From Okamejei kenojei (Eukaryota): DNA of 64,000 nucleotides. This document shows, piece by piece, positions 1 to 64,000 of this stretch. The notes under the pieces were generated by a model. The model had not been told where the DNA came from, did not search any database, and worked only from the letters and a program-made list of their open reading frames with translations. Where the stretch lies: assembly GCA_035221665.1 (NCBI GenBank), contig CM069134.1:23250001-23314000 (forward strand), in the 5' to 3' direction. The position numbers and the translations under genes are program-made. Numbering within the stretch: the stretch's first letter is position 1; every line of letters begins with the position of its first letter.

Positions 1-149
1 GAGAATGCGAACCAGGAAAAGCATTAGAACCAGAATCTTATTTGTCAATTTATGCTACTTCAGAATGTATTGACTGTTACTGAGGAATTCCCATGGATAT
101 ACTGGTTTTGATAATAAAACTTCCCCAATGGATAAAAGATGGTTGCAGG

Positions 150-700
150 AGAGAGATAACAATGGGGCAGGCAATCCTAAAGATATTTGTTGCTTTTTTA
201 AAAAAATAGTGGTGACTTCCCCGGGAAAGGTTAGGACTCTTAATGAAAATATTTAAATCAAGTTTCCGTAAGCAGGAAATTCTCATGGAGTGTTTCCAAA
301 GAGAAATCTTGATGCAGTTTGCTCGAAAGGCCAACCCTTTTGGAACTTATGTGAAGGGAGATCCTCAAGTGGTTCTAAGGAGGAAATAAATCTGGAGTGC
401 ATTGAAGAGGAATCGTTCTCGGGGTGTGTCAGAAGGAACATTTTTGTGGGCTGTGCTGTATCAATTGGAAATCTTATGGAATGCACTGAGGAGAAAATAC
501 CCTGGATTGGGTTTGCGGATATTTTTGTTACATACTCTGGGTGGAAGAGTGCTCATAATCTACTTGAGAATATTTATACTAAAATGTGCGTTGATTTAGA
601 GGAGAATTTCAAGCAGTATTACTAACTGTTTTTAAAGGACTGTCAAGAGTTGACAAAAGTTTTTTTAATAATACACTGTTGTGTTTGACTGCATATTGAT
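150..700 (+). mobile_element. Possible highly decayed L1/Tx1-type LINE C-terminal fragment
   Basis: Scattered peptide remnants (ILMEC; FLWAVLYQLEILWNALRR) resemble Tx1 ORF2 C-termini; weak. Confidence 0.25.
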
Positions 701-979
701 ACAGAGACGCCAAATATCAGCATACACTGAATTTAAAAAGATAACGATTACACTGATTTGCATTGAAAGCAACACAGCATTTGGTCAGGAAGTGCAAACT
801 CTTGGATTGCAAAATCTCTGTGGATAAATCCGAAGGGGATCCTTCCGAATCTGCAGTTGATGGTGTCTCCCAAGAGATTCTCTTGCTGTCATGTGTTTCT
901 TGAATTTTATTGGGACTGTGTCAAGGGGCACAGATTATTGGGCTATTTCTGAATGTTAAACAGCAACACAAATAGATTG

Positions 980-1595
980 AATGGGAATGGTATGCTTGCC
1001 TTCTTAGATCAGGACATTGCATGCTGTAACTTTATGAAACTTTAGTTGGGCCACCTTTGGAGGATTGCGTGCAATTCTGATTGGCCCTTTGAAGGAAGCA
1101 TGTGGAGACTTTAGAGAACGTGCAGAAGAGGTTTACCAATGTGATGTTTGAATTAGAGAGCATTAGCTATAAGGAGAGGTTGGACAAATTTGGATTGTTT
1201 TCTCTGGAGCGTTGGAGGCTGAGGGGGAGGTCTGATGGAAGTAGATAAAATTATGAGAACATAGACAGTCAGAACCTTTTTTTCCCAGAATAGAAATATC
1301 AAAGCTGAAAGGGCATAGATTTAAAGTGAGAGGGGCAAAGTTTAACGGAGCTGTGCAGAACAAGTTTTGTTTTATACACTCAGAGAGTGGTGGTTGCCTC
1401 AAAAAATGCTTCCAGGGGTGCTGGTGAAGGAATATAACAGTAGTGCCATTTTGAGGCTTTTGGATGGGCACATAGATATGCAGGGAATGGAGTGATATGG
1501 GTCACATGTGAGCAAAGGAGATTTGTTTAACTTGTCATCATGTTCGGCCTATACACTGTGGGTCAGGCCTGGGCTGTACTGCACTATGTTCTATG
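980..1595 (+). mobile_element. CR1 LINE 3' fragment (decayed)
   Basis: CR1 ORF2 end motifs (..CVQF.., VQKRFT, SYKERLDKFGLFSLE) plus 3' UTR ending ctatgttctatg. Confidence 0.85.
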
Positions 1596-1646
1596 AGATT
1601 ATGTCAATGTTTAGTGACTGTTAGTGATTATGTCAATGTTTAGTGA

Positions 1647-2550
1647 CAGACACAAAATGCTGGAATAACAGCGGGACAGGCAGCATTTATGGAGAGAAGG
1701 AATGTTTGATGTTTAGGGTCGAGATCCTTCTTCACACTGAAAGTCACGGGAAAGGGAAATTAGAGATATAGACAATGATGTAGAGAGATAAAGAACAATG
1801 AATGAAAGATATGCAAAAAAGTAATGATGATAAAGGAAACAGGCCATTGTAAGCTGTTTGTTGGATGAAAACGAGAAGCTGGTGCGACTTGGGTGGAGGA
1901 GGGATAGAGAGAGAGGGAATGCCAGGGTTACTTGAAGTTGATGAAATCAATATTCATGCCACTGGGCTGTAAGAAGCCCAAGCGAAATATGAGATGCTGT
2001 TCCTCCAATTTGCGTTTAGCCTCACTCTGACAATGGAGGAGACTTAGGACAGAAAGGTCTGTGTAGGAATGGGAAGGAGAATTAAAGCGTCCAGCAACCG
2101 GGAGATCAGGAAGGTTCAGGCGGGCAATCTATGTTTGGTCTCGCCAGTATATAAGAGTCTACATCTTGAACAATGGATACAGTAGATGAGGTTGGAGGAG
2201 GTGCAAGTGAACCGCTGCCTAACCTGAAAGGAATGTCGAGGTCGCTGGACAGAGTCAAAGGAGGAGGTATAGTGACAAGTGTTGCATCTTCTGCGGTTGC
2301 AGGGGAAGGTACCTGGGGAGGGGTTGGTTTGGGTGGGAAGGGATGAGTTAACCAGGGAGTTGCGGTGGGAACGGTCTCTGCGGAAGGCGGAAAGGGATAG
2401 AGATGGGAAGAAGTGACCAGTGTTGGGATCCCGTTGGAGGTGGCGAACATTTTAGAGGATTATGCGACTGGGGGGAGGAGGAACATGGGTGGAGCTGCAG
2501 GGTACAGAGGAGACACGAGTGAGGGCCACGGATAGGGGGGACACGGGGTA
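1647..2550 (-). mobile_element. Penelope-like element 3' part: Zn-knuckle, GIY-YIG endonuclease remnant, pLTR with decayed hammerhead
   Basis: Minus strand reads PGTFPCNRRRCNTCHYT and RQRFTCTSSNLIYCIHCSRCRLLYTGETK (GIY-YIG-type motif, ~2135-2195), then the terminal repeat at 1647-1745. Confidence 0.88.
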
Positions 2551-2551
2551 C

Positions 2552-3162
2552 CGTGTCTCCTCGGTACCCCGCAGCTCTGCCCTTGCTCCCCCTCCCCCTA
2601 ATCGCAACACAGGCAGAGTCCCCCTAGTCCTTAACTTTCACCCCATCAGTCGTTCGTTTGCACCTCCTCCAACCTCATCATGAACACCTTCGCGCAGCCC
2701 GTCTGAAACTACTTGATCTCCCGGTTGCTGGACACTTTAATTCTCCTTCCCATTCCTACACAGACATTTCTGTCCTCAGTCTCCTCCATTGTCAGTGCGA
2801 GTTTAAACGCAAATTGGAGGAACAGCATCTCATTTTTCGCTTGGGCAGCTTACAGCCCAGTGGTATGAATATTGATTTCTCTAACTCCCTCTCTCTCTAT
2901 CCCTCCCCAACCCAAATCGCACCAGCTTCTTGTTTTCACCCACAAACAGCTAACAATGGCCAGTTTCCTTTATCATCGTTATTTTTCTAACATTTCTTTT
3001 ATTCACTGGTCTTTAATTCTCTACCTGATCATCATCTATATCTCTCGTTTCCCCTTCCAGTCACTTTCAGTCTGACGGGTCTCGACCCGAAACATCACCT
3101 TCCTTCTCTCCGGAGATGCTGCCTGTACCCTTGAGTTACTCCAGCTTTTTGTATCTATCTTC
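2552..3162 (+). mobile_element. Penelope-like element 3' part, internally deleted, inverted relative to the neighbouring copy
   Basis: ORF 2658..2990 EHLR..DLPVAGHFNSPSHS..RKLEEQHLIFRLGSLQPSGMNIDF is a GIY-YIG C-terminus; pLTR at ~3066-3162. Confidence 0.88.
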
Positions 3163-3202
3163 AAATAATGCACCCCAGAACATCTCAACAAACCTTAAGG
3201 AT

Positions 3203-3512
3203 GTTTAGTTAAGTTGAGTTTAGAGATACAACGCAGAAACAGGCCCTTCAGCCCACCAAGTCCCCACCAATGAACAATCCCCATATACTAACACTATCCT
3301 TCACACACTAAGGACAATTTACCATTTTACCAAGCCAATTAACCTACAAACCTGTACATCTTTGGAGTGTGGGAGGAAACCGGAGCTCCCGGTGAAAGCC
3401 CACGTGGTCACAGGGAGAATGGACAAACTCTGTACAGACAGCGCCCGTAGTCAGGATTGAACCCAGGTCTCTGGCGCTGTAAGACAGCAACTCTACCGCT
3501 GAGCCACCTTGC
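3203..3512 (-). mobile_element. tRNA-derived V-SINE (HE1-like)
   Basis: Minus strand: A box TGGCTCAGCGG, B box GGTTCAATCC, V-domain-like ..CCGGTTTCCTCCCACACTCCAAAGA.., CR1-like tail ending in TAAAC-like repeats. Confidence 0.85.
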
Positions 3513-5799
3513 CAAGTATTTTAATGAGCGTATTTAGTGAGCAGCCTCTTTGAGATGTTCATGAATTTCTATCCAGGCCAGAATCTTTAAGGGGAGAATT
3601 GAATTACAATGTTTTCTTTTCAATTCAATACCCGTTGCCTTTTGAACTTGACACAATCAAACTCAGTAGGTTGATGGGATTAAAAAAGGACAGCTTTCAG
3701 CTTGCCCATATAAGGTCTGACCTGCAATCACTGCTGCTGTCTGCAAGGATTCTCCCTGTCCACCCTGAGCATTATATGGGTGTTTTCACTTGGAAGAAAT
3801 ATTCCCCACTCAAACAGCAGCCATTCCACATAGTTGCGAGTGTAAACTTTAGACTATCACCAATGCCCTAAAGTATTATGTTCTGGTTAAATCTGAGGTC
3901 CCTAATTGCAGCTTTTATGCCACATACTTTCTGTGCATAATTATTTTGAACTGTCATTGATTCTGAATGTTTCTGCTGAGAATTAAAAAAAACGTTTGTG
4001 AAAAATTCCATTTTTCATTTCCATTCATTCCCGAGGGCCTTGCTTAAAACCTAACACTGCAATATCAGTCTACTGTGGCTCGGTATTTTTGAAAAAAAAT
4101 CATATGTCATATAATTGGCATGATGGTTATGCCTTCTGGGTTAGCTTGTCAAGAATTCCTCTCGCCACAACCCTAGGAAAATAATAGCAGAATCAATAAA
4201 ATGGATGAGATATTTGCAGCTGTTGTGTGTCAATAAACCTGCAATAACTCTTTAGTTTGTGCTGACCAGACATGATTCTAAAACCTTCTCAGCAACATTA
4301 AACATGCTGATTTGTAAAGAGAGCAAGCACCTTCATGAAAACTAGCAGATTTGTTATTAGTTAAAAAAAAACTTTTCTTATGTTCAAAAATCTCCTCATA
4401 TTTTAAGTCATTTTTTTCCCTATTTTGTAACCTTGTTACTTTACTAATTAAAAATAGGATTCTTTTCTCACCTTCACATCTATCAAATATTCATGGCATT
4501 CCAGCTGAATGTTAAATAAATCTTGCTATTAGTGGGTGTCCTATGTGAATACACAGATAAGATCTGAAGAATGGATTCTATAATTACTGTATATTCTCTG
4601 CATGTCAAAGATGATTAATGGTGTTGGCAAGTGCCTAATATATTCTGAATTTTAATCTTCTGCACAAAACAATTTTTCAAAATAAATTTGAATGTTGTCA
4701 ATCATTTACTAAAGTTTGAAAGTTTTGTAATTCAAGACAACTCAATCAATGCTCAGCTTAAAACAAAACACCAACATTTAGCAGGAAACAAGTTTCGAAG
4801 ATAAGCCAACTGACAATCATCTGATCATCTCTATATTTATTTTTTTATTTGTCATACATGAAAGACCAAACTTGCCTTCACACAACTGGCCCAACATCAA
4901 AGTCACATGCTTCCGGCTTGGCATGATTCTAAAATATCAGTGAGCTTCAGCAACATCACACTTTCAACTGAGCATTCAGTCCTCAGGAAGGTCAACTCGT
5001 GATGTCAAGTAAACATGTTGAAACAGCAATGGCCTTTCAAGTTATTAATAATTTCATGACTCTTTGGTGAATCTTGTGAGTGTCAGCATTCCAAAGAGCC
5101 ACTTTTCTGCATAATTATTAATGTCTTGGTCTAAGAGTTCAAAAAGCTGCAAGTCGTCAGCCACACCTATCAAGTGCTACTTTTCTGATGTATAATTATG
5201 AATGTCCATCACTACAACCATATCCTAAATTCATCTATTAAATTCTTTGTCAAACAGTGGGACAAACATGGTTTTGTGCCCAGCTTCATTCATTGAGACT
5301 AAAAATATGTTTGGCTTCACAAACACATCCTGTTGTGAAAGAACATCGCAGAAACGTACAGTGAGATCACATCCAGCCAGCAACATGTAATCAACATCAA
5401 AAAGTGATGAAGGGAAACAAACATGTAAAAATTAGGACTGTTATTACTAATAATGCAGTTGAATCTTCTTGTATAGATTACCCCATCTTTGAAGGGTCAA
5501 TATTTTCATCCCTTAAAAATACAGGTTCTAATACCAGACCATTTTTTTTCATGAGTTCATTGAACAAATGGTTCACCGATTTGCACCTTTATTCCTTATC
5601 ATTACTGTCTTCCTTTCTCACTGCTGAGGCACACTGGTTTGCTTTTTTTAAAATAACTCAATTAGCTGCATTGCACAGAGCTATACATGACCAAATAATG
5701 GGAAATTAAACAAACCAACTGTGCCCTCAATAATAGTCAATTTGAAAACTTTCCAATACATCCAATTTATCAACCAATTAAAAATGCAGTCTTGGAAAC

Positions 5800-5938
5800 N
5801 NNNNNNNNNNNNNNNNNNNNNNNNNNNNNNNNNNNNNNNNNNNNNNNNNNNNNNNNNNNNNNNNNNNNNNNNNNNNNNNNNNNNNNNNNNNNNNNNNNNN
5901 NNNNNNNNNNNNNNNNNNNNNNNNNNNNNNNNNNNNNN
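5800..5938. other. Assembly gap (N run)
   Basis: Run of n. Confidence 1.
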
Positions 5939-6151
5939 ATGCTTTAGTTCAATTTCATTGTGCACATTCAGTTTGAATTTTAAGGGATGCAGCCATAATG
6001 GTCTGCATTATGCTAGCTGATTTAATTTTTCATATAATAATTTTCAATTCTGTCATTTCGAATCACAACAAACTTAGATTCATCATAAAATATTGTTTTT
6101 TGAAGCACTAAATATTGTATGCATATAAATGATCAGATCTTGTGTTCTTAC

Positions 6152-6654
6152 CTTGTACAGCTTGACTGCTGCCTCGTGCCTATGGTTGGTGCAATGAAGA
6201 CGCAACTTATCCACACTGTTAGTATAATAGTCACAGGCATTGCATTTCAGATGCACGGGATTCCCAATAGCTACACACTTCAGCCTCCATTCATTAGGTT
6301 TGCCACCTTCTCTGATGTGGGCCACCAGCTGATACTTCTGCATGTGTTTGTCTGTCTTACAATGGAGTTGAAAGTTGGCCTTCAGCTGAGTGTTGTAGTT
6401 GCAGAGCTTACACTGGTAGACATCTCCAATCACAGCCTTCCACTCCTCTTCAGGGAGTGAACGTTCATTGTTCACATGCAAGCTCAGGGCCTCCAGGCTG
6501 TCGGAGGTAAATCTGTTGCAGACAGCACACTGGAACAACCTCAGAGAAGGGTCATTGATGTAAGGTGAAATCTCGCCGGCAGTAAGGAAGGACAGGTCGT
6601 CGCCCACTAGCTGACCACTTGCAAGCCTCATTTCAGGTGGTAGCTCGCTAGTAA
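6152..6654 (-). CDS. ZFHX4: ZFHX4 exon 3 (503 nt)
   Basis: Polypyrimidine acceptor ..ctcttctctttgcag|TTACT at 6654 joins exon 2 in phase (G+TT=V; [16 protein letters not shown]). Fingers [58 protein letters not shown]. Donor AAG|GTAAGA (G at 6151, phase 0). Confidence 0.96.
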
Positions 6655-7362
6655 CTGCAAAGAGAAGAGAATCAGAAGGAAACAGTTTGCTGTTAAAGTC
6701 CAAAAACACATCCTATGAAGCAGAAACAGAGAGGAATTGCTTGAAAAAAAAACCTTGGGGAGTTTGCTTTCTCTGGATATTAAGCTATAAAAATCTATTA
6801 TAGGATTGAATGAGGATCAATTGCAATTATCCCTTTCAACTCCTAAATCCCCTCATCAGGTAACTTTAATTACTCCTATTGGGCATGATGTCATCCCTGA
6901 ATTTGTATTTTTAAAGGCATGTAAGTTGATGAATAACAAAGCAAAATTGTAGCACATCTACAAGGGCCCCAATTTAGTTGCACTTAACTAACAGAAGTTA
7001 CAGCAAGAATCACCAGTCCTGAAAAATTCCTGAGAGCAGCTAGCTCCCTTTCCTTCAGCGTTACTTTGCTGTAAGTGCCTCAGAAACTCTATTTACACTG
7101 CAATGCTTGCAGATCTAGAGTAGCTCCCACAAATTTCCCAGGAGTGCCAAAAGATTGCTTTGTAAAATATTACATTAAAAAAAAAATCAAAAGCATTGGT
7201 GTTAAATTCAGAATTGCAGCAGCACAACAAATGCATCCAAACTATGAACCATCTCACTTAAATGTTGCACCATCATGGTCAGCATTAAAAGAAGAATCTT
7301 TCAATAATAGAGATCACTAGATTCTCAGGACATTATTAATTGTGCAGATTTATCATTCTGAG

Positions 7363-7459
7363 GGAGACATAAAATGCTGGAGTAACTCAGCGGGACAGGC
7401 AGCATCCCTGGAGAGAAGGGATGGGTGACGTTTTGGGTCGAGACCCTTCTTCAGACTGA
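7363..7459 (-). mobile_element. Solo 97-bp Penelope pLTR/hammerhead unit with 13-bp TSD
   Basis: Same sequence as the PLE termini; flanked by ttatcattctgag (7350-7362) and ttatcatcctgag (7460-7472). Confidence 0.88.
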
Positions 7460-8070
7460 TTATCATCCTGAGCTGAGGTATTTGTCATTATATTTTTGCT
7501 TATTGTAACTACTGACATATTAAGCAGGCATTGATACAGGCCAGAGAATTTTATTTTTAAAATAATTTATTTGCCTTGACAGTTACTCAATTTCACAAAA
7601 CCAATCTAACTGAAACATAAAATCTTCAAAATAAAGTATTTTTTAGTAAGGAGAGAACAGAATGCGAACAGAAATAAAGCAAATAACATGTTTGCACAGA
7701 TATTGCACAAAGTGTAAAAACCCATCTTCCTCAGCATGAAAAGTTTTAAAGCTCAATACTTAATTAATCTACACAGTGGTCAATCATAACAAAAGGGGCT
7801 TGCAAATGTTTGGGAATTACACCAAAGGTAAAGTGAGTTTAAATACATGCATATATAAATTAACACGATGACCTTTCTGCCTAACAGAACATATATATTT
7901 GAATGCAATATTTTACAGTTAAGGAACACTCCTGATAACAGCTGGTGTTGGAAATTCACATTTAATTCTAGTGGATAAAAGATGGTTCAAAAAATGAATA
8001 GGAAATTAACAGGTTAACAAAGTGGAATGACAATTGCAAATGAAAGAAAACAATGCCAATAAGCACTGAC

Positions 8071-10648
8071 CTAGTCCTGATGCCATAGCTGAAGCTTTTG
8101 CAGGATCAAGCTGGAATGGATTTAGCATAAATTGCGGGTCAGCTGGACTTTCCAGTTTCAGACCAGTCATGCCTATGTTTTGGGCCAGATAGTACTGGTA
8201 AAGCTCGGCCTCGGCAGGTGCCAGGCCCAAGTGCAGACTGTGCTGGATTTGCTTCATGTTCTGCTGCAAGAGCATCATGTTGTGCATGTGCTTTTCACTC
8301 GTCATGTGGATGCGAAGATTCCTCGCCACGTTGGTTTCATAATCACACACCTCGCACCGCCAGGTGGGCTTTTGTTTTGGTTTGGATGGGGATGGTGTCC
8401 CGCAGTTGCTGAGGCTAGCTGTAGGTCCTGGAGCAGTGTGCACAAAGACTTGTTCTCCGCCGCCGTTCTGGAGGTTTTGAACATTGTTTAGGTGCTTGTC
8501 TGACTGCATATGAATACTGAGGTTGCCTTTGGTAGTTGTAGAGTAGTTACAAACCTCACAGCGGAAGGGTTTATAGCCACACGTGTAACTCTCACCCCTG
8601 GCTAGCCTAGGGTGAGGTTGCCCAGTCGTACAATACACACAAGAGCTGCCAGGCTCAGGGTGTTTTTCCTTCATATGTGCCTCAAGAGTTTGTTGATATT
8701 TGTAGTGCCAGTTACATTTGGGACATTTCAACGTCTTGCACGAGTTCCGTGAATGCATCATAGTCATATGGCCACCTAAAGAGCGTGATGAGCCAAGGAC
8801 CGTGTCACATTTGGGACACTCGACACTGCTTCCTGGTGGACTGTCACCTGCCCCTAGTGTGCACGGGTTACAGCTGTGCTGGTGATGAGAACCAGGACTA
8901 TCATCATCTCCATGGGTCGAGTCATTTGGTTGAGGGGTTGTGGCATGATCTTTACCGGCACCAGCAAAGTCCTTGCCACTAATGCTATAGATATTTTCAC
9001 TGCAACTATCCCTGTGTACAGGGTGCTGCTTTGCCTTATCCAAGGCATCAAAAACAGTCACCGAGGAAGATGTACCCTTTTCATTTAATTGTAGCATACT
9101 GGGCATTAAAGGAGACATAGAAATGCTTTGGTTTGAGATAGGGAAATCTTTGCTACTATTACGGTCCACTAATCCACTTGACAACAATGCCTCGTCATCA
9201 TCGAGTTCATTGGAATAGGTGTCGTCGTCTTCTTCATCATCCATTTGCTCGATGGGCTCACTTTTGATTTGTAACTCTCCATCTGGATGCAAGACAAATG
9301 CTTCTTTTGCTCTTTCACAGTTACTCTCTTGGTCCTTGCTCCCTGACAACTTGTTTGACCCATATGACGAGCGACTGAAGGAAGCTGAGGTAATTGGGGT
9401 GGTCAGAGCTGAACTAGACAATCCCCCCAGGTTTGCTTCAGCTTTGAGCACTGTGTTCCCGAGTGACTGATCTGATGAACTGGCAGTGCTCGCGCTTCCT
9501 TTCAAGAATGCAAGACCTGCCTGAAAAGAATCACCATTTTCTACATGAAATGCACTCCACAATCCACGGTAGGTTGGATCGGGACCTATGAGGTTTGCAC
9601 TAGAAAAACGTGGATGAATAGAATTTGAATTTTTTGGTTCCAGAAAGCTAATTAGAGGTTCCTTGTCTTTGCCTATCCCCTGTATGATGGCAGAAATATG
9701 CTTATTATTTAGGAGCTTCTGCTCTTCTTCATTGAGGCCCATCCGATGGTCATGCACAGCATGGGTTACAAATGACTTTACATAGCCAAAAGACAACTTG
9801 CACAAGAAACACATCAAAATAGGTTTCCTTTTCCCATCACTAACACAACCATCGAATTTGGACAAGTCCACATTGTTAGGAACATCTTTGGACACGCAGG
9901 TGTTTTTGGCCAAGCCGTCGCTGCTAAGATAATCTTTCTCACTACTATGCCGGACATCATAGACGCGGAAACTGTGCAAGACAGGACCGACTCCTGCAAA
10001 TGCTGAGGTATTTGGGAAAGCCTGTTCGGCAGGAAATTGTTTCCCGAGGGATGAAGCGATGTGAAAAGTGTTGATGACTTGCGGGTAGAACGACATAGGT
10101 GTAGCGGTTGCTTGCTCATTCTTTTCCCCAGCTGCTGTGAGCGAGTTCAGAAAAAGTGCCGAGGGAAAGAGCTTACTGTTCATTTCTGGCTGCACGTTCT
10201 TCCCACTGTCTTTGGAGTCCTCTATTATAAACGCCGACCCATCAGGTTGGTAAACTATCTCCCCTGTCAGATTCTCCACATCGCTATCCTCCAATTCACT
10301 TATCTCGCTGTCATTGTCATCCTTCAGAAGAGGAAGACGGGCATTCGGGCAGTGATGCTCCATGTATTTCTGTAAACTTGAGAAAGAAGTGGCACATTCG
10401 TTGCAAGGGATCTCTTTCGCTGAGGTAACCTGAGTGGTGGCAGCATTCTCCACGCCGAAATCCAACAAGCTTTTGCTTCTGTGCTCATCTGTTCTCAGGT
10501 TGTCATCCGTGGCGCTACTTTTCCTGTCAGCCTCCATCCCTGCAACTTTCTCTGGCACCTCATTATCAAGTTGTGTCGTTCCACATAGCTTTGAAGTGTT
10601 ATGCCCATTTTCCTGCCTAGCGATAGTAGGGGAGTCACAGGTTTCCAT
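8071..10648 (-). CDS. ZFHX4: Zinc finger homeobox protein 4, first coding exon (exon 2), 859 codons + 1 nt
   Basis: ORF begins [31 protein letters not shown], the recognisable ZFHX4 N-terminus, and contains C2H2 fingers ([101 protein letters not shown]). Donor CTAG|GTCAGT (GT at 8070-8069, phase 1); the ORF-track tail beyond it is intronic. Confidence 0.97.
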
Positions 10649-10694
10649 GGCAATTGCTACATGGGAATCTCATTTCATCCAGCCTGTCAGGGAC
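10649..10694 (-). other. ZFHX4: 5' UTR part of ZFHX4 exon 2 (46 nt)
   Basis: Acceptor ttttttgtttattcag|GTCCCTGACAGG (AG at 10696-10695); Kozak-like GCCATGG at the main start. Confidence 0.88.
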
Positions 10695-13600
10695 CTGAAT
10701 AAACAAAAAAATAAGTTGAGAGAAACCATTTTATAAAATAATATTATTCTCCAATAGCTCATCCCTAGTTTACAGACTATAGAAATTTGATATTTAGTAC
10801 AAGGTGGACCAATCCAATTTGAAATATGGATCTAAACACATTAGCCTTTAACATTTTACTGAAGCAATAAGTTAAAAATTGTTACATTATTTATTTTTCC
10901 CCTTAAAGTACATACACACTATTTAATTTATTGATGTGTTATATACTGTAGTCACCTATATAATATTTCTTCAATATAAAACTTTTAATTAACTAGTCTA
11001 TCATACACCAAAAAAACAATTTCCTATAAAATCATACTGTCACAGTACTGATGCATTTGTAATGATCTGGAGCTTCAAGAGCAGTAATCACTCACACAAA
11101 TAACATGGCAACACATCCAAAATACTTCACTTTTCAATACAGGCAGCTCCATAATAAAACAAGAGTCTTAATCCATAATCCACAAGCAAGTCATAATGTA
11201 TATCCCAACAATGTGCAAAGATCAAAATCAAGCTATAATGTGGGTTTTTGTTCCAACAGGCATATGTAATTGTTGAAAAATACAAGACAATTTTATGCTG
11301 TCACCATCTTCCCTACATGTTAGCTAAATGCTAATGCATTCCTTTGCAAAAGTACAGCCCTAACAATGTTCTCCTTAAAAATACACATGAAGAAAACACC
11401 TAGAACTGATGGGTTACCTCTCTTCACTAAATGCTTTCAAAAGGCTTTCAGATGGTAAAGTTGCGGTGGGCTTTTTATTTTCCTTTTACGCACACAGACT
11501 TTCAGTGAATTTGTCAGCGAAAACACGAGAGAAAAGCAAATTATTATAATGCCAACAGGAAAAAAAAAGACTGAGCTCTTCTTTGCTTCACATTTGACCA
11601 AATAAATCAGCTTACTTCAAATTTTCCTTCTGTGAGAGCTCTCAGCAGGTATCTAACAAGCCCTGATTAAGCACCAATCAGGATTCTTCCACATGCTTCA
11701 GCTACTTCAATAGGCATAGAAATATAAATTAATATTTAGTGCATCCAGTCCTACCATCCTTGGGGAAAATCAGTGGCAGTTAATTTTGTTTCCCACTGTA
11801 AAACGTAATGAACACCATTTCAAATACAATTTTGATGTTGTCAGTCCTGGTGGGGTGCCCATCTCTCATCCACTACCTCAATCAACTTCTCTCCTATCTT
11901 TAAAGAAATCATATAAAAGCAGCGATGATGAAAATCCTTCAATCATTTTCTCAAAGCAGGTACTGGAGCCAATATATTTCCTTTAGTTGGAATACAGATG
12001 TAGCCTGTAAAGGCCCTATGACTATTTCACGGGAAGGCACTAAGGCACGGGAAGAAAAGTTAAGGTAAGAAACACATGCTCTCCTTCAGCCTCATTGTCC
12101 TCATTGGACTGCAAATACTGTAGAATGAATGTCATACCTAGATCCCGAGCCTCTGGTTGTTGCAGATCTCCATGTTTGCAGAATGATGGCACTATACACA
12201 CCATCAGGTTGGTCAGCCACTTCAATGCTAACTCCTCATACACAACAAAGGCTTTAAGCAAGATAAAGGAAAGCCCACTGTACACCTTCAGGGACCAATG
12301 TACAGTAATTCCCAAAAATTAAGAAAATTGCCATGTGCAATGTCAATAAGCCAGGATAATGTTGTACCATATAGCCATGAATAAAACAAAATATTTACTG
12401 CCATGAAACACTTGGGGAGCAGAAACTGCTCCGTGTTGTGAACATAATGCTCTAGTATGCAGCAATTTAGGAGATTAATTTAAAACAACTCCTGACTAAA
12501 TAAGGCTTGGGGGATGCACTTTGCTATTAAACATTGAAGAATAGCTGCTTAAATTTTTTGCCCTAATCAAATCTAATCTCTTCAGCTAAGTCAAAGAGGA
12601 AAATGATCAGTTTAAGAGACATCAGAAGATTTACACAGATTGAAAATGAATTAGAATTAGTTTTGCTGTCTAAGATGGGCTAAAATGACAGTCTAATTGC
12701 CTCTGAATTGAATATCATAAAGCTTAGCGTGTAATTTTAATCATTGATGAGCTCCAGGTTAATTATGCTCATGGCTTGCATGCAGCATAAAAAAGCATCT
12801 CTGAAATGAACCTCAACACAAAGACCATGAAAACCTAATAATTTTCTAATTAGTTCACACATGAGCACATTTACCTCTCTCTGCATTTGCCAATTTAGCA
12901 CCAACAATATTTGCATCGGAAATTAGGCTATAGTTTTTGGAGCATTATACAGTGCTCCTAACAGTAACGGAAAGTATCAACAGAATAAGCCAGGCAGCCG
13001 TGAACACCCTTTGAACCTCAAGAATTCACAGCCATAATGGGACGGGTTTTTTTAGTCTGCATTTGGCAACTTTGGACAGAAATAAACTGGATTCAAATGA
13101 TATGTGCTCTTGCCATTTTCAACATAAAGCGGGCTCTGGGTACTTTTTATTCGGTGATCAGGCAGGACCAGACTTGACTATCTCCGCTTGTTAGCACATA
13201 CTGTACATTCACCAATATCCGCCAACACTGAATAATTTACATCGGAAATAAGCTCTAAACATGTTGTACTGTGTTGAGGACTCCTATTTCATTTCATCAT
13301 CTGAAAAAAACACTGAAAAATGTTATGTCTTTGCTGCCTTGCAAATGGTTCTACCCACAATTTCAGAAAGATGCAGGGCAGCAAAATAGTAATGGCATGG
13401 TATAGAATATAGATTAAAAATTCAATTAAGACAATTATTGTTGAGGGTTGGTGGGGTGTGGGGGGGGGGGGGGGGGGGGGGGATAAAATTCTGCATTGTG
13501 TTGAAACAAGCCAAAATGCAGCAGACTATGATTTGTAATATGGCATCTCTCAACACTTCAAGCACTAAATGACTCTGTGGGGAATGTCTCCATGCTTCTG

Positions 13601-16600
13601 GGCAATACATTGCAAATCATTATAAACTGATAAATTATAAAATATGCTATATGCATCTGAACACTGATCTTGATTCCTGCTGTTTGGACATACATGGTTT
13701 ATGCAGACAACCAAACCAAAGCCCTTAATTCTTCTTCAGACAATAGCTGGAGAGACTTTAACATCTAAAAAATCTTAACAAGTATGCTTTTGATGTTTTA
13801 TCTGTAACACATTTGCAAGAGTTAAAATACATGCCACCTTACTTACACACATTTTTTAATCTTGATCTATAATCCTAAATTAATGCTTATATCTATTCCT
13901 TACATTGTTCTAATCAAATTTTTATAATAACAAAATTTATAATTTTCATTACAAACAACTGACTTTCACCTGTGATTGAATTGCTGACTTCTCTCTTCCT
14001 CCTTAGCAAATACAGGTTGAATGGCTACGAGCAAAATAATCGATACTCCTACACTAAGATTAACTGACAAAAAGTGTACATGTTAAACAATAGGGCAATG
14101 GCTCTGCACTGAATGAATGTTCAGTTCCCATTGGAACAAAGAACTAGAATCACAAATGCCAATTATACCTCTGTTTTTAATTGAGATTGTCCCAGCCTTC
14201 TTCTCTTTTCCAGTGAGACACTGTTTGAGAAGTGATTAAAAAGAATGTGATCTGATCAAGGGAAGAGAATAATGGGAGGAATGCGAGGTTTGCCACACTG
14301 TTAAGTGCTGGGAAAAAAAAAAAGGCCAATAGGTTTCTTGGCCTTTTGTTTTTCCATCTGCTGTTTAGTTCCTTTATTTAACTTCAATTATTTACTTGCA
14401 GTGTTAGGGGCAGGTTAAAAGTTAGCCACATAAAACACCAGTTTGACTCACGTAAAGTTACAATTTACATAACTCTCTTAAAACCAAACACAATTATGCC
14501 AGAATTATATCAAGTTTCCTAAAGGTCATCACTGCCTCTGCTGTGGCCTTTTCCCCCCCATACCAAATCCGCTATCAATATGCCACACCAAGTTAGGCAA
14601 AGACAAAAGAGAGGATCAGTGTGAAAACTGCACATATATCTAATCCTGACAAAGGAATGAATAGACCTTCACAAGTGTAATTATACTTGTTTATTTGTTG
14701 CCAGATACAAACGACTGATGAAAAATCCATCAAAGCAGACGGACACCGAGCCCTTTCCTTGCTGAAGCCACATTTCGATTCCAGTCAATGTTTTTTAAAA
14801 AGTAAAGTTCAAACTTTTCCCTTGATTTTTGATAATTGTTTGACACAAAATGCAGTGTTATTAGGTACATTCACAAAATACCCTTCCTGGGTTGTAACCT
14901 CCTTTACTCTTTTTGCAGAATCCATGCCCAGAAGCTGCATGAGTGGGGTACATGGTTTGCTGGTCATGGATTGTGAAGAATTAAACAGCTTTTTGCTGCC
15001 CTCATCTTTAGCATGTGTTTCAATACAGGTACCATATTTTACATAAAAGGCAATAATTATGTTAGATTACTTCAGCTTTTCCTATCTAAAGTAATGGTCA
15101 ACAATTGTCAACTTGTGTTCAGTTGAATGAATCCTCCTTTATATTCTCAGTCTACTGGCCATCATCATTCAGAACATTTGAAGTTGCACAGAGGATATCA
15201 TCAGCCACATGTTCTCGTAGTCTATGTTAACCCATGTGATGGAGATTTTTCATGATATCCCTATTGCACACTTACATAAACAAATTTACAGTGTAGCAAG
15301 CCAGCAGCTTATTGCATTACTGATATAGAAAATGTGGCTCTTTTAACTCATGCTATTTTAACACATAATATGTGTTTTCAAAAACTAAGATGTTTCTTGG
15401 TCATTGAATACAACATATTTCTGTAATTATCCAACCACAGAAAACATTTTTTTTTCTGAGAAACTACACATTCTTTCACTATCTAAAAGGAACAATTAAG
15501 GTAAAACAATCTGCATAGCTAATGTATTAGTGGGCTCTCCAATTTAAAACAGAAAAGCTGTAATTTTTTTTTGCTGGCAATCTGGAAACACTCTGGAGTT
15601 AATTACAGCTGATTTGAAGTGAACCGCACAAACAAAGGGCAGCCTATGTCCAGACAATTATACTGCATTAACCAGCTTAGAGCTTCCTGCTGATGTTTCA
15701 GGGCTCTTCTATTACACCCTTCTACCTTCCCAGCACGATAGAAAGTGCTCCTGCAAGGATGAATTAATGAAGAGAACTGCAAAAGAATGTGTGACGACCC
15801 TTTTTGACTTGGCAAAAACTTTCTGCCCAAGTCACCACAAAGACGCGGAAGGTAACTAAGTTTGAATGGAAGACTGAAACAAAATATACATCTGTCTTGT
15901 AAAAGGTGATGAAATTAAACATAAAGATTTCAAAGAAAAATAACTGTACAAACATAGATAAATAAAGGGAATATTTGTATCTTTATGCTACCTAGCCTGT
16001 CGAAGTTTGTCTTTGATAATGTTCTGCTCTTGATTAATCAAGCCAGTTGTTCTGCACCAATAATCAGTTAACATGTGACATTTGCAACTTTGATATGACT
16101 ATCTCTACATATTTAATTCTAAGAATAAATGTAGCTTTTGGGTGTGCTGGAAGTAAAGTAAATGACATCTGATTATACCATTTATAAATTACAATTGTGA
16201 TCCAACATATTTTATTACAACCTACTTTTCTTTTAAGTAAGCAATGAATTGCCACACAAAATAATCCACTGCCAGGATATTAACGTGGTCTTTCCATTCA
16301 TAAAGGTACAACAAGTCACAGTGTAACATACTATGCTAACACAAACACTGTCTTGCAGCGACTTTTCCTGTATCTTGTCTCATATGTCTGAAGTTCAATA
16401 GTTGTTACGACATCGCTGCCATTAGAAATCTTCTATCTCTTTCACCTCATGTAGTTGGTGCAACAGACAAACTGGCTGCTCTTATTAACTATCCAATGTT
16501 TCCTCAATGTAGAATATACAGCATTTTCAGCATAAAATCGGTAGCACGGGCTGTCATTTTTAAAAAAGTGGATTAACAATGTTGAGATAAATCTGTAAAA

Positions 16601-18499
16601 AGATTTACATTTTGAGGAAGTAATATGGTATTATCCTTACATGTAAAAACCAATACAAGTATTTTTGAGTGTGCTGTTTTCATCTTCCTCTTCTTCTAGC
16701 GCCAAACCCTTTAACTGAATTGATCAACATCCCAAATTATCTTTAGTTTGAAGTATTGGAGTGTTATACACAAAGGGCGGGATAAGGTTGGTAACCAGAC
16801 TTTGTCTGATATGTGAAGAAATCGGAATCAGGACCTGAATGGAAAGTGTAGAACCCTTGCTGCTGGTCTGCTTTTGATATGGGGAAGGGGTATACAGCAG
16901 AATTGGGCACAGATGAAATGGATGGATTTCCATGTGTCTCTAACAGTCTCATGTACATTAACCACCCTCCCTTTGTCTCATCCATGCGAAGAAGGATTAG
17001 ATTAAAAATGATGACTGGTTAATCCCTTTGATTTCCCTGTGCTAAATAAATATTAATCTATAAGTCAATCACATCTTAAATTATAATGCAAGCTGTACAC
17101 AATATGAAAGTACTGCATACTGCAGGAGCTTTTACAAACATTCAACTGAGCATAACATCATTCGTTTACCCCTTAACAAGACAAAATTGTTCCTGATCAG
17201 GATTCAATTCAATAAAGTTAGCAATTCAGATTCAGATATACAAATTAACCCAAATCCCTGCTGCCATTGCAAATCAAGAGCATGGGTACAGTACACTATT
17301 CTGGACTACTAATGAACAATTATTAATGCCATGTTTATTTAAGACTCAATACTCAGAATCTGTAATTTCACTTTACTTCAGCCCCTCATAAACACTGAGA
17401 GGCCACTTGGATCACTTTGAAGGACAACGCAGGCAATAAGTGAGAAAACTGCTGTCTCCCTGCTTTTAATTTGCGCAGTTTTCCAGTTACAACAGGTTTT
17501 GACATTTTCACTCAGAGTTATTTATGTCCATAACAGATCCCGATATAATTATTAGGTAATTTATTTCCAGTGATGGCTCCTCCTAGAGAGCCACCTAACC
17601 AGAATCGCCATAAATGTTAAGAGTTCAAAGCTGATCTGCCACAGATCCTGCTTCAAGGCTAGTTCTACTGTAATTGTCTTCATAAAGCGTAATCACAGAC
17701 CAGGTACCCAAGTGAGCATTCCAGAGCTATTAGCAAAATTTTAGCAGCAAAATCTTTCGTGAATAAAGATAGGTGTAACTGGAATATGGGAGCTGAACTT
17801 TGTTATTAAAAAGGTTATTCATTTACGTTGATATATATAGGTTCTGTTCGCGATTAGAGCTATAGTGTGATCTGCAAAACTACTGTCGCCATTCTCAATT
17901 CGAATAGTCCTCAGGAAAATGATCATGCACTGAATTATTATTTTTTTAATGTAAGCACAGCACTACAAAAGTTTAAAAATGACACTTCCCTATAGATGCT
18001 TAAGCCAGTAAAACTATGCGAATGAAGCGTGCCATTTATTCTAAAACTGAAATGACAAACAGGAAAAACACATAGGAAATGAACTCGAGTTGTTTTGTGA
18101 AAGTTATACTCAAAAGCACTAAACATAAATAGACCCCCCCCCCTCCCCCCCAAATGATGGTTCAAATATGTATACTGTTTGTATATTAAACTTTAACGCT
18201 GTTTGGGCCGAAGGGAATCAAAGAATTAACTGCATTCAGTGATAAACAATTACCTCACTCTCCAAATGGCATTCTGCTTAAATGTTAGCGCTTACTATGC
18301 AACAGCCGAACAACATCCAACTTCAAGTTGCAATTAAAACTACTTTCGTCAGAATGTTTTGAATGCTGAGTTCTTCATGTATGCATTGGATTTCAGATTG
18401 GTTTCATCCTACACATTTTCAAGGGACTTGGCTTACTTTCTGCCATGGATTTTCTCTCCTTCCCTGAAGGCAATACGTCCTTCATGGAGAATGATTCCA

Positions 18500-19420
18500 T
18501 TCACCCTCTGGTACTTTTCCCAAGTTGCCACCACTCGTGGAAGTCTTGTCAGAAGCGGCAACCTGCCATTCCTTCGCGTGGAGCCGCGCAGTTGAACCCG
18601 ACACTGCCCTCATTCAGTATCCCACACATACGTCAATTTCAGCAAGGGACAAGGCTGGAGACCAGGCAGAAACAGGAGCCCCGGCAGTAGTCCTCCCCTC
18701 TAACCTGATTGCACAGGCTAGGCGTGTAACCCCCAGCGGTCCGCCAGCAGACTCCACGCAGACCAAGTGCTGAGTCCAAGCTTTATCCCCTGCCCGCTCC
18801 AGCGGCCGGCTTCCTTGGAATGCGTGTGTTGTGTCTCTCTCGGACGCCTGCCACAACTTTGGTAACTGATCCGTGGATTCCGTTGAAATTACGGCGGAGA
18901 ATTCCGCGGAAACTCCGTCGCGTCATGAAGCGGCGGATTTCGTTTTGAATCACCTTCTCTGCATTCCCGTGCGGGCATCACGAATTGTTACCTTTCACAT
19001 AAGCACCTCATTCTCTTTAGTTGCACCGTTCCGAGCTCTCTCAAAAATTCAGAGTGCGACCAAGCTTCTGAACCATTGGCTGCAATCTCCGCTACAAAAG
19101 AGAAATGACTAATTGATGTTGCAGCGATTTATATTTTCTGAGGTTGCAAACTACTTCAACGCGCCAGTTTCTCGGAGGAACACAACACGCGACTGAAGTG
19201 AAACTCTCACGCCCCAACAGCTCTTGAAGCAGCATCGTCTAACTGGTGTGATGAAATACACAATGATGAGGAAAGTGCCGCCTTCCGATGGGCTCCTCCA
19301 GAAATGGACAATTATTAACACAACCTACCCTTCCTCCGACAGCAAAGAACGACAAGAGTCAATCGCAAGCTGGACCCGCACTGTCTGCGGGACAAGCGGC
19401 CACTGTTACAACTTACAATA
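18500..19420. promoter_or_regulatory. Intronic CpG island in intron 1
   Basis: Local rise in GC and CpG (e.g. cgcgtggagccgcgc, ccgcggaaactccgtcgcg) against an AT-rich, CpG-poor intron. Confidence 0.55.
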
Positions 19421-22400
19421 TTCAATTCCATAATAAATATTGATGATTGATTTAATGGGATGCTTTATTGGCATAAGGGAGCATCCTAAACTTTATTTTA
19501 CTAATCATTTGTGGGGGGCGGGGGGGAGAATGAAAAATAGAAAGGTGATTCTTTTTATTAAAGCTACACATGCAGTCAAAGATAAAATGAGATGACACCC
19601 TCGAGGTCTCGGGCTGATTATTTTAGGGGCTGTGTTACTCTACGCACAAAAGTAAAGCATCGGAATGAACAACTTTAGCGCATCAGTGTTGTTAGTTGTA
19701 TTAGAGCGATTAGCAAGGTTTAGTTGTCATTATAATGAAGGCAAATGATTAGTGAGGACAGCAGCTGAGGACTTCATCACCGCAACAAGAGTTAAAGTTT
19801 ATGACAAGACAGTACCTAAAGCAGGATGTTTGATTAGGTTTCAGGTTTAAGTGCAAACAGACAATAAATGGCTGTAATTAACAACGCATCAGGACATTCA
19901 ATATTAATTGTACAGCCAAGAAACGCTTAAAAACTGCAGTTCTTTGCGTTGACAATATTTCTGCTATTATTTTAAGTGAGAATGTTATAAAAATTACTAA
20001 AGTCATTGGAAATCTTCCGGGCAGAAAAAATAATTCAACATTAATATTGATGGTTTTCAATACATTTATTTATTTTTTTAAAAAGGAAATCTCCTGAAGG
20101 AACCACAATGATAGATTTAACCAAGATGGCTTCTTCTAGTCTGAAGTATTTACAGAAATTGCAATATTGTTATTTGGATTTGAACTTGATATTTCTTTCT
20201 GAATCATAATCTAATTATTCAACAATGAAGAAAAGCAGAAAAGGGTTCTATTTTTAACTCATTATACCTTTCAAAACATATATTGCCAGACAACAATCGA
20301 GCTTCTTTTCCGATAAAGTCAGTTGATTTTGGTTCCTCTTAAGGAATGATCTATTTGTCTTTGAGCTGTAAGAGTTAATATTGATATAATAAACAATTGC
20401 TCTGAATTTTGCAACAATATTTATAACCTTGAACCATGTGAACATTTCTTGGGAGTATTTCATTCAGGGTCTGTGCATCTGCCATATCAATTATTGAACC
20501 GTTTTTATTAAGCAAACTGTCAACACAATGGCAAAACAGTGAAATTAGCTATAGTTTAGAAATTATATTTTAAAATGCCCTTGAATTGTCTAAAATACAT
20601 GGAAACAGAATTCTCCTCTGCAAATCCACAGTTTACACTTAACTGCCTTAAAGACTGCATTTTTATATTTAATTTATTTGCACTGTTAAGTTATCGCTGA
20701 AGTCTAATGTCACAACCCCATCTTTATCCTTTCGAATCCTACTTTATCAAATGTTACCATCTTGAGAATATATAATCTCAAGTTTACTAACCCTGCATCT
20801 CCCCAGAGCTCCATTTATGCTGGGCCCGAACACTGCACAAAAGTAGCACTGAAAGGCCTTTTGCCCCCTTTGGTACTCACAGACTCATTGGTCTTGACAT
20901 TTTCACTTCATCCATGACAAATGATCTCATGACTGCGATCAGATTGCACAAGATGACCACTTTATCCACAACTAAATCATTAGCTTCCATCAGTGCATTT
21001 TCCTGATGTGCACAAAGATTCCATCCCATTAGCACTCATATCATCATTTTCCAAGATTCCGATTTTTTTTTTGATGTTGCCTTTAAAATAATGCTCATTG
21101 GCTGATAATACCTGCACATATATGCAATATCTGCTGAGACCTTTCCACTTTAGATCAGACAGGATATGAGAAGACTACTTAGTAAGTGCTTCTCAAGGGA
21201 TTTCAGTGACTCTACTCAACCTCTGCCCCACTGTAAACAGTGCTGCAGATATCTCGTCTGTTGTGTATCCTTCCCTTGTTTCAGGGAAAAGACGGTGGTG
21301 GGGTTAGGGGGTTGTTGGTGATGGGCTTTGGAAATCGGAAGGTAGATTACATTGTACTGCATTACTGTAACGTTTCCTTGCATTTTATACCCAACTGCTT
21401 AGACAAACAGGAGTTGTCAATTTTACACACTTTGATACCAATGACAAATATTTACACTGCGAATGTCAATTAAATGACAGAACAGTTGGATTTTCAATAT
21501 ACAGATCAGAAACCCAAGCCTAATCAAAATTACTAATGATTAACTCATCTTACAATAAAAAACCTTGATGTTGAGGTGGAAAGAATCTACTTTTATTTTC
21601 ACCCTGTCAATTCATGTTTGACTTAGGGCTCAGCTACAAGATGACACCTTCAAAAGTGGAGTTGACCTTCTCCTCTGTGAAGTAGTATATATGGTGGGGG
21701 CAACACTTCAAGTGATGTTCTTATTGGCACCTGCCCCTTCTTATTGGCCCAAGGACAAAGCGAAGTGGCATGTGAAGCCTGGTTCATGAATAAATCGAGG
21801 TGAGCTGGAGAAAGTGCTCCCTGTGATTTGCTTGTTGACAGCAAGCACTTAAATGGGCCTCTATGACCAACAACACTTGGCAGAGCTTAATGACTCCAGC
21901 TTTGCAACCTGCATCATTTCAGCAAAAGAACACCCTTACCATTCTTTTATACTACTTCAAAACCTAAAGATCTGTACCAACACAGTGCTTGCCCTGTCTA
22001 TTGTGTCAGGTAATTGCTGGCACCCTTTATGTGCTGGGCATGGAAATTGAAAATCTGCATATTATGCTCGTCTGGTTAAAGAAATTACCTCTTTGTAAAA
22101 TCTACAACTCTCGCAAGAACAAATACAAACATTTAATTGTATCCAAGATGGAAAGTGAATAAACTGATGAGGGAAACATTGAATAGATTGGATGGTGCCT
22201 TTCATGAAGTATAAATTTCTGCATATATGTCATGTCCGAATATGTCAAGCTTTTTCTTGTACCATCGGCAAAATAAATTCCAATGAATTATGTAGTTCTA
22301 ATATCCCATCAAACTACTTCATACAGACTTTATCATTCAACAGCTGTGGATGAACCTCGATATATATTATGTTAATTGTTGTAACCTCATGCCACCTTTT

Positions 22401-22619
22401 AAAACTTTTTGTATTATTACAGGTCACCTGAGAAAACATCTACTATACATACGAGCAGATTATATCTTATACATACACATTGTGTGTATTTTGCGACAGC
22501 TTTTTAATCTTAGAGAGAAGTGCTTTCCCCAACTATCTCACCAAGATACACTATATGCTTATATCATTTGCATTGGATATCACTTAACGTTTGCCATTTT
22601 ACATTGAATAGATCATAGG

Positions 22620-22702
22620 TCTCTCTCTCTCTCGCTCCTCTCTCTCACACGCATACACATGCACACATACTTTCACTCATACACGCACCCACACACACAC
22701 AC
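22620..22702. repeat. Compound (CT)n/(CA)n microsatellite
   Basis: Visible dinucleotide runs. Confidence 0.85.
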
Positions 22703-25700
22703 AGTTAATTCCGATATGGTTCTTCAGCTGAAATGGGAATTTCATGTTGACAGCATTGTTTGGGTGAAGAAGGCTCCACCCATTTAAAACTTTGAATCAT
22801 TCCTTGTAAACAAAATGTGAATTGGTGTTGAGCAAATATTTTGAAAAAAAGTTCCCAACAAATTAGAATTAAATGAAACATTAGCATATCTGGAATGGCT
22901 TGCTTCCAATGAGATAATGAAATTATTTAAAAAATGTATTCCAAGGAGATAATTAAATTATTTAAAAAATGCAATATTCCTATAATTTTTGATCCTCCAT
23001 TATGGATTTAATCATGCGTTTGGATCTTATATTGCAAATAATGGCATTAGTATAGTTAGATATTCCAAATATTACAGCAAAATTGTTCAGAAATATGTGC
23101 ATTTCAATTAAAGGAAATGTTTAACAATTATGATCCCTCTCACTCCTGTGAAAGGCTGCTTTCAGTGTGGTTTATTGAGAAACTGTTATTCTATATAGTT
23201 CAAGCTGATACATTCCCCACCAAATATGTCATTAAACAAGTACTAGTAATTTGTGATTTTGTGATATTGGCAATTCTTTGTTCATCTCTGTAACAGTCTA
23301 AAGCTGAACCTAATGAATTGATACATTTATTGTTATAGAGTATTTCAAATAACTTATTCTGTTTTTTCATTCATTCTAAAAAAAATCATTCATTATAGAT
23401 AAATGCTGCAAAATAGATTAGAATGATTATCTTTTCTATAAAAAGGTTGTTTTATTTTGAATGGTTTGAAAATATGATTTAAGCAGATCTCTCCATAAGA
23501 AAATATGGTATATCAAGATTGCACAAGTCTGTAACAGAAGCTAACTATATACTAATAATAACTGTCAATTTCATATTCCATCTAAGGTTGTTTATTTTCC
23601 TGCCAGTGTGCCAATACACTCACTATTTCATAAGCCAATAAAATATAAACATATCAATAGTGGAAAATACTTAATGCTTCCTATCTCCACCTGTACTGCT
23701 AATCGGAGTAATTCTAAAGCACACAGATGTTATACTTTGCAATTTTAACACAGCATGGCTAAAATGAAACTGATAAGAGTACCTTGAGGCAGCTTGATTG
23801 TTTCAAGCTATTTTGTGAATCAAAATAAATCTAATAACCATGTCACATTAAGTTGCTAATTACCACTTTTTAACATAGGAGTTTCGCTCATAATGTTACA
23901 ATTGCATTTGTATAGTCTGTCCAAAAGACTTACTGGATTATTTCAAGTCTTACAATTATTATTTTAGCAATTTAAAGTCACTTAGCTATTTCTCCTCTAT
24001 GCTTCAGAACAGGGGCAAATTGTAACCAGCTACTAACCTGCCTGTCAATTCTGCAGAGACTGGAAATGTGCCAATTACAGCACATGACAGTTTATTAAAT
24101 GTGTTTAACACAATTATAAAATATGCCAATCTTTAGAGAAATAGAATATATCACATTTTTGCGTGTTAAAAAACATACACAAATTAAAGTAGCGATATGC
24201 TGTTATTTGTGATTTGACTTTATGACATTAAAAGTCGGTTGAATCTTTTTCAGCTTAAGTAATTTTGCATTAAAAATTAACCTGACCAGACCTTTATTCA
24301 AATGACAAATATGTGCATATAGAAGTTTTGTGAACTGCCAGCAAACAATAGGGGTCAATAGCTGATCGTCTATGTCTACACTTGTTTGTGGCCTGAAAAT
24401 GTTACTTATTACAGCCTAAATCCTTTTGAAACCTATTAAAGGGATAAGTAAACAGGAAAAATGTCTCATTTAATGTTGTCAAAAATTGCACCTATTGGTC
24501 TTCACTTTCTAAATGACTAAAAAAAACACTCATCACTTTGAAAGCTGTGAACTAATAAAAAGTAATTTTATTTAAATGATATCCCTGGGAGAGATTTTAA
24601 TTTAAGTGTTTAAAAATAATTCACAGCATAACAAATTGATCAGCTAACAAAGACTTATTTACAAGATTATCAATCTTTATGGTTCTGCAATATTACTTGT
24701 AACCTCTATGGGGGAAAAAAATTACCACAGAAAATAGTTGAACCTGGTCAATATTTGGTCTGTGACATGCCTGGCATGTTCATGTAACTCTCTTGTATAC
24801 AAACCTTTGTTTATCAGCCCAAGCTTCACCATTATCATACATATTACTTCACAAGATGAGAGAATCCAAGGGAATTCCACAAACTGCTGAAATATGAGAC
24901 TATACTTGTTTTCTCAAGTCCTGGACAAATACATCTTTAAAGTGAGCTGAGGATTTGGGAGGGGGGGGGGGGGGGGGGGGGGGGAAGAGCCTGCGTTTTC
25001 ATCTTCCTTTCATCTTAGTCACTCAGTCAACCATTCACTCTGCCATTCAACAGTACTTTTCATTATGTAAAATAATGCTAATCCTTTTCCGATGCTTTCA
25101 CACTTCTATAAACCTCCATTTCTCCAACTGAAAAGCAATTATATCAGTTTACGTTTCTGTCAAAAAAACAGGATTAATTCTGGAAGAGCAGAATCTCTTC
25201 CTTTTTTCATATTCTGTTATCAGAACCTAGAGAGATTATTAGTGAAGGTATTTTCACAATGCAAAGCTACACTTGCTTTTAAGCTGTGGTTTAATTGGTC
25301 AAAGAAAAACAGCTTTAGTTACTGCGGAAACCCTTTTTCAGCAACAGAAGTGACCTTTCCTTGCTAAGGTCTGAATAGAATGAACCTGAAACTGGTCTAT
25401 TAATCAGAAACAAATTATGAAAGAATGCAGCTGGTCTGGTTGACACCACACTGTCTTAGGATGCACAGTAAAAGCTTAGTAACAATGTCCTCTTCATGGG
25501 TAATGAAGAACCATGACAAATGAGACAGAAAAACTATTCGTTTGCATATGCAAATTCCTATACAAAGGAAACATGTGCAAACAAGTGTCGTTGTAAGGTG
25601 GATTAGGCAAACAAGGCTTTCTTTTAGGACACTCTGCAGCCCTGAACATTAGTCAGCACAATTAACCCAGTTACCATGGGGACTAATGAAATTTTACCAT

Positions 25701-28700
25701 GGTATGAGTTAAATTAGATAGCTAGTTATGTGTTTCCTCTACCCAATTCAAGATCTATTATTTTCTCCAGAACAATAATGCAATTGTGCTCGCCTGATCT
25801 CTGCCAACTCAACAAGCCTCTAAATTAACAATTTGCATATGTTAATATAATTAAGTTCTAATTACATGAAAGTTGTACCTTTCACTTGCACTTTCCCCAG
25901 ACGCTGTTTAGCTTGAACTCCATCCAAGTTCTATACCCTAAAAGAAGGGATTTTAACTCGAAAGAAAAGAAAATCGCCCCGAGGCTTAAACGGAAGGGCC
26001 CTACACTTAATACATTAAGCCTACTAGCTTCTTATCTTTCCACTCACTCTTGCTGCTGGTGTTGTGGGTATGTGAACTGTACCAACCTGCCAGGATTTCT
26101 GACCTCCAGTCACTGCTTCAATTGTATTAGACAACGTCGCACAACGATTAACACACACTGATTATTCATTGTGAAATCATTCCAGCATTTACACTTCTAC
26201 ATGTGGACTGTATATTACACTCAAATGGTAAAATTACCTGCTACCTAAATATAAACTACCGAAAAACTAAGTAGAAATTACACAAATGATTATTTAATTA
26301 CAATCGGTTGATTATTGGAATCAAATCTGTTCATATTGTTGACAGTGATAAACAAAACTATTTCTAGTGAATCTGTATAAAATAATTCTAAAGTCACATA
26401 TTTGAAACAGCAGCGCATATGAAATAGATATAACTTTTCAAAGCAAACGAGAAAGGAATTTTAGGGAGAAAGGACAGCTTGCACGAATTAAGGAGCCTTT
26501 GTCCTTTCCCGTATGCATTTCTTTTTGCAGACTAAATTGAGCGAGCCTGCTCCACATTTTTAGGGAGGAACATTTTACACTGGCTGGAAAAAATGTTCTG
26601 CAGTGTACGAAAATTGATGCAGCTGCATCTGAACTTCATCCAGATGGTTCAAGTTCACAAAATAGTTTCACTTTTACTATTTTCTCACATTCTGATGTAA
26701 CAACTGGATTGCATGCTTCCTTTCAATTGAGTGCTTCGTATGTATATAAGATAAAGAGACAGAGGGTGCGAGAAAGAGAGAGAGGTACTTGAAATTGACA
26801 CTCATTCCTGGGTTGAGGCCTGTACATTCAATATCAGACCAACGGTAGTAAGAATAAGGCTACTCCAGTGAAACAGCAACTGCATTCCAACACCAGCGTA
26901 TGCTCACTCTCCACATTGCTATAAAGAATGCAAGCTTCTTATTCAAGTTCACTGTAGACTAAGGTACAACCACACACATGCAACATACACAAATTTGTAT
27001 GCAATAAATAAGATTTGGATTAGACTCTGCAATGTTTTGGTTAAACAATTCTCATTTTACAATTTTATTAATTATTTCTAGAACTCCAGACTGATAAATA
27101 GTGTCCTGACTCGACCGCTATTTTAACTACACTCTGCTGGCATAGCTGTGAAAGCGACATTGATCCGTTGTTAGATTTCCGCCAACATTTTAAGCTTACA
27201 AAAGTTGTTCTGTATGTTCGGAAGTATGCCTGTTCACTAAATATGCCCTAGATTTGCTCACAGTCTCGATATGCGCAAAAACAATTCAAAATCAACACCA
27301 TTGTCAAGTTGCGCCACGGTGTCCTATGTTGCCGGCTTTTACCTGTCAATAAACCATCACCATGACTTCACTTGGTGATTGAAATATGAAGACCCAGCAT
27401 CACTAATTATATTCAGGCTATTTATAGATCTGACTCAAACAATAGCGACTGGCAGATATACTGCTGATCCTTAATAAAGTTTGATGACATCACTTTCACA
27501 TCAACAGCGATTTTTTTTCGTGATAACTTATAGAAACAAAAACAAATGACAGGCAGAATATCCAAGGGAAATATTAATATTCTGAAAATATGTAATTTCA
27601 AAAAATATTTTAGCCAATCTATTGTTGCTGAACTTTGAATTTAACGTTCTTATATCAGTGGTTGTTCCATTTTTCAAATTACGTTTTATCTTGTTGTCAA
27701 GGGCATTTTTTCTTTGTGCAAACTATATGTTATATTGCCATCTGCAGGGTTTGTTATCAAATTATCAGGGAATTTGACCTGAGTGGTCACAAAATAATTT
27801 GGTTCCTACTGTTAAATGGAAAGTAGAATTATTGATTTAGAATGCTTTTTGTTATATCATTAACACAATATTTCCCTGAAACAGCCAACAATCTGAATCT
27901 GGCTTTCTCAGGCGTTAAACTTATCATGGGTCAAATGCACAACTGAGCATGTGCTGACAGGGACTACCAGTTTCCTTGGGTCACCGTCAGTGTTTCAAGC
28001 TTTGTAAAAGAAAGAGATTAAAATAAAAGGCCGCAACTACCCATACTGCACAGAAGGATTTTAAATCACTAAGCCTTTTCTAATAGGCTTGAGACTTATT
28101 GAGGTAGAAACCATAAAAAATGAAGAAGAGAAATTTAATCCCTGAAATATTGATTTGCACATTAATATCATATAGGGTGAGGGCAATTTGGCTTCATGGA
28201 AATGACACATTGTCGACCCTTGGTGAAGTCAGATCCAATCTTACTGCTGAACATGTCTGAATCTCAAGAGTTATTAAGGGCTTTCCTTCTTGCCTTTATG
28301 AGTTTTCCTCTGCCTACCAATTCCATGTTAAATGTATTATCTTTAAGAAATAATTGTAAAACCTCAGGGGTTTTTCCAGCTAATGGAAGGGAGACTAAAC
28401 CACATCAGATTCTGAAATGCAACATTAAACCCTTGCAATCAACAAAGCCACCTCAGTTCTGCATTCATCCAATGCAGGCTATAATATTGTTATTGTGGGT
28501 AATCTAATTTCACTGTGTAAGTTTTAGCTCATGGTTAAAGTGCCAAGAGAATATTATGGAATATATGAACTGATTCACCCAGCCTCTCTTATTTGATTAG
28601 CCATTTTGCAGCATAAGGTTTTCAAAAATATCAATACAAAATTAAAGAAAATTATTGCGAGAAAACAGACGTTTCTTGCACCATTTTGTAAAATGCTTGT

Positions 28701-29502
28701 AATTGAGGGATAAGGTTCTAATTTAATTGTGGATGTAACATGGCAAACGTCAATGACAGTACTGCATGATAATAATCTATACAAATCTCGTTCCTAATCA
28801 TTCCAAAATGAACAACGTTTAATAAGTTAACCTACTGTATTTGCCACTATTGTTACGAGCCTTAGATTGTATTAAGGCCATTGACTAAATAAATTTAGGA
28901 CAAAAAAACAAAGGGGATATTGTATCAACCAAAGTGTATCTATTAGTGTACAAAATTAATTAAATTTTTTATCACTTGGCATTGTCCAATTACTGAAAAA
29001 ACAATCTCATCGTCCAAGAGAAAAAAGACGCGAAACAAGAACCGATTCGCATAAAATACCTCTGTCGCTATACGTGTCCCTGTGTTCATATACATAATCC
29101 ATATGTACGTGTGTCTATATAGATGTGTATTTACAGCCACTGCAAAATCCATCGGATATTCCTTTTAGAAGTACAGAAAAGATTGCACCGCAGATCAACT
29201 CGCCCGTCTAAGCCGCACTGTATGTATTTTGATTCATTTTCCACCTTTATAGACATTAGAGGAAAAAAAGTGAAAGTGTTTATTTCTGGTGCTGACAGTT
29301 TTAGGCAATCGAGCTTTTCGTATCAAATAAAAATTGCCAACAATTCTCCGGGATCTTGGAAATTAAACGTTTCCACTCGACGCTGCTACACCATGCTCTT
29401 TGTGGACCTCTCTATTTTTAGCCTAGATTTCGAGTCGGATTTGTTTAGTTGGTGTCCACAGTTGCTGCTGGAGTGATGAAGGGGAGAGAGTGCGTTACAT
29501 AC

Positions 29503-30180
29503 CCAGCGTTTGCTCTGAGTTTAAACGATCGATCCCCGTGTCACTGTCGTGTCCCAATCGCAGAAGTCTGCCCCGAACGAAAAGGCAGGGCTACTATATA
29601 CGAGCTTCAATAATAATCAAAAAAAAGCACAGAACACAGCGGAGTTAAGGCAATGGGAGCTGAGGCGCGGATTTAGCCGGTTGGAATTCCGAATTGTGTT
29701 AGAGAAAAAGATACTTAGAGGCACACAGGGATGAGCCGACACGGATAATGTGCGATACAAACTGGGGACGAAGAGTTTAGCTCGGCTTTTGACAGAAAGA
29801 GCAGCAGCCGCCAGTGGATACAGAGGCAGAGACAGAAGGAGACACGCNNNNNNNNNNNNNNNNNNNNNNNNNNNNNNNNNNNNNNNNNNNNNNNNNNNNN
29901 NNNNNNNNNNNNNNNNNNNNNNNNNNNNNNNNNNNNNNNNNNNNNNNNNNNNNNNNNNNNNNNNNNNNNNNNNNNNNNAGGGGAGCGTGTCTGCCTTCAA
30001 GCTCTTCATCATCACCCCGAGAGCACCAGCCTGCAATAAACAGCCACAACCTGCTGCGGCTGCCTTCCGACCCAGGCTGAACGAGTTCAATTCGCCCGAG
30101 CTCCGTGCTCCAGCAGCCGCCCAGCAGCCACCCACTGCCATACTGCCAGGTAACAACAAAAAAAACAAAAACAAAGAGAA
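29503..30180 (-). other. ZFHX4: Probable non-coding exon 1 of ZFHX4 (5' end uncertain, spans an assembly gap)
   Basis: Candidate donor TGG|GTATGT (GT at 29502-29501) inside the GC/CpG-rich domain, ~18.8 kb upstream of exon 2. Exon 2 starts with an acceptor, so an upstream exon must exist. TTTAAATA near 30190 on the minus strand. No transcript evidence. Confidence 0.5.
29848..29978. other. Assembly gap (N run)
   Basis: Run of n, flanked by GA-rich sequence. Confidence 1.
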
Positions 30181-30670
30181 CTAACTGCTATTTAAAGTAG
30201 GGCACGGTCCTCCGGAAAAAGAGTGCTTTCTTTTTTGTTTAAGAGCGAATGGTTATTTGACTAAAGACTGGCCCGTGGATTAAAAAAAAATGCAACATTT
30301 CCTTTGTACAAATGATATGGGCTTTGTTAGTAATAGAATTAAGTCTGTGTTTGTTCTAACTGCTACTGTTATATCGGCTCTTTTTGTTCGGAAAAGACGG
30401 CAGGAATAAAGTGAACAGTTCGGCGATGGAGGACATAAAATTGCGAGTCTCGGACAGCCTCGCCACCTTTTTTTCCCCCCGTCTGTCTCTCTCGGACCAG
30501 AAACTGCTTCTCAGCGCCCCCGAAAGAATGAGCAAGTTCTGTCTGGAAATAGTTTCACAGGGAGGCAAGGCAAGTTGACAGCCCGGTCTGTCTCTGATGT
30601 ATATCTACACGTCCCTAAAGTCACACGAACGTACTTATGTAAACACCAGGTACACCCGTTCTCTCCGGAG

Positions 30671-30787
30671 CGAGAGAGAGAGGGAGAGAGAGAGAGAGAA
30701 ATCCTATTTAAATCGCGTTTATATAAACCATTTTGTTATGTTTGGCTAGGGAGAGAGAGACGGAGAGAGAGAGAGAAAGAGAGAGAA
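30671..30787. repeat. Two (GA)n tracts in the promoter region
   Basis: gagagagagagggagagagagagagagaaa and gagagagacggagagagagagagaaagagagaga. Confidence 0.9.
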
Positions 30788-31299
30788 ATATCCAGCCAAG
30801 TCTGCAATGATAAGAGTGCGAATCGATAACGCGGCTCCTTGCTTTTGCGACATAATACTGGCTTACCGCTGAATAAAGTGCAACTTACTATTTCCCCCTC
30901 GCAGCCTCTTCTTCTTCTTTATTTTTTGTATAATGACATTAATTATTGTCACATCCACTGGCCCCGGTTGCTTTTGCAATTAAACACAAAAAAAAAAAGG
31001 ATCCCAGGCCAGAAGAAAGTGGGTCCTTTGGGCCGGCCCGGGTGAGCACTCTCGCCGGCGCTGCGACCGCAAACGGAAAAGGGAAACTGGAAATGAAAAT
31101 CCGATATATCTTTATTCTGCTAATTATTTTGCCCTGTAAAAAATGGCTGATTAAGTTGAGTGCGCATGTGTCTTCATTACCGATGCACGACGGGAAGGTG
31201 TAATTAGCGAGGTGATCAACATTCAAAAGATTGGACTTGACGCTTTGAAGTTGAAGCCGCGGTGGGCGAGAATGGAAAAGTCATCAACCTGACCCACGG

Positions 31300-31420
31300 C
31301 ACACACTCAGACACACACGGAGCCACGGGGAGAGAGGGAGAGAGGGGGGGTGAGAGTGGAGGGAGGGAGGGAGATGTCAGACACAGACACACACACAGAC
31401 ACACACACACACACACATAA
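31300..31420. repeat. (CA)n / GA-rich simple repeats
   Basis: Visible. Confidence 0.85.
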
Positions 31421-34400
31421 GCACAGACGCAGGACATAACACAGCCCCCGGTCCCGCATCAGGACAAAGACAAACCCACACACAGGGGTTTAACAATCGC
31501 CCTGTGATTTAACACTGGCGGGAGTAAAGGGGAAGGGAGGGAGGGGGCGGTGGGGGGCGAGTGAAGTGTGTTTGTGGTTGGTGGGGTGGAGAGGGGGGGG
31601 GGCACAATTAGAGCAGCCGTGTGATTAATACTTTCTCAGACACACAAGCAGCAGATCCATTCTCACAAACTCAGGTTCACTTCAACGAAACAAAAACAAA
31701 AAGTCACATTATATACAAAGGTCTCCACACCGGGGGGATCCTAACGAAACACCGGGGTCGCCTTCTTTTTGGAAGGAAATCTGTCTGCATGTGCCTGCAG
31801 CCGCTGTGCAAATAAAATTATAAGCATTTTGAGAGCTAGAAGTAGGGGAAGTGCTAAAAATAATCGATATACAAAAAAAAAAGTCAGAGTTTCTTGCTTG
31901 AAAACGGGAGTTTGTTTTTATTAAAGGAAGAGCATTAAAAAAAATTAAAAATGCTACTTCCATAATTTCTCGGAAAAAAATATACAGAAAGAAAATCGAA
32001 ACGGCGATCAGTAAAAAAAAGACAAACTCTTATATTTATTAATAAATATAATTATTCTATGTAATTACGATTTTTAAATAAAAATGACCAGTACCAGTCA
32101 CACTCAAGAACTGAATAAGGTTAAAAAAAAATCAAAAACCCAGCTCGTCGCTTCCTTACTAATCGCTTATTTTCAGCGGAACACTACCTGTATTGATTGC
32201 GTTGATATCTGATCTACTGACGTGACTTTGCAACAGCAATCTAAATAACAATTTTCCTCTATTTTAATGTTTGTGTCTATATCCCTGATTGTATTTAAAC
32301 TGAAATAACGCGTGGTTGTCGCGGGGGCTGATTTTGTTTGAGATAGTTCTCAACAGCTGGCAAACCCTACCTCTAATGCTGCTCTCTTCTGTCCCTCACC
32401 CTTAATAGTCGCTATCGAATAAGACACTAAGGATGTTAATCGTTATGAGAAAATCAGGAGATCACCACTTATCTGGGGGAAAATCGAAGGCACTTTATTC
32501 AGAGCTGGGCTAGAGGATATGATAAGACTGGGCGAGATGGAGCTGAACTGTAACAGCACATGTTTCTCTCTGTTCCTTTCTTTCGCATGCTATTCCTCCC
32601 CCTTTCTGTTCCATGTTGCTGTGCATTGAGAGGTCTCTATCGGGGTCTCTGTGTACGGTGGCCGCCAGTAGCCCTCAATTCGCCTCTTGATCTCTCCCCT
32701 TGTCTATCACATCGTCTCTCTCTCTCTCTGGGACTCTGATCGCTCAACATCAACCCATCACTGCTTAAATGTTAGGGACCCGTGCTCGAGACACCTCGAT
32801 AACCCTCACACCCCCTCGGGGGCTATTTGCCAAAGGCGCTGTGTTAAGTATTTTTTTTTTAAAGACAAAACCTCAGTACCTTATACGAAAGCCGAAAAGA
32901 AGTCACGCATAATAGATCCGCAATGGCCAACGCACAAAACGACGTTATCCTATACTCAATAGATAAAGCAAAGAATTCCGTGCTAAGAGAAACGATTTCA
33001 CATATCAACAATAAAGGTATATCGATCGGCTTGAAGTTCCAACACTCTCCAAGTTACGGTTCAACCTGCTACACTTTGTTGATTCTAAAAAAAGTAGCAA
33101 AACGCCCCACAAGCGCTAAAACTTTTCCAATAATATACATTTTTGCCATAATTTTGACCATAACATCGCCGCGTATCTTAAATTAATTTAAATCTAAATA
33201 AATCTCATGGTTAAAACGCACTTCTTAAATGTCTCACCCTCGTTCCACGATCCAATCTACTAACTCCGTTTGAATGAACGCATTCTTATAACATTGTTTT
33301 CTAAATATAAAGTGTTTTACAAACTGATCAGGATTATTTTTAGATACATTTTTAACGTATAAAAAATAGTTCGTGCATTACCTGTGTTTCATCTCGCGCT
33401 CTATCAATCCTTTATTCTTTTTGGTCTTTGTAATTTGATTTTAGGGATTTATTTTGTACACAATGTAGCAGATCTTTTTTTCTCTCTCTCTGTTGAAGGG
33501 AAATGTATACGATGAACACGCCTGGCGCCCTCTGGGGCTTAAAAGGTCATCACTTTGACAGCATTCTGACCATCATCTCCTCCCGGGTTCGGCCCATTGT
33601 TTATAAACACAGAAATATATACACCGTTTCCTATTACTTAACAGCAGAAATTTCACTTTCTATCCTTGATAATTCCAGCACCCAATGCAAAAGAAGTGCG
33701 AAATGAATAGAATACAACGTTACGTTTTCAGACCACAAATTGTTCAACTTTTGAAGGAAACAAAAAAAACCCCACATATCTTAAGATTGTTTTACCTCAG
33801 GAATTTTATCGATCCTTTCTTTCTTGAACACCGTCATTGAAAACGAACTAAAAAACGTTTGCAAAAACCCACGGATTTAAAAGGCTGACATGCCCAAAGT
33901 GTCCAGCGCTGCAGGCCCAGTAGAAAAATGTGATAAATAAATTCGGTACTGAGTGCTGCCTCTCTGAATGCGGAGTTATCTGACTTTAATTTAATATTCC
34001 GCAATCATATTTTATAACGCAAATAATTCACGCCTGTATTTCCCGCGATTCTGCATGGAACCCAAGGTTTGTGTTTAACTGCGCCTAATTCATAGCAGAC
34101 ATATATATTAGTGCATTGATCATTCTGTATTTAATATTACTGTATATTTTTTGTTAATATCTGTAAAAACCTTGAAAGCATTTATAGCCATACCTTCAGA
34201 TTTCCTGAGATTTCGAAAGAAAACAAATTAAATCCTCAGACCAGCAAATCGTTAAATAATCTTTAATCGAGTAATATAGACTAGACGCAGCCTATGTAAA
34301 ACACTACCGTTATCCAATTGATCTGGTTTGGGATCGATTCGATAAACGGAAATCTATCAAAGCGTTTAAATGTGACATATCATTTACAACTAAACATTTC

Positions 34401-35249
34401 CTCCCACAACGAAAAAAGGGTTATTTCATGTGTAAAAGAAACAAATACAATACTTCACTTAGTCCATTGGATCAAAGGTGTATAATTAACTTGCATTCAT
34501 TACAAACTTCACAAGTACGGCATTCATTTGCGATCTTGTCTTAATTAATGATGCCTATTTAAATATTTCATACACCAACATTTTAAACGTTCGATTGTGC
34601 ATTTGTGTCATCCTTAAAACGCTACAAAATTAAATATAAATAAATTACCATTTTCGCATTATTTGCGCAAACAATGTACAATGCATTCTATTCGTTTGCG
34701 CGCTTTTGTAATATGATCTACAACCGAATAATAACCTCTGATATTTACAGCAGATTTTAATTCGTATAGCGGTCTAAATTATTTTGGTGTCTCTTAAGAA
34801 CAAAAAAACTGTTGCCACGATATTTTAGCACCTTGTTTGTTTAATACCACGACGCTCGCTAAATATCTTTGAACAATGTTCTGTGATGAAATGGAAACAC
34901 ATTTCAGATTTATATTTGCTTTGCAGGATCAAGCTAATCGCTGCTTTGGCCATGTCTGTGTCAGGCTCACACACTATTGTTTCAGGTCTCCATTTTTTTC
35001 TTCAAAAAATCCCACTAAATGGCGACTATCAAATTCTGACAATGTAAATTCGAACTGTTGCTGTACAATCGTTATTTTTATTTGTTAAAGAAAATCGATG
35101 AAATTGCCTCTAAAGTACTTAGTGAGGCGTGTTTGTACCGACTAGGGGAGAATACTAAATACAGTGGTTGGTCGATGAAAATTGAGTGGTTAGGAAATGT
35201 TTAAGTACACGCTCCTTAACGCTTGACTTGGTGACTGAAATGCTGCCGC

Positions 35250-36500
35250 TCTGATCTTTCTCACTCTCGCCTTTCCCTTTTTCTCAATCTTTTGTGTGCA
35301 CCGTTTTTAACCAGCAGCCTCCCTTTTTGTCCACCTCCTCCCTTCTTTCATTCTGACACTCTTTCATATTCTTCTTCCTTCTCCGGACTCTTATTTCATT
35401 CGCTTTCCGCCAGCATTCTTTCACCTTTTTATTTATTTTTTATTATTATTCAGTTTAAATTTCCCCTCCTCTTATCAACGGGTTTTATTTCCTACTTACC
35501 TGTTAATCACATCCTACCTCAGTGTTGGCTTGTCTCATATTTCTATGTGATTTTATTTATTTTATCTTCCGTCTACTTATCATAATTTTCATTTTCCCCA
35601 GTGTAGATCATAACAACCTTAGAACTTCCTCGACCCCGTCACACGATTCTGTCACTTTCCTTTGATGTTTCTCTCATCCCTCAGCATCCTCGTTCTCCAA
35701 CTCCAATTTTTAAAATTTCACACTTTTTTTGTTGCTATTCTTTTTCCTCTTTCTCCAGATCCTTTCTCCACCTGGTGTATACATTTCCTCGTTTTCTTTT
35801 GCTAATGTTGAGTTCCTTTCCCATCTCACTCCCTGCATGATTTACCCTTTCTCCTCCTTATATGAACACTTTGCCTCTCAGGTTTGCATTTAGTTTATTT
35901 CCTGATTGTCTCTCCCTGTTATTTCTCCGCACTGATCTCCCCTTCCCCATTGACATTCTCTTCGTTCTTTTTTCTATCCACATTCTGTACCTTTTCTCAT
36001 TGTCCCTATTTTATCGCTTTACTTCTTTCCACATGTCCTCTTTTTTTATATTCTGCATTATCATAAGCTTTTCCAACATACTGATTATTTGTACAATTTC
36101 TCTATCACTCCATTTATAATTCCGGACTTTCTACTTTCATATCCTTATCTTCTTTGTCATTCTCCCTCTCGCACTCCCACCTCTCTCTCACACAACACAC
36201 ACACATTTTCTCTTTCTTATATATCTTTTTCATTTTCCCATTTTCTCTGTTTATTATATAATTACCTTTCTATTTTCTCCGTTTTATGTTTGTTCTGAGC
36301 TTCTCACTGCATTTACCTTATTCTATTTTGTTTTTCTTCATAAATGTTACCCATCCCTATATATTCTCACTTCTCTTTCATCTTAAAGTAAATTGGCAAT
36401 TTTATTTTCCTTTCTCTTTGTTATCATTTTCTTTGAACATTTATTCATGCTCCCTCTGCATTTCTCCCTTCATTTCCTACATGTTTTTTTCATTCCTTTA
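35250..36500 (+). repeat. ~1.25-kb pyrimidine-rich, G-poor low-complexity tract
   Basis: Plus strand dominated by T/C with very few G. Confidence 0.85.
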
Positions 36501-38603
36501 GGCATCGCTCAGAATCATATGCTGCCCTTGACTTAGTTTCACTCTCTCTCTTATAATAATGCGCTCTGGACCCATATTGTCACCATTCCCCCATCATAGG
36601 AGAGACTGCCCCTTCCTGCACAAGCTCATCTCTCAGGCCACCCATCACTAATTGCCTTGATTGTTCCCCTGGCACCAACAACTGACCTATGTTTCACTGG
36701 TTGATGCCAAGGGAACCATCAAGGCAAGACTTCAAGACTGAACAAAGACTGCAAATCCAGCCAGCAACTTGCTGCAACTGCAAAACACAAATTGAAACCA
36801 AAGCCACAGTGTTCTTGTGTTTTCAAGAAAATACAGGAACTTAAAATCAGTGTTACACTTGAACCTTAGACTGTTACTTGCGTTGTAAATATTAGTCATT
36901 GTATACAATCTCGATTGAAGCTCTGCTCCAGAGCAATGAATAATATTAAAGCGATTTCAATAGTCACTTCAAGAATCAAATTTGTATCTATTACTATATT
37001 TACCACTCTTTAGACTTGAACACATGGTAAGGTTGCTTTTTATTCTTTACGATTACCCTGAGAGAATGACGTGCGCTGCAAGTAGGCACCTGTCCCGTGT
37101 AGTAAAGGTACTCTCATAATGCTGTTAGATAAGGAGACCCTGGTTTTGGAATTGGTCAAAATGAACAAACAGTGAAACACTAAGTTTCAGTGATGTATAA
37201 TTTTGAGGTAAACTTTAAGGGGTGTATCACCACATAGCTGTCACTTTTGCTTTTTTTAAGTAATGGAGGAAACAGGTTTGGGAAGTACTGTTGAGTTATT
37301 GCAGTTCAATCTCAAGAGAGTACATATTGTAGCCCAAGGTGGAAGTATACATTTATGGATGAGTTGCTGCTCTTGTGGATTACTTTAACCTAGATATCAG
37401 TGAAGTACTGGAGTATTGTTGCTGCTGCAGCCATCTGGACAAATCATTACACCCCTGATGGGCATTCTAGAGGTTGGTAGCCATTGGGAATCAAAAAGCA
37501 TGCCACTTACTGCAAAACACGCAACATCGGAACTGTCCATTAGTCACGGCATTTGTTTAGTTATTCTAGTTGAATTTCTAGTTCATGGTCATCCCCAGAA
37601 AGTTGCTGGCAAAGGTTCCACTTTTGAATGTCTGGGCTTTATGAGAAGGCTTCCTCCTACTTGATGCTGTTATTTTCATGCCTTGTGCTTCATCACTTAG
37701 TCTGCCACCTAACAATCCAGCCTTTGCCCTTTGCCAATGCAAAATTGGCTAACAGAAATCATTAAAAAAATGAATTCCAATCACAAAACCAGAAACCCCC
37801 AGAAACATATTGTGCACAATTTATATTGGGCATAAAATATTTTATCATATATTTTTTCACATATTTTGTATTTTGTTTTATATATAATGTCAAATGTGAT
37901 TTAATAACAAAAAGGAAATAACACATCTCGTTAGAGAAACATCAAGTAATGAAATGACATCTACCGTTTGTCTCTCCAAAGATGCTGCATGATCTACTCA
38001 GTATTCCAGCATTTACTCTCTTCAGTTTATATTATGGTAGGGAGTTTTCAATTGTATAAAGTTTTAGACCATCATTGTTTAAAACATTAACCATTTAATG
38101 CATGTGGTTAATCAAGAATGCAGTTGTGAGTAATCCATTAGAATCTTCATTTGGTTGTATGATTCTAAATCATTTTATATATACAAACTGTTCAATAACA
38201 TTTTTGTTGTGTTGATTATAGATTAGAAAGAATAAAAGTTCAGCAAGTGTGTGCTTTTGGTGAGAATGAAGCTGGCTAAATAACTCACCATTATTGGACA
38301 AATAATAACTTATAGTCATGCTTGTTATTAATCAAAGTTTTGCTGAAAAAAATAATTCTACTTATAAAATTCATATTAAGAGTTACTTTAAAATACATTT
38401 CCAAAAGAGCATGAGTTCAGAAATATGAAACACTTGTTCACAGAAGATGCGTGATTAAAAAACTAAAATAATCACTTTACATTTCTATTTCTTGAATAAA
38501 TATAGCTACAGGGCCAATATCAGTAGCCAAATACATTCAAAGTTTATCTTATAACAGAACACAGAGAAGAGGAACAAACAGATCACTTTCAGTTTGGACC
38601 AAA

Positions 38604-38850
38604 GATAGACACAAATTACTGCAGTAAATCAACGGGACAGGCAGCATCTCTGGAGAGAAGGAATGGGTGAGGTTTTGTGACGAGACCCTTCTTTAGACTG
38701 ATCTCCCTCCACCCTGAAGACAGTCTGAAGAGAGGTCTCGACCCAAAATGTCACATTCCTTCTCTCCAGAGATGCTGCCTGCCCCGCTGAGTTACTCCAG
38801 CATTTTGTGTCTATCATTGGTTTAAACCAGCATCTGCGGTTCCTTTATAC
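38604..38850. mobile_element. Palindromic dimer of Penelope pLTR/hammerhead units
   Basis: Minus unit 38604-38701, ~19-bp spacer, plus unit 38721-38850; the arms are imperfect reverse complements. Confidence 0.85.
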
Positions 38851-38904
38851 ACACTCCGTTTGGAGACAGAATTGATAGGTTCTAGAGGGATTGTTGTTGG
38901 GGTT

Positions 38905-39680
38905 GTTCACAATCTATATCTGTTGATCCAAGTATAATGGGTCTTTTCGATGACACCAATCTAGGTGACAGTGTGTGTTGCAAAGGAATGCCGCGAAGTG
39001 GATGTAGTAGGAATAAATGAATGGGTGAACAAATGGCATATGGAACATAATGTGGAACATAATACAAAAGTGTCTACTTTAATATAAAATAGAAAAACAT
39101 TGAGTTTTTAAATGGCGTATAGTTGAATTTTTTTCATAGGAACCTCAATATCTTTGTACACAAATCACTGAAAGTTAGCTTGCAGGTACAGCAACCAATT
39201 AAGAAAGCAAACAATGTGCTGGACTTCAATGAAAGAGGATTAATGCACAAAGTTAAGACTTCTGACAGGTTCCTGATGAGATTGCCCCCGAGGTATTGTA
39301 TGCGGGTCTAGTCTTTCTACTCAAGATTGAGAGACTGCAATGGAGGTTCCAATGGATTGATTGCTGGGATTGGAGCTTTGTCATGTAGTTAACCAGACTG
39401 CTGCTTTGCTCTCTTGGATTATGAAGAATCAAAGAGGGTCTCAGTAAAACATATAAAATTCTTACGTTCATCATTGGCCATCTGCAGTTAGGGGTCACAA
39501 TCCCGAAGAAAATGGGTTGGCCATGCAGGATGGAAAGACAAAGAATCTCTTCTCCCAGTAGGTAGTTAATCTTTGGAATGGTTGCCAGTAAATTCAAAGC
39601 AAAATGAATTATTGTTTGGATCAATCCTGACCTTGTAGAATACCTGACAGGAATGAGAGGCAGAATGGCCTACTCCTGCA
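38905..39680 (+). mobile_element. CR1 LINE 3' fragment (old)
   Basis: Remnants of ..DDT.LG.., KVSLQVQQPIKKAN, and tail ggcagaatggcctactcctgc. Confidence 0.75.
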
Positions 39681-39934
39681 TTTACTTATTCATTCTGTGC
39701 ATATGACTGTTTAATACAAAAAGATTTGTTTTTCATCTTGTTCCACATATAGAAGGAAGCCAAAGCAACATATTTCGCTCATTCACACTTGTATGCCATA
39801 TACATTGTGATACAGCTTGATAGAAACAGCAACACTAAGAACTTTACATAAAGCATGTGACATGGCTTACAATCCATGACTCAGCTCAGGAGCATTACTA
39901 AAAGTTGACACCATGCCAATTGAAAACATATAGC

Positions 39935-40340
39935 ATCTACATTTTACGCTGCCTCGGAAAAGCGGCCAACATGAGCAAAGACTTGACCCATCCTTTCCCT
40001 GCACCTGTTAGGCGGAAGGTGCAGAGGCTTGAAAGTACTGACGAATAACTTCTTCCCCTCTGTTATCAGGCTTCTGAACGGCCCTTCCAAAAGTTGGGAT
40101 ACTGTCCAATTTATCTCTCCACTATTGTTGACATTGGAATTTGCCCATGGAACTGACGCGCAACAATACTGAGAACTATATTCTTTGTTCTGTATCTTCC
40201 TCTTTGCTCTATTGTACTTGAGTTTAACTTGTTTGTATTTATGTTTTGTACACCTGATCTAGGCATGCAAAACAAAGGCATACAAAACAAAGCTTTTCAC
40301 CGTAGCTCTGTACACATGACAATCATAAACCTAAACCTAA
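39935..40340 (+). mobile_element. Rex-Babar-type LINE 3' end
   Basis: IY..RCLGKAAN..KD..HP..NFFPSVIRLLN-like C-terminus; tail of TAAACC repeats. Confidence 0.7.
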
Positions 40341-40394
40341 AAAAAACCCTAAAAAGGGCAGGTCAGCAAAACCTATGTCAACCTATGTCAAGGA

Positions 40395-43046
40395 ACCGGA
40401 TCAAACGGGGTTTATCCCTAAGAGACAATCATTTAATAATTTGAGATGTCTGCTTAACATAATGCACTCACACTAAACTAAAGATCCAAAGCTCACAATT
40501 ATTTCGCTGGATGCAGAGAAAGCATTCGATCAGGTTGAATGGAAGTATATGGTTAAGGTATTACAAACATTTCAACTGGGAGAGAATTTCATTCAATGGA
40601 TTAAATTAATATATAATAAGCCAACGGCCAGAAGATTAACTAATAATATTTTATCCATGAAATTTCAACTGTCAAGGGGTAATAGACAAGGTTGTTCATT
40701 ATCACCATTGTTATTTGCCCTCATAATTGAACCACTAGCGGAAAGTATTATAACTCATCTGAATATTCATGGATATAAGACAAAATATTCAAACAATAAA
40801 ATATCATTATACACTGATGATGTACTTTTGTATATCACAAAGCCTCATATCACTATACCCAACATTTTAAATTTAATTGAGGATTTCGGTTCATTTTCAG
40901 GTTATAGAATAAACTGGAATATAAGTGAAATCATACCAATAAAACTGAAAGATACTACACATCTCATACAATTTCCTTTTAAAATAGCTGTGGAAAAATT
41001 TAAATACTTGGGTATTGAAATTACTAGAAGATATCAAGACATGTTTAAAGCAAACTATAACCCTGTACTTAAGAAACTACATAATTTAATTAAATTCTGG
41101 AAAACGCTTCCCATGTCCTTAATAGGTCGAATAAACGCCATAAAAATGATTTTTCTTCCACAAATTCTGTTCCAATGAATCCCACTATATCTACCCAAAA
41201 AGTTTAAAAAAAAATTGGACTCGGATATTACAAATTTTATTTAGGATTATAAGTCCCACAAAATACAAAGACCACACCTGAATAAACCCAAAGTAGTAGG
41301 GGGATTAGCACTCCCAAATTTTATGTATTATTATTGGTCGGTAAATATTAGAAATATGATTCAATTGTTGGATATTTCTCTTCATCAACCGGAATGGATC
41401 ATTATGGAGAAAGAGGACTGCTCCCCTTTTAATATTGGTGCAATCCTTCTTTCACCAATGGCGTTGAATAATACAAACTACAACAAAAACCCAATTATAC
41501 ATAGTACAATCAGAATTTGGAAACAAATAAAATACAATCTAAAATTAAGAAACTTATCTCTCCTATCTCCTATTGCTAAAGACCCTCTGTTTAAACCCTC
41601 GATTATAGACAAAGCATTTATACAATGGGAAAGAGCAGGAATTAAAACTTTGGGAGATTTGTATGATATGGGAAAACTATTATAATTTAAACAATTACAA
41701 CTAAAATATATCTGGGTAACAAGCAGTATTTTAAATATTTCCAAATATGTGATTATCTGAAAAAACATGCACAAGAATTTCACAAAATGCCATTAGACTT
41801 ACTAGATGAAGTAATGAATACAAAGGCGGAATCAGCAAATTTAATTTAATATATATATAAGATTATACTAAATGCAGTAATACCAACAACGGAAGGTATT
41901 AGAGGTGAGTGGGAAAACAAACTATGCATAAACATTTCCAATGATAGGTGGAAAGAGTACTTATTAAATGTGCACAAATTAACGTGAGACACACTTTAAT
42001 ACAATTTAAAATTTTACACAGATTATACTACTCAAAAACAAAATTAAATACATTTTTCCCTAACGTTTCACCAATTTGTGATAAATGCCAGTGTCAAGAA
42101 GCTACTATAGTGCATTCATTCATTTTCTGTACAAAAATTCAAAGGTTTTGGATTGAAATCTTTGAAATTTTCACAAAACTGTTTAAAATAAAAATGACAC
42201 CTAAGCCAGAATGGATTATTTTCGGAATGACAGAAGGTAGTTCGGAATTAAATGTGTATCAAAAGAATCTATTTGATTATGGCTTAATGATAGGAAAAAA
42301 GCTAATCTTAAAATTCTGGAAAAATGCGCCTATACCAACATTAAATATGTGGATTTCAACTATGTTTGAAACATTACATCTGGAAGATATGAGACTCCAC
42401 CTGGCAGGAAAATCAGATTGTTTCTATCAGACGTGGTCTGCATTTATAGAATTGCTACAAAGATAGGGTGCAGGAGTACCTTGGGCCTTGGTAGGGGAGG
42501 ATGAAAAACTATTGAGTTGGTGGATTCCTTTTGCGTGATATATAGAAACATAGAAACATAGAAATTAGGTGCAGGAGCAGGCCATTCGGCCCTTCGAGCC
42601 TGCACTGCCATTCAATATGATCATGGCTGATCATCCAATTCAATATCCTGTACCTGTCTTCTCTCCATACCCCCTGATCCCTTCAGCCACAAGGACCACA
42701 TCCAACTCCCTCTTAAATATGGCCAACGAACTGGCCTCAGTTATAATATATAATATATATAATATAGTAACTGGCTTTTTTTTTTCTCTCTCTCTTTGTC
42801 TCGCTTTCTTTTTTCCTTTTCTTTTCTAGGGTCTATCTCTTAACCCCCTTTCTCTAATTCTTTGACCAAGGGTTTCTTCTCCCCTTTGGCACGCTCTTTC
42901 ACTTTCACAACTCTTTTCACCTACTTCACTCTCTTTCTTTCTATTCTTTTTAAGCCATAAAATTATGGATACAATGATTGTAACAATATATATGTGATGT
43001 ACATTGATGTATTTGTCTCTAATAAATAAAAATATTTAAAAAAAAA
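40395..43046 (+). mobile_element. 5'-truncated L1-clade LINE ORF2 (RT + C-terminal CCHC), frameshifted
   Basis: PDQTGFIP, ISLDAEKAFDQVEW, RGNRQGCSLSPLLFALIIEPL, SLYTDD, FKYLGI, CDKCQCQEATIVHSFIFC; AATAAA and A-tail at 43021-43046; TSD ctatgtcaa (40383-40391 / 43047-43055). Confidence 0.93.
42543..42740 (-). mobile_element. CR1 3' tail inserted in the L1 3' UTR
   Basis: (tagaaaca)n then ggccattcggcccttcgagcctgcac; reverse complement of the tail at 52200-52330. Confidence 0.85.
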
Positions 43047-43404
43047 CTATGTCAAAGAAATAGTTTAAAAAGTGACTTTAAAGAAAGAAATAGCAGATAT
43101 ATGGAGATTGGGGGATGGAAAGAATCCTCTAGTTTAAGACGTTGGAAATTGTGGGACATTTCAATTTGAGGATGATTATTATACCCAAATTGGAGAAGTA
43201 CAAGTATATCAAAGGACCCTAGGGCCAGAGAAGATTCCAGTTTTGTGAGGAGAATTTCATCGAGGGATTTGATGAAAAGAGATTGAACTTTAATGTCAAT
43301 GTTTTGATTAAATTGGAGCAAATGTATGATGGGCAAATATGAGTCTGCGTGAGTAAACTTTGTAGCAGAGTTTTGGAAGACTTCATATTTATGGGAGGTG
43401 GAAG

Positions 43405-43545
43405 GATCATAAGATCATAAGTGATAGGAGTAGAATTAGGTCATTCAGCCCATCAAGTCTATGCCATTCAATCATGGCTGATCTATCTCTCCCTCCTAAC
43501 CCCATTCCCCTGCCTTCCCCCCATAACCACTGACACCCATACCTG
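43405..43545 (-). mobile_element. CR1 3' tail
   Basis: (gatcataa)2 plus ggagtagaattagg..ccattcaatcatggctgatc; same family as 58500-58615 and 60458-60630. Confidence 0.8.
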
Positions 43546-43892
43546 GATAGACAGGTAAGCATCACATTTACAACCTCTAGAGGTAATAATGAGAGTTTTA
43601 ACCACACAGGTGAGAGGAGGTCAGAGTCAGTAAATGTTATTGAGGTTAAAAAGGTCATGGTTAAGGTGTAATGTTTTATAGCACATCAAGGTCAAATTTG
43701 ATACCAAGATTTTACACAGTTGCCAGGGAGAGTGATGGATTCAATATGTAGGAGAGGTAATTTGTGACAGATACTGAAGATAATGATCTTCACAATATTT
43801 TGTCAGATGAAATGAATCCAGTACTCTGTGTTCTACAATAGCCTGACAATAGAGACAGATGAATAGTCAAGAGAGACAATGGTTTGGTAAGG

Positions 43893-43990
43893 AGTCTGCA
43901 GAAGGGCCCTGGCCTGAAATATCACCAATCCTTTTTATCCAGAGATGCTGACTAACCTGCTGAGATACTCCAGCACTCTGTGTCTCTCTT
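43893..43990 (+). mobile_element. Decayed solo pLTR/hammerhead unit
   Basis: gtctgcagaagggccctggcctgaaatatcacc..agagatgctg..ctgctgagatactccagcac. Confidence 0.75.
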
Positions 43991-45256
43991 AGGTAAAGAT
44001 CAGTATCATCAAGTTATGAATCAAGTCGAGAGTGTTTAATTGTCATATGCAATGGGAATGGAACAATGACATTCTTACTTGCTACAGCCTTACAGGCTTA
44101 TTAATGCAATACTACAACACATAAATATACAATAATCAATAATACAATGATTTATCAGTAATTCTTGGCCACTAGACAATAAGAATGTAAACTAAAGTGC
44201 GTGGAGCAACCAAAGCAAAATCCATAATAGATCAATGGTAGGGCAAGGTTGTGGTTAGGGTTGTGCAGTGTATTTCACAATCCTGGTGGTTGATGCGAAG
44301 AAACCGTTCTTGAACCTGAACCTCATGGATCTCAGGTTCTTGTGCCATCTTCCCAAAGGTAGCAATGAGTTAAGAGCATGGCCAAGATGGTGTGGGCCAT
44401 TGATGATTGTAGTTGCCTTTTTGAGGCAGTGGTTCCTGTAGATCTCTTCGATGGTGGTCAATACCTGTGGTAGAGCGGGCAATGTCCACAATTTTCTGTA
44501 GCCACCTTCCTTCTTGGATATTTCAGTTACTGTGCTAGGTCCTGATGCAACCAGTCAGTATGGTCTCTGCCATTCAGTGACATGCCAAATTTCCTCACAT
44601 TTATAGCAAAGTGGAGGTGCTGAGGAGATTTCTTTGTGATTGCATCAATGTGCTGGGCACAGGACAGATCTTCAGAGCTATACTTGCCCAGGAACTAAAA
44701 ACTATTGACTCTCTCCACTGCCACCTCGTTGATGAAGATAGGTTCACGGATCCTTGGCTTTTCCTTTCTGCAGTCAACAATCTGCGTTTCCAAGTAGCTG
44801 GTGTTCAGAGCATGATTGTTGTTCTAGCATTATTTAGTTAGATTATCAATCTCTGTTCTGTACATTGACCCATCGTTACCTGTTATTCAACCAACATCCG
44901 TGGTAATGTTGGCAAATTTAAAGTTGGTGTAGGAGGTGGGTGTGCACAATCATGGGTAGAGAGAGAATAGAGCAAGGGAATGAGAACACAGCCTTGAGGT
45001 GCCCCTGTGCTGATGGTCATCGAGGAGGAAGTTTTCTGGCCAATTCGTATTGATTGAAATCAGTCAATGAGGAAGTTGAAGATCCAATTGCACAGCGCTA
45101 AGCAGAGACCCAGTACCCTGAGTTTGATAATACGTTTAGACGGGATGATGGTGTTAAACAATTATATAGTCAATGAAGAACAACCTGACGTACAAGTTCT
45201 TATTATCCAAGTGGTCCAGTGCAGAGTGGAGAGCTAGAGAGAGCACATGTGCAGTT

Positions 45257-45395
45257 CTTCTTCTTTTTTCGTGTGGCGTGCACAGCCTAAAGTTGATGGA
45301 CAACTTGTTCTATTTGACCTTCCGCTTGTGCACGTCGAGTTGATTTCATTAGTCGAAAAAGGGCAGACCACATGAAAGTTGCAATCTTCCACCCC
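45257..45395 (-). mobile_element. ~140-bp non-autonomous retroposon with 5' HDV-like ribozyme, structured tail and (GAA)n end
   Basis: TSD catgtgcagtt (45246-45256) / cacgtgcagtt (45397-45407); nested in the Rex-Babar copy. Confidence 0.8.
45342..45395 (-). ncRNA. HDV/CPEB3-like ribozyme fold (partly decayed)
   Basis: GGGGUGG(P1) AA GAUUGCA(P2) ACU(P3) UUCAUGU(L3) GGU(P3') CUGCCCU(P1') UUUUCGA CUAA(J4/2) UGAAAUC(P2'). Confidence 0.72.
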
Positions 45396-45739
45396 TCACG
45401 TGCAGTTGATTCTATCGTGGTGCGAGGTGAATTGAAGTGGGTCCAGGTCCTTACTGTGGCAGAAGCTAATATGTGTCATAATCAACCTCTCAATGCACCT
45501 CATCACAATGGATGTGATTACCACCAGTCAGAAGTCACCAAGGCATGTCGACTTGGTCTTCTTGGTCATTGGTATTATAGATATCCTTTTAAAGCAGGAT
45601 TTTAGACCACAGTAGTGAGAGTCACATGTAGCATATACATGTGAGAATGAACACTTATGTTACAACAATTCAAGCTGTCAATTGAAATTTAAGTATCAAA
45701 TTCAGAATGCTGATTTAATTCTGAAATTATCATAGATAT

Positions 45740-45990
45740 AGAAACAAGGGACTGCAAATGCCGGTTTACAAAAAAAAACATACAAAGTGCTGGAGTAACT
45801 CAGCAGGTCAGGCAGCATCTCTGGAGAACATGGATAGGTGATGTTTCAGTTGGGACCCTTCTTCAGACTGATTGTGGACAGGGAGGAAGAAATTTGGAAG
45901 TGAGAAGAGCCAGGACAAAGTGTGGAGGATATTAGGTGAACACACTCAAGAGGGGAGGTCATAGGCAGGTGATTGCAGAGAGGCCAGAGA
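45740..45990 (-). mobile_element. Penelope 3' end / pLTR with hammerhead motif
   Basis: Minus strand: tcagtCTGAAGAagggtcccaactGAAAcatcacc (45836-45871), then the standard pLTR tail. Confidence 0.8.
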
Positions 45991-46659
45991 TAGATATTGT
46001 CACTGAGATCCAACACATCCAATTATGTTTTAGTGCAAGATGAGAGTGATAATAAATAAAGGTTTTAACCCTTTTTAAATAAAGACTATTAACTTTTCAA
46101 ATCCAGTCAATATGTTGCAATTAGGAAAAGGCACTGTCACCACCATTGGCAGATAGAAATGGTTCTTAGTTATGCTCAGAAGGAGAACAAGCTGGGAAAT
46201 GGAACGGGTTAAAATATGTTGGGAAGGTATCATAAAATTTAAAAGAATCACTGATTACACTTATTAGCACTTATTAAATGGGAACTACTTTGCTCCTTCA
46301 ACCCCTTTCAGTTCTCACACATCGATATTGTTCACAGTGAGAGAGTGGCTTGAAATTACAAAATAGAAAGGATGTAACAGATCAATAAAAAAAACAAAAT
46401 GTCCATGTGTCAGACCGTCTTTCACCTATTATATTCATTTCTGCATTTTGAATATCATTGGTAAAGTCATTGCCTGTCGCAGTAGCCCTTGTGAAGCTGT
46501 CTTTATGAACTGTTGTTGTCTGTGTGGTTAAGGCGTTCCCACAAGGATGTTGGGATAGAAATTCCAGAAGTTTGATCCACATATGATCAAGGAATACTGA
46601 TTTATTACCCATCATATTAATTCTCAGGAAAGTAATATAAAGCATTATAAAGTATAATA

Positions 46660-47030
46660 AAGGAAATGAAGATGGAACAGTTATACAAGCAAAGAATGAA
46701 TGGGCAGAGCCATCATGGATTCACAAAATCATTTTTGATAAATTCATTAGAATTTTTTGAGGATGTGACTTACAAGGACATAAAGGGGAACAAATGGATG
46801 TCGCCTATTTAGATTCTCAAGAGGCATTTGACAAGATGTTGCATAAAAGATTGTTGTACGTTTTTTCACCCCGAGGGTTGGAACCTTCAGAATTCTCTAT
46901 GCCAGGGTACTGAAAATTCTCTGCTGTCATATGTGTGATGTAAAGATTTTTAGGAACCCAGTTGAGTCAAGAGATATCGGAATCAGGTGGGAAAGTGGAC
47001 GTCAAAGTCTATTCAGAATCTTTTTGGATG
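46660..47030 (+). mobile_element. Old CR1 RT fragments
   Basis: EFFEDVT..MDVAYLDSQEAFDKMLHKRLL remnant. Confidence 0.7.
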
Positions 47031-47296
47031 GTGCCTTTTGTTTTTAAAATGTGTCATGAAATCAGTCATATAGCACAGAGTGAGCTCAGTCAGCCCACCA
47101 TATCCAAGCTGACCACCTATCTACACTGATCCCATTTATCAGTACTTGGTCCACAGTCTAGTATCCTTTAGCAAATCGAGTGCTTGCCCTGATGCTTCCA
47201 AAATTTGGTGAGAATTTTGTAAGAACCACCTTTTCAGGCAATGCATTCCAGACTGAAATCACCTCTGGATGAAAAAGATACATGTCCATATTTTCC

Positions 47297-47390
47297 TCAG
47301 TCTGAAAGGGTTTCGGCCTGAAACGTTGTCTATTTCCTTCCTCCATAGATGCTGCCTCACCTGCTGAGTTTCTACAGCACTTTTGCCTAC
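47297..47390 (+). mobile_element. Solo 94-bp pLTR/hammerhead unit (second subfamily) with perfect 14-bp TSD, nested in an old CR1 tail
   Basis: tgtccatattttcc at 47283-47296 and 47391-47404. Confidence 0.9.
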
Positions 47391-48984
47391 TGTCCATATT
47401 TTCCACTGACTTTGGTGAATTGTATTGTCCATGTCTGTTATGAATGTGTTAAAGTGTTCTTAATGGGGAAAAGTGAAAGAGGATCAGTCTACGCGAATTA
47501 CTTGAATTTGGTTTCACAGACATTTACATGGATACCTCATTCACATTAAATTACTTTTATTATTTTATTATTTTCACTAAAAATCTTACCTCACAAAAAA
47601 AATATTGTTCTACATCTTCCAGAACAGACAGTTTCCAGCTTTCTACTTTCCTTTTATTGAAATTATTTCCTGAGTACCTTCTGAAATGGTCTCTCTAATG
47701 TTATGGTTGTGTTTCCTTGATCAAATTATTCCAGAGGAATTTAATTCTTTGATTAATTCGCCCACAATTTTCTACATTTCAATGGAATATAATTCAAATT
47801 AATACTCACCTATTTTAATCATTTAGGTTTGAGTAACCCAGTACTATGTTTATTTCTCAATTGTGACTACCCGGATGTTACCCGGTGATGGTAAGGCAGC
47901 TGAAAATCATGGTCATTGTTATGGCCACTCTTGCTGGCAGTCACTTGTACGGACTGTTTGCAACACCACACGGAATGTCCTGTGACTGGGTCTTTCCAGG
48001 GTTTAATGTGTTTGAATATGGACTGTTTCATTATTAGTGACACTGTGGCCGAAACTAAGTTCCCATCTGACTTGATGATGGATCGAAGTGTTGAAGAAGC
48101 CAATGAATAGATGGGACCAGGGCAATGTTTAAGGAACCCCCGAGCTGAAATGATTGGCATCCAATGACTCCAGCCATCTTCCTTTGTGCCTAGCACATAT
48201 TCAGACATTCAAGAGATTTCTCCTGATGTTCAATAGTCCCAATTTATTTGGGATCCACAATGCATCACAATGCAATATGGCCAAATGTCGTGGGTCATAA
48301 TGTTCACCTCACCTCTGGGATTTAATAAAGAGTTACAGTCTTGGATTGGTGCAGCAATGAGTTTGTACTGGCCATCAAGTACCCATCGTTGTGCATTTGT
48401 TTGAACTACAGCTGTAATGCAGCCTGGACTCAAGTTCTACAGTAGAACTCAAACTGACCATTAGTGAGAACTTCTTGTTAAGTATTATTTGATAGCAATC
48501 TTGGTGATTTTTTTCATTGCTTTGCTGATGATTCAGATAAACCTGATGAAGGATAATTGATCGGACAGACATAATTTTGGCATTCTCTGCATTTCTAGTA
48601 GATGGCAGTGTTGTAGTTGGGCCCAAACAGTTTAGTCAAATACGTGACTCACATTAAGTTACAGCCTCAATCATCATTGCATTCAGCACACAAACTAATT
48701 TCTTGATCTATACGCCGGTGACGAGGATCTGTGACGGATGGGATGGCTAGGAGAGTTAATCACTGGAGAAAGGTCATTGCTTTATATGGAGAATTGCTCA
48801 ATAGTCCATTATGTCTCAAAATGTTGAGGCTTGGCCTGTTCAGTTGGTGGAGTCACTGCATAATATGCATAGTGTGGTAGGTTCACACGAATGTCACTCC
48901 ATTAGACATTGTTTGTGGTACTCCTAGCATGGTATCCAAAATTTCGCATTAAACCAAAGTTGTTCTACTAGTTTGATGACATGA

Positions 48985-50390
48985 GAGGAGTCGTACAGCA
49001 TGGAAACACACCCTTTGGCCCAACCAACCCATGCCGACCAAGATGCACATCTATTCCAGTCCCACCTGCCCGCATTTGCCCCATATCCCTCTAAACCTTT
49101 CCTATCCATGTACCCGTCCAAATTTCTTATGAATGTTGTTATAGTACCTGCTTGAATTACCTCATCAGGCAGTTTATTCCATATTCCCACCACCCTCTGT
49201 GTGAAAAAGGTGCCCCTCAGGTTCCCCTCACATCTTAACCAATGTCCTCTGCTTCTTGATTCTCCCACTCTGGGTAAAAGACTGTGCATTCATCCTATCT
49301 ATTCCCTTCATAAACTTATACCTCTCCATAAAATGATTCCTCAATCTCCTGTGCTAAAGCAATGAAGTCATAGCCTGCCTTACCTCTTCCTATAGCTTAG
49401 GCCCTCAAGTCCTAGCAACATCCTCATGAATCTTCTCTGCGTTCTTTCCAGGTTAACAAATTCCTTCCGATAGCAGGGTGACCAAAACTGAACACAATAC
49501 TTCAAATGTGGCCTCACCAATGTCTTGTACAACGATATCAAAACATCCCAACTTCTATACTCAGTACTCTGATGGATGAAGGCCAATATTACAAAAGCCT
49601 TCTTGACTACCCCATCTACCTGTGATGACACTTCCAAGAAACTATGTACCTGTACTAGATCCCCCTAATTTACAACACACCCCAGAGCCCTGCAATTCAC
49701 TGTGAAGGATTTCTCAAAATGCAACACCCTGCACTATTAAACTCCATTAACCATTCCTTAGCCCAACTAATCATGATACTGCTATAATTTTAGATAACCA
49801 TCTTCGCTATCCATAATACCACCCACTTTCGTGCCATCTGCAAACTTACTAATTGCACCTTCTACATTCTCATCCAAATCATTGATATGAACCACCCACA
49901 CCAAAAAACGCAACTGATCCCTGAGGCACACTTTTAGTCACAGATCTCCAGTCCAAAAAACAACCTTCCACTATCACCCTCTGCTTCCTTCCATTAAGTC
50001 AACTCTATCTAGTCAGCTAGTTCTCCCCGGATCCCATACGATCTAGCCTTCCACAGAGGCGTACAATACAGAACTTTATCAAATGCCTTGCGAAAGTCCA
50101 TAGAGAAAACATCTGTGGCTTTGGCCTCATCAACGTTTTTGGCTACTTCTTCAAAAAACTCATTCAGATTTGTAAGACACAATCTCCCATGAACAAAACC
50201 ATGCAATTTATCCCTAATCAGCTCCTGTTTATCCCAATCCTCACCAGTAACTTGCCAGCCACAGATGGTAAGCTCATTAATCTATGGTTTTCAGGCTTTT
50301 CCTTGCAGCCCTTCTTGAATAGAGGCACAACATTAGATATCCTCCAGACCTCAGGCACATCGCCTGTATCTATTGAGGATTTATATATTG
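48985..50390 (-). mobile_element. CR1 LINE RT and 3' UTR (decayed)
   Basis: VPEVWRISNVVPLFKKG, HGFVHGRLCLTNL, DFRKAFDKV, LVRPHLKYCVQFWSP. Confidence 0.92.
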
Positions 50391-50857
50391 ATGACTTCCT
50401 TCTAATCATCTAATCCCCAACTAATCATCGACCTCTGTCACAAGGCTACTTTTAATTCTACAAACTTTAACTTTTGGTAACAATGCCTTGAATTGCTGAA
50501 TTTCTCCTGAAACTCCATGAGAATCACAGTGAATGAAGAGAGATTAATTGGTGATGGTGTCCCATCACAAATTAATGCAGATTCACTTTGAAAAACTCAC
50601 ACTTGGTCCTTTGATCCAACTTGTCCCCATTGAAACACATCAGTAACTCCCCTATTCACCCTCCCCAAACGTAAATGTTGTGGTTACTCTTTTATTCCCA
50701 TTTTATTTGTGAATTATGATCTTTCAGAATTTCCAACCTAAAGGCACGTTTCCTGAATCTAATTGGAAAATGAGGGATAACACGTTTGGAACTTTCTCAC
50801 ATCTCTTTTTAGACTGTTAAAATACCAGCCAAATGGCATCAAATAATTAATGATTCA

Positions 50858-51135
50858 AAAGATACAGCATGGAAAAGGTCCTTTGGCCCACCTTGTCCAC
50901 GCTGACTATCGATCACCCGTTCACACTAATTCTATCTTAGAGTCCCAACACTCTGGGTCAATTTGTAGTGGCCAATTAACCTTTAGGATTTTGGGAGGAA
51001 ATCGGAGCACCTGCGGGAAACCTATACAGTCACAGGAGGAATGTGAAACTCTACACGGACAGCACCTGAGGTCAGGATCAAATCCAGATCTCTGGCCATG
51101 TAAGGCAGCAACTCTACCAGCTATGCTACTGCGCC
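50858..51135 (-). mobile_element. HE1-like V-SINE (decayed)
   Basis: Homologous to 3203-3512. Confidence 0.8.
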
Positions 51136-52014
51136 TGAGTTCCTAAAGTTACATTAGCACTGCCATCGTAACAGAAGCCATGAAGGAATCAAGACCACTA
51201 AAACCTGGTTGTTGCTACTGAGGTCTCTGTGGACACTTTGACCTCACAAGTATGTCAGCTTCAAAGTCTGGCCAGCTCCCAACTTGTTTCCCACCTTTGA
51301 ACTCTGTATTTACTTTAGGATCTGGGCATTGCAGACAAGGCAACAATTTATTGGTCATCCCCAGTGACATTAAATAAACGGCATCTGTATTTGTAAATGA
51401 CAGGTATAAGTAATTCCCTCCTTCTTAAAAAAAACAGTTGTCATCTTTTAAAACTTACACTAATAAATCTCAATGTTTAATTCCTCTGTGGATCTCTCTT
51501 CAAGGAAATAATAAGCGAGGTTGGCAATCATTTTTAAAATAATGTTTTGTATTGTCATTCGCCACATATAAGTTCCACCATGCACAGACACTCCAAAATG
51601 ATCAAGGCTGTGATTTATACAAAATAAAATAATTGTCTAGGCTTTGTGATCAGCATCCGTGCATCTACTAAAAGAGCATTACAATCTATAATTTGTATTC
51701 ATTATTGAAATTTAACATTTGGTAACATAATATTTCTAGGAAGTTATGGCACATAATTACCACTGTATTCCGCCCCAGGCCTCATACCTAGTCCTCACTC
51801 ATGCACCAGTTTTCCACTCAATACTTTAGCCTCCCTCTGCCCAGCACTTGTGACTCCAAGCAATAGTTTCTTCTATCTTTCCTCACCGTTATTGATGTAG
51901 ACGATATTTGTTGCAGTTATCAAATAATTTGTGCCTCAGATTTGGCCCCAGATCCACATGGAGTATCAAGGGAAAAGGACAGAAAGAAAGATAAAGGGAG
52001 ACAAATGTTTCTGA

Positions 52015-52330
52015 CAAGCTCCAGAACAAGGGGTCACAGTCTAAGGATAAGGGGAATTTCTTTAGGACCGAGATGAGGAAATATTTTTCACACAGAGAGT
52101 GGGGTGAATCTGTGGAATTCTCTGCCACTGATGGTAGTTGAGGCCAGCTCATTGGCTATATTTAAGAGGGAGTTAGATGTGGCCCTTGTGGCTAGAGGGA
52201 TCAGGAGGTATGGAGAGAAGGCAGGTACAGGATACTGAGTTGGATGATCAGCCATGATCATATTGAACGGCGGTGCAGGCTCGAAGGGCCGAATGGCCTA
52301 CTCCTGCACCTATTTTCTATGTTTCTATGT
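52015..52330 (+). mobile_element. CR1 3' end
   Basis: SRTRGHSLRI.., FFTQRV and tail ggccgaatggcctactcctgcacc..(tttctatg)n. Confidence 0.9.
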
Positions 52331-52934
52331 TATACAATGGGAAGAAGAGGTTTAAAAGTCATGTTGGGAAATCAAGAAACAGATAAAGTGTGTGAGAAGT
52401 TGTCTTCTATTACTTCGGCAATCCCTGATCAACTCTGGTTTTATAGGTTCTATGGTGGATAATAGGGTCAATGTAGGATCTGTAGACAGTTCTATACATG
52501 GATGGTGCAGGAGGTGGCTGACAGGACAGCGAGGTGGGTCGTTGTGAATGCCGCACTCCTTCGTCACTTACACAGGGTTTCCATGTGTTTATGATGCATG
52601 GAAGTTCTAAGTACAGGTTCCCATTCCTGGGATGTCTCTTCTCCACTCTCTGGAATTTAGGAGATTGATCTTATGATGGTCATAGACCAGGGGATATACT
52701 TAAGAGGTGAGAAAAACACAAAGGAATGGAGAAACTCATGTGGCTGGTGATGGATACAAAACATGATCTGTGGATGGATACTCCTGCACCTAACATGTTT
52801 CTATGTTTCAAGTTCAAGGTCAAAGTTACATTTATTGTCACATACACTAATTGGTGCAGTGAAATTTGAGTTACCATACAGCCACACGAATAAAATAATT
52901 ACCATACAGCCATACAAATTCAAATGGGACCCTT

Positions 52935-53050
52935 AGTCAGACAGACCCAAAATGTTGAATTTTTGTTTCTTCCACATATGTTGCTTGACCCACTGAGTTT
53001 CTCCAGTGTTTTGTTGAAGTTTCCAACATCTGCAGTTCCTTGTGTCTCCA
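52935..53050 (+). mobile_element. Highly decayed pLTR unit
   Basis: gacccaaaatgttg..tgctt..ctgagtttctccag..catctgcagttccttgtgtctc. Confidence 0.6.
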
Positions 53051-54659
53051 TTCCCAAAGGTTAGTGGAGGTGTTGCACTTCTTCAAGGAAGCTTTGAGCA
53101 GATCCTTGGATTTGCTACACAGATTGAAATAGAGGGTCTGCTTTGGGAGTCTGCATTGTTGAGCATGTAAAGACATCTATTTCAGCATATTGCTCCTGTG
53201 ACCTCATTTGAAGATCTCCCGTACCAATATCTATATTCAAATATCCACGCATTCAGGATTTCCACTGAAATAGACTTCAAATTTCAGGATCATAAATTTT
53301 CATGCAGTTATATATCTCGTAATTAGGAAAGTACAATACAATAAATATGATACAGTGTGTATGTTTTGCATTAAAAACAAATGTCTTACATGCAAACAGC
53401 ACTTAAAAATTGTGTCACCACAGCAAAATCATAGATATTGACCTTCCGAACATCCAAGGGATCTACAGGATGTACTGCCTCGAGAAGCCAGCTAATGCCA
53501 TTAAAGATCCACACCGATAGTGATCCATATTTCTAATCGAAATATATTTGTATTCTTAATCAATCCCAAGGAATGGGGCATCTTCAATTAGACTCCTACC
53601 CTTCGCTGCCCAACCTTATCTGCAACCACCCATTTCCCTCCCAAAAACCCCATCTTTCCCATTTGTCCAAACATCAGCGGTACTCAGCTTCATCCTTAGG
53701 CAATGTTAAACTTGCTCTTCAATAAACACTTTCCATCCATTTCTTGACATATTACATTTATCTTAGTCACAGATCTCTATTTTGGCTCCCTGCAGGAGAA
53801 GAACACTCAGAATATCATGGAGGGACAAAACAAAAGAGGCGGCCTTCACTCTACTCCTTCCATCTGCAGAGGAGGTGATTGGAAGACAAACTACACTGGT
53901 GATCAGAAGTGATTGGAAGATAAACTACACTGGTGATCAGAGGTGAGGCTGCAAAGCAACTTGCTGACAGAATTCTACATTATCCGTCTCCACTGCATCT
54001 TACACTCACTTGGATATGAAGTCAACTTGTAGCAAAACTGTGGATGAAGATGAACTTAAAATGTTCTTAACTTGACAGTTCCAATTAATATCTCAAATCT
54101 CCCAGGTGGTCTTTACCCTTCAAACATAACATGCTAACGTCCTAAAATGATTCCGCCTCAGATGAGTTTGCTCACTTTCAGAATGTGTTGCCACATGACA
54201 TGTGCAACTTAGGTACCAAGTTGGTGTCTGCCAGTCTGCATTAGATGCCACAGAATTGTTCAATTTCTACTCAGCTTGTTGCAGCTGTAGGAATCATAAA
54301 ACATGAGTGAAACATAAGCAAAGGGCAGTCTGTGCACCAACGGACATCAAATCTTCGCTGTGTGCACTTCCGAGAGATTGGAGGGCCCTGTTCCAAGCAT
54401 AAGTGCCTGATGTCATAGGTGTTTCTGATGATGTCTTTATCAAGGAAAGAGTAAGAAACTGCTTGGGGCATCAATCATGCATTTGAACGATTGCATGCAG
54501 ATCTTGATCAAATCTACAATGGACACAACAAACCCGTCCTGGGATCCCATGGATCTGCAAGAAATTAATCAAATGGTCATTGTAGCTAAAGCATTTGTTT
54601 AAAGATGTGTATTCCACTGAAAATTCTACTGAAAATTCCACTGAAAAACGCAGCATTTC

Positions 54660-55885
54660 AATATGATCATGGTTGATCATCCCCAATCAGTACCCCGTTC
54701 CTGCCATCTCCCCATATCCCCTGACTCCACTATTTTTAAGAGCCCTATCTAGCTCTCTCTTGAAAGAATCCAGAGAACCTGCCTCCACTGCCCTTTGAGG
54801 CAGAGAATTCCGCAGACTCACCACTCTCTGTGAGAAAAAGTTTCCTCGTCTCTGTTCTAAATGGCTTACTCCTTATTCTGAAACAGTGGCCCCTGGTTCT
54901 GGACTCCCCCAACACCGGGAACATGTTTTCTGCCTCTAGCGTGTCCAAACCCTTAACAATCTTATATGTTTCAATGAGATCCCCTCTCATCCTTCTAAAC
55001 TCCAGCTTGTACAAGCCCAGCTGCTCCATTCTCTCAGCATATGACAGTCCCGCCATCCCGGGAATTAACCTTGTAAACCTACGCTGCACTCCCTCAATAG
55101 CAAGAATGTCCTTCCTCAAATTAGGGGACCAAAACTGCACACAATACTCCAGGTGTGGTCTCACTAGGGCTCTGCACAACTGCAGAAGGGCCTCTTTGCT
55201 CCTATATTTGATTCCTCTTGTTATAATGGCCAACATGCCATTCGCTTTCTTCACTGCCTGCTGTACCTGCATGCTTACTTTCATAGACGAACAAGGACCC
55301 CCAAATCCCATTGTACTTCCCCTTTTCCCAACTTGACACCATTTAGATAGTAATCTGCCTTCCTGTTTTTGCTACCAAAGTGGATAACTTCACATTTATC
55401 CGCATTAAACTTAATCTGCCATGCATCTGCCCACTCCCCCAACCTGCCCAAGTCACCCTGTATTCTCATAGCATCCTCCTCACACCCAGCTTTGTGTCAT
55501 CTGCAAATTTGCTAATGTTACTTTGAATCCCTTCATTAAATCATTGATGTATATTGTAAATAGCTGCGGTCCCAGCACCGAGCCTTGCGGTACCCCACTA
55601 GTCACTGCCTGCCATTCTGAAAGGGACCCGTTAATCCCTACTCTTTGTTTCCTGTCTGCCAAACACTTCTTTATCCATGTCAGCACTCTACCCCCAATAC
55701 CATGTGCCCTAATTTTGCCCACTAATATCCTATGTGGGACCTTATCAAATGCTTTCTGAATGTGCAGGTACACTACATTCCACTGGCTCTCCCTTGTCCA
55801 TTTTCCTAGTTACATCTTCAAAAAATTCCAGAAGATTAGTCAAGCCTGATTTCCCCTTCGTAAACCCATACTGGCTCGGACCGAT
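54660..55885 (-). mobile_element. CR1 LINE RT 3' half (relatively young)
   Basis: [60 protein letters not shown]. Confidence 0.95.
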
Positions 55886-55894
55886 ATGGATAAA

Positions 55895-56180
55895 ATAGCA
55901 TTAGGGTTGTGTTATTAGTATTCGCCATGCAAAGTCTGCACTACTGATCTACGGACATGAGTCTCAATTCTACCATGGCAGCTGGGGAATTTAAATTCAA
56001 CTAATTATATAAATGTGGACTGAAGAATAATAAGCATCTACAGTAGGAACCTTGAAACAATCAGATTGTCATAAAAGTCCATCTGGTTCACTAATGTTCT
56101 TCAGGGTAGGAAATCCGGCTTCCTTATCTGTTCTGGTCTATACCTTATTCCAGACCCACTAATATGCTTGAGTCATAACT
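55895..56180 (+). mobile_element. Old SINE-like chondrichthyan repeat
   Basis: ..ccatggcagctggggaatttaaattc..ctggttcactaatgt..agggtaggaaat..ccagacccac resembles a common shark/ray interspersed repeat (from memory). Confidence 0.5.
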
Positions 56181-56189
56181 GCTTCAATC

Positions 56190-57549
56190 CAGGGCCAATT
56201 AAGGTCTTAAACTGGAACAAGGCCAATTTTGGAGGCATTAGACTGGGACTTGCAGAGCAGAATTGATTTGTTTGTTTGTGGGTGGAGGGATGGCTGCTAA
56301 ATGGGAGGCTTTCAAAAGTGAGACAGGAGCAGCATGTTCCTATTAGATTAAGGGCAAGGCTGGTAAATCTAGTGAATCCTGGTTGACCAGAGTTGTTGAG
56401 AGTCTGGTCAACTAAAGGAGAAGGCATACATCAGATGAAGACAGGCAAATCCCTCAGTGAGTTTAAAGATATCGGAGCACAGTTAAGAAGGCTTTTAGGA
56501 GGGTACAAAGAAAACACGAAATGTATCTAGCAGGCAAACTAAAAGGAATCCTGAGAGATTTTACATGTACATTCAGAGGAAAAGGGGGCTGTGGAGAGAA
56601 TAGGATCCCCTTGCAGATCAGCGTCGCTGTCTTTATGTAGAATCACAAGAGATGGGGGCAGATATTAACTGAATATTCCTCATTCGTTTTTGCTGAGGAG
56701 AAGATCATGGAAGCTAAGGAATTGTGGCACATGAGTTGTGGTGTCTTAGATGACTACCAAAAAGGAGGTAATTACAGTTTTAAAGTGCATTAAAGTAGAG
56801 AAAAACCCAGGATCTGACCACGTGAATCTCGGACCTTGTGGGATGCAAGTAAATAAATTGTGGAGGCCCTTGCTGAGATGCTTGCTTCATCTTTAGCCAT
56901 ACGTGAAGTACTGCAGGTCAGTGAGTCTGATGTCAGTGCTGGGAAAGTTGTCGGAGGGGATTCCGAGGGGCAGGGATTATGAACATTTGTACAGGCAGGT
57001 ACTGATTGGAGATAGTCAGCAGAGCTTTGTGCATGGGAAATTATATCTTACAAATCTGATAGAGTTTTTTTTGAAGAGACCACCAAGAGGAATGATGAGG
57101 GAAAGGCAGTTTATATCATCTACGTGAACATTACCCGAGCCTTTGACAAGGTCCTGTGTGGTATGCTTGCTTGGAAGGATAGATTGCATGGACTCCAAGG
57201 TGAGGTAGCCTATTGGTTTTAAAATTGGCTTGGTGGAAGGAGTCAAAGGTAGTTATAGGAGATTGCTTTTTCAATTAGAGGCCTATGTGTCACATGGGTC
57301 TGTGCTGGGTCCACTGCTTTTTGTTAACTACAATAATTATCTGGATGACAAATGTAGTTAACATTGTTAGTAAATTTGCAGCTGACCCCAAAATTGGTGT
57401 TACAGTGGGGGGAGAGAAGAGGAGGGGAGGTGGAGGGGGGTTACAGTGATGAGAAAGGATATCTATGTTTACAACAGGATATTGATCAGTTGGGAAAGTG
57501 GGTCAAGGAAATACCAAAGGAATTTAACTCTGACAAGTATGAGGTTTAA
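56190..57549 (+). mobile_element. Old CR1 ORF2 (endonuclease linker to RT)
   Basis: VLNWNKANF, VSLMSVLGKL, QQSFVHGKLYLTNLIEFF, AFDKV, KFAAD.K remnants. Confidence 0.85.
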
Positions 57550-58032
57550 AGTTGGACACTTTTATCCTCCTTCCCATTCCTACACAGACCTTTCTGCCCC
57601 CAGTCTCCTCCATTGTCAGAGTGAGGCTAAATGCAAATTGGTGGAACAGCATCTCATATTTTGCTTAGGCAGCTTACAGCCCAGTGGCATGAATATTGAT
57701 TTCTCTCACTTGGCATTCCCTCTCTCTCTCTATCCCTCCCCCACCCAAGTCGCACTAACTTCACATTTTTCACCCTACAAACGGCTTACAATGGCCTGTT
57801 TCCTTTATCATCATTACTTTTTCGGCATATCTTTTATTCATTGTACTTTATCTCCTGACATCGCTGTCTATATCTCTCGTTTCCCTTATCTCTAACCAGT
57901 CTGAAGAAGGGACTCAACCCGAAACTTCACCCATTCCTTCTCTCCAGAGATGCTGCCTACCCTGCTGAGTTACTCCTAGCTTTTTGTGTTTATCTTCGGT
58001 TTAAACTAGCAACTGCAGTTCCTTCTTACACA
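57550..58032 (+). mobile_element. Penelope-like 3' end (GIY-YIG C-terminus + pLTR with hammerhead) between CR1 segments
   Basis: GHF.PPSHSYTDLS..KLVEQHLIFCLGSLQPSGMNIDFS; CTGAAGA-A-GGGACTCAACCC-GAAAC-TTC at 57901-57928. Confidence 0.88.
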
Positions 58033-58039
58033 TGTAAGG

Positions 58040-58615
58040 CTGAGGCTCTATAAGGTGCTGGTAAGGCCGCATTTGGAATATTGTGAGCAATTTTGGGCAT
58101 CATATCTGAGGAAGGATGTGCTGGCTATGGAAAGAGTCCAGAGGAGGTTTACAAGAATGATGCCAGGAATGAGTAGGTTAACCTATGATGAGCATTTGTC
58201 GGCTCTGGGCCTATACTTGCTGGAGTTTAGAAGTATGAAGGGGACCTCATTGAAATATGCAGAATAGTGAAAGTCTTGAATTGAGTAGATGTGGAGAGGA
58301 TGTTGCCACTAGTGGGAGAGTCTAGGAGTATAGGTCATAGCCTCAGAATTAAAGAATGTACTTTTAGGAAGGAGATGAGGATATTTTTTTTAGTCAGAGG
58401 GTGATGAATCTGTGGAATTCTTTGCCACAGAAGGCTGTGGAGGCCACATTAGTGGATATTTTTAAAGCAGAGATAGATAGATTCTTGATTAGTACGGGTG
58501 TCAAAGGTTATGGGGAGAAGGCAGGAGAATGGGGTTAGGAGGGAGAGGGGTTAGAAGATCAGCCATGAGTAGATTGGAGAGGCCAAATGGCCTAATTCTA
58601 CTCCTATGACTTATG
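58040..58615 (+). mobile_element. CR1 3' end
   Basis: LVRPHLEYCEQFWASYLRKDVLAMERVQRRFTRM plus 3' UTR. Confidence 0.92.
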
Positions 58616-59261
58616 AATACAATAACAGCCATAAATCATTAATAAATATGTATTACTTTGCAAGTAATGTTAGACTCAAATGAGCGATTTTATATTGTTT
58701 CAGTTTTTTCCTCCTGCATGCAAAAACCAAGATGGTTATCCGTGAATTAGTTGTGCTTCCGGATTGATGCTTAATAGGTCTCCAGTGAAGGACTAATGTT
58801 TAAACCAGACATTTTAGGTTAATAGTTGATTTCTTGGACAGAATCATTGATATATGACAATTATTTTCTTACCTGCATCTGTTTAATTTTGGAAATAATA
58901 AATTGACTAGAAGAAGTAAATAGATCAGAAAGACTTCTTAGTAAATTACTGTCCCTATGAATCACATTGCAATCTACGTCCAAATGCAGTGTTGACATCT
59001 GGAATAAATCCTTTGTTGCTTGCAACCTATATTTAAATTCCTCCACGAATATCTAACAGTGAATTACTTCCTTTGATCTTACTTTTAAATGGAATATTGT
59101 TATAAGGAAGAAGTTCGTAGTTTGTTTGGTAACTGGAATAGGTGGAAGCAAATTGAAAGACTGCCTTCTGAGTATATTGCAATAATTTTGTTACCGATTA
59201 ATACTTTCTTTTGGCTATTACATATCCCAAGAGGCGTTGTACATGTGCATCATTTCTGGTT

Positions 59262-59765
59262 AGAATCATAGTCATGCTGCGTGCAAACAGGCCCTTTGGT
59301 CCAACTTGCCCACACTGGCCAACATGTCCAACCTACACTAGTCCCACCTGCCCATGCTTTGGCCCATATCCCTCTAAACCTGTCCTATCCACGTAATATT
59401 ATCTGCTTCAACTACTTCCTCCGGCAGCTCATTCCATACATCCACCCCCCCTTTGTGTGAAAAGGTTAGCCTTCAGGTTCCTAATAAATCTTTCCCCCCT
59501 CATCTTTAACCTTTGTTCTCTGCTTCTTGATTCCCCTACTCTGGGCATAAGACCTCTGCGTCTCCCCGATCTATTCCTATCATGATTTTATACACCTCTA
59601 TAAGATCACCCCTCATCCTCCTACACTCCAAGGAATAGAGTCCTAGCCTGCTCAACCTCTCCCCATAGCTCAGGCCCGCGAGTCCTGACAACATCCTCAT
59701 AAATCTTCTCTGGACCCTTTCTAGCTCGACAACATCTTTCCTATAACATGGTGCCTAAAAACTGA
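59262..59765 (-). mobile_element. CR1 3' end
   Basis: Homologous to 48985-49500. Confidence 0.88.
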
Positions 59766-60457
59766 TCTTTTGTTTGTTTCCTTTAGCTATTCATCACAAG
59801 AGACAGCAGATGCTTTCTCTGCAAATGTGCAAGACTCATAGTGGTGAAAAATGTTATATCGCTTCCCGTGTAAGTTCCACAGATGGCAGTGAATTCCAAA
59901 AGCAAGAGAAATATGACTGTAGATTCCCTATTATCTTACATTATTGCAGAGACATAATCTATCTCAATATGCTTCCCTTACGGTTTCCAATTCCTTAATG
60001 AGACGATGAGAAGTGGATGAATTGATGGTCAGACTTTTATGATGCCATAAGTAGGTTCAAGCACTCATCATAGGTCCACAACTCTGTATTTAGTGACCTT
60101 TGACCTTGATTTCATGACCTCTGCCAATTACATCACTAAAAGAGGTCATGGCTCTCATGTGAGCTAATGCAAGAATGATGTCAGAGGCTTTCCCCTAAAT
60201 TAGAGCTCACCTTTACTATAGACACCATGTTTTTTTTATTTGTCATATTTAAATTTAAGTAATTGACACAATTATTTGGCAAAGTAGCCATCACGTCTGA
60301 CACCCCTCAGATCAAAGAAGCGGTCAGCAATGCACAAACAAGTGATGGAGACATTGTTTGAAAAAGTTGCTCACGTTGAAACCCATCAGTTTTTGTAGAT
60401 TGCCCTAAACTCTCTGGGTTCATCTTGCAAACTACTATATGCTTACCAATGAACATG

Positions 60458-60630
60458 TTCATAAGATCATAAGGAATAGGAGTAGAACTAGGCCATTCAG
60501 TCCATCAAGTCTTCTCCGCCATTCAATCATGGCTGATCTATGTCTCCCTCCTAACCCCATTCTCCCTCCTAATCAAGAATCTATCTATCTCTGCCTTTAA
60601 AAATATCTACTAACTTGGCCTCCACAGTCT
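60458..60630 (-). mobile_element. CR1 3' tail
   Basis: cataagatcataag..ggccattcag..ccattcaatcatggctgatc. Confidence 0.8.
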
Positions 60631-61234
60631 TGAGAACTCTACTAACTTTCTTAATTCTTAATTTTCTACCAACTCTACTATCTTTTAAAAATAGGTTCAC
60701 ACTTTATCCTGACAGGGAATACCATGTGTCTTTCATATTGGGACATTTCACTATAGCATGATTATTTATGTGCCGAGGGCAAATGTCCAACAGGTTGATC
60801 AGGGATCCCTAGCACCCTCTGCAGTAACATTTGATATTCCTGGATTGCTTTCCTAGAACTTGCTGAACTTTGACCCACTGTTGCACTGTTCTGTGAAACT
60901 TATCAATAACCTGATTGCACTACACAAATATTCTTAATGTTGATTGTCGATCTGGGGCCTCAGAACAAGTCATCCAGGTTGTCTGCATTTTGTGGTCCAT
61001 TGCTTGCTATCAAATGTTGTGATTCACTAAGAACGTGGTGAATGCCTCAAAAGAGTTACACAAAGCCAACAGAATCTATTTCCAGAGGTTACTGCAAACT
61101 CTCTGCCAGCTAAGTGTTATCAGTGAGCTAGATTTATACCTATACTTTATACACACTTGAACCATTCCCATTGCAATACCATTCCTGTTATTAGTCTTGT
61201 TTCTGAACATTAATTGATACTTGGCTCTCTTCAT

Positions 61235-61620
61235 AACCACCGAGTCTGTGCTGACCAGCGATCCCCATACACTAGCACTATCCTACACACTAGGGACATT
61301 TTACAATCTGTACCGAAAGCTAATTAACCAACAAGCCTGTATGTCTCTGGAGTTTAAGAAGGAACTGCAGATGCTGGAAAATCGATGGTAGACAAAAGTG
61401 CTGGAGAAACTCAGCGGGTGCAGCAGCATCTATGGAGCGATGGAAATAGGCAACGTTTCGGGCCAAAACCCTTCTTCAGACACTCGGGAATGGGAGGAAA
61501 CCGTTGAACCCAGGGAAAACCCATAAGGTCACGGAGAGAATGTACAAACTCTGTCTAGACATCATCCCTCATCAGGATTGAACCCAGGTCTCTGGCACTG
61601 CAAGGCAGCAACTCTACCAT
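61235..61620 (-). mobile_element. HE1-like V-SINE interrupted by a pLTR/hammerhead unit
   Basis: Homologous to 3203-3512; split within the tctttggagtgtgggagg segment. Confidence 0.82.
61355..61481 (-). mobile_element. pLTR unit with an intact minimal hammerhead core
   Basis: Minus strand: gt CTGAAGA A GGGTT TT GGCCC GAAA CGTT gcctatttcc. Confidence 0.85.
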
Positions 61621-61624
61621 GGCT

Positions 61625-61846
61625 AATCTCCATGGGACTTTATTCTAGTTGGCGCTAAATTTTGAACATGTTGAAAAATTCTCGGCGACCATAATGAGCC
61701 CGTGACTAGTTCCCAAAATGCGGAAACTCCTCATGACCTATGAAGGCGACTACCTGGCAACCACTCGCGAACATGTGGCGACCATGTGGCGACTGCATAG
61801 TCTCCTGCAGTCGCCTAAAAATGTCGCCTAAGTGGGACAGGCTCAT
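61625..61846. mobile_element. Partial MITE (Harbinger/PIF-like right end)
   Basis: CpG-rich ggcgac subrepeats ending gtcgcctaagtgggacaggctc, matching the TIR type of 62321-62546. Confidence 0.6.
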
Positions 61847-62320
61847 AAATGACACCTGAATCCCTGAGATTCAAACAAGAATAGCAAAATATGTAGCTAA
61901 ACTGGTAAGGTTACTGAAGATCTTCTGACATGCTGTGCAGAAGTTGCTGATGGTCCCAGTCAACACCACCTTCCTCAACTGGGCCTGTAATTTTTGTCCT
62001 CCCTCCTTCAGTGTCAAATATCTGAATTCTGCCCCATTTCAGACTGAAGCAAATTCTTTATGTAAGTGTCCAAACTTGGGAATTCTGTTATTTTCCAAAG
62101 CGTTTCCAGAGTTAATTCTCTTGAATTCAGCACCTCAGTTCTTAGATAACTATGACCATACCACAATATAATTCGACAGCAATTTAAGTATGGTAGCAGC
62201 ATATGAATGCTTACTAACTGCACCAACTCCCTCCCTCACCCCCCTCATCATCACTCCTGAGGATTAACTATATAGAAATGACACAAATAACCTACTTGCA
62301 GGAACCCAGGAAATGCACTT

Positions 62321-62546
62321 AAGGGGCTATCTCATTTGGGCAACCTAACTGATTTTTTCCAAGGCGACCTCTTTTTACTCGCGGGCATTTTTTAACATAT
62401 TGAAGGCCTCGAGTACACGGAGACCAATCTCGAGCATGAAGGAGAATTACGAAGACCTCCTACGACCACGTGTCGACCATGCTGCGAATATGAGTCGAGG
62501 GCAAACACGCCAGAACTCGCGGATTAGGTCGCCCAACAGGCCCTTT
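62321..62546. mobile_element. MITE with imperfect TIRs (Harbinger/PIF-like)
   Basis: Left aaggggctatctcatttgggcaacctaa; right ttaggtcgcccaa..caggcccttt; TTA/TAA at both ends. Confidence 0.65.
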
Positions 62547-63394
62547 AGGTCACAGTGAAAGGCAAAGTGTTTTTTCTTCCTGCTATGGGGGGAAATAGAG
62601 AGATCCATCCCATGAAATGGTTGGCATTTATCATTTGTTCAAGTCTCTTCTCTTTTTTCATTTTATGGTATTATCAACAGGCTCAATCGTATTATTGCCT
62701 GACACCTCACTGTCACCTCACTCACTGCCAGTCATCAATTAAAAGCATAATTTATGCATTCAATATATTTCTAATTCAGCATCAAAATTCTTGATGTTTT
62801 CATAAATATCATTTTAAAACATTTCAGATTTTTTGAGGCAAAAGATTTATTTATGTAAGACAAGAATACATGAATGTCACAAAGGAGAACCATGAATTCA
62901 AAATGCATTACAGGAGCAAATTATAAAGGCTTTATACTATGAATAAAAGAACATTTTGATATTTCCCTCAATGCCAGGTGAAGGACTCTTTTCCTACATC
63001 CCCTTTGAATTCTCATTTATATAATAAAAGCCATGAAAGCACATTAACCTCTTAATACTTTAAATCATGCAACAATTAAGAAACCAAACTGAAGAAGAAT
63101 CTTGCGTTAAATTTAAAAGGCTGCCTTTTAAATATAGCATAAAATTATCTGGAATATAATAGCCACAGCCTCATTGACTTCCTCAAACAAATATGCCAGT
63201 AACATTTTTGAAGGACAAATCATGGTTAGAAGCATTAAAATAAAAATGCCTTGAGATGTGGGAAGCATTGGCAAGGCCATATTTATGCCCCATCTGCAGG
63301 TTTGCTGAGAAATTAGTGGTGCATTTATGCTTTTTATCTTGAAGAGTTTACAGAATGACACGCTCTAAATCCCAGGCTAACCTTTTGGGATCAA

Positions 63395-64000
63395 GAGAGT
63401 TCAAGAGAGAGCTTTATTGTCATGTGTCCCTGAACCGATCAGTGTGTCCATATACCATTGCATAAATATATTCACACATGAATAATTAAACTGATAAAGT
63501 GCAAATAAACAGATTATTGGCTATTAATGTTCAGAGTTTTGTCCGAGCCGAGTTTAATAGCCTGATGGCTGTGGGGAAGAAGCTGTTCCTGAACCTGGTC
63601 ATTGCAGTCTTCAGGCTCCTGTACCTTCTACCTGAAGGTAGTGGGGAGATTAGTGTATGGCCCGGATGGTGTGGGTCCTTGATGATGCTGCAAGTCTTTT
63701 TGAGGCAGCGACTGTGATAGATCCCCTCGATGAATGAGAGGTCAGAGCCGATGGACTGGGCAGTGTTTACCACTTTTAGTAGTCTTTTCCACTCCAGGGC
63801 GCTTAAGTTTCCTAACCAAGCCACGATGCAACCAGTCAGCATGGTTTCCACTGTGCACCTTTAGAGAGAATCCTCCTTGACAGACCGACTCTCCTATTCT
63901 TCTCAGGAAGCAGAGGCGCTGATGTGCTTTCTTTATGATTGCATCAGTGTTCTCGGACCAGGAAAGATCTTCAGAGATATGCAGGCCCAGGACTTTGAAG
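63395..64000 (-). mobile_element. Rex-Babar-type LINE 3' end (runs off the window)
   Basis: ORF 63531..63851 LTGCIVAW..IYHSRCLKK..IIKDPHHPGHTLISPLPSGRRYRSLK..RFRNSFFPTAIRLLN. Confidence 0.88.

Follow-up and report, generated by a model that had tools for sequence, protein, structure and literature searches.

Ribozyme-headed non-autonomous elements of the R2 and L1Tc/ingi groups, as well as bipartite Vingi derivatives, are already known. The SIDE of R2 in Drosophila (Eickbush and Eickbush 2012, PMC3414825) is 529 bp long, occupies a single site in the rDNA at low copy number, and carries a ribozyme which cleaves in vitro, as do those of NARTc and SIDER (PMC4035085). RIME, NARTc and SIDER of trypanosomatids are short, dispersed derivatives of Ingi-related LINEs with a 5' HDV-like ribozyme; their hosts are protists, L1Tc possesses an RNase H, and the shared hallmark measures 77 nt (PMC4035085). 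Vingi elements, unlike Ingi, have a compact single ORF with apurinic endonuclease (APE) and reverse transcriptase (RT) domains and no RNase H (PMC13708176), and derivatives such as those of Vingi-1_EE are bipartite (PMC5786205, PMC13708176). As to the ribozyme itself, drz-Mtgn-1 and the theta ribozymes, from metagenomes and from gut phages near tRNAs, keep the nested double pseudoknot without P4 and place the catalytic C first in J4/2; such minimal forms do cleave, in a C-dependent manner (PMC10879173), and a catalytic role of the J4/2 C is also given in PMC13635239. Kojima 2018 (PMC5786205) lists six ribozyme-bearing clades, Vingi not among them, and leaves open why only few clades make bipartite derivatives.

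In this study, we describe an element which resembles each of these systems in part. It differs from the R2 SIDE in being 139 bp long and dispersed in thousands of copies, with 11-bp target site duplications (TSDs) and a partner of the APE type. It shares with the trypanosomatid elements the small size, the dispersal, the Ingi-related LINE origin and a 5' HDV-like head, whereas no RNase H was found on its side and the head spans 54 nt, without P4. With the Vingi derivatives it shares the bipartite structure and a partner with a compact APE and RT frame lacking RNase H, and with drz-Mtgn-1 and theta the P4-less fold, which here heads a retroelement in a large eukaryotic genome. As a whole, it is highly probable from the sequence comparisons that we are dealing with a deleted Vingi-type LINE which has a likely self-cleaving, minimal HDV-like head and is likely copied in trans. 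This would extend 5' ribozymes to Vingi-type LINEs, beyond the literature found, and would place a P4-less HDV-like fold in a eukaryotic genome in thousands of copies. Neither a Vingi ribozyme nor an end-to-end helix was found in the literature searched, in the portions available, and those of PMC7245038 hold nothing on end pairing; a prior record may exist in Repbase, Dfam, patents, supplements or other papers.

The window copy and its family

The window is the whole stretch of DNA analysed, 64,000 nt of the Okamejei kenojei genome (contig CM069134.1, positions 23,250,001 to 23,314,000). The element lies on its minus strand and is numbered from its first base, G1:

45257..45395, minus strand: copy of a non-autonomous bipartite retroposon (SIDE), 139 nt, derived from LINE family A according to sequence comparison
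45342..45395, minus strand: predicted HDV-like ribozyme fold, nt 1-54, without a P4 stem; G1, the predicted cleavage site, is 45395
45389..45395, minus strand: P1 5' strand, nt 1-7, partner 45360-45366
45380..45386, minus strand: P2 5' strand, nt 10-16, partner 45342-45348; 6/7 pairs in the window copy, 7/7 in the majority sequence
45367..45379, minus strand: P3-L3-P3', nt 17-29; L3 of the window copy has one C-to-U change
45358..45359, minus strand: J1/4; GU in the family, giving the P1.1 C-G pair, and UU in the window copy, with P1.1 lost
45349..45352, minus strand: J4/2, CUAA; the predicted catalytic C, 45352 (nt 44), is intact in the window copy
45327..45334, minus strand: 5' arm of the predicted end-to-end helix, nt 62-69, inherited from the LINE 5' UTR
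45297..45323, minus strand: linker joining the LINE-derived 5' and 3' parts, made up of a short duplicated segment and one strand from a small hairpin
45257..45296, minus strand: tail, taken from the 3' end of the LINE: final codons, stop codon, 3' UTR and (GAA)n
45277..45284, minus strand: 3' arm of the predicted end-to-end helix, nt 112-119, 8/8 complementary to the 5' arm
45397..45407, no strand assigned: TSD copy 5' of the element, with one extra A at 45396 before G1
45246..45256, no strand assigned: TSD copy 3' of the element, 10/11 identical to the other
44900..45600, minus strand: host sequence, a decayed RT fragment of an older LINE in the same orientation as the element

The first-pass annotation of this DNA had described an insertion with an 11-bp TSD (10/11) and a (GAA)n end, and all of these are present at the positions it gave, on the minus strand. 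The letters and pairs that it assigned to P1, P2, P3, L3 and J4/2 are all correct for the window copy: P1 has 7/7 pairs including G1-U, P2 6/7 and P3 3/3 with one G-U, L3 reads UUCAUGU and J4/2 CUAA. It had likewise noticed that the G after P1' is missing; a U stands in its place, and P1.1 is lost. The head of the window copy carries five changes against the family majority (45377, 45372, 45365, 45359, 45346). Among them L3 loses its C, P1.1 its G and P2 one pair, and with P1.1 and one P2 pair gone the copy was probably dead on arrival. An Rfam search of the window and the element returned no ribozyme match, and a strict HDV descriptor rejected the window copy. By itself this copy is weak evidence, and it is its family, together with the related ones, that carries the case for a ribozyme. 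The flanks of the element translate, on the same strand, as two halves of a single continuous, decayed RT frame, and therefore the element inserted into, and split, an older LINE, which may be Rex1-like. The window is full of other interspersed repeats, some of them present as inverted pairs (1644-3162, 38591-38853, 57553-58032 and others).

The family was sought in the 2.76-Gb genome by DNA search and by exact patterns, the counts from the latter being lower bounds. The DNA search returned 2005 candidates, and all 40 that were scored match; apart from the window copy itself, they do so at 92-95% over the whole element (39 copies). Exact matches number at least 10,153 for the first 23 nt from G1 (in both subfamilies, and including the few LINE heads), at least 2,839 for the 3' 25-mer and at least 335 for a marker of the older subfamily, against 0 for the reversed control in each case. 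The family is multi-copy, as had been proposed. It is also present in contigs from sequence runs of three organisms. A further subfamily, with another linker after nt 70, was seen in about 100 contigs in each of three large runs.

A pile-up of 5' ends at G1, put forward by the annotation as a mark of the family, was found in copies chosen by their 3' end only. Twenty-eight of the first 30 align from nt 1-3; the remaining two are L048, which is full length and split by a later insertion, and the truncated L034, and the G1 end is reached by 29/30. TSDs were identified in 53/57 copies compared with 1/57 in the control (59 loci were sampled and two were dropped for want of a long match), with a mode of 11 bp, and they directly adjoin G1 in 41 copies, with one extra base in 9 and two in 3. 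Mean identity to one majority-type copy in this sample is 96.5%. The majority sequence restores the features that the window copy lacks, as had been anticipated, namely L3 UUCACGU, P3 ACC/GGU, P2 with 7/7 pairs and GU after P1'; we take this L3 to be identical to the loop of the CPEB3 ribozyme. Among 28 tail-selected copies with a long alignment, the core is fully intact in 14 and the J4/2 C is kept in 25, as it is in the window copy. Subfamily changes in the head either keep the pairing (U-A to U-G in P1) or are located in J1/2.

A predicted HDV-like fold in five LINE families

A majority-type copy of family A presents the nested double-pseudoknot order with P1 7/7, P2 7/7 and P3 3/3, and has a 7-nt L3 with U20 and G25, while G1, at the base of P1, coincides at the DNA level with the 5' end of the element. 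Only 5 nt lie between J1/4 and J4/2, where sister families B-E have at least 16 nt, and family A is thus a 54-nt minimal form; the "minimal P4 region" of the annotation is right as to these 5 nt, P4 itself being essentially absent.

Five LINE families of this genome (A-E) start with an HDV-like fold in which the letters differ and the pairs are kept. Forty loci of the sister families were fetched through an endonuclease search, and many of these copies start at one same G. Their P1 strands are GGGAGAG/CUCUCCU in B, GGGGGAG/CUCCUCC in C, GGGGCUC/GAGCCCU in D and GGGCUGC/GCAGCCU in E. With two metagenome families (M1 and M3) added, one P1.1 pair is found in 7/7 families, C-G six times and U-A once, and a C opens J4/2 in all seven. 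Covariation, a further point raised by the annotation, was examined in one hand-picked copy per family in the register-fixed columns of P1, P3 and P1.1, with J1/2 lengths chosen by the author; 77/77 cells are paired and 7/11 columns change on both sides, including P1.1 from C-G to U-A, so that pairs of the fold are kept with changed letters across the LINE families. Permuting the families gave a result as good as the observed one in 1/5040 cases (mean 59 cells).

A strict HDV descriptor accepts 15/40 sister-family loci, and gave 1 weak match in 509,840 nt of Markov control and 2 weak matches in the window. It accepted 0/18 metagenome 5' regions, several of which are truncated or decayed; in two of these, L272 and L212, the order was recognised by eye, the loops being variant, and these two are the metagenome families used above. 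The HDV-like models of Rfam, a kind of check that the annotation had called for, match 3/9 heads (D, D2 and M1), all below the gathering threshold (E 0.008-0.023; 34.1 and 32.1 bits to RF02682, 25.2 bits to RF00622), and do not match family A, which thus has no score above the HDV-like threshold. Judging from order, pairing and covariation, the head almost certainly takes an HDV-like fold, and cleavage is very probably, on this model, what makes the 5' end of the element at G1.

The partner LINE and the probable pairing of its ends

The partner was found by way of a C-terminal motif regarded as a mark of Vingi/Ingi proteins. A degenerate pattern for this motif gave 1,846 matches against 102 in the control and defined at least four families; no partner LINE was present among the tail-selected small copies (0/30). 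Family A has 134 exact matches. The last ~40 nt of the small element, comprising the stop codon and 3' UTR, are common to 28/30 family-A LINE 3' ends, and both of its ends occur in sense, 3.0-3.1 kb apart, in the near-full-length copies L184 (3.09 kb), L189 and L151. L189 (3,044 bp) matches nt 1-72 of the small element at 87.5% and its tail at 92.5%. The existence of an autonomous-type LINE with both ends, as suggested by the annotation, is thus borne out by L184 and L189. The small element keeps the first ~72-80 and the last ~40-45 bases of the LINE, without the ORF, and the older subfamily follows the LINE to about nt 80, then passes through a short duplicated linker into the tail. The element is an internally deleted copy, or bipartite SIDE, of a LINE of Vingi type found in the same genome. 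Since both ends come from one LINE, it is a SIDE in the sense of PMC3414825 and not a Pol III SINE, and the SINE part of the earlier description has to be replaced. Other, independent internal deletions of the LINE occur as single copies (L126, L127, L128, L384).

Open pieces of the partner copies match RVT_1 (E 9e-29) and Exo_endo_phos (E 1e-8), and the closest intact homologue, of 1019 aa, is 75% identical over the RT piece. APE and RT are found in 35/35 intact aligned homologues (925-1043 aa), and RNase H is absent from these 35 and from the 5 partner pieces scanned. A PDB search yielded distant RTs of L1, R2 and group II introns only. By this architecture and the C-terminal motif, the partner is classed as a Vingi-type LINE, which agrees with the Vingi half of the earlier proposal (Vingi/Ingi or RTE type) and not with its RTE half. 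All partner copies seen are broken and, because of this, the mobilising protein is inferred; the shared ends suggest that it would be the partner's own, acting in trans.

Short family-A copies begin at G1, unlike many long ones: the long copies (L184, L151, L187, L190) often start directly past the 5' strand of P1, at nt 8-13. Many full-length copies with TSDs were seen in the Vingi-type families C, D and E (L311, L313-L317, L319-L321, L324-L326), and more full-length copies of families C-E are L330-L334 and L337-L341. These three families look younger than A, since some copies hold open frames of more than 500 aa.

The two LINE-derived ends of the small element are complementary to each other. 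Every base of nt 62-69 is complementary to its partner in nt 112-119, and in the LINE these arms lie 3 kb from each other, at its two ends. Both the MFE and the centroid fold contain this helix, for the window copy as well as for L024; as a whole, the folds of the small element are no better than those of shuffles (z about -1.1). For a comparison across the seven families (A-E, M1, M3), the segment just after P2' was paired with the segment just before the tail, the segment sizes having been set after pairings had been seen. With single old copies, the own-family duplex is significant for D, E, M1 and M3 and not for A (p=0.37), B (0.09) or C (0.15), and sliding segments elsewhere in single copies of A, B and C pair equally well. 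When majority segments (each from 1 to 102 copies) were used, the own-family duplex outranked all others of its row in 6/7, 7/7 and 7/7 families at three segment sizes, and 1/5040 permutations was as good at each size. The helix of family C was never significant against shuffles. The register is much alike in all seven families: the helix begins a few nt downstream of P2', and the strand opposite it stops a few nt short of the tail. The duplex is specific to the family and includes G-U pairs and bulges. From these comparisons, a conserved panhandle joining the ribozyme-adjacent arm with the 3' UTR is likely, and it may have a role in recognition by the LINE protein.

Several further details of these ends were seen. 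In family C (L315), the 3' UTR repeats the 5' strand of P2, and a pairing of that repeat with P2' could therefore compete with the fold of the ribozyme. In family E (L337), the 3' helix arm overlaps the last codons and the stop. A second SIDE family of this genome, of ~196 nt and independent of the first, has a D-like head with a 16-18 nt P4 region, a (GAA)n tail and TSDs; it was identified at 19/30 loci (among L405-L433, e.g., L416, G000:C1:40975346 region), with similar end pairing.

A proposed two-part end module, competing explanations and inverted heads

In the mechanism that we propose, a copy would be carried along in a longer Pol II transcript, from which cleavage by the ribozyme just 5' of G1 would release an RNA starting at G1. 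The segment following the ribozyme would then pair with the 3' UTR before the tail, holding both ends in one helix, and the LINE protein would probably recognise this joined-end helix. The endonuclease would nick the target and the RT would use the (GAA)n tail for priming, which would yield TSDs of some 11 bp. As the helix needs both ends, this would account for the amplification of those derivatives alone that retain both. In more general terms, we lean slightly towards the view that Vingi-type RNAs carry a two-part end module, in which a panhandle arm comes directly after an HDV-like ribozyme defining the 5' end, and that the protein recognises the joined ends. Such a module would explain why the clade spawns bipartite mini-elements, as well as the frequent second priming just past the 5' arm in family A. 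The helix of both ends would thus offer a testable answer to why few clades make bipartite derivatives.

Precise ends at G1 are compatible with a promoter as well as with cleavage, and in L1Tc and NARTc the same 77 nt serve as promoter and ribozyme (PMC4035085). The head could then be mainly an internal Pol II promoter starting at G1, like Pr77, with the ribozyme as a second or slow function. A DNA promoter, however, needs no kept RNA pairs, and the letters of P1 and P2 differ among the families while the pairs hold; we regard a mainly promoter role as unlikely, and it could coexist with cleavage. Less probable still is a P4-less head which cleaves poorly, a passenger that came with the LINE sequence and now serves as a fold protecting the 5' end or as a site for protein binding. 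The lack of P4, the single Watson-Crick P1.1 pair, the 2-nt J1/2 and the missing Rfam match of family A would fit such a head, and a cap-like protective role of such folds on R2 templates is given in PMC13708176. An exact G1 end in thousands of independent insertions would nevertheless still need a maker, the subfamily changes in the head keep pairing or sit in J1/2, and P4-less ribozymes do cleave (PMC10879173). Cleavage at G1 remains our preferred explanation of the 5' end.

The complementarity of the ends might also be a by-product of a fold-back inverted repeat or of base composition rather than a working helix. Both family-A arms contain the palindrome GUGCAC, family C is not significant, and other sliding segments pair as well in A, B and C; against this stand the similar register in seven families with unrelated letters, the family specificity, and the G-U pairs and bulges, and we hold a by-product to be doubtful, about as much so as the promoter. 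An ordinary Pol III SINE whose head is merely ribozyme-like would have the same size, TSD and LINE-derived tail, but this reading is contradicted by the head, which is the LINE's own 5' end, by a tRNA search of the element that found none, and by the absence of A and B boxes from the sense strand by regular expression, as the annotation had already remarked; its probability is close to nil. The deleted Vingi-type LINE with a likely self-cleaving head is the reading that we retain. If it is correct, host pre-mRNA could be cut by the many copies expected within introns, and the 139-nt element would be a natural minimal template with a 54-nt P4-less ribozyme.

In 9/91 family-A LINE copies, chosen by the 3' coding motif, the copy begins with an inverted ribozyme head. 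Eight of the inverted pieces span from about nt 1-10 to nt 72-109 and are joined to a truncated 3' part, and L102 is the ninth; two more such copies, L071 and L073, lie outside the set. The breakpoints fall just past the 5' helix arm. One TSD encloses both pieces in 5/8 of these copies and overlaps the inverted piece by 1-4 bases, and for this reason they are regarded as single insertion events. At least two inverted heads (L119, L368) reach bases that only the LINE possesses, a point in favour of a second priming event on one and the same RNA; for the shorter ones, the abundant SIDE RNA is a possible source. Twin priming of L1 likewise leaves a 5' piece in inverted and a 3' piece in direct orientation within one TSD, with a short overlap at the target end, whereas in family A the inverted piece is the first 72-109 nt of the RNA and ~1.7-2.7 kb are missing between the pieces. 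No literature on twin priming with Vingi was found. Families B, C and D show no inverted head in 22 copies with a visible 5' end (26 examined), which limits the hotspot, as far as these copies go, to family A. Vingi-1 is under development as a means of RNA-only gene insertion, and its templates include both UTRs (PMC13708176); a self-cleaving 5' UTR, an end helix and an inverted-head hotspot would bear on the design of Vingi-1 templates and on their by-products.

Conventional long 5' inversions of the twin-priming type were also seen in families C, D and A (L310, L329, L342, L385). L102 (G000:C2:7464094 region) consists of an inverted family-A head and a family-A coding part followed by a family-B 3' end, a chimera whose sequence suggests template switching between Vingi-type families.
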